Shown here: one piece after another, positions 1 to 15,661 of the stretch
Position numbering within the stretch: the stretch's first letter is position 1
How the letters are laid out: every line of letters starts with the position of its first letter
Virus genome (UHGV): UHGV-0232198
Strand: one strand, 5' to 3'
Origin: a virus
Length of the DNA stretch: 15,661 nt
Translations under genes and position numbers: made by a program
Notes under the pieces: generated by a model
Database searches by the model: none
What the model was told of the DNA's origin: nothing
The model's input: the letters and a program-made list of their open reading frames with translations, nothing else

Positions 1-1524
1 ACAGGAAGCGTTGATCCACGCCCTGCAGGAAAAGCTGAGCAACCGGGAACGCGAAATAGACCATCTGCAGGCGCAACTGGATAAGCTGCGCCGGATGAAC
101 TTCGGCAGTCGTTCCGAAAAGGTATCCCGCCGTATCGCGCAGATGGAAGCTGACCTGAACCGGCTTCAGCAGGAAAGCGATGCCCTTACCGGTCGGGTTG
201 ATGATCCGGCGGTGCAGCGCCCGCTGCGTCAGACCCGCACCCGTAAACCGTTCCCTGAATCACTCCCCCGTGATGAAAAGCGGTTGTTCCCCACAGAGTC
301 CTGTTGCCCGGAGTGCGGAGGTTCGCTGAGCTACCTGGGTGAGGATGCCGCCGAACAGCTGGAGCTGATGCGCAGCGCCTTCCGGGTTATCCGTACGGTG
401 CGCGAAAAGCATGCCTGTCGTCGGTGCGATCGCATCGTTCAGGCCCCGGCGCCTTCGCGCCCCATCGAGCGGGGTATCGCCGGACCGGGACTGCTGGCCC
501 GTGTACTGGCGTCAAAGTATGCAGAACACACACCGCTGTATCGCCAGTCTGAAATATACGGCCGTCAGGGCGTGGAGCTGAGTCGCTCACTGCTGTCGGG
601 CTGGGTGGATGCGTGTTGTCGTCTGCTGGCACCGCTGGATGAAGCCCTTCAGGCCTATGTACTGACCGATGGCAAACTCCATGCCGACGATACGCCCGTC
701 CCGGTGCTGTTGCCAGGTAATAAGAAGACGAAAACCGGGCGGTTGTGGACGTATGTGCGTGATGACCGCAACGCCGGGTCAGTGCTGGCACCGGCAGTAT
801 GGTTCGCGTACAGCCCGGACAGAAAAGGCATCCATCCTCAGACCCATCTTGCCGGCTTCAGCGGTGTGCTGCAGGCGGATGCCTATGCGGGGTTCAATGA
901 GCTCTACCGTGACGGCCATATAAAGGAAGCCGCATGCTGGGCCCATGCCCGGCGTAAAATCCACGATGTTCACGTTCGCACTCCCTCAGCGCTCACAGAT
1001 GAAGCGCTGAAACGGATCGGCGAGTTGTATGCCATCGAAGCGGATATCAGGGGAATGCCGGCAGAACAGCGGCTTGCCGAACGGCAGTTGAAAACGAAAG
1101 CGCGTCTTAAATCACTGGAAAACTGGCTGCGTGAAAAAGTGAAAACCCTGTCGCGACACTCAGAGCTGGCAAAAGCGTTCACCTATGTACTGAACCAGTG
1201 GCAGGCGTTGACGTACTACGCAGACGACGGCTGGGCTGAAGCAGATAACAACATCGCTGAAAATGCGCTGCGGACGGTCAGTCTGGGACGTAAAAACTGG
1301 CTGTTCTTCGGCTCAGACCACGGTGGTGAGCGGGGAGCGCTGCTGTACAGTCTGATCGGGACGTGCAAACTGAATGGAGTAGATCCAGAACGCTACCTTC
1401 ACCATATCCTTGACGTCATTGCTGACTGGCCGGTAAAGCGGGTTGGTGAACTGCTGCCGTGGCGGGTTACTCTGCCAGCCTGACCAACTTCACTTCGTCA
1501 ATACGGTTCTCGCTATACGCTTAC
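1..1524. mobile_element. IS66-family insertion sequence, 3' portion (left part lies outside the window); right end proposed at 1524
   Basis: Contains a tnpC-like ORF. The top strand ends ...CGCTTAC at 1518-1524, whose reverse complement GTAAGCG is what I recall as the typical IS66-family terminus. The GC-rich IS body changes abruptly to AT-rich sequence after about 1525. Confidence 0.6.
2..1483 (+). CDS. tnpC: IS66-family transposase TnpC, 5'-partial (frame is open from the window start; the track's start at 11 is a TTG)
   Basis: N-terminal heptad/leucine-zipper-like region (LQAQLDKLRRMNFGSRSEK), zinc-finger motif CCPECGG...CRRCDRI, and a long C-terminal DDE-type domain; overall resemblance to IS66 TnpC from memory. 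Confidence 0.8.
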   Translation, partial: QEALIHALQEKLSNREREIDHLQAQLDKLRRMNFGSRSEKVSRRIAQMEADLNRLQQESDALTGRVDDPAVQRPLRQTRTRKPFPESLPRDEKRLFPTESCCPECGGSLSYLGEDAAEQLELMRSAFRVIRTVREKHACRRCDRIVQAPAPSRPIERGIAGPGLLARVLASKYAEHTPLYRQSEIYGRQGVELSRSLLSGWVDACCRLLAPLDEALQAYVLTDGKLHADDTPVPVLLPGNKKTKTGRLWTYVRDDRNAGSVLAPAVWFAYSPDRKGIHPQTHLAGFSGVLQADAYAGFNELYRDGHIKEAACWAHARRKIHDVHVRTPSALTDEALKRIGELYAIEADIRGMPAEQRLAERQLKTKARLKSLENWLREKVKTLSRHSELAKAFTYVLNQWQALTYYADDGWAEADNNIAENALRTVSLGRKNWLFFGSDHGGERGALLYSLIGTCKLNGVDPERYLHHILDVIADWPVKRVGELLPWRVTLPA

Positions 1525-1534
1525 GTTTAATGCT

Positions 1535-1756
1535 ATGCACGACACAATTGGGAATGCTAACGAAAACGGTAATGCCAGAGATGGGCATATCTATGTTATT
1601 GACACCTTTCTTTGGTACATGGCCCGATGCGGTTACACCTTGCAGAAATCAAGGAAAAATGTCGAATTTAAAGATATGCAGGATGACATTGAGCGCAGCA
1701 AAGAATGGCGGCGTGAGGCATTTTCTCGTGTTATTTCAGAACAGCACAAAGTCTAG
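1535..1756 (+). CDS. hypothetical small protein (73 aa); may be untranslated or a remnant next to the IS end
   Basis: ORF in an AT-rich segment directly after the proposed IS end; no convincing Shine-Dalgarno upstream; the frame is open back to the tnpC stop. Confidence 0.3.
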   Translation: MHDTIGNANENGNARDGHIYVIDTFLWYMARCGYTLQKSRKNVEFKDMQDDIERSKEWRREAFSRVISEQHKV

Positions 1757-1770
1757 TGATGGAGAGGAAT

Positions 1771-2079
1771 ATGGACGAATCAAGAAAGAAGTTTGAGGAA
1801 TACGTTGCCAAAAAATTGAAATTACCATTCGAGATGATAACCGAGGCAAGAAATGGTGATAGGTACTTCGCATTTTCAAGCATGGATATTCGTCACTCCT
1901 TAAATGAGTGGTGGACTTTATGGCAGGCATCGCGAGCAGCTATCGAGATTGAGCTGCAAAAGCCAAAGAAAGGCCCACTTCCCGGTGATTATCACATTGG
2001 CTATGACTCAGGTGCAGAATCGCAATACGAAAGCGATGTAGAGGCTATCCGCGCCGCTGGAATCAAAGTGAAGGAGTGA
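1771..2079 (+). CDS. hypothetical protein (about 102 aa from ATG 1771; the track's ORF starts at GTG 1756, with another ATG at 1759)
   Basis: GGAGAGG at 1761-1767 lies just upstream of ATG 1771; AT-rich codon usage differs from the flanking sequence; no recognisable motif. Confidence 0.45.
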   Translation: MDESRKKFEEYVAKKLKLPFEMITEARNGDRYFAFSSMDIRHSLNEWWTLWQASRAAIEIELQKPKKGPLPGDYHIGYDSGAESQYESDVEAIRAAGIKVKE

Positions 2080-2083
2080 GTAT

Positions 2084-2338
2084 ATGCCATTTATAAAATT
2101 AACCATGCAATGCAGCATCTATCAGCCACCAAGCACAGGCGTGATAGAAAGCACCAGAAGTGCATATGAGCCCTTGTACGTTAACTCTGACAACATCGAA
2201 ACCCTATTTGAGGCCGGGATTACGATTGTAAGAATGGCAAGTGGTGAGCGGTTCGATGTTATTGAGAAACCAGAAGCTATTTTGGCGTTAATTAATCCAT
2301 GCGTGCAGAAGGTGAGCAATGAGGAAACTAACGTTTGA
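2084..2338 (+). CDS. hypothetical protein (84 aa)
   Basis: Good RBS AAGGAG at 2071-2076 with 7 nt spacing to ATG 2084; the 3' end overlaps the ninB start by 20 nt. Confidence 0.45.
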   Translation: MPFIKLTMQCSIYQPPSTGVIESTRSAYEPLYVNSDNIETLFEAGITIVRMASGERFDVIEKPEAILALINPCVQKVSNEETNV

Positions 2339-2759
2339 ACTAAGAAGCCCCATTCATCAGCAGAACGCCATTCAAGCTATCCAGCAAATCCTTCCAGACC
2401 CAACAAAACCAATCGTAGTAAGCATTCAGGAACGCAACCGCAGCTTAGACCAGAATCGAAAGCTTTGGGCTTGCCTTGGTGACGTTTCGCGTCAGGTTGA
2501 ATGGCATGGTCGATGGCTGGATGCAGAAAGCTGGAAGTGCGTTTTTACAGCAGCATTAAAGCAGCAGGACGTTGTTCCTAACCTTGCCGGGAATGGTTTT
2601 GTGGTAATAGGCCAGTCAACCAGCAGGATGCGTGTAAGCGAATTTGCGGAGCTATTAGAGCTTATACAGGCATTCGGTACAGAACGTGGCGTTAAGTGGT
2701 CAGACGAAGCGCGACTGGCTCTTGAGTGGAAAGCGAGATGGGGAGATCGGGCAGCATGA
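2319..2759 (+). CDS. ninB: NinB-like protein (lambda NinB/Orf family recombination mediator)
   Basis: 146 aa; N-terminus [50 protein letters not shown] is nearly identical to my recollection of lambda NinB; RBS GGTGA upstream. Confidence 0.9.
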
Positions 2760-2929
2760 TGCGATGTTATCGGTGCGGTGAATGCAAAGAAGATAACCGC
2801 TTCCGACCAAATCAACCTTACTGGAATCGATGGTGTCTCCGGTGTGAAAGAACACCAACAGGGGTGTTACCACTACCGCAGGAAAAGGAGGACGTGTGGC
2901 GAGACAGCGACGAAGCATTACTCAAATAG
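2756..2929 (+). CDS. ninD: NinD-like small zinc-ribbon protein (57 aa)
   Basis: ATG 2756 overlaps the ninB stop (ATGA); RBS GGGAGA at 2741-2746; two CxxC pairs (CYRCGEC ... WCLRC); position and size match lambda ninD. Confidence 0.6.
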
Positions 2930-3072
2930 CGTTAGACAACCTGATTTTTACTCCTACCAAACGCACCAAATCCCGCAAGAAACCAATCCCCACAGAAAGC
3001 CAGGTAAAGACATTCGATTATGTCTACGGGCTGTTACAGGCCAAATGGAACCGCATGAGGAAAACAAGGTGA
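2896..3072 (+). CDS. ninE: NinE-like small basic protein (58 aa, GTG start; absent from the ORF track)
   Basis: Strong RBS AGGAGG at 2886-2891 is 4 nt upstream of GTG 2896; translation (M)[41 protein letters not shown]... resembles lambda NinE as I recall it; its stop overlaps the ninF start (GGTGA). Confidence 0.5.
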
Positions 3073-3239
3073 TTGACCCAAATCGAAGTTACGAACAAGA
3101 AAGCGTCGAGCGAGCTTTAACGTGCGCTAACTGCGGTCAGAAGCTGCATGTGCTGGAAGTTCACGTGTGCTCAGATTGCTGCGCAGAACTGATGAGCGAT
3201 CCGAATAGCTCAATGTACGAGGAAGAAGGCGATGAGTGA
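3069..3239 (+). CDS. ninF: NinF-like small Cys-rich protein (56 aa from GTG 3069; alternative ATG at 3045)
   Basis: C-terminal sequence [48 protein letters not shown] matches my recollection of lambda NinF; RBS GAGGA at 3057-3061; this is the last third of the 153-aa track ORF 2778-3239. Confidence 0.6.
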   Translation: MIDPNRSYEQESVERALTCANCGQKLHVLEVHVCSDCCAELMSDPNSSMYEEEGDE

Positions 3240-3450
3240 TTCGTTTAGTAGCTCTGATTATTTGTATTTGGTTTTAGTACCTGTGGCAGAAGTATTCCGC
3301 TCTCGATTTCCTGAAGGCTCAGCACCATTTAATGCCATTAGCACTTACTCAAAATGCAGAGTGAAATTTACAGGTAAGCGGCTGGAAAGAGAGTGGCAGC
3401 AATTCTGCAAAAAACATGACCTAAAAAATGACCCTGAACTGGAGTATTAA
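3232..3450 (+). CDS. hypothetical protein (72 aa) in the nin region
   Basis: ATG overlaps the end of ninF; its stop is immediately followed by the next start (TAAATG); purine-rich RBS GAGGAAGAAGG upstream. Confidence 0.4.
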   Translation: MSDSFSSSDYLYLVLVPVAEVFRSRFPEGSAPFNAISTYSKCRVKFTGKRLEREWQQFCKKHDLKNDPELEY

Positions 3451-3741
3451 ATGGCTAATCTACGCAAAGAAGCGCGCGGCAGAGAATGCCAGGTACGTAT
3501 TTACGGAGTATGCAATGGCAATCCTGAAACTACAGTTCTGGCACATTACCGGATGGCTGGAATTTGCGGAACGGGAATGAAGCCTGACGACCTGATCGGT
3601 GCATGGGCTTGTAGTGCGTGTCACGATGAAATCGACCGACGCACCCATAATCTCGACAACAAAGACGCCAGACTTTACCACCTCGAAGGCGTGATCAGAA
3701 CGCAGGCGATACTGCTGAGGGAGGGGAAGATTAAGTCATGA
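3451..3741 (+). CDS. DUF1364-family Cys/His-rich protein (YbcO-like putative nuclease)
   Basis: 96 aa; motifs RGRECQVRIYGVCNGNPETTVLAH and CSACHDEIDRRTH resemble E. coli DLP12 YbcO from memory. Confidence 0.75.
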   Translation: MANLRKEARGRECQVRIYGVCNGNPETTVLAHYRMAGICGTGMKPDDLIGAWACSACHDEIDRRTHNLDNKDARLYHLEGVIRTQAILLREGKIKS

Positions 3742-4100
3742 ACGAATATCAGTTTGTGCTTCCATACCCGCCGTCGGTGAATACCTACTGGCGAAGACGG
3801 GGAAGCCAATATTACATAAGCGATAAAGGCCAGAAATACCGAAAAGACGTTCAGCAAATCATCCGCCAACTCAAGTTAGACATTTTCACCAAATCACGAC
3901 TCCGTATCAAAGTCATCGCAGACGTTCCAGACTCCCGCCGCCGCGACCTCGACAACATCCTGAAAGGTTTACTCGACTCCCTTATCCACGCCGGATTTGC
4001 GGAAGACGACGAGCAATTCGATGACATTCGCGTAATTCGTGGTGTGAAAGTACCAGGCGGACGGCTTGGAATAAAAATCACCGAACTGGAGAACGCATGA
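3738..4100 (+). CDS. rusA: RusA-type Holliday junction resolvase
   Basis: 120 aa; LPYPPSVNTYW, PDSRRRDLDNILK and GGRLGIKITE match the RusA pattern; ATGA overlap with the upstream gene. Confidence 0.9.
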   Translation: MNEYQFVLPYPPSVNTYWRRRGSQYYISDKGQKYRKDVQQIIRQLKLDIFTKSRLRIKVIADVPDSRRRDLDNILKGLLDSLIHAGFAEDDEQFDDIRVIRGVKVPGGRLGIKITELENA

Positions 4101-4285
4101 ACGCCACAATTCAAACGATACCAGAGCTTCTTATCCAGACACGAGGCAATCAGACCGAAGTGGCGAGGATGCTTTCCTGCGCAAGAGGAACAGTGCTCAA
4201 GTACAACCGAGACAGCAAAGGCGAACGTCACGTAATAGTTAACGGCGTCCTGATGGTCAAACAGGGCAAGAGAGGAAGACGATGA
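4097..4285 (+). CDS. ninH: NinH-like small DNA-binding protein
   Basis: 62 aa; core GNQTEVARMLSCARGTVLKY matches the lambda NinH core (GNQTEVARRLKCSRGTVRKY) as I recall it; ATGA overlaps on both sides. Confidence 0.8.
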   Translation: MNATIQTIPELLIQTRGNQTEVARMLSCARGTVLKYNRDSKGERHVIVNGVLMVKQGKRGRR

Positions 4286-4905
4286 GACTCGAAAGCGTAG
4301 CTAAATTTCATTCGCCAAAAAGCCCGATGATGAGCGACTCACCACGGGCTACGGCTTCTGACTCTCTTTCCGGTACTGATGTGATGGCTGCTATGGGGAT
4401 GGCGCAATCACAAGCCGGATTCGGAATGGCTGCATTCTGCGGTAAGCATGAACTCAGCCAGAACGACAAACAAAAGGCTATCAACTATCTGATGCAATAT
4501 GCACACAAGGTATCGGGGAAATACCGTGGTGTGGCAAAGCTTGAAGGAAATACTAAGGCAAAGGTACTGCAAGTGCTCGCAACATTCGCTTATGCGGATT
4601 ATTGCCGTAGTGCCGCGACGCCGGGGGCAAGATGCAGAGATTGCCACGGTACAGGTCGTGCGGTTGATATAGCCAAAACAGAGCAGTGGGGGAGAGTTGT
4701 CGAGAAAGAATGCGGAAGATGCAAAGGTGTCGGCTATTCAAGAATGCCAGCAAGCGCCGCATATCGCGCTGTGACGATGCTAATCCCAAACCTTACTCAA
4801 CCAACCTGGTCACGCACTGTTAAGCCCCTGTATGACGCTCTGGTGGTGCAATGCCACAAAGAAGAGTCAATCGCAGACAACATTTTGAATGCGGTCACAC
4901 GTTAG
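4282..4905 (+). CDS. Q: Late-gene antiterminator Q (lambda type)
   Basis: 207 aa; near-identical to my recollection of lambda Q, including the Cys4 zinc motif CRDCHGTGRAV...CGRCKGVGYS; followed by a PR'-like promoter. Confidence 0.9.
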   Translation: MRLESVAKFHSPKSPMMSDSPRATASDSLSGTDVMAAMGMAQSQAGFGMAAFCGKHELSQNDKQKAINYLMQYAHKVSGKYRGVAKLEGNTKAKVLQVLATFAYADYCRSAATPGARCRDCHGTGRAVDIAKTEQWGRVVEKECGRCKGVGYSRMPASAAYRAVTMLIPNLTQPTWSRTVKPLYDALVVQCHKEESIADNILNAVTR

Positions 4906-4947
4906 CGGCATGATTGCCACGGATGGCAACATCTTTACGGCATAATA

Positions 4948-4985
4948 TTGACTTATTGAATAAAATTGGGTAAATTTGACTCAAC
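4948..4985 (+). promoter_or_regulatory. PR' late promoter with overlapping qut (Q-utilisation) region
   Basis: TTGACT (4948-4953), 17-bp spacer, TAAATT (4971-4976); the string TTGACTTATTGAATAAAATTGGGTAAATTTGACTCAACGATGG matches lambda PR'/qut as I recall it. Confidence 0.65.
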
Positions 4986-5010
4986 GATGGATAAATGCAC
5001 TCGTTAAATA

Positions 5011-5047
5011 AAGCCCTGAGTTAATAGCTCGGGGCTTTTTGCGTTTT
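5011..5047 (+). terminator. Rho-independent terminator downstream of PR' (tR'-like)
   Basis: AAGCCCTGAG (5011-5020), loop TTAATAG, CTCGGGGCTT (5028-5037) with one G-U wobble, followed by TTTTTGCGTTTT. Confidence 0.6.
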
Positions 5048-5228
5048 AAGCACGACCTTTCTGAAAGCACATCAAACCAAATACCAGACAGACAAAAATA
5101 ATCACCTTATCCGCTGTGGCTACGGTGCGGTGTGCTTTGCATAAAAGAAAACCAGCGCAATGGCTGGCTTCGTGAAAGCGGGTGGCAAGAGGTTGTTGTC
5201 GATTAAAAATAAATACAAGGAGTAGCTT

Positions 5229-5750
5229 ATGCTAAGCGAAACAGCGAAAGATATCGCAGGATATGAAGGTAAATACTCCGTAACTACTGATGGCCGCGTT
5301 TATTCTCATTCGAGAGTTGATTCTCGTGGAAGGTTACAGAAGGGCAGATGGCTTAAGCCTGTTAATCATAGTGATGGTTACTTGTATGTAAATCTCCGCG
5401 ACAAAGGAGCACTTAAAAAACATTACATTCACAGGTTAGTGGCGGCTGCATTCATTGATAATCCAAACTCGCTTCCGCAGGTAAACCACATAAATGGAAT
5501 CAAGTCTGACAACAGAGTAGATAATCTTGAGTGGGTTACTGGCTGCCAGAATATGGTCCATGCAAGCAAGTCAGGATTGCTAAACCCAATCAGTGGTGAG
5601 CGCCACTATTGTGCAAAACTCACTACTGAGCAAGTGAAAGAAATACGTGCGTGCAAATCAATGTCGCAGCGTGAAATGGCGAGAATGTACGGCGTATCAA
5701 AAGCAACAATTGCAGGAATTCTTAACTATAAGACATGGGTTATTTATTAA
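5229..5750 (+). CDS. HNH homing endonuclease (NUMOD4-like N-terminus, HNH core, C-terminal helix-turn-helix)
   Basis: 173 aa; GYEGKYSVTTDGRVYS (NUMOD4-like), HINGIKSDNRVDNLEWVT (HNH H-N-G...N...N-L core), C-terminal TTEQVKEIRACKSMSQREMARMYGVSKATIAGILNYKTW (HTH-like); strong RBS AAGGAG at 5217-5222; AT-rich relative to neighbours. Confidence 0.85.
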   Translation: MLSETAKDIAGYEGKYSVTTDGRVYSHSRVDSRGRLQKGRWLKPVNHSDGYLYVNLRDKGALKKHYIHRLVAAAFIDNPNSLPQVNHINGIKSDNRVDNLEWVTGCQNMVHASKSGLLNPISGERHYCAKLTTEQVKEIRACKSMSQREMARMYGVSKATIAGILNYKTWVIY

Positions 5751-5977
5751 CTAATTAATTAAGAGCTCCCATTACAGGATGCATTTATGAGTGCATCCAT
5801 TAATGGTCGTTAAATGCGATTGATATGGATACTGCGCAAACAGTATCCCTAATGGTCTCCTCGCGACAACTGTGACGAGCAAACAGCGTTACCGCAAAAT
5901 GTAGCCTGGATTTGTTCTATCAGTAATCGACCTTATTCCTAATTAAATAGAGCAAATCCCCTTATTGGGGGTAAGAC

Positions 5978-6301
5978 ATGAAGATGCCAGAAAAACATGA
6001 CCTGTTAGCCGCCATTCTCGCGGCAAAGGAACAAGGCATCGGGGCAATCCTTGCGTTTGCAATGGCGTACCTTCGCGGCAGATATAATGGCGGTGCGTTT
6101 ACAAAAACAGTAATCGACGCAACGATGTGCGCCATTATCGCCTGGTTCATTCGTGACCTTCTCGACTTCGCAGGGCTAAGTAGCAATCTCGCTTATATAA
6201 CGAGCGTGTTCATCGGCTACATCGGTACTGACTCGATTGGTTCGCTTATCAAACGCTTCGCTGCTAAAAAAGCCGGAGTAGAAGATGGTGGAAATCAATA
6301 A
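5978..6301 (+). CDS. S: Class I holin S (lambda type; dual-start S107/S105)
   Basis: 107 aa; [45 protein letters not shown]... is essentially lambda S; three hydrophobic segments; Met1-Lys2-Met3 dual start. Confidence 0.95.
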
Positions 6302-6761
6302 TCAACGTAAGGCGTTCCTCGATATGCTGGCGTGGTCAGAGGGAACTGATAATGGACGTCAGAAAACCAGAAATCATGGTTATGACGTCATTGTTGGCGG
6401 AGAGCTATTCACTGATTACTCCGATCACCCTCGCAAACTTGTCACGCTAAACCCAAAGCTCAAATCAACAGCCGCCGGACGTTACCAGCTTCTTTCACGT
6501 TGGTGGGATGCCTACCGCAAGCAACTTGGCCTGAAAGACTTCTCTCCCAAAAGCCAGGACGCAGTGGCATTGCAGCAGATTAAAGAGCGTGGCGCTTTAC
6601 CGATGATTGATCGCGGTGATATTCGTCAGGCTATCGACCGTTGCAGCAATATCTGGGCTTCACTTCCGGGCGCTGGTTATGGTCAGTTCGAGCATAAGGC
6701 TGACAGCCTGATTGCAAAATTCAAAGAAGCAGGCGGAACGGTCAGAGAGATTGAGGTATGA
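6285..6761 (+). CDS. R: Endolysin R (lambda-type lytic transglycosylase)
   Basis: 158 aa; [39 protein letters not shown]... matches lambda R; start overlaps the end of S. Confidence 0.95.
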
Positions 6762-7225
6762 GCAGAGTCACCGCGATTATCTCCGCTCTGGTTATCTGCA
6801 TCATCGTCTTCCTGTCATGGGCGGTTAATCATTACCGTGATAACGCCATGACCTACAAAGAGCAGCGCGATAAAAAAGTCAGTGAACTGAAGCAGGCGAC
6901 CGCCACCATTACTGACATGCAGCAGCGCCAGCGTACTGCTGATGCACTTGATGCTAAATACACGAAGGAGTTGGCTGATGCGAAAGCTGAAAATGATGCT
7001 CTTCGGCGCAAGCTTGATAATGGTGGCAGGGTGCTCGTCAAAGGAAAATGCCCTGTGCCATCCTCAGCCGAAACCTCCAGCGCCTCCGGCATGGGCAATG
7101 ATGCCACCGTCGAACTCTCTCCAGTTGCTGGACGAAACGTTCTCGATATCCGGGACGGAATTATCCGCGACCAAACAGCACTGAGAACGCTTCAGGAATA
7201 CATCAGGACGCAATGCCTTCGATGA
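6758..7225 (+). CDS. Rz: Spanin inner-membrane subunit Rz (i-spanin)
   Basis: 155 aa; N-terminal TM segment [30 protein letters not shown] is lambda-like, the C-terminal half differs from lambda Rz; ATGA overlap with R. Confidence 0.9.
6978..7184 (+). CDS. Rz1: Spanin outer-membrane lipoprotein subunit Rz1 (o-spanin), nested in the +1 frame of Rz
   Basis: RBS AAGGAG at 6965-6970, ATG 6978; [19 protein letters not shown] has a signal peptide plus lipobox (VAGC); proline-rich [11 protein letters not shown]; entirely inside Rz in another frame, as in lambda. Confidence 0.75.
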
Positions 7226-7398
7226 TAGCGATAATTTTACTCATCATCCTTCACATCTGGCTCTGTAGACAGGGTGATGATCACTTCTGGAGTGAATCCA
7301 GATTAAACATCTCATTGCTGATGCTTGATATTGAGCATCTGGCGCGCGGTAAGGGGCTGCGTTGAGATAAGAGCCAGTCATTACAAATACCAGGATTT

Positions 7399-7423
7399 AG
7401 CCTCGCATTTGCGGGGCTTTTTT
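7399..7423 (+). terminator. Putative rho-independent terminator downstream of Rz
   Basis: 8-bp stem GCCTCGC.../...GCGGGGCT with one G-U wobble, 4-nt loop, followed by a T run (7418-7423). Confidence 0.45.
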
Positions 7424-7571
7424 ACATCTGCAGTAAACCGCGCATCGCAGCGCGTAACAATCCCGAGTCTTTCAGAAAGCTGAGCCTGAGAATTGCCGTA
7501 TATGGTGGCGACCATCTCGGGGACGGCTTTTCTGTGCGAACAGGCTCATCTTTCTAAAAGGTAAAGACGCA

Positions 7572-8114
7572 ATGAACTACCCAACCGTTGTTAACGATAT
7601 AGATTTCAGAGACCTAATTTTTGTAGCAAACAACGATCCGGTTACAGATTCTTTTATGGTGGCAAAAGCATTTGGAAAGCTGCCGAAGAACGTGGTTCGT
7701 GACATTGAACGAACCATAGAAGCTTGCCCTCCTGAGTTTGATACAAAGCTCAACTTTGAGCTTTGCTATAAAAACAATGAGTTACAGAATGGTAAGCCGC
7801 AAAAATTCTACCGTCTCCGCAAGGATGGGTTGATGCTTTTGGTTATGTCCTACACCAAAAAAGAAGCAATGCGTATCAAAATTGCTTACATCAACGCATT
7901 CAACTGGATGTACGCCATGCTTCAGGTTGGTCATCGTCAATTTGAAGAAGAGAGAAATGCCGTAATGCTGGAGTACATGAAAGAGAAGGATGTTGCCAGC
8001 ATGTCAGGCCGCCTGCTTAATCGCTGGGGAAAAATTAAGAAGCCTCAGCTACTGGCGAGAATTGAACGCCTTGAACAGCACGGGCAAACCGTAATCCCCG
8101 GACTCACCAATTAA
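7572..8114 (+). CDS. rha: Rha-family phage regulatory protein
   Basis: 180 aa; N-terminal region DLIFVANNDPVTDSFMVAKAFGKLPKNVVRDIERTIE...FYRLRKDGLMLLVMSYTKKEAMRIKIAYINAF resembles the Rha domain from memory; its position between lysis and packaging genes matches P22-like phages. Confidence 0.75.
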   Translation: MNYPTVVNDIDFRDLIFVANNDPVTDSFMVAKAFGKLPKNVVRDIERTIEACPPEFDTKLNFELCYKNNELQNGKPQKFYRLRKDGLMLLVMSYTKKEAMRIKIAYINAFNWMYAMLQVGHRQFEEERNAVMLEYMKEKDVASMSGRLLNRWGKIKKPQLLARIERLEQHGQTVIPGLTN

Positions 8115-8341
8115 CGGCAGTACAGCGAAACAACCCAAGCCAGAAAGTGGGGAAATAACACTGGCAGCCACTGAAAGATGAACCTCCTGCCTTATGGCAA
8201 AAAAGATTCTTTGTGGTGGCGGACTGATGGAAAGACATCGGTTATTGCAGAGGCCATTCAATGAGTGGTCTCGACAATGGCTTATACCCTACACGGGATA
8301 TATTAACTGATATCCCTTTTAACGGATAAACGGAGCCAACA

Positions 8342-8584
8342 ATGGCAGAGATTATTCCCATGACTGAAGAACAGAAATTCCAGTTAGAGATTTACAAACT
8401 GGTCATGAACCAGAACGCAGCCGCAGAGGAAGCATTTCAATTCATTGGCACTGACGAGCTGAAGCTTGAGCTATTCAAAATTCACTTCCAGTCAGGCGGC
8501 GCTAATTCAGATATCACGACCCGCACTATCGAAGCGGTGCGTAAATCGAAGGAAGCGTTAGACCTGTTCACTACCGGAGTGTAA
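8342..8584 (+). CDS. hypothetical small acidic protein (80 aa)
   Basis: RBS GGAG upstream; tightly spaced with the following ORF; no recognisable motif. Confidence 0.55.
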   Translation: MAEIIPMTEEQKFQLEIYKLVMNQNAAAEEAFQFIGTDELKLELFKIHFQSGGANSDITTRTIEAVRKSKEALDLFTTGV

Positions 8585-8587
8585 GAG

Positions 8588-8875
8588 ATGACTGAACAAG
8601 AAATGCCGAGATACCAGTGCCACAAAAAAGTTCGCGCCCTGAAGATTGGCTCTATAGAACATAAGCCAAACCCAGATCAGTCTGGTAAGACTGGCTCTTC
8701 TAGTTATGGGGCAATTATTCATCCGGATGATAAGAAATACGCAGCATTTGATGTTAGCGCGGAATATATCTGTAAGCACCGACCAATGTCTGGAGGCTAT
8801 TACGTTGTCTATGAGGATGGATATGAATCATATTCTCCTGCTGAGGTATTTGAGTCTGGATATTCAAAATTATAG
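8588..8875 (+). CDS. hypothetical protein (95 aa)
   Basis: RBS GGAG upstream; starts 3 nt after the preceding ORF; Tyr/Gly-rich C-terminus (GGYYVVYEDGYESY); function unknown. Confidence 0.55.
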   Translation: MTEQEMPRYQCHKKVRALKIGSIEHKPNPDQSGKTGSSSYGAIIHPDDKKYAAFDVSAEYICKHRPMSGGYYVVYEDGYESYSPAEVFESGYSKL

Positions 8876-8884
8876 GAATCCTCT

Positions 8885-9064
8885 ATGACAAGCGTCGTTG
8901 ATCTTGGTAAGGAGAAGAAATTCCCAATTACTCAAGAGCTATACAAGCGGCTGGAAAGCGTCATCCATGATTACGATGGTGAAATCAGTTTATGCGAGGC
9001 GATTGGCACACTTGAATTGCTGAAGCAGTCACTGATTGAAGGCGCGAAAGAGTCCTCAGCCTGA
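8885..9064 (+). CDS. hypothetical small protein (59 aa; below the ORF-track length cutoff)
   Basis: ATG 8885 with AGGAA 6 nt upstream; translation MTSVVDLGKEKKFPITQELYKRLESVIHDYDGEISLCEAIGTLELLKQSLIEGAKESSA; fills the gap before the terminase small subunit. Confidence 0.4.
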   Translation: MTSVVDLGKEKKFPITQELYKRLESVIHDYDGEISLCEAIGTLELLKQSLIEGAKESSA

Positions 9065-9081
9065 AATAACAACTAAGTGAG

Positions 9082-9576
9082 ATGAATATGGCAGCACCAA
9101 AGGGCAACCGATTTTGGGAGGCCCGCAGTAGTCATGGGCGAAATCCTAAATTCGAATCGCCCGAGGCGCTGTGGGCTGCTTGTTGTGAATACTTCGAGTG
9201 GGTTGAAGCTAACCCGCTATGGGAGATGAAGGCGTTCTCGTATCAGGGTGAAGTGATACAAGAGCCTATCGCCAAGATGCGAGCGATGACCATTACCGGC
9301 CTCACTCTGTTCATTGATGTGACGCTTGAAACATGGCGCACATATCGCCTGCGAGAAGATTTATCTGAAGTCGTTACGCGAGCAGAACAGGTCATCTACG
9401 ACCAGAAATTCTCTGGCGCAGCCGCTGACCTTCTCAACGCTAACATCATCGCCCGTGATTTGGGCCTCAAAGAGCAGTCGCAAGTTGAAGACGTGACACC
9501 TGATAAGGGAGATCGCGATAAGCGGCGCTCTCGTATCAAGGAGCTATTCAACCGTGGAACTGGACGCGATTCTTGA
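9082..9576 (+). CDS. Terminase small subunit (P22 gp3-like); an alternative start at ATG 9088 is possible
   Basis: Sequence from [50 protein letters not shown]... matches my recollection of P22 gp3; overlaps the terminase large subunit start. Confidence 0.9.
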
Positions 9577-11053
9577 TAACCTGAGCGACGAAGAGCAAAT
9601 CGAATTGCTCGAGCTACTCGAAGAAGAAGAGAACTACCGGAACACACACCTGCTATATGAATTTACGCCATACAGCAAACAGCGTGAGTTCATCGACGCC
9701 GGGCATGACTATCCAGAGCGCTGTTTTATGGCTGGTAACCAGCTTGGTAAGTCATTTACTGGTGCTGCTGAAGTCGCGTTTCACCTTACCGGGCGTTATC
9801 CGGGAACAAAAGGCTATCCGGCTGATGGTAAATATGGCGGGGAGTGGAAAGGTAAGCGTTTCTATGAGCCTGTTGTCTTCTGGATTGGCGGCGAGACAAA
9901 CGAGACTGTAACCAAAACTACTCAACGCATCCTGTGCGGTCGTATCGAAGAGAATGACGAGCCAGGCTACGGTTCCATACCGAAAGAGGACATCATTAGC
10001 TGGAAGAAGTCTCCTTTCTTTCCGAACCTTGTTGATCATCTTCTGGTTAAGCATCACACGGCTGATGGCGTTGAAGATGGCATTTCAATCTGCTACTTCA
10101 AACCATACTCGCAAGGCCGTGCTCGCTGGCAGGGTGACACAATCCACGGCGTGTGGTTTGACGAAGAGCCACCATACAGCATTTATGGCGAAGGGCTTAC
10201 CCGTACCAACAAATACGGGCAATTCTCAATTCTGACGTTTACCCCGCTGATGGGGATGTCTGACGTTGTTACCAAGTTCCTGAAGAATCCCAGCAAGTCG
10301 CAGAAAGTGGTCAACATGACCATCTATGACGCTGAGCACTACACCGACGAGCAGAAAGAGCAAATCATTGCATCCTATCCCGAGCATGAGAGAGAGGCGC
10401 GTGCTCGCGGTATTCCTACGATGGGTAGCGGTCGAATCTTTCAGATACCGGAAGAGACGATTAAGTGTCAGCCGTTCGAGTGTCCTGATCACTTCTACGT
10501 AATTGGCGGGATGGATTTCGGATGGGATCACCCGCAGGCGCAGGTTCAGCTTTGGTGGGATAAAGACGCAGACGCAATCTACGTTTCACGCGTGTGGAAG
10601 GCGAAAGAAAAAACAGCCGTTCAGGCGTGGGGAGCCGTTAAATCATGGGCGCATAAAGTGCCAACTGCATGGCCTCATGACGGAAACCAGCATGAGAAGG
10701 GCGGCGGTGAGCAGCTCAAAGGGCAGTATGCAGACGCTGGATTTATGATGTTGCAGGAGCATGCGACATGGCCTGATGGCGGTAATGCTGTTGAGCCTGG
10801 AATCACTGAATTGCGCGACATGATGCTTGATGGTCGCTTCAAAGTATTCAACACCTGTGAGCCATTCTTTGAGGAGTTCCGCCTCTATCACCGTGATGAA
10901 AACGGGAAAATCGTCAAGCTTAACGACGACGTTCTCTCAGCCGTTCGCTATGCATACATGATGCGCCGCTTCGCAAAAATGATGCGCGACATCAAAAAAC
11001 CAAAAGAGAAAAAGATACCAGCCCCAATCAGGCCCATCGCACGGAGAACTTAA
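9554..11053 (+). CDS. Terminase large subunit (P22 gp2-like)
   Basis: 499 aa; Walker A-like [10 protein letters not shown] in the N-terminal ATPase region and a C-terminal nuclease domain; length and order match P22 gp2. Confidence 0.95.
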
Positions 11054-13219
11054 ATGGCCGACGAAAACAGACTCAATTCCATTCTGTGTAAGTTTGACGC
11101 GGACTGGATGGCGAGCGATGAAGCCAGAACCGAGGCGACAAATGACCTGTATTTTAGCCGAGTGTCGCAATGGGATGACTGGCTATCAAACTACACGACC
11201 CTGCAATATCGCGGACAATTCGATGTTGTTCGCCCGGTGGTCAGGAAGCTGGTCGCAGAGATGCGCCGTAACCCTATCGACGTTCTCTTCAGACCAAAAG
11301 ACGGCGCTAATCCTGATGCTGCCGATGTGTTGATGGGAATGTATCGTACTGATATGCGCCATAACACGGCAAAGATTGCCGTTAACGTTGGCGTTCGTGA
11401 GCAGATAGAGTCCGGCGTTGGTGCATGGCGTCTGGTCACCCAGTACGAAGACAACGACCCAACAAGCAACAATCAGGTAATCAGACGCCTGCCAATCCAT
11501 GAAGCCTGCTCACACGTCATATGGGACGCCAATAGCAAGCAGATGGATAAGAGCGACGCTAAGCACTGCACGGTGATTAACGCTTTGTCACGCAATGGCT
11601 GGAAAGAGTTCGCAGAGGATTACGGTATTGATCCGGATGCCTTGCCATCTTTCCAGAATCCGAACGATACATGGCTGTTCCCTTGGGTATCGAATGATGT
11701 CGTCTACGTCGCTGAGTATTACGAGGTCGAAGAGAAGAAAGAGAAGGTATTCATCTACCGCGACCCGCTGACAGGTGAGCCGGTCAGCTATTACCAGCAG
11801 GATATCAAAGACGTCATCGACGACCTGGCTAATCGTGGATTCATTAAGGTAGCAGAGCGCAAGGTGAAGCGTCGGCGTGTGTATAAGTCGATCATCACCT
11901 GTACGCAGATACTGAAAGACCGCGAGAAGATAGCAGGAGAGCATATTCCAATCGTTCCAGTGTATGGTGAATGGTCATTCGCTGGTGACAAGGAGTGCTA
12001 CGAAGGAGTAGTAAGGCTGACGAAAGACGGTCAACGCCTTCGTAACATGATCATGTCGTTCAACGCCGATATTGTTGCTCGTTCACCGAAGAAGAAACCT
12101 ACCTTCTTCCCTGAGCAAATCGAAGGCTACGAATACATGTACGGTGGAAATGATGACTATCCGTACTATCTGCAGAACAGGACCGATGAAAACGGTAACG
12201 ACCTGCCGATTGGTCCAATCTCCTACATGGAAAACCCTGAAGTGCCGCAAGCCAACGCTTACATGCTTGAGGCTGCCACCAACGCAGTGAAAGAGGTGGC
12301 TAGTCTTGGCGTGGATGCGCAGGTAGCAAACTCTCAGGTCGCTTTCGATACCGTCAATCAACTGAACATGCGGGCAGATCTTGAGACATACGTGTTTCAG
12401 GATAACCTGGCTACCGCAATGCGACGTGATGGCGAGATTTATGCCTCAATGGTCAACGATATTTATGACGTTCCTCGTCATGTAACGCTGACACTTGAAG
12501 ATGGAAGCGAGAAAGACGTTCAACTCTATGCGCAAGTTGTCGATTACCAGTCCGGCAATGTGGTCACACTCAACGACATTCGCGGTCGCTATGAGTGCTA
12601 TACGGACGTTGGGCCATCCTTCCAGAGCATGAAGGAACAGAACCGCGCAGAGATTCAGGAGTTACTCACCAAGGTTCCGCAAGGTACTCCAGAGTTCCAG
12701 ATGCTGATGCTGCAATACTTCACGCTGCTTGACGGTAAAGGCGTCGAGATGATGCGAGAGTACGCGAACAAGCAACTGGTGATGATGGGGCTGAAGAAAC
12801 CAGAAACACCTGAAGAGATGGAGATGGTACAGCAGGCTCAACAGCAGCCGCAGCAGCCATCAGCAGAGCAAATTCAGGCGCAGGGTATCCTTCTGCAAGG
12901 TCAGGCTGAATTGCTCAAGGCAGAGAACCAACAGGCGCAGATTCAGGTTGAAGCTGCCAAGGTTGAAGCCCAAAACCAACTCAACGCCGCGAAGATTGCA
13001 GAAATCTTCAACAATATGGACCTCAACAAGCAGGCAGAACTGCTTGAGTACCTCAAGCTCGTAGGTCAATTCCAGCAACAGCGCAGCAAAGATGCTCGTG
13101 CTAACGCTGAGCTGCTTCTTAAAGATGCAGACCAGACTCATTCACAACGCATGGATTTCGCGAATCTTATGCGTCAAGTTCAAATCCCCTCCGGCGGAGT
13201 AGCCGAGACACCTCAATAA
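11054..13219 (+). CDS. Portal protein (P22 gp1-like)
   Basis: 721 aa; follows terL immediately (TAAATG); long Q-rich helical C-terminus typical of P22-type portals; close match to P22 gp1 from memory. Confidence 0.95.
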
Positions 13220-13232
13220 GAGAGAGTTAATC

Positions 13233-14144
13233 ATGGACCAAACCACCGACATTCAGGCTTCTGAAGAATTAACCCTGCCCGGCAATCATGCAGCGGCATC
13301 TGCTGATGGCTTAGTTGTCGATAATGCCAACGACAACGCAGGTCAGGAAGAAGGCTTCGAGATTGTCCTGAAAGACGATGAGAAACCAAAACAAGACCCG
13401 GCAACTAATGCTGAATTTGCCCGTCGCCGCATCGAACGCAAACGCCAGCGTGAGCTTGAGCAGCAGATGGAAGCGGTTAAGCGTGGAGAGTTGCCGGAGC
13501 ACCTGCGGGTGAACCCTGAGTTACCAAAACAACCAGACCCTAACGATTATCTTTCCGAAGATGCACTGGCTAAGTACGACTATGACCAGAGCCGCGCACT
13601 GGCTGCCTTCCAGCAGGCAAACAGTGAATGGCAGATCAAGGCTATGGACGCACGAAGCCAGGCTGTCGCCGAGCAGGGTCGCAAAACTCAGGAGTTCACC
13701 CAGCAATCAGCGCAATACGTCGAGGCAGCCCGTAAGCACTACGACGCAGCGGAAAAGCTCAATATCCCTGACTATCAGGAGAAAGAGGATGCATTCATGC
13801 AACTGGTGCCGCCAGCAGTCGGTGCCGACATCATGCGCCTCTTCCCGGAGAAATCCGCCGCTCTCATGTATCACCTTGGTGCTAATCCTGAGAAAACACG
13901 CCAGTTGCTGGCGATGGACGGGCAATCCGCGCTGATTGAACTCACTCGACTGTCAGAACGTTTAACTCTCAAGCCTCGAGCCAAGCATGTTTCAGAAGCC
14001 CCGTTACCTGATGAGCCAATTCAGGGACACGCTGTTGCTGCAAATATCTCTGCGATTGAAAAGCAGATGGAAGCGGCAGCAAACAAAGGGGATGTAGAGA
14101 CATACCGCAAGCTCAAGGCGCAACTGAATAAAGGAATTCGATAA
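13233..14144 (+). CDS. Scaffolding protein (P22 gp8-like)
   Basis: 303 aa; acidic, helical; central [16 protein letters not shown] and C-terminal coat-binding helix region match P22 gp8 from memory. Confidence 0.9.
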
Positions 14145-15439
14145 TGGCATTAAATGAAGGTCAACTGGTCACGTATGCTCTGGATGAAATCATCGAAACC
14201 GTCCAGAACCTGACGCCAATGGCGTCCAAAGTGACAAAATACACCCCTCCGGCAGAATCCATGCAACGTTCAAGCAACACCGTGTGGATGCCTGTTGAGC
14301 AGGAAGCGCCAACTCAGACTGGCTGGGATTTAACTGGCAACGCAACCGGGATTCTGGAGCTGTCCGTGAAATGCAACATGGGCGATCCGGATAACGATTT
14401 CTTCGAGCTTCGTGCAGATGACCTGCGTGATGAGCGTTCTTACCGTCGCCGAATCCAGGCATCCGCCAAAAAACTGGCGAATAACATTGAGTCAGCGATT
14501 GCCAAACAGGCAACTGAAATGGGCTCGCTTGTTGTTCACGATACCCGCGCAATTGGTCCATCTACTGGCCTGTCTGGCTGGGATTTTGTGTCTGATGCAG
14601 AGCGCCTGATGTTCTCCCGTGAGCTAAACCGCGATATGGGCATCAGTTACTTCCTGAACCCGGACGATTACCGCAAAGCAGGCCGCAACCTGGTAGATGG
14701 TGACATCTTTGGGCGCGTTCCTGAAGACGCGTATCGCAACGGTACTATTCAGCGTCAGATTGCTGGCTTTGATGAAATTCTTCGCTCACCGAAACTTCCG
14801 GCAGTTACCAAGTCAACCGCTACTGGTGTAACTGTTTCTGGTGCGCAGAAGTTTAAGCCGCAGGCATACACCCTTGATACCGATGGTAACAAAGAGAACG
14901 TCGATAACCGTGTTGCAACGGTGACCGTATCCTCCACCACCGGATTTAAGCGCGGCGACAAAATCAGCTTCACTGGTGTGAAATTCCTGTCTCAGATGGC
15001 GAAGAACGTACTGACTGATGATGCGACTTTCTCAATCACTCGTGTGATCGATGGTACTCACATCGAAATCACGCCGAAGCCGATTGCGCTGGATGACGCG
15101 TCACTGACAAAAGAAGAGAAGGCTTACGCTAACGTAAACACCTCTCTTGCTGATACCACTCCGGTAAACGTTCTGAACGTGGCAACAACCACCGCTAACG
15201 TGTTCTGGGCTGATGACTCAATCCGCCTGCTGTCTCAGCCGATTCCGGTAACCCATGAACTGTTTGCTGGCATGAAAACTTCTTCCTTCAGCATTCCAGG
15301 TATTGGTGTTAACGGCATCTTCGCAACGCAGGGGGATATCAACACTCTGTCTGGCAAGTGCCGTATTGCTGTGTGGTATTCAGCATGTGCTGTACGACCA
15401 GAGGCAATTGGTGTTGGTCTGCCTAACCAGACCGCGTGA
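14144..15439 (+). CDS. Major capsid (coat) protein (P22 gp5-like)
   Basis: 431 aa; [10 protein letters not shown]...[13 protein letters not shown]...[13 protein letters not shown]... matches P22 coat protein from memory; 1-nt overlap with the scaffold stop. Confidence 0.95.
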
Positions 15440-15446
15440 TAACCAG

Positions 15447-15469
15447 AGGGAGCTTCGGCTCCCTTTTTT
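15447..15469 (+). terminator. Rho-independent terminator after the coat gene
   Basis: GGGAGC stem (15448-15453), TTCG tetraloop, GCTCCC (15458-15463), then six T; lies 8 nt after the coat stop. Confidence 0.65.
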
Positions 15470-15483
15470 ATCTGGAGACAAGC

Positions 15484-15661
15484 ATGACACACATGATCTT
15501 TCGTCATGGCGACATGAAGAAGTGGAAAGGCGTTGGCTACGACTTTGAAATCGTGAAAGCCGAAGAGCTTCAGGAATATCTGGATGCTGGTTGGTTTTCA
15601 CATCCTGATGACCTTTTGAAGGATGTTGCAGAGCCAGAGCCAGAGCCAGAGCCAGAGCCAG
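15484..15661 (+). CDS. hypothetical small protein, 3'-partial (runs off the window edge into an (EP)n repeat)
   Basis: RBS GGAG at 15474-15477, ATG 15484; MTHMIFRHGDMKKWKGVGYDFEIVKAEELQEYLDAGWFSHPDDLLKDVAEPEPEPEPEP...; sits between coat and the expected downstream head-completion genes. Confidence 0.5.
   Translation, partial: MTHMIFRHGDMKKWKGVGYDFEIVKAEELQEYLDAGWFSHPDDLLKDVAEPEPEPEPEP
15631..15661 (+). repeat. Tandem hexanucleotide repeat (GAGCCA), at least 5 copies, truncated by the window end
   Basis: gagccagagccagagccagagccagagccag read directly; in frame it encodes alternating Glu-Pro. Confidence 0.9.

Follow-up and report, generated by a model that had tools for sequence, protein, structure and literature searches.

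An IS66-family insertion sequence within a small early-operon gene of a P22-like Escherichia coli prophage

Almost certainly, the DNA analyzed here records the transposition of a complete, recently active IS66-family insertion sequence (IS) of 2,440 bp into a P22-like Escherichia coli prophage. The window, i.e., the whole stretch of 15,661 nucleotides from virus genome UHGV-0232198, contains only the right-hand part of the IS, the contig having been broken off within this repetitive element during metagenome assembly. As tnpA, tnpB, the left terminal repeat, and the left copy of the target duplication fall outside the window, they were read from a near-identical isolate genome, E. coli GCA_900449085.1, in which the corresponding locus (designated L005) lies on a 4.92-Mb contig and was found by exact look-up of a 73-aa remnant open reading frame (ORF).

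By analogy with its family, the DDE transposase TnpC would attach both ends of the IS to phosphates of the target strands with an 8-bp stagger, and gap repair would then give rise to the duplication of GTTTAATG that is observed. The target lies in the rightward early operon, past the replication genes and a terminator-like hairpin, inside a 107-codon gene. One accessory gene would thereby be lost and the genome would grow by 2,448 bp; inactivation of the prophage does not have to follow, since the region tolerates insertions and an N-type antiterminator encoded by the phage should allow transcription to proceed across the IS as far as Q. The significance is mostly one of annotation: the boundary of the mobile element is fixed at 1524/1525, and the presence of the element explains the start of the contig. 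The features are listed in Table 1.

Table 1. Features of the insertion and its surroundings (window positions unless L005 is given)
Feature	Position	Strand	Evidence
IS66-family insertion sequence of 2,440 bp, right part (1,524 bp; element positions 917-2440)	1..1524	+	100% identity to full copies L001 2085-4524 and L005 7551-9990
tnpC (DDE transposase), codons 19-511 and TGA stop	2..1483	+	Pfam PF13007, PF13005, PF03050, PF13817
Right terminal inverted repeat (IRR), ACGGTTCTCGCTATACGCTTAC	1503..1524	+	Reverse complement against the left repeat (IRL) GTAAGCGTACAGCGCGAACCGT, 20/22
8-bp target-site duplication, right copy, GTTTAATG	1525..1532	.	Flanks the IS on both sides in L005, single in L003 and L004
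3' fragment (codons 32-107 and stop) of the split 107-codon phage gene (phrog_15705)	1526..1756	+	100% identity to L003 and L004 6002-6232
PF26207/phiTE_015-family gene	1771-2079	+	Pfam/PHROG hits
FlbD-like gene	2084-2338	+	Pfam/PHROG hits
ninB	2319-2759	+	Pfam/PHROG hits
tnpA	L005 7643-8020		NF047595, 92.8 bits (cut-off 74); PF01527
tnpB	L005 8017-8364		NF033819, 119 bits (cut-off 50); PF05717
tnpC	L005 8414-9949		NF033517, 460 bits (cut-off 180)

Extent and family of the element

The sequence-only reading had the window open inside an IS66-type tnpC and the element end at position 1524 (...CGCTTAC), and both placements hold. A stop-free frame of 493 aa, closed by TGA, hits all four IS66 transposase domains in Pfam (LZ_Tnp_IS66, zf-IS66, DDE_Tnp_IS66, and DDE_Tnp_IS66_C), the third of them with E=3.5e-104 over positions 1-283 of a 284-position profile. 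The complete protein has 511 aa, is annotated as an IS66 family transposase (WP_061351262.1), and scores far above the NCBIfam cut-off (Table 1). The window is short of its first 18 codons (53 nt) because the metagenome contig begins inside the element: the first base of the window corresponds to element position 917 and tnpC nucleotide 54.

Several observations bear on the right end of the IS. When window positions 1-1700 were compared by megablast with 5,426 complete E. coli genomes, ten records matched with at least 99% identity, the matches ending at 1524-1531 in unrelated contexts, where the independent E. coli copies show 99.9-100% identity; thousands more records matched at 80-90%. An alignment of the window with two other copies is identical through ...CTATACGCTTAC and differs from the very next base on, while the left ends of two copies start agreeing at GTAAGCGTACAGCGCGAACCGT. 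The reverse complement of the last 22 bases of the element, GTAAGCGTATAGCGAGAACCGT, pairs with this left end to form 22-bp inverted repeats that begin GTAAGCG. The GC content is about 0.59 in the IS versus about 0.42-0.46 in the adjoining phage DNA, falling to about 0.42 across the junction. The match ends in independent copies, the three-copy alignment, the inverted repeats, and the drop in GC content therefore place a real terminus exactly at 1524.

Elements of the IS66 family end in terminal inverted repeats of about 20-30 bp that start with 5'-GTAA. The family, including its terminal repeats, is said to have been described by Han et al. in 2001 and Gourbeyre et al. in 2010. Membership of the present element is indicated by the domain set of TnpC, the order tnpA-tnpB-tnpC with an ATGA overlap between the first two genes (L005 8017-8020), the inverted repeats, and the 8-bp duplication. 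The leftward extension proposed by the sequence-only reading was made in the isolate, where the two upstream genes, the left inverted repeat, and a matching 8-bp direct repeat are all present in a complete element of 2,440 bp.

Target duplication, occupied and empty sites

The window and L005 align over 11,757 nt with 99.98% identity (one mismatch and one 1-nt gap), the junction included; on this comparison, they carry one and the same insertion event. The left junction in L005 reads ...AGATGT GTTTAATG / GTAAGCG, with the upstream flank ...CCAGAAAGATGT (in longer form, ...AGATGTGTTTAATG / GTAAGCGTACAG), and the right junction reads CGCTTAC / GTTTAATG CTATGCAC. Sites lacking the element were also recovered: four complete E. 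coli genomes contain window 1525-1790 with 99-100% identity, and in two of the four (loci L003 and L004) the sequence runs ...AGATGT GTTTAATG CTATGCAC, with the 8-mer occurring once only. Its presence at both junctions in L005, together with the single copy in the empty sites, indicates that the 8-mer, previously just a candidate, is the true target duplication of a simple insertion, with no loss of phage DNA. A duplication of 8 bp is the size reported for IS66 (PMC6778807; PMC12898284).

Among the 5,426 complete E. coli genomes that were searched, not one spans the junction between the IS and the phage, and the occupied junction was found neither in IMG/VR nor among the GTDB species representatives. 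The 73-aa remnant ORF is recorded on 7 contigs, including that of the window (ENA metagenome assembly ERZ27317282, k141_81406) and that of L005.

The disrupted gene

The sequence-only reading suspected that the insertion had truncated or separated an early gene, and an early-operon gene is indeed split. Its intact form is an annotated coding sequence of 324 nt (5909-6232 in L003/L004; WP_032160449.1, hypothetical protein), which the IS interrupts after nucleotide 100, between codons 31 and 32. Gene callers read the remainder as a 73-aa ORF at 1535-1756; this ORF is a gene remnant rather than a gene.

The sole PHROG hit of the protein is phrog_15705, a group of unknown function (E=1.1e-51), and sequence searches of Pfam, NCBIfam, and the PDB gave no match. 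The family is nevertheless strongly conserved, with 46 invariant columns among 24 aligned sequences, and its members of about 100 aa come from prophages of E. coli, Salmonella, and Enterobacter, and from phages of Klebsiella, Yersinia, Pseudoalteromonas, Shewanella, Vibrio, and Synechococcus. An AlphaFold2 model built on the 24-sequence alignment is all-helical and of moderate confidence (pLDDT 71.5, pTM 0.44); a Foldseek search of the PDB with this model returned nothing below E=4.

The split cuts an invariant N-terminal block (WL..G.YLP..RDFH.QKD) from the remaining protein, so the phrog_15705 product should be inactive. The lineage may thus be regarded as a natural knockout of phrog_15705, usable for probing what the gene does. 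The gene is probably a small accessory ORF of the nin region that is dispensable to the phage.

Position in the phage genome

In L005, the upstream part of the region comprises, in order, cro, cII, a 53-aa ORF, and genes for an O-type initiator (273 aa) and a DnaB-type helicase (458 aa); next come a 55-aa ORF and the gene interrupted by the IS. This part is followed by the PF26207 gene, the FlbD-like gene, ninB, ninD/E/F, a 72-aa ORF, ybcO, rusA, ninH, and Q, and further on by an HNH gene and the genes for holin, lysozyme, Rz, the P22-type small and large terminase subunits, portal, scaffold, and coat. The Pfam hits include NinB, NinF, YbcO, RusA, NinH, Antiterm (Q), holin, Phage_lysis, GP3_package, Terminase_6, and P22_portal, and homologs of scaffold and coat as well as ninD and ninE were also identified. 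The succession of replication genes, tR2 position, small ORFs, ninB to ninH, Q, lysis genes, and P22-type head genes is collinear with Sf6 and follows the lambdoid, P22-like gene order; the host element is an E. coli prophage of the lambdoid, P22-like kind (Lederbergvirus-type). No RNA genes were detected in the window by Rfam and tRNA scans.

The sequence-only reading put the insertion at the end of the replication module, upstream of ninB. It lies upstream of ninB, but neither inside a replication gene nor at the end of one: the split 107-codon gene is the second ORF downstream of the intact helicase gene and the third upstream of ninB. Both replication genes, the state of which had been questioned, are intact in L005. 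Downstream of the helicase gene, at L005 7203-7227, there is a strong terminator-like hairpin at the place where Sf6 has its annotated tR2, and the IS is situated in the variable stretch between this hairpin and ninB. Its genes are co-directional with the early-right operon of the phage. The genes at 1771..2759 are undisturbed and match Sf6 genes 48-50 in order.

The immunity region (L005 1569-4066) is mosaic, with two ORFs (123 and 145 aa) in the place of rexAB and a cI protein that is presumably near-identical to lambda cI. An endonuclease cassette of about 705 nt (NUMOD4/HNH_3; window 5196-5900, gene 5229-5750) lies downstream of Q (4282-4905) and ahead of the holin gene (5978-6301); in a close relative (L009), no more than 67 nt occupy this place, and the segment looks like a gain of a homing endonuclease in the late-leader region. 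A second NUMOD4/HNH endonuclease gene is located in the same E. coli genome past the right end of the window (L008 12079-12804), between homologs of gp4 and gp10. A 34-aa ORF ahead of this gene bears a weak resemblance to the beginning of gp10 (PF11134) and points to a short duplication caused by the endonuclease insertion.

Spread and relatives of the element

Seven insertions of the element were examined. Six of them are 2,440 bp long with no mismatches among them, while the seventh is interrupted by a nested IS903B. Each is flanked by a perfect 8-bp duplication, different in every case (AAATAAGT, ATTTATTC, GTTTAATG, GTATAATT, TTTCTTTT, GGTTGTTC, and CCATAGTT). Copies with 100% or 99.9% identity reside on Klebsiella plasmids, and the exact TnpC sequence occurs on 268 contigs. 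The element thus appears to have been active recently, given the seven sites with perfect duplications, the six base-identical copies, and the identical copies on Klebsiella plasmids.

Copies in RefSeq, on E. coli chromosomes and Klebsiella plasmids, show no mismatches to the element over 2,440 bp, share its inverted repeats and 8-bp duplications, encode TnpA WP_001324957.1, TnpB WP_000612629.1, and TnpC WP_061351262.1, and differ only in the insertion site. The element is therefore already known and catalogued, and its insertion here is a routine one. As to its name, the labels in RefSeq and PLSDB and those of clusters go no further than "IS66 family", and the sole named relative found is ISEc8.

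ISEc8, known from the Stx2-converting phage 1717 and from Stx2a prophages of O157:H7, belongs to the same family, has the same architecture (alignment length 2,442 bp), and likewise resides in lambdoid prophages. ISfinder treats elements with about 95% nucleotide identity or more as isoforms and those below this level as distinct ISs. The window element is only 86.4% identical to the ISEc8 annotated in phage 1717 over its full length and thus counts as a related but different IS.

State of the prophage and alternative explanations

The sequence-only reading considered that the insertion might mean a defective or decaying prophage. Such a defect could arise in three ways: a polar block of Q and the late genes, the elimination of an early gene that the phage requires, or a genome beyond the P22-type headful, the packaged chromosomes of which would lack terminal redundancy. 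Taken together, this is an unlikely outcome.

With regard to genome size, the IS adds 2,448 bp to a phage that packages by headful. In GCA_900449085.1, the segment that begins with erf and closes with the tailspike gene covers about 36.2 kb including the IS, and the corresponding missing left arm measures about 6-7 kb in Sf6; the total length of the prophage is probably about 42-43 kb, which is near the P22 headful. The latter amounts to about 43.4 kb. In a further, quite improbable scenario, the IS would bring the genome to or over the capacity of the capsid, so that the prophage is either grounded or still packaged, in which case the phage would carry an active IS between hosts in a lineage that is at the same time a natural knockout of phrog_15705.

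Signs of damage elsewhere in the prophage could also point to decay, and the isolate assembly indeed contains frameshifts in cI and in the Rha-like gene. Both are single-base differences in T runs. The lambda-type cI gene is split at a T7 run (L005 3700-3726), where lambda cI presumably has T6, and the Rha-like gene (window position ~7655) differs by one T, giving 93 aa in the isolate versus 180 aa in the window. As the frameshift in the Rha-like gene is absent from the window, homopolymer error in long reads is the likeliest cause of these differences, rather than real decay. Apart from the split gene, all phage ORFs of the window are full length, as in relatives: Q (207 aa), holin (107 aa), lysozyme (158 aa), Rz (155 aa), Rha-like protein (180 aa), gp3 (162 aa), terminase (499 aa), portal (721 aa), scaffold (303 aa), and coat (431 aa). 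The isolate has in addition the remaining head, tail, and ejection genes and a 789-aa tailspike gene.

Two observations speak against a polar effect on Q and the late genes: a scan for terminators turned up no convincing intrinsic one on the + strand within the IS, and L005 carries a gene for an N-type antiterminator (PF25694). A search of L005 for the lambda nut boxB consensus had no hit, and the N-type protein there is not lambda N.

Other P22-like phages provide precedents for both outcomes. In phiv205-1 (MN340231, Lederbergvirus), an ISEc8-like IS66-family element with 86.9% identity to that of the window resides in a P22-like E. coli phage; however, it splits the tailspike gene (L020 2286-4942), an essential structural gene, and not an accessory ORF of the nin region, and the record suggests that a defective prophage is described. 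The Shigella phage Sf6 (NC_005344), on the other hand, is a viable P22-like phage in which IS911 sits in ninG, likewise within the nin part of the early-right operon, with the replication genes to one side and Q to the other; this element belongs to the IS3 family, has about half the size (1,249 bp), and occupies another target gene in the opposite orientation. The nin region of lambda can be deleted as well (nin5). Nothing else in the prophage looks damaged; its description as decaying is not supported, and it should not be dismissed as degraded on account of the IS.

Two other readings that would replace the simple insertion of a whole element, a lone tnpC fragment and an adjacent deletion brought about by the IS, are very unlikely. 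All that is visible in the window itself is a tnpC lacking its 5' end, but this truncation coincides with the end of the contig, the whole element of 2,440 bp is present in L005, and the phage sequence there is exactly contiguous across the IS, bar the 8-bp duplication. An assembly chimera, in which a metagenome contig of the megahit style (ERZ27317282 k141_81406) that starts in a multi-copy repeat would have been misjoined at that repeat, is extremely improbable: this junction is found unchanged, along with its counterpart on the left and both copies of the 8-mer, in the independent 4.92-Mb isolate contig, and 7 contigs have the truncated 73-aa ORF.

Follow-up and report, generated by a model that had tools for sequence, protein, structure and literature searches.

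In phage lambda, ren and the nin region (ninA-ninI) belong to a variable, mosaic and non-essential part of the PR operon that lies between the replication genes and ninB. Lambda stays viable when nin5 deletions take away the nin region, and Ren, encoded upstream of the terminator tR2, protects against Rex exclusion. Small early genes of temperate phages are catalogued in families. The Phage_phiTE_015 family (PF26207) includes Sf6 gp48, the 933W L0091-type ORFs of Stx phages and GALLYPH_39 of phage Gally, and PHROG 8458, labelled 'flagellar protein', includes an HK022 ORF, Sf6 gp49 and Pectobacterium phage ZF40 gp19, which share a position between the replication genes and ninB. The cellular relative of the latter family is SwrD/FlbD, a flagellar-operon protein of Bacillota, Actinomycetota and spirochaetes. 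Crystal structures of SwrD have described a hexamer, its conserved residues and its structural relatives RemA, ComK and AgrA-LytTR (PMC13232269, a 2026 preprint). According to the same source, an Asn15-x3-Leu/Ile19 motif bonds adjacent subunits at the centre of the ring and a surface Pro-Asp-Thr (PDT) motif in the b3-b4 loop is the proposed partner-binding site, whilst the role of SwrD itself is still unsettled (PMC13232269).

We analysed a 15,661-nucleotide stretch of the virus genome UHGV-0232198 (the window), in which a cassette of three small ORFs is situated between the end of an insertion sequence (IS) and ninB (Table 1). The best overall explanation, to which we assign a probability of roughly 0.55 as a single figure compromising between anatomy and function, is that this is an accessory-gene stretch of a lambdoid nin region in which the first gene has been cut by the IS and the other two, ORF2 and ORF3, would encode dispensable early proteins. 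The anatomy and family assignments are close to certain, and the functional part is tentative.

Table 1. Features at the left end of the window (positions refer to the whole window)
Feature	Position	Strand	Description
IS66-family element, right-hand part	1-1524	+	terminal inverted repeat closes ...GCTTAC at 1524
Target-site duplication, right copy	1525-1532	.	8-bp GTTTAATG
3' remnant of 107-aa phage gene	1525-1756	+	PHROG 15705; without RBS
ORF1	1535-1756	+	73 aa; pseudogene fragment
ORF2 Shine-Dalgarno	1761-1767	+	GGAGAGG, read from sequence; at a GGAGAGGAAT(G)ATG junction
ORF2	1771-2079	+	102 aa from conserved ATG at 1771; PF26207 / PHROG 343
ORF3 Shine-Dalgarno	2071-2076	+	AAGGAG, inside last ORF2 codons; part of conserved module junction
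ORF3	2084-2338	+	84 aa; PF06289 / PHROG 8458
ninB	2319-2759	+	146 aa; Orf-type recombination mediator; Pfam NinB E 4.5e-54

Gene content and base composition of the cassette

The three consecutive + strand ORFs of the original prediction were confirmed at their positions, with a GTG at 1756 as an alternative start for ORF2 (107 aa). The right border of the cassette is ninB, the start of which shares 20 nt with the end of ORF3, an overlap that was identical in all 24 loci carrying a close ORF3 homologue. The cassette had been described as clearly richer in AT than its surroundings. Its GC content is indeed lower (43.6%, compared with 48.8% for the phage part of the window and 58.6% for the IS part), but the effect, whilst real, is modest: 814-bp windows had a mean GC of 48.9% (sd 2.8), 5% of them were at or below the cassette value, and the lowest value elsewhere in the phage part was 41.6%. 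Rfam searches of the window retrieved no RNA family, and repeats inside the cassette were at chance level.

It could be argued that the three frames are open by chance within a non-coding spacer, given that ORF1 is without an RBS and that substitutions are few for a test of selection. Between the window and Sf6, ORF3 differs by four synonymous and seven non-synonymous changes, too few to show purifying selection, and dN/dS between close relatives is underpowered, with only 0-11 differences per pair. However, ORF1 is a fragment of a conserved 107-aa gene, and ORF2 and ORF3 have RBSs, belong to Pfam and PHROG families, yield confident structure models and have protein-level relatives, either hundreds of them or about a dozen that are divergent yet keep conserved motifs. 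These features show ORF2 and ORF3 to be real and intact genes. The chance-frame reading has a negligible probability and, for ORF2 and ORF3, is refuted by family conservation.

An IS66-family insertion in the first gene

Members of the IS66 family carry tnpA-tnpB-tnpC, have terminal repeats beginning with GTAAGCG and generate 8-bp target duplications; all of these were found here and no differences were noted. In the window, the tnpC transposase ORF enters from beyond the first nucleotide and stops at 1483, and Pfam searches with the IS part matched DDE_Tnp_IS66 (E 3.4e-104), zf-IS66, LZ_Tnp_IS66 and the IS66 C-terminal element. The complete 2.5-kb element, with tnpA, tnpB and tnpC, is present in the same prophage in E. 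coli GCA_900449085.1 (L007), where its ends are inverted (left GTAAGCG..., right ...CGCTTAC) and GTTTAATG occurs immediately before the left end and immediately after the right end. The uninterrupted site of E. coli 19KM2326N (...GATGTGTTTAATGCTATGCAC) has a single copy of the octamer. Similarity to uninterrupted phage DNA begins exactly at 1525, placing the break at 1524/1525. The insertion allele is rare: none of 5,426 complete E. coli genomes had it, and it was present in a single draft genome and a few metagenome contigs.

The interrupted gene is intact in the prophages of E. coli G3 (L001, 4909-5232) and E. coli 19KM2326N (L003, 4909-5232), to which the remnant is 99-100% identical from 1525 onward. 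ORF1 corresponds to the 3' two-thirds of this 107-aa gene and its ATG is the internal codon Met35; a 42-aa 5' stump of the same gene is located left of the IS in L007. The intact protein matched PHROG 15705 (E 4.5e-52) and has 253 homologues, including 100-aa versions such as gp50 of Klebsiella phage BUCT610. The junction GGAGAGGAAT(G)ATG also stands before the intact ORF1-family gene in L001, and in L007. The sharp break in similarity, the 8-bp duplication around the full element and the intact gene in other prophages together establish that IS66-family transposition split the first gene of the cassette and left ORF1 as a dead 3' fragment. The earlier doubt that ORF1, without an RBS, might not be real is explained by its internal Met35 start in an IS-cut gene. 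ORF1 is an IS-disrupted pseudogene, not a functional gene, and its annotation should be corrected to that effect.

Location within the nin region and predicted transcription

In the complete prophage (L007), a tR2-like hairpin followed by a T-run was located at 5203-5237, after the helicase gene, together with lambda-like ninA/tR2 sequence; tR2 is annotated at the equivalent place in the Sf6 record. The cassette lies downstream of this terminator. It is therefore the leftmost, accessory-gene part of the nin region in a P22/lambda-like prophage, and should be annotated as belonging to the nin region downstream of tR2. The original comparison with the variable slot of lambda ren holds to the extent that the interval between the replication genes and ninB is variable in relatives, but the ren position proper, directly after gene P and upstream of tR2, is not that of the cassette in L007. 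Searches with ORF1, ORF2 and ORF3 against Ren (PHROG 142) gave no match, lambda Ren itself matching at E 1.6e-41.

No promoter-like sites were found in the cassette (2.4 expected in shuffled sequences), and its terminator-like hairpins were two weak ones, compared with 1.6 expected. ORF2 and ORF3 have their own RBSs, no promoter or terminator of their own, and a packing suited to translational coupling. The earlier proposal that the genes are candidate morons must hence be modified: strictly speaking, a moron brings its own promoter and terminator, which allow it to be expressed from the repressed prophage, whereas these closely packed genes contain no promoter-like site and terminator-like hairpins only at the chance level. 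We propose instead that ORF2 and ORF3 form part of a delayed-early operon transcribed from PR. Such transcription would cross the tR2-like terminator and, given that this lies upstream, expression of both genes is expected to require N antitermination, perhaps supplemented by transcription that reads out of the IS.

ORF2 belongs to the Phage_phiTE_015 family

The precomputed Pfam annotation of this contig assigns PF26207:Phage_phiTE_015 to the ORF2 gene (L008, 1771-2079), and ORF2 matched PHROG 343 (E 5e-28). Database searches retrieved 302 homologues, and among the matches listed all carry PF26207. The protein is 100% identical to GALLYPH_39 of phage Gally, which is annotated as 'similar to P22 EaD', and occurs in 181 phage records. 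RefSeq names on homologues of the two genes are "phiTE_015 family protein" and "flagellar FlbD family protein". ORF2 and ORF3 are thus already catalogued, being known from the Gally and HK022 ORFs.

Alignments of ORF2 with its relatives revealed three conserved segments, N-terminal (MDESRKxFE), central (WQASRAAIEIE) and C-terminal (IRAAGIKVKE), which are shared with the described members of the family, and two variable cassettes between them. Seven types of the first cassette (V1) and six of the second (V2) were distinguished, in 12 combinations; the present allele differs from the described ones in joining a first cassette of the Stx-phage type to a second of the HK022 type. The AlphaFold2 (AF2) model (pLDDT 74.5) is predicted to be helical with a small helix-strand unit at the C-terminus. 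Sequence and profile searches of ORF2 against the PDB gave chance matches only, and Foldseek of the model gave nothing significant. ORF2 is a small helical PF26207 protein in which two exchangeable cassettes are set on a conserved frame. Members of the ORF2 and ORF3 families with identities as low as 30-45% retain the length and the motifs.

Variability and mosaicism of the slot

The original prediction of a variable accessory slot between the replication genes and ninB was borne out by synteny comparison, in that different sets of small genes occupy the same position in related prophages and phages. The order phiTE_015-family gene, ORF3, ninB was conserved in 24 of 24 loci, with the upstream gene present in many alleles; in enteric phages, ORF3 is always coupled to a cassette-shuffled PF26207 gene, and the PF26207 family also occurs without ORF3. 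In the E. coli G3 prophage, a 63-aa hydrophobic ORF replaces ORF3 after the junction ...ATCAAAGTGAAGGAGTGAG. BLAST matches placed mosaic breakpoints both inside and between genes. The slot is an ordinary variable one for a phage and does not amount to a new system.

Two fusion proteins were encountered, one (P0128) joining an FlbD-like domain to an ORF2-type tail (BLASTP E 2e-5) and the other (P0137) joining a Ren-like winged helix-turn-helix (wHTH) to an FlbD-like domain. A functional link of the Rosetta-stone kind was considered from these fusions and downgraded for three reasons. The P0137 match in L094 extends over 617 nt for 150 residues and falls in two reading frames, which suggests that a deletion of ~167 nt turned the two-gene arrangement into P0137; most relatives of its N-terminal part are without an FlbD-like gene; and C-terminal tails of adjoining genes are generally swapped at this location, the tail of a further protein (P0126) resembling the end of a 121-aa upstream protein in L033. 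Chimeras formed by deletion or boundary recombination look likelier, and the fusions are no proof of a link.

These comparisons bear on the possibility that ORF2, ORF3 or both act like lambda Ren, as factors against defence or exclusion. Their position in the same variable early region as ren would suit such a role, as would the shuffling of ORF2 cassettes, which is like that of proteins tracking variable targets, and Ren-like genes adjoin FlbD-like genes in some phages. However, none of the three proteins is similar in sequence to Ren, and mosaicism of this kind, which is general in lambdoid phages, is explicable by recombination at conserved boundary sequences alone. PADLOC searches with the intact ORF1-family protein, ORF2 and ORF3 were also without a match at E values up to 0.1, the PADLOC models covering defence rather than anti-defence. 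A Ren-like role is, on balance, unlikely, and the anti-defence or host-takeover activity originally suggested is still a hypothesis.

ORF3 is predicted to adopt a SwrD/FlbD fold

ORF3 surpassed the gathering cut-off of Pfam FlbD (PF06289) by a margin of only 0.8 bit (25.5 against 24.7 bits; E 9.7e-6), and the same model was matched by 15 of 16 members of the ORF3 family (best E 1.9e-8). Alignment of the ORF3 family profile with 62 genuine FlbD sequences (hhalign) gave a probability of 95.6% and an E value of 1.1e-8. A word-index search retrieved four near-identical proteins only, and an exhaustive search of representatives yielded just 14 clusters (50% identity). The HK022 ORF at 33641-33892 ('HK022 gene 60' in a note of the Sf6 record) is 100% identical to ORF3, Sf6 gp49 is 92% identical and ZF40 gp19 40%; the present locus differs from theirs in nothing essential, apart from the cutting of the upstream gene by the IS. 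Sequence and profile searches against the PDB produced chance matches only, and Foldseek retrieved nothing significant.

The topology of the AF2 model agrees with that published for SwrD, comprising two antiparallel strands, a 3_10 turn, three antiparallel strands and a terminal helix, so that a core of ~48 residues (b1-b2, 3_10 turn, b3-b5, terminal helix) is shared; RemA and LytTR are structural neighbours of ORF3 as well. The hhalign residue map equates N34, I38, E39 and T47 of ORF3 with N15, I19, E20 and T28 of SwrD. ORF3 retains the Asn-x3-Ile/Leu-Glu motif and the Gly and Glu of the b4-b5 region; across the phage family I38 is invariant, and the Asn is found in most members, not all. In contrast, P26 and D27 of SwrD are replaced by G45 and I46, leaving Thr alone of the PDT motif, and E23 by F42. 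The N-terminal hairpin of ORF3 is ~19 residues longer, and its C-terminal tail is short where that of SwrD is long and charged. Sequence and model together thus identify ORF3 as a divergent SwrD/FlbD-fold protein with a lengthened N-terminal beta-hairpin. Going by the model of the monomer and a single conserved motif, ORF3 is probably a homo-oligomeric ring that acts as a non-enzymatic binding or adaptor protein.

With these assignments, the earlier statements that no motif was recognisable and that the genes were unknown no longer hold: ORF3 groups with SwrD/FlbD, ORF2 with the PF26207 proteins and the disrupted gene with PHROG 15705.

One alternative is a ring of the RemA/LytTR kind, in which ORF3 would bind DNA in early infection and either regulate transcription or organise the DNA of phage or host. 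RemA binds DNA with Arg residues of a helix inserted between b3 and b4 (PMC13232269), but the b3-b4 turn of ORF3 consists of only three residues. Furthermore, ORF3 is acidic (pI 4.5, net charge -5.5), and the fusion to a Ren-like domain in P0137 may be a deletion artefact, given the ~167 nt that separates it from the two-gene arrangement. We regard a DNA-binding ring as distinctly unlikely.

The flagellar label and the function of ORF2 and ORF3

The 30-odd ORF3-family loci examined were all in early operons of temperate phages or prophages, and none had flagellar genes next to the ORF3 homologue. Because of this context, and because SwrD is absent from Escherichia (PMC13232269), the name "flagellar protein" on ORF3 is a homology label only, not a function. 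Unlike SwrD/FlbD, ORF3 comes from temperate phages that encode it in early operons and infect Enterobacteria, hosts without SwrD.

We nonetheless weighed the idea that ORF3 acts on the MotA/MotB stators of the host's flagellar motor, in infected cells or in lysogens, and so alters motility and possibly blocks flagellotropic phages. Escherichia coli possesses MotA/MotB, and the homology to FlbD/SwrD and the SwrD-like fold of ORF3 would be in keeping with such an action. Loss of SwrD in B. subtilis lowers motor torque, and its top in-silico partner is MotA (PMC13232269). However, ORF3 has not retained the PDT motif proposed for partner binding, its phage homologues are nowhere near flagellar genes, and its gene is in a lytic early operon rather than at a lysogeny-expressed position. 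Moreover, Sf6 infects Shigella, which is non-motile. An effect on the motor is thus very improbable.

We therefore return to ORF2 and ORF3 as accessory genes. The original view of the cassette as something other than replication or nin housekeeping genes was upheld, since Pfam, NCBIfam and PHROG searches gave no such identity for ORF1, ORF2 or ORF3, with no match of any kind to an NCBIfam profile. A literature search on phage FlbD, PF26207, phiTE_015, L0091, Sf6p48/49 and ren/Rex returned no record on function. We infer that ORF2 and ORF3 may be dispensable delayed-early accessory proteins, dispensable because lambda nin5 deletions are viable. They would provide functions of the ren/nin type by interacting with the host or with a competing phage, and would be neither replication functions nor true flagellar functions.

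A more specific form of this idea, which we consider quite improbable, is that the ORF3 ring and the cassette-shuffled ORF2 constitute a two-protein early module that binds a variable target of the host or of a rival phage. The pair would then be a new device for anti-exclusion or host takeover, with the ring as multivalent scaffold and the exchangeable cassettes of ORF2 as the source of specificity. If true, such a module would offer a first handle on the role of the SwrD fold outside the flagellum.

Organization of the prophage and its cassette

The window is the ENA metagenome contig ERZ27317282, k141_81406 (15,661 bp), and the same gene arrangement was found in the E. coli draft genome GCA_900449085.1, in which the prophage is complete (L007). 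To the right of the cassette lie ninB, NinF (called in L007), YbcO, RusA, NinH and a Q-type antiterminator, then a holin, an unannotated 158-aa ORF in the endolysin position and an Rz-type lysis gene, and finally a P22-type gp3 small terminase and the large terminase; this gene content identifies a lambdoid, P22-like prophage. The three consecutive ORFs originally predicted between the end of the insertion sequence (IS) and ninB are present. Their AT-richness is real, with a GC content of 43.6% relative to 48.8% for the phage part of the window and 58.6% for the IS part, but modest, the cassette lying at the 5th percentile among windows of equal size. Elsewhere, a homing-endonuclease-type gene occupies the interval between Q and the holin, a position that often bears cargo in lambdoid phages.

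Features of the window and of the loci compared with it
Feature	Sequence	Position	Strand	Remarks
IS66-family element, right part	window	1-1524		
ORF1	window	1535-1756	+	73 aa
ORF2	window	1771-2079	+	102 aa from conserved ATG; ORF caller starts at GTG 1756
Shine-Dalgarno of ORF2	window	1761-1767		GGAGAGG
ORF3	window	2084-2338	+	84 aa
Shine-Dalgarno of ORF3	window	2071-2076		AAGGAG
ninB	window	2319-2759		20-nt overlap with ORF3
Several small overlapping ORFs	window	2726-3239		after ninB
Cys-rich ORF	window	2726-2929		67 aa, after ninB
58-aa ORF	window	2896-3072		presumably resembles lambda NinE
NUMOD4/HNH_3 gene	window	5229-5750		
NinF (PF05810) gene	L007	9511-9705		maps to window ~3045-3239
ninA/tR2 sequence	L007	5177-5237		stem and T-run at 5203-5237
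Complete IS	L007	~5550-7998		
Intact ORF1-family gene	L001, L003	4909-5232 each		107 aa
Junction before ORF2	window	1757-1773		
Junction before ORF1-family gene	L001	4898-4914		
Alternative cargo ORF	L001	5558-5749		63 aa; two hydrophobic stretches; unrelated to ORF3; no RefSeq annotation
ORF16 and ORF17 of Klebsiella phage vB_Kpn_RAH1	L010	3202-3725		overlapping
121-aa protein gene	L033	3639-4004		

ORF1 is the remnant of a gene cut by an IS66-family element

The left end of the window belongs to an IS66-family element (Pfam DDE_Tnp_IS66, E 3.4e-104) inserted between the replication genes and ninB...Q. In L007 it is complete, encoding tnpA, tnpB and tnpC and oriented like the PR operon, and its ends are GTAAGCGTACAGCG... 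on the left and ...CGCTATACGCTTAC on the right. The octamer GTTTAATG flanks it on both sides and is found once at the uninterrupted site; an 8-bp target duplication is the signature of the IS66 family. A megablast search with this region as query, run on complete E. coli genomes, retrieved prophages with the uninterrupted site. A three-way alignment demonstrated identity from window position 1525, preceded by unrelated sequence, and from this point the DNA runs leftward into an intact gene in the prophages of E. coli G3 (L001) and 19KM2326N (L003). The ATG of ORF1 corresponds to Met35 of the intact protein, hence its lack of an RBS, and the suspicion that the first ORF may not be real was well founded: ORF1 is the stump of a single gene killed by the IS.

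The intact protein belongs to PHROG 15705 (E 4.5e-52), of unknown function, and had no match in Pfam or NCBIfam; among its 253 homologues are 100-aa versions, gp50 of Klebsiella phage BUCT610 for example. As the remnant differs from intact copies by 0-1 nucleotides, the insertion is recent, and a search of 5,426 complete E. coli genomes did not find the IS-gene junction. The IS may either be polar on the downstream genes, including Q, and so cripple the prophage, or serve as a source of read-out transcription.

The cassette lies downstream of tR2 in an exchangeable slot

The gene order in L007 is O, DnaB-type helicase, ninA/tR2 sequence, a 55-aa gene, the split ORF1 gene, ORF2, ORF3 and ninB. 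The lambda-like ninA/tR2 sequence (ATGACCATCTACATCACTGAG...) directly follows the helicase gene and contains a 10-bp stem followed by the T-run TTTTTTATTGG; tR2 is annotated at the same place in Sf6. This places the cassette at the left end of the nin region, whereas lambda ren precedes tR2, such that the proposed ren position does not apply. Neither promoter-like sites nor an excess of terminator-like hairpins were detected within 1300-2900, which makes the term ‘moron’ an overstatement, and no Rfam family was found in the window. Stop-to-start spacings along ORF1-ORF2-ORF3-ninB, read from the sequence, are 14, 4 and -20 nt, fitting co-transcription and translational coupling. ORF2 and ORF3 are two intact, conserved, operon-internal genes; by analogy with lambda, they would be delayed-early genes dependent on N antitermination, and probably dispensable, as in nin5 deletions.

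For synteny, 19 IMG/VR loci encoding close homologues of ORF3 were compared, and all loci were scanned with HMMs built from our own alignments. The order PF26207-family gene (the family of ORF2), ORF3, ninB was conserved, as was the 20-nt overlap, in all 24 loci that encode a close ORF3 homologue, a total that includes the window, its contig copy L008, and L007. The PF26207-family gene, of 63 to 126 aa and with many alleles, stopped 4 nt before ORF3 in 22 of the 24, and this family also occurs without ORF3 in other prophages. In E. coli G3 the DNA matches exactly as far as ...ATCAAAGTGAAGGAGTGAG, after which it encodes a different, hydrophobic ORF. Because the cargo switches right there, the C-terminal coding end of ORF2 plus the next RBS constitutes a module junction, resembling the ‘boundary sequences’ annotated in Sf6. 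The suggestion of a variable accessory slot was accordingly upheld as regards exchangeable cargo, though not as regards position. An almost identical junction, (T)GA(C/T)GGAGAGGAAT(G)ATG, stands before both ORF2 and the ORF1-family gene of E. coli G3, and this repeated sequence looks like a boundary or linker for lambdoid module exchange.

ORF2 is a cassette-shuffled member of a catalogued family

No motif had originally been recognised in the cassette; however, ORF2 carries PF26207 in the precomputed annotation, and a Pfam search found PF06289 in ORF3. All three families are already catalogued, and ORF2 and ORF3 are identical to ORFs of long-sequenced phages, hence ‘unknown’ was too strong. 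The observation was correct for its larger part and its interpretation partly supported.

PF26207, named Phage_phiTE_015 in the precomputed annotation of the contig, was assigned to every listed member of the 302 ORF2 homologues, and ORF2 matched PHROG 343 (function unknown) with an E value of 5e-28. Phage Gally encodes an identical protein (GALLYPH_39, 100%), and 181 phage records contain relatives, chiefly from lambdoid phages of Escherichia (Stx phages among them), Salmonella and Shigella. The listed records are ‘hypothetical’ or unannotated, except in Gally (‘similar to P22 EaD protein’) and ST64T (‘Orf-86’). All homologues begin with MDESRK, and the family alignment has three nearly invariant segments, MDESRKxFE (N-terminus), W..WQASRAAIEIE (centre) and IRAAGIKVKE (C-terminus), separated by two unrelated variable cassettes, of which seven first types and six second types form 12 combinations among the hits. 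ORF2 joins a first cassette of the Stx-phage/mEp213 type to a second of the HK022 type, and BLAST breakpoints at window ~1921-1943 mark the same join. Its AF2 model (pLDDT 74.5) shows a helical protein in which a short strand follows the central helix and a helix-strand unit forms the C-terminus; by sequence or fold, it resembles no solved structure.

ORF3 has a divergent SwrD/FlbD fold

ORF3 is 100% identical to the HK022 ORF at 33641-33892 (HK022 gene 60 in the Sf6 record) and shows 92% identity to Sf6 gp49. Identity falls to 35-41% for ORFs of a bat-faeces siphovirus, Pectobacterium phage ZF40 and several Klebsiella phages. In all, just 12 phage records had homologues, and HMMER, run exhaustively against 1.84 billion representatives, returned only 14 clusters. 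The PF06289 (FlbD) match of ORF3 itself is slight (25.5 bits, cut-off 24.7), and 15 of 16 family members matched it independently. Using hhalign, the phage family aligned with 62 FlbD proteins, extracted from 80 loci of flagellated Bacillota, Thermotogota and others, at 95.6% probability (E 1.1e-8; ORF3 29-72 on FlbD 10-53).

The AF2 model (pLDDT 83, core >90) gives b1, b2, 3_10 turn, b3, b4, b5 and C-terminal helix, the order seen in SwrD crystal structures (PMC13232269); Foldseek with this model returned nothing significant. The ring-centre motif Asn15-x3-Ile19 of SwrD is kept (N34, I38), as are Glu20 and Thr28 (E39, T47), and ORF3 would probably assemble as a ring. Pro26 and Asp27 of the SwrD surface PDT motif are replaced by G45 and I46, Glu23 is replaced by F42, and the b1-b2 hairpin is ~19 residues longer. 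Distant FlbD-like genes follow DnaB-type and theta-like genes in ZF40, in Klebsiella phage RAH1 come directly after a winged-helix gene that resembles ren (E 5e-8 against lambda Ren by BLASTP), and lie after N in the PL operon of the bat-faeces phage, with no flagellar genes near any of the three. ORF3 is thus a divergent SwrD/FlbD fold member outside any flagellar context, and modulation of the flagellar motor, for which the fold itself would speak, is very unlikely.

Nucleic-acid binding in the manner of the structural relatives RemA and LytTR is also unlikely: RemA bears its DNA-binding arginines on a helical insertion (PMC13232269), which is missing from ORF3, as its modelled b3-b4 turn has just three residues, and ORF3 is acidic (pI 4.5). 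A Ren-like anti-exclusion or anti-defence role, to which the gene pair in RAH1 points, is likewise unlikely; PADLOC models gave no match, and no literature on function was found. Rather, we infer a dispensable accessory role acting through binding, not catalysis, and what remains of interest is the presence of a SwrD-fold protein in enteric temperate phages. In RAH1, the FlbD-like ORF17 is labelled ‘exclusion protein ren’, likely an annotation slip, the true Ren-like gene being the upstream ORF16.

Putative domain fusions

Two fusions were considered as evidence for functional links. P0128 (120 aa, four independent contigs) joins an FlbD-like domain to a tail similar to the C-terminus of ORF2 (BLASTP E 2e-5), and P0137 joins a Ren-like wHTH to an FlbD-like domain. 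Three observations reduce both to leads. In locus L094, the 150 matching residues of P0137 are spread over 617 nt and two reading frames, which suggests that P0137 derived from a two-gene arrangement through a ~167-nt deletion; most relatives of its N-terminal part lack an FlbD-like gene; and adjacent genes of this region often have tails in common. The tail of another FlbD-like protein, P0126 (...DEVDIPDELMEVGE), matches the C-terminus (...DEVDIPDELMEATR) of the 121-aa protein of locus L033, encoded just upstream of a further FlbD-like gene; adjacent genes here seem to swap their C-terminal tails.

Follow-up and report, generated by a model that had tools for sequence, protein, structure and literature searches.

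The window analysed here, a stretch of 15,661 nucleotides of viral DNA read on one strand, comes from a P22-like lambdoid phage or prophage. In profile searches, the nin-region genes NinB, NinF, YbcO, RusA and NinH are followed by the late antiterminator gene Q, by a cassette with an HNH endonuclease gene, and by the holin gene S. Downstream of S, the window continues with an endolysin gene, Rz with an embedded Rz1-like ORF and a Rha-like gene, after which come the small and large terminase genes, the portal gene and ORFs of scaffold and coat size. Over the Q-to-S interval, the closest sequenced phage is Escherichia phage N7 (Lederbergvirus), with 98.7% identity. The slot that holds the HNH gene is delimited by the following features:

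4282..4905, plus strand: gene Q for the late antiterminator, of lambda-Q type, which bounds the slot upstream (Pfam Antiterm, 193 bits; 96.6% nucleotide identity to lambda Q)
4948..4976, plus strand: late promoter PR' (TTGACT-17-TAAATT; homologous to the PR'/qut annotated in HK140)
about 4954-4975, plus strand: qut site overlapping PR' (from the HK140 annotation)
5010..5048, plus strand: intrinsic terminator tR', a stem-loop at 5010-5038 with a T-run (terminator scan; position of the annotated "t late" of P22)
5904..5977, plus strand: holin-proximal leader segment of lambda type (100% identical to HK140 and lambda)
5978..6301, plus strand: holin gene S, the downstream boundary of the slot (Pfam Phage_holin_3_1, 105 bits)

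A preliminary description of this DNA had placed an endonuclease gene between a Q/PR'/tR' block and the holin gene, and the positions listed above bear this out. It had also stated that Stx phages carry stx and tRNA genes at this point, and in 933W the tRNA genes and stx2AB do occupy the identical Q-to-S position. The Q-to-S slot of phage Louie has two reverse-strand genes. The holin-proximal leader segment, homologues of which precede other holin families in relatives, contains the Shine-Dalgarno sequence and the start-region stem-loop of S, and the insertion leaves it untouched.

The cassette and its empty site

The borders of the cassette were defined by local alignments with the empty leaders of related phages:

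5184..5195, plus strand: surviving left arm (GGCAAGAGGTTG) of a leader hairpin whose loop and right arm are missing (comparison with lambda and P22)
5196..5900, plus strand: cassette as defined against HK140 and lambda (local alignments; GC content 41.4%; breakpoints homologous to those of ST-35 versus P22)
5874..5903, plus strand: leader tract of P22 type on the right-hand border of the cassette (25/30 positions match P22, versus 17/30 for lambda and HK140)

Homology to HK140 covers the stretch between the Q stop codon and 5195 and sets in again at 5901, with breakpoints at 5195|5196 and 5900|5901, and the 705 bp between them take the place of 66 bp in HK140. These borders lie within 6 nt of the coordinates 5190-5900 that had been proposed from the sequence. 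The flanks are 97-100% identical to HK140 over more than 1 kb on each side, and their resemblance to the lambda late leader, which had been noted, was recovered by alignment (96% match over 5168-5193 and 98.6% over 5901-6392). The AT-richer composition that had been pointed out corresponds to a GC content of 41.4% in 5196-5900 compared with 49.7% in the whole window, which places the cassette within the lowest 0.7% of 705-bp windows.

The suggestion that the cassette replaces part of the leader holds as well, since the breakpoints are exact and many relatives carry the empty site. When the Q-to-S interval was searched by megablast, 175 phage records were found, and coverage reached at least 80% in two of them only; most relatives, including HK140, HK544 and the mEp and Sf101 phages, match just both ends of the interval. 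Lambda, P22 and the HK phages have the empty state, and P22, HK140 and most relatives whose packaging genes are of the same kind lack the cassette. Of 5426 complete E. coli genomes, 6 carry the cassette, and an empty lambda-type site was detected in 1076 with a 192-bp probe across the empty junction. As judged from these alignments and counts, what lies in the leader in E. coli is an inserted (strictly speaking, substituted) cassette and not a conserved, ancestral part of the leader. The same site is also occupied in the Salmonella phage ST-35, where a cassette about 78% identical lies in a leader 97% identical to that of P22, with breakpoints homologous to those of the window.

At the left border, the hairpin of which only one arm survives here is intact in the phages with an empty site (GGCAGGAGGT..ACCTCCTGCC in lambda and GGCAAGAG..CTCTTGCC in P22), and one of its pairs is altered on both sides between lambda and P22, from G-C to A-T, as a compensatory change. 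The empty leaders have their own segment of about 46-66 nt at this point, and no cassette remnants were seen in the leaders of HK140, lambda and P22. Because the event is a substitution (705 versus 66 bp) and not a clean insertion, its direction rests on frequency, composition and the family to which the gene belongs.

At the right border, the P22-type tract is followed by 74 nt, up to the S start, that are of lambda type at 74/74 positions. The tract thus indicates that the cassette entered a lambda-type leader together with about 30 nt of P22-type flank. It may be a donor flank co-converted during homing; ordinary recombination within GTA|GCCTGGATTTGTTC would leave the same P22-type tract and is equally consistent with what is found.

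An I-HmuI-like HNH endonuclease

The cassette contains an intact ORF:

5229..5750, plus strand: I-HmuI-like HNH endonuclease gene, 173 aa (intact ORF; NUMOD4 at residues 7-57, HNH at 65-111, HTH at about 133-165)

The NUMOD4-HNH-HTH architecture that had been read from the translation was confirmed by Pfam profile searches and by the predicted fold. NUMOD4 (residues 7-57; 44.7 bits, cut-off 23.4) and HNH_3 (residues 65-109; 34.8 bits, cut-off 24.8) scored above their cut-offs, and HTH_3 (residues 137-169; 21.5 bits, cut-off 23) slightly below. PHROGs assigned the protein to phrog_59, "HNH endonuclease" (E = 7e-58), and PADLOC matched it with generic "HEase" models only, with no defined system. 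By sequence, the sole significant match in the PDB is I-HmuI (1U3E, E = 6.6e-11). An AlphaFold model built from 64 homologues (pLDDT 92.1) has strands at residues 6-8, 16-19, 24-26, 52-58 and 61-66 in the N-terminal NUMOD4 region and three helices at 133-165 in the C-terminal domain, and when this model was used in Foldseek, I-HmuI (1U3E) alone matched, over the full length (E = 3e-8, TM 0.56).

In the alignment to I-HmuI, N86, H87 and N108 of the protein correspond to D74, H75 and N96, which are cited as the catalytic residues of I-HmuI in a passage of PMC12724721. All three, together with H68, N99 and H111, are invariant in the alignment of 64 sequences, and the metal ligand D74 of I-HmuI is thus replaced by Asn throughout the clade. 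These results make the protein a genuine member of the I-HmuI-like NUMOD4/HNH_3/HTH family, one that has Asn where I-HmuI has the Asp metal ligand, and we are highly confident that an I-HmuI-family endonuclease gene has been inserted in the leader. I-HmuI is a nicking enzyme (PMC9410903), and by analogy the 173-aa protein may nick DNA as well. The gene already carries an HNH or NUMOD4 annotation in public records, and no study of it turned up when the literature was searched by topic and by accession.

Expected expression from the late promoter

The gene is preceded by a short leader of its own:

5196..5228, plus strand: 5' UTR of the cassette, with the Shine-Dalgarno sequence AAGGAG at 5217-5222 (from the sequence)

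The ribosome-binding site that had been ascribed to the gene is present, with a spacer of 6 nt between AAGGAG and ATG, and the RBS and start (AAGGAGTAGCTyATG) are common to all alleles. A scan of the plus strand over 4800-6100 identified PR' as the sole promoter-like site and tR' as the sole terminator, and the same promoter and terminator scan returned none belonging to the cassette on the plus strand of 5048-5977. The gene is therefore not a moron in the strict sense, that is, a gene flanked by its own promoter and terminator. A minus-strand promoter-like site within the ORF (5392-5365) was discarded, as it matches chance expectation and its codons are not conserved in other alleles.

In the lambda model, late transcription past tR' requires Q-modified polymerase. 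By analogy, the HNH gene would be the first late gene, transcribed only upon Q antitermination and silent in the lysogen, because it lies 3' of tR' and has no promoter of its own. This expected silence argues against a defence role in lysogens.

A conserved structured element downstream of the gene

The cassette also contains a 3' element, which the preliminary description did not mention:

5770..5880, plus strand: conserved structured 3' element, about 110 nt (consensus fold and pair counts)
5770-5805, plus strand: hairpin 1 (RNAalifold)
5806-5880, plus strand: long irregular stem enclosing hairpin 2 (RNAalifold)
5824-5851, plus strand: hairpin 2 (RNAalifold)

Across the allele groups, the region of approximately 150 nt that runs from the stop codon to the right breakpoint shows a mean column identity of 89%, and the nucleotide identity of the ORF between the same groups is 68-75%, so that the gene is less conserved than the region that follows it. 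In the consensus structure, 97.5% of cells pair among 12 distinct sequences. Changes on both sides occur in 6 pairs, a number that was reached in 5 of 500 shuffles, and slid controls gave 0-1. The covariation is confined to the two local hairpins, and the enclosing helices are tentative because they differ by wobble changes only. The allele groups differ in the orientation of the hairpin 2 loop, which is inverted (CGCAAA versus TTTGCG). When the mirrored structure was applied to the minus strand, 89.4% of cells paired, compared with 97.5% on the plus strand, a comparison that is biased towards the plus strand because the structure was predicted there; by single-sequence folding energy, the minus strand folds at least as well, and the two strands are not separated. 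The pair counts of this predicted structure favour a sense-strand RNA.

The element was found solely beside this HNH clade, namely in 3 phage records, in the same 6 E. coli genomes and on the same IMG/VR contigs. A pattern scan of IMG/VR returned only contigs that were known from the protein search, and exact-pattern scans of metagenome and GTDB contigs gave no match. The element is missing downstream of the relatives with 56% identity, which occupy another slot, and this suggests that its tie is with the pre-holin context more than with the enzyme. Since no match was obtained in an Rfam 15 scan of 4800-6100 (E <=1) and no tRNA genes in a tRNA scan of the whole window, the cassette is without a tRNA or known RNA of the kind that Stx phages have at this position.

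The element probably acts in the sense late transcript, and we hypothesize that it could help to process or insulate this RNA upstream of the holin start region. Its conservation above that of the ORF, the compensatory changes, the pairing on the sense strand, the absence of an Rfam match and its absence at other slots lead us to suggest, tentatively and with more doubt than conviction, that it is a functional RNA module of the cassette, which may, for example, replace the destroyed leader hairpin and keep holin expression normal. If so, the selfish gene brings its own "repair kit" for the operon that it invades.

Distribution of the cassette and of related genes

Diverged alleles with 62-96% amino acid identity are found at the same pre-holin position in phages of Salmonella, Citrobacter and Lelliottia. 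In IMG/VR, 34 loci were identified, and alleles 63-99% identical all lie about 227-230 bp upstream of the holin start; when the loci found via protein homologues are taken together with IMG/VR, alleles 62-100% identical are always located about 227-284 bp upstream of the holin. The distance from Q to the gene varies from 282 to 955 bp among the IMG/VR loci. The neighbouring Q proteins fall into three Pfam families (PF03589, PF06530 and PF06323), and the neighbouring holins are of the Phage_holin_3_1 or Phage_holin_2_3 family or of a 90-aa type with a faint Phage_holin_2_3 match. For example, nine loci with nucleotide-identical group-C ORFs adjoin four different Q types. In Salmonella, the group-C allele is frequent (at least 1000 contigs), and it is tightly linked to one holin type. 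One of the neighbouring Q proteins is a fusion with another HNH_3 domain.

Less closely related genes are found at other slots. Those with 56% identity lie between the lysis cassette and terS, those with 49% between the replication gene O and a primase-helicase gene, those with 45-50% between homologues of P22 gp4 and gp10, and those with 42% in the nin region; homologues in T5-like phages are about 41-43% identical. A scan of GTDB species representatives with the protein gave no confirmed match. A 72-aa ORF of the window (3232-3450), at the place where relatives hold a second NUMOD4-HNH gene, shows no similarity to that gene.

Purifying selection acts on the ORF (dN/dS 0.09-0.32), and 28 of 30 copies are intact, the other two being truncated at 100 aa. 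Allele groups A and C are separated by a dS above 1, and such deep divergence at a constant slot points to old residence. Taken together, these data describe an old cassette that is widespread among lambdoid phages of enterobacteria, where it has several diverged alleles and invariably occupies this one slot.

Discussion

We interpret the locus as a free-standing homing-endonuclease cassette of the I-HmuI family (NUMOD4, HNH_3 and HTH) that occupies the late leader of this P22-like lambdoid phage, with Q-dependent expression, and we assign this reading a probability of about 0.6. Among the functions that have been proposed for the gene, homing or marker exclusion is favoured and a packaging role is unlikely; that the enzyme is active in homing or marker exclusion seems rather probable.

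The proposed mechanism would operate as follows. Upon antitermination of PR' transcription by Q, the HNH gene would be transcribed as the first gene of the late message. The protein would then bind a long asymmetric site as a monomer and nick one strand, as I-HmuI does. The target would probably lie in the leader segment that was replaced, comprising the right arm of the hairpin and about 40 nt beyond (about lambda 45,040-45,100). If an empty lambdoid genome were present in the same cell, through co-infection or as a co-induced prophage, the nick could become a break during replication, and recombinational repair from the filled allele would furnish the empty genome with a copy of the cassette and of short stretches of its flanks.

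Several features support this reading. First, presence and absence of the cassette alternate at one precise site between the tR'-proximal and the holin-proximal parts of the leader. Second, the same site is filled in varied backgrounds (three Q and at least two holin Pfam families), and the relatives with 49-56% identity occupy other slots. Against it, mosaic recombination of lambdoid phages within the conserved flanks could give the same shuffling without a nuclease, and the abundance of group C in Salmonella together with its linkage to one holin also fits vertical inheritance. Moreover, N86 stands in place of the I-HmuI metal ligand D74 in the entire clade, and the strong conservation of the 3' element hints at a phage function beyond selfish spread.

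In the most probable of the alternatives, a recruited nuclease is cargo of the late operon that is moved only by general mosaic recombination and helps the phage, for example by damaging competing lambdoid or host DNA late in infection, and does not copy itself. The purifying selection and the mostly intact copies agree with it, as do the tight linkage of each allele group to particular holins, the 3' element that is better conserved than the ORF, and the leader flanks, which can serve as recombination substrates. However, the family is of the classical homing type, the specificity of clades for slots over at least five slots is hard to explain without a site preference, the very rare occupation of the site in E. 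coli argues against a general benefit, and truncated copies exist. We consider this reading unlikely.

It is improbable that the cassette is ancestral to the late leader and that the "empty" leaders are deletion derivatives. The deep divergence of groups A and C at a constant slot speaks for such an origin, and the replacement by itself gives no direction. On the other hand, the empty leaders have a segment of their own, with a hairpin that has undergone a compensatory change between lambda and P22; the empty site far outnumbers the filled one in E. coli and is the state of lambda, P22 and the HK phages; and the cassette is foreign in appearance, with low GC.

We regard as very improbable a prophage defence or superinfection-exclusion nuclease expressed in the lysogen. 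The PADLOC "HEase" profiles match, and NixI of PLE offers a precedent, as it shows that nicking I-HmuI-like nucleases can be anti-phage effectors (PMC9410903), but the matched models are generic homing-endonuclease models only, and the gene lies past tR' with no promoter of its own. Finally, a packaging-associated HNH protein acting with terminase, as in HK97 gp74, is scarcely credible: some phage packaging machines include HNH proteins (according to background passages of PMC5304195 and PMC12724721) and the relatives with 56% identity lie directly upstream of terS, but here terS (9082) is 3.3 kb downstream with the full lysis cassette between, the terminase is of the Terminase_6 type that goes with the P22-like head-gene set, the gene is missing from P22, HK140 and most relatives with that kind of packaging genes and so is not fixed, and its NUMOD4/HTH architecture for DNA targeting differs from the small gp74/GVE2 type. 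Both the defence and the packaging reading were rejected on the position of the gene and the lack of a promoter.

In conclusion, the homing-endonuclease cassette adds a further example to a well-known class of selfish mobile genes and does not represent a new type of system; only the structured element that travels with it may be new. [quoted passage not shown] The locus offers a natural pair of filled and empty alleles (N7 or this phage versus HK140, lambda or P22) that differs at one defined site, in hosts that commonly hold several co-inducible lambdoid prophages and with a gene timed by Q antitermination. Should the conserved late leader be its target, the enzyme would drive mosaicism in a directed way at the Q-to-lysis junction, which is where Shiga toxin genes reside. 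In addition, the structured element could show how a selfish insert avoids harm to the operon that it has invaded.

Comparison with known systems

The closest known system is I-HmuI of Bacillus phage SPO1 (1U3E). The two proteins are of like length (174 aa versus 173 aa here) and share the order of modules, with an N-terminal beta-sheet DNA-binding part, a beta-beta-alpha-metal HNH core and a C-terminal helical/HTH part, and the catalytic residues, the general-base His and the metal-binding Asn, are kept. However, they are only about 27% identical, D74 of I-HmuI is Asn here, and I-HmuI is encoded inside a group I intron of the DNA polymerase gene, whereas the gene described here is free-standing in a non-coding leader.

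In genomic setting, the cassette resembles the HNH endonuclease genes of Skunavirus (PMC12724721) and F-TflI, F-TflII and F-TflIV of T5, which are likewise intergenic, intron-less and polymorphic for presence and absence. The phylogenetic clades of the I-HmuI-like genes of Skunavirus correspond to insertion sites (PMC12724721), as the clusters do here. Those phages are virulent, and their genes lie mostly in replication or tRNA regions, whereas the present gene belongs to a temperate lambdoid phage and is placed under Q antitermination; the conserved structured 3' element is a further difference.

With the cargo of 933W, the cassette shares its position after Q, PR', qut and the terminator and ahead of the holin gene, and Q-dependent expression is expected in both. 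In 933W, however, the cargo is a host-directed toxin or a tRNA and is accompanied by annotated promoters and terminators, whereas the cassette encodes a selfish-type nuclease and has none of its own, and the Q and holin families also differ. Proteins of the HK97 gp74/GVE2 type have in common with the present one the HNH (His-Me finger) motif and an origin in the late region, but they are small, lack NUMOD4 and HTH, are encoded beside terminase or portal genes and have become fixed in the lineages that carry them, whereas the gene described here is sporadic and lies upstream of the lysis genes.

Structures of the late leader at the insertion point

The late leaders that lack the cassette (empty sites) contain a GC-rich hairpin, located at the following positions:

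lambda (L005) ~1232-1262, GC-rich hairpin of the cassette-less late leader
HK140 (L002) ~1781-1810, the same hairpin
P22 (L010) ~1181-1210, the same hairpin

The lambda version reads GGCAGGAGGT..ACCTCCTGCC, followed by GTTTTG, and the P22 version reads GGCAAGAG..CTCTTGCC; between the two there is a compensatory change of a G-C pair to an A-T pair. Through insertion of the cassette, the loop and right arm of this hairpin were lost. Two further features are found in the leader of the window:

5148-5171, minus strand, terminator-like hairpin in canonical form, reading leftward, GAAGCCAGCCATTGCGCTGGTTTTCTTTT
5160-5225, mini-ORF of 21 codons, MAGFVKAGGKRLLSIKNKYKE, starting within the conserved leader

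The terminator-like hairpin sits a little 5' of the insertion point, and the same element, AAAAGAAAACCCAGC..GCTGGGCTTCGTGAA, is kept at all related loci, in empty and filled late leaders alike. The mini-ORF ends with a TAG 3 nt 5' of the endonuclease ATG and overlaps the spacer of the endonuclease Shine-Dalgarno sequence, and in HK140 its ATG begins a 13-codon ORF instead. No Shine-Dalgarno sequence was evident for the mini-ORF at 5160-5225, which is probably without meaning.

Loop inversion in the 3' element of the cassette

Hairpin 2, in the conserved structured 3' element of the cassette, has a 6-nt loop that differs between alleles at the following positions:

window 5835-5840, loop of hairpin 2
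phage ST-35 (L003) ~2427-2438 and three further loci (L018, L022 and L089), contrasting loop

Some alleles have the loop sequence CGCAAA and others have the reverse complement of this, TTTGCG, on the same stem, and from these sequences it looks as if the loop was flipped via recombination inside the inverted repeat.

Endonuclease genes and cargo in other slots

In related phages, a second, 42% identical NUMOD4-HNH endonuclease lies between ninF and a ybcO-like gene, and one prophage therefore has two I-HmuI-like genes, in different slots:

E. coli WP3-W18-ESBL-08 prophage (L006) 7769-8278, second NUMOD4-HNH endonuclease gene
phage Louie (L009) 2483-2992, second NUMOD4-HNH endonuclease gene

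At this place the window has an unrelated 72-aa ORF (3232-3450; phrog_3379, 'endonuclease'). In the mechanically called 153-aa ORF at 2778-3239, the NinF match is confined to residues 115-139; the true ninF is probably its short C-terminal portion, and the long form with a GTG start is a likely artefact.

A second slot for variable cargo in the late operon lies 3' of Rz and 5' of the small terminase gene, and in the window it is occupied by a gene of low GC content (43.5%):

window 7572-8114, Rha-like/ORF11CD3 regulator or antirepressor gene

Relatives have other genes here, either a KilA-N gene (L006) or the 56%-identical HNH endonuclease (L073-75 and L082).

A possible HNH-Q fusion, and truncated endonuclease copies

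In one contig (L085 907-2034), the gene 5' of the cassette encodes a 375-aa product with HNH_3 and antiterminator-Q-type (DUF1133/Phage_antitermQ) domains; this could represent a Q gene to which an HNH was fused, or in which one was inserted. Two group-C endonuclease ORFs, of the allele group common in Salmonella, are shortened:

L037 2009-, shortened group-C endonuclease ORF
L038 2501-, shortened group-C endonuclease ORF

In both, a premature stop leaves 100 aa, and decay of this type would be expected as homing endonuclease genes pass through their life cycle.

Follow-up and report, generated by a model that had tools for sequence, protein, structure and literature searches.

Two Different Conserved RNA Hairpins Probably Introduced with a Mobile HNH Endonuclease Gene into a Lambdoid Late Leader

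The two neighbouring palindromes that follow an HNH endonuclease gene in the late leader of the virus genome UHGV-0232198 probably represent two separate RNA hairpins, both of them conserved, in the Q-antiterminated late transcript; they were probably brought in together with the mobile, I-HmuI-like HNH gene and would play the roles proposed below. HP1, the first of them, belongs to a compact intercistronic hairpin family of late operons in enterobacterial lambdoid phages, and HP2 is the apical stem of a three-helix hairpin of about 72 nt, here called long late-leader hairpin (LLH), with LLH' designating its divergent, HNH-linked allele. All positions refer to the window, i.e. the whole analysed stretch of 15,661 nucleotides.

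Locus and features

The locus is of the P22-like/lambda-like type, its closest record being Escherichia phage N7 with 98.7% identity across 4900-6300, and a lambda-type holin gene S begins at 5978 with R next to it. The features of the region are collected in Table 1. The terminator-like hairpin on the minus strand is kept in HK97-like and P22-like leaders, both arms of the further leader hairpin are conserved in leaders lacking the HNH gene, and lambda imm21 and HK140 have a dual-start holin/antiholin annotated at the equivalent of the S dual-start region. The earlier note had considered the two palindromes as a part of S translation control, which does not agree with their position, since the S stem-loop lies at 5958-5971, about 100 nt downstream, while the hairpins end at 5851.

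Table 1. Late-region features of the window, with the strand and the evidence on which each assignment is based.
Feature	Position	Strand	Evidence
Q gene	4282-4905		
Late promoter pR' and qut region	4948-4976	+	promoter scan; homologous site annotated PR'/qut in HK140, epsilon34 and P22
tR' intrinsic terminator, end of 6S-type RNA	5010-5047	+	terminator scan (13-bp stem and T-run); equivalent annotated in P22
Terminator-like hairpin CCAGC..GCTGG, then TTTTCTTTT; abuts the leader hairpin remnant	5148-5171	-	terminator scan
Remnant of the resident long leader hairpin (LLH)	5169-5201	+	leader comparison
5' UTR of the HNH cassette, Shine-Dalgarno AAGGAG at 5217-5222	5202-5228	+	UTR conserved before HNH homologues
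NUMOD4 + HNH_3 + HTH endonuclease gene, 173 aa, I-HmuI-like	5229-5750	+	Pfam, PHROGs phrog_59, 1U3E
HP1 hairpin, member of the CAUUACA...UAYG...UAAUG family	5769-5806	+	folding, covariation, family model
LLH', divergent HNH-linked allele of the long late-leader hairpin	5807-5880	+	RNAalifold consensus and covariance model
HP2, apical stem-loop of LLH'	5824-5851	+	core 5827-5834 / 5841-5848, loop CGCAAA
Further leader hairpin GGATTTGTTCTAT / ATAGAGCAAATCC	5908-5959	+	inverted repeat, 92% complementary
S dual-start region, stem-loop CCCC-UUAUU-GGGG at 5958-5971, starts 5978 and 5984	5958-5986	+	read directly
TCATTACAAA, surviving 5' foot of the post-lysis HP1-family member	7376-7385	+	comparison with L170 (hairpin intact there)

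Structure and conservation of the two hairpins

Read directly, HP1 consists of GGATGCA (5777-5783) and TGCATCC (5792-5798) followed by aTTAATGGTC, and HP2 of GGATACTG (5827-5834) and CAGTATCC (5841-5848) followed by cTAATGGTC. Both palindromes, including the absence of T-tracts that the earlier note had pointed out, were confirmed by this reading and by a terminator scan: HP1 is followed by UCGUUAAAUG and HP2 by CUAAUGGUCUCC, so that neither carries the U-tract of an intrinsic terminator. HP1 proved to be larger than first described. Its inner stem (GGAUGCAUU/AGUGCAUCC) spans 9 bp, 5777-5785 with 5790-5798, around the 4-nt loop UAUG, and across a 2x2 internal loop (CA/AU) an outer stem is formed by CCATTA (5769-5774) and TAATGG (5801-5806); since the TAATGG after HP1 pairs with CCATTA, it is the 3' arm of this outer stem. 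The core of HP2 comprises 8 bp, and 11 pairs are found in relatives.

That these are structured elements and not chance palindromes was substantiated by RNA folding and by covariation. HP1 alone folds with -18.9 kcal/mol (z = -5.7), the HP2 core with -11.0 kcal/mol (z = -4.9) and the region 5751-5870 with z = -4.2, each of them better than every shuffled control. In an alignment of 150 bases from 5746 across 13 distinct variants, 97% of the cells in HP1 and HP2 pair, and compensatory double changes were found in six pairs, three in HP1 (one of them in the outer stem, a C-G to A-U double change in variant L159) and three in HP2. As a control, partners slid by 1-3 columns gave only 29-48% pairing and 0-1 double changes. 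The loops of both hairpins vary freely among relatives. All non-Watson-Crick pairs of HP1 are G.U on the plus strand.

The two hairpins are not related to each other as modules, in contrast to what had first been suggested: the HP1 model found no match on HP2 and the leader-hairpin model none on HP1, and as neither model matches the other hairpin, a tandem duplication of one module was rejected. The apparently shared 3' flank TAATGGTC likewise does not hold as a conserved motif, because the sequence after HP2 differs between lineages: relatives have CAGTGATT, CGATGATT, TAATGATT or TAATGGTT at this place, and TAATGGTC is present in some lineages only. In the window it is present three times, where 0.33 would be expected; judged from these comparisons, two different structural contexts coincide here in a lineage-specific way.

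The HP1 hairpin family

HP1 belongs to a family whose members share a clamp (CAUUA/UAAUG) and, separated from it by a 2x2 internal loop, a 9-bp stem with no fixed sequence that is capped by a UACG or UAUG tetraloop; HP1 displays each of these elements. In most contexts the members start 0-7 nt and overall about 0-20 nt after a stop codon, in line with HP1, which starts at 5769 behind the HNH stop codon at 5748-5750 and lies on the late sense strand. A model of HP1 built from 12 HNH-containing variants detected a match in phages without the HNH gene (CATTACA-AAGCCTATC-TACG-GGTGGGCTT-GA-TAATG, 25.9 bits, E about 0.003), located after the lysis genes and 1.4-2.3 kb downstream of the leader hairpin. 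This post-lysis hairpin of P22-like and HK97-like phages, CATTACA-AAGCCYATC-TACG-GGTGGGCTT-GA-TAATG, is unannotated in most of the GenBank records listed. It agrees with HP1 in the clamp, the position of the internal loop, stem length, tetraloop type, sense strand and placement just 3' of an accessory gene, but it differs in the sequence of the inner stem and in the 3' side of the internal loop, which is GA instead of AU. While the post-lysis hairpin lies between the lysis genes and terminase, HP1 lies between Q and S. The window has lost its own post-lysis copy except for the 5' foot, the remainder being replaced by a cassette with a Rha-like gene at 7572-8114 (compared over 7340-7390 and 8100-8130).

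We scanned IMG/VR with the family pattern CATTACA-N9-TAYG-N11-TAATG, which fixes only clamp and loop, and obtained at least 36 distinct sequences. Among the 36 listed, 22 form 7-9 of the nine inner pairs and 14 form 1-6 pairs, the chance of at least seven inner pairs being 0.017, and the 22 well-paired sequences listed represent at least eight unrelated inner-stem sequences. Read on the plus strand, the inner stems among the matches listed contain 184 Watson-Crick, 35 G.U and 3 A.C pairs, and each of the nine stem positions shows at least three Watson-Crick pair types across the family in these matches. This strand bias of the family wobbles points to an RNA of late-transcript sense as the form in which the hairpins are likely to act. 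The proposal of an RNA element of the late transcript, one of several in the earlier note, is thus the reading favoured by the G.U wobbles of HP1 and its family on the plus strand.

Family members mark the right-hand edge of slots with exchangeable accessory genes. They are found in the interval from the lysis genes to terminase or in the gap that divides the major tail gene from its chaperone, and the genes just upstream encode a spanin, a Rha-type or a KilA-N-like protein or the major tail protein. Around 170 phage records match a query around the post-lysis member, mostly with no annotated feature there, and in many of them the homologous stretch starts precisely with the 5' foot of the hairpin. 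HP1-family hairpins are also found in many IMG/VR contigs, with one or two members per contig among the matches listed, and most carriers lack this HNH gene. Within the window no second copy of HP1 was detected by the HP1 model (15.6 kb, filters off); REP- or MITE-like repeats, in contrast, come in many near-identical copies per genome. The same model found no HP1-type hairpin in Q-S leaders lacking the HNH gene, from which we conclude that HP1 arrived with this gene.

Searches of Rfam 15 gave no meaningful match at E <=10 over 4800-6400, nor at E <=1 in the lambda, HK140 and L170 loci with LLH and the post-lysis hairpin. Literature searches retrieved no description of the HP1 or LLH hairpins, papers on Pas sRNAs and on phage L not covering them. 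The HP1-type hairpins apparently form an undescribed family, and their covariation makes them a well-supported candidate for a novel family of cis-acting RNAs.

HP2 as apical stem of the long late-leader hairpin

An RNAalifold consensus widens HP2 to a long hairpin at 5806-5880 with the basal helix CGUUA/UGACG and the middle helix UGCGA/UCGCG, so that HP2 is the apical stem of the three-helix hairpin LLH. The flanks of HP2 are invariant because they pair within this long hairpin, and ATGGTC at 5852-5857 constitutes the 3' bulge of LLH'. LLH is carried by the late leaders of lambda, HK97-like, P22-like and HK620-like phages, between tR' and S; in lambda it spans about 45016-45087, some 100-170 nt before S. 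A hairpin with this layout is found at the same place in lambda, HK140, epsilon34, P22, HK620 and MG40, all of which lack the HNH gene, as well as in 85 distinct IMG/VR variants. In these HNH-less leaders its basal helix is UUCGUGA/UCACGAA, the middle helix covaries, and a 12-bp apical stem and the 3' bulge complete it; the duplex stacks 6 + 12 pairs, and its 3' bulge measures 6 nt. In 24 HNH-less representatives pairing is seen in 94% of the cells, and both the middle and the apical helix contain double changes; as the search pattern used to gather this leader set included TCACGRACAAA, some of the invariance of the basal 3' arm is built in. The best fold of lambda LLH is the long one (-35 kcal/mol, z = -4.2).

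The homology of LLH' was assessed with a covariance model (R1) that was trained on HNH-less leaders only, with no HNH-containing sequence. Its best match on either strand of the whole window is the full-length hit at 5806-5879 with 18.5 bits and E about 0.004, and it finds its top match at the same place in all 11 relatives (16-30 bits, E 5e-6 to 0.04), where the E-values of such purpose-built models are to be read as rough. The position agrees as well: LLH' lies between tR' and the holin gene and is followed by ACGAGCAAAC (pattern ACGARCAAAC) and by the GGATTTGTTC hairpin at 5908. Its basal helix is CGUUA/UGACG and not UUCGUGA/UCACGAA, both sides having changed with pairing kept. Lambda LLH and LLH' thus share the position relative to tR', flanking leader and S, the three-helix layout and the 3' bulge between the middle and apical helices, while LLH' is strongly diverged, has the apex GGAUACUG/CAGUAUCC and no U-run, occurs only with the HNH gene and contains two mismatches in the window. 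These are caused by G-to-T changes at 5821 and 5826, present in the window and in N7, which break two LLH' pairs.

In the window itself the long fold is not the preferred one, as it reaches only -12.6 kcal/mol compared to -20.8 kcal/mol for the optimum with three local hairpins. Because the long fold is 8 kcal/mol worse than the local hairpins, possibly only the HP2 core forms in the window and in N7. Of the 13 HNH-containing variants, 10 have the long hairpin as their single-sequence optimum. In lambda-type LLH the apex precedes GUUUUG, and the annotation of phage MG40 marks it as a predicted terminator; the P22 type and LLH' have no U-run.

The wobbles of the apical stem deserve separate mention. 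All 35 non-canonical cells in the apical stems of LLH and LLH' are A.C on the plus strand with no G.U among them, irrespective of the HNH gene, although this count is inflated by related sequences and stems from about 10 pair positions. The basal and middle helices show only G.U and thus the opposite bias. The exclusive occurrence of A.C in the apical stem runs contrary to the prediction for an RNA helix of the plus strand.

An open frame of 36 codons on the minus strand (5772-5882), open in all 13 variants, was considered as a small protein gene and is treated as a by-product of the palindromes; it starts with TTG, no Shine-Dalgarno sequence is seen before it, and it shows radical changes at the loop positions.

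The HNH cassette and its junctions

According to Pfam the HNH protein combines NUMOD4, HNH_3 and a C-terminal HTH domain, it falls into phrog_59 of PHROGs, and its nearest solved structure is I-HmuI of Bacillus phage SPO1 (PDB 1U3E, E = 7e-11). The two proteins are of similar size (174 aa for I-HmuI, 173 aa in the window) and align in their N-terminal and HNH parts; I-HmuI is encoded in a group I intron, whereas the HNH gene of the window is free-standing in the non-coding leader. I-HmuI is a relative of the neighbouring gene and not of the hairpins.

The exact hairpin sequences are tightly linked to this gene. The 160 bases around the hairpins were found in 3 of 50,697 phage records and in 6 of 5,426 complete E. 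coli genomes, always beside an HNH homologue, and in IMG/VR a pattern for the HP1/HP2 junction and one for the sequence after HP2 each returned the same 28 contigs, all encoding the HNH protein. Further variants of the cassette come from Salmonella, Citrobacter and Lelliottia prophages, whose HNH proteins are as little as 62% identical. In every case the cassette has Q on one side and the holin gene on the other, in combination with three Pfam families of Q and several holin families. HNH homologues of 56% identity reside at other locations without the hairpins, and the leaders of HK97-like phages, HK022, HK140 and epsilon34 have neither the HNH gene nor the exact hairpins. A metagenome scan for the junction of HP1 and LLH' yielded only two unrelated chance matches, and a scan of a genome collection with the HNH protein alignment led only to relatives from unrelated bacteria that are less than 50% identical and in no case have HP1. 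As to whether the same elements exist in lambdoid phages lacking the HNH gene, which the earlier note had named as a refuting condition, the answer is divided: structure and homology do recur there, the exact sequences only beside the HNH gene.

The junctions show that the HNH cassette was inserted in the 5' half or the apical loop of a resident LLH. Compared to HK140, the stretch 5196-5900 of the window replaces 66 bp. The remnant at 5169-5201 retains the basal 5' arm TTCGTGA, the middle arm GCGGGT, the apical arm GGCAAGAGGTTG and the loop TTGTCG, whereas its 3' half is gone; it is identical to HK140/L170-type leaders up to 5195, i.e. through GGCAAGAGGTTG, and its loop resembles TTGGCG of HK620 and TTGACG of L225. 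The 5' UTR of the cassette runs from ATTAAAAAT to AAGGAGTAGCTTATG, and the UTR ATTAAAAAT..GGAGTAGCTnATG also precedes distant HNH homologues, including those of 56% identity sited elsewhere. On the left side only UUCGUGAAAA is left in four variants, and on the right side all variants are alike through ACGAGCAAAC and then continue into different backbones. The cassette is always trailed by its own complete, strongly diverged LLH' (5807-5880). From these junctions it follows that the linked unit consists of the 5' UTR, the HNH gene, HP1 and the complete diverged LLH', and that it replaces the rest of the resident hairpin. No LLH' allele without the HNH gene, i.e. no empty site, was found, and for this reason the order of events is a reconstruction.

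Proposed roles and alternative explanations

Stable hairpins between cistrons are well known to stabilize mRNA or to serve as RNase III sites, as in REP elements, the RNase III sites of T7 and lambda sib. HP1 resembles these systems as a stable hairpin right after a cistron in a long polycistronic transcript, and differs from known RNase III substrates in the sequence-conserved clamp that is peculiar to its family. LLH shares with RNase III-type sites the long imperfect helix with an asymmetric bulge. RNase III sites in the lambda late leader were reportedly described by Daniels et al. in 1988. Judging from its position and strand bias, HP1 may provide the cistron before it, in the present case the HNH gene, with a 3' barrier or a processing structure in the mRNA, and at the DNA level it could represent a conserved block where cassettes are exchanged. 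The leader hairpin LLH might be a processing or attenuation element of the late leader that is kept by the cassette in diverged form. The endonuclease may target HNH-less leaders in or near LLH, and the linked LLH' would retain the leader structure while escaping cleavage.

A more far-reaching version, to which we give little probability, ascribes to the HP1 family an active part in marking and moving exchangeable cassettes: the clamp CATTACA...TAATG would be a site of specific recognition or breakage, perhaps through nicking by HNH enzymes of the I-HmuI type such as the present one, accessory genes would hop together with their hairpin between hairpin-bounded slots, and the HNH cassette would home into LLH, thereby delivering a structure-preserving and cleavage-immune allele.

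Several other explanations were weighed against these roles. The idea of the earlier note that the palindromes are binding or cleavage sites of the adjacent endonuclease, in this form contacted as DNA through its C-terminal HTH domain for autoregulation or for its own mobility, draws on the strict linkage of the exact hairpin sequences to the HNH gene, on the 56%-identity relatives that reside in another family-bounded slot with a CATTACA remnant downstream, and on the recurrence of the 5' foot CATTACA as a recombination junction. We nevertheless consider it distinctly unlikely and see no support for an HNH-specific site, since HP1-family hairpins are common in phages without this HNH gene and HP2 has homologues in HNH-less leaders including that of lambda. 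Inner stems that vary freely and yet pair, with G.U wobbles on one strand, moreover fit RNA and not a site for a protein on duplex DNA, and one would expect a homing enzyme to spare its own allele and cut the one without it. HP2 is a variant of an ordinary late-leader element. Action at the DNA level only, with the hairpins as conserved linkers at module boundaries that promote the shuffling of accessory genes, seems rather unlikely as well. It would account for the conserved backbone homology starting exactly at the hairpin foot in many phages, for the different genes (Rha variants, KilA-N-like, HNH or none) before the same hairpin and for the junction inside the foot at 7376-7385 of the window. 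There is also a precedent in the PeSL cassettes of T4-type phages, conserved intergenic stem-loops bordering insertions, deletions or replacements of non-essential genes (Arbiol et al. 2010, PMC2839356). PeSLs and the HP1 family are alike as short conserved intergenic stem-loops at the borders of gene-exchange events, but PeSLs contain a strong early promoter and a working terminator (PMC2839356), whereas the HP1 family has neither a promoter-like site nor a U-tract. Pure DNA linkers, however, explain neither why nine inner pairs are kept through a complete turnover of sequence nor the G.U bias of one strand, and the linker function is compatible with a role as RNA rather than a replacement for it.

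Terminators or attenuators that silence the lysis genes in the prophage and are read through by Q-modified polymerase would be in line with the GTTTTG behind the lambda-type LLH apex and its annotation in MG40, with a terminator feature under the BLAST match in phage Emek and with the intra-operon terminators of unknown role noted in P22-like phages (PMC8022706). As a U-tract is absent from HP1, HP2 and P22-type LLH, where the terminator scan calls none, and as the basal and middle helices of LLH covary too, which is needless for a simple terminator, we rejected this explanation as very improbable. The A.C bias raises the further option that the apical stem (HP2 and its homologues) works from the minus strand, either within a leftward transcript or as single-stranded DNA, given that all 35 non-Watson-Crick apical cells correspond to G.U on the minus strand and that this strand has a canonical terminator immediately past LLH, at 5148-5171. 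The promoter scan revealed no leftward promoter-like site on the minus strand of 5850-6100, on which ground an antisense sRNA was rejected; the HNH insertion places 640 bp between LLH' and that terminator without apparent harm, and the basal and middle helices are biased in the opposite direction, so that we hold a minus-strand function to be extremely unlikely.

Conclusion

What looked like one motif turns out to be two RNA structures, both conserved in the late transcript of lambdoid phages, in a region that has been heavily studied and whose non-coding parts are largely unannotated. The HP1-type hairpins at sites where accessory genes are swapped may offer a handle on how such genes are insulated and exchanged. 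A cassette that splits the leader hairpin and carries a diverged copy of it would furthermore make a case for a free-standing homing endonuclease that invades a structured non-coding target while the function of this target is kept.

Results and Discussion

Two G-to-T changes at 5821 and 5826, specific to the lineage of the window and its closest record, Escherichia phage N7, remove two pairs of the long late-leader hairpin. Because of these lost pairs, the hairpin is about 8 kcal/mol worse in this lineage than alternative local folds, and the structure may be decaying there. Another leader hairpin, located immediately upstream of the S dual-start stem-loop, retains both arms in every leader examined.

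In the apical stem (window 5824-5851 and the apices of leaders without HNH gene; alignments A3 and A4), every non-Watson-Crick cell is A.C on the plus strand, with 6 such cells in the 13 distinct relatives' sequences carrying the HNH cassette (HNH+ variants) and 29 in the HNH-less leaders; plus-strand G.U cells were absent from both sets. The non-Watson-Crick cells of HP1, the hairpin at 5769-5806, and of the basal and middle helices are G.U only. The A.C-only pattern suggests that the apex could be under a different constraint, or have a role on the minus strand.

A canonical leftward terminator directly adjoins the leader hairpin; it is kept in HK97-like and P22-like leaders and missing in lambda. 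Scanning minus strand 5850-6100 revealed no leftward promoter. A 36-codon minus-strand frame (5772-5882) spanning HP1 and the apical stem-loop is open in 13/13 variants, yet it was rejected as a gene candidate and is probably not one, given its TTG start, no visible Shine-Dalgarno sequence and radical changes where the hairpin loops fall.

Features in the window and in relatives (loci L152 and L154)
Feature	Position	Strand	Details
Intrinsic terminator, canonical, leftward transcription	5148-5171	-	CCAGC..GCTGG then TTTTCTTTT
Promoter-like site	5365-5392	-	TTTACA-16-TATGAT; 10/12 consensus positions; antisense within HNH gene
Further leader hairpin	5908-5920 / 5947-5959	+	Arms GGATTTGTTCTAT / ATAGAGCAAATCC
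Terminator-like hairpin	near 7401-7425		Precedes the cassette's Rha-like gene
Second HNH in L152 (HNH_3/AP2 gene)	L152 441-932		Between Q and leader
HNH_3 domain in L154	L154 1-734		Apparently fused to Q reading frame

The post-lysis hairpin, an HP1-family member, is replaced at window 7340-8130 by a cassette with a Rha-like gene (7572-8114), whose left junction lies inside the hairpin foot (TCATTACAAA, 7376-7385). BLAST comparison suggests that P22 likewise lacks this hairpin beside its own rha gene.

Some HNH+ prophages carry a second HNH_3 gene beside Q, unrelated to the cassette HNH. Homologues of the latter with 56% identity are sited outside the Q-holin slot at L036 1501-2130 and L162 1201-1725, the L162 gene after the lysis genes, and both share the cassette 5' UTR (GGAGTAGCTnATG). 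As a CATTACA remnant follows the L036 gene, these sequences hint that the HNH gene family may move between hairpin-bounded slots, late-operon sites of exchangeable accessory genes.
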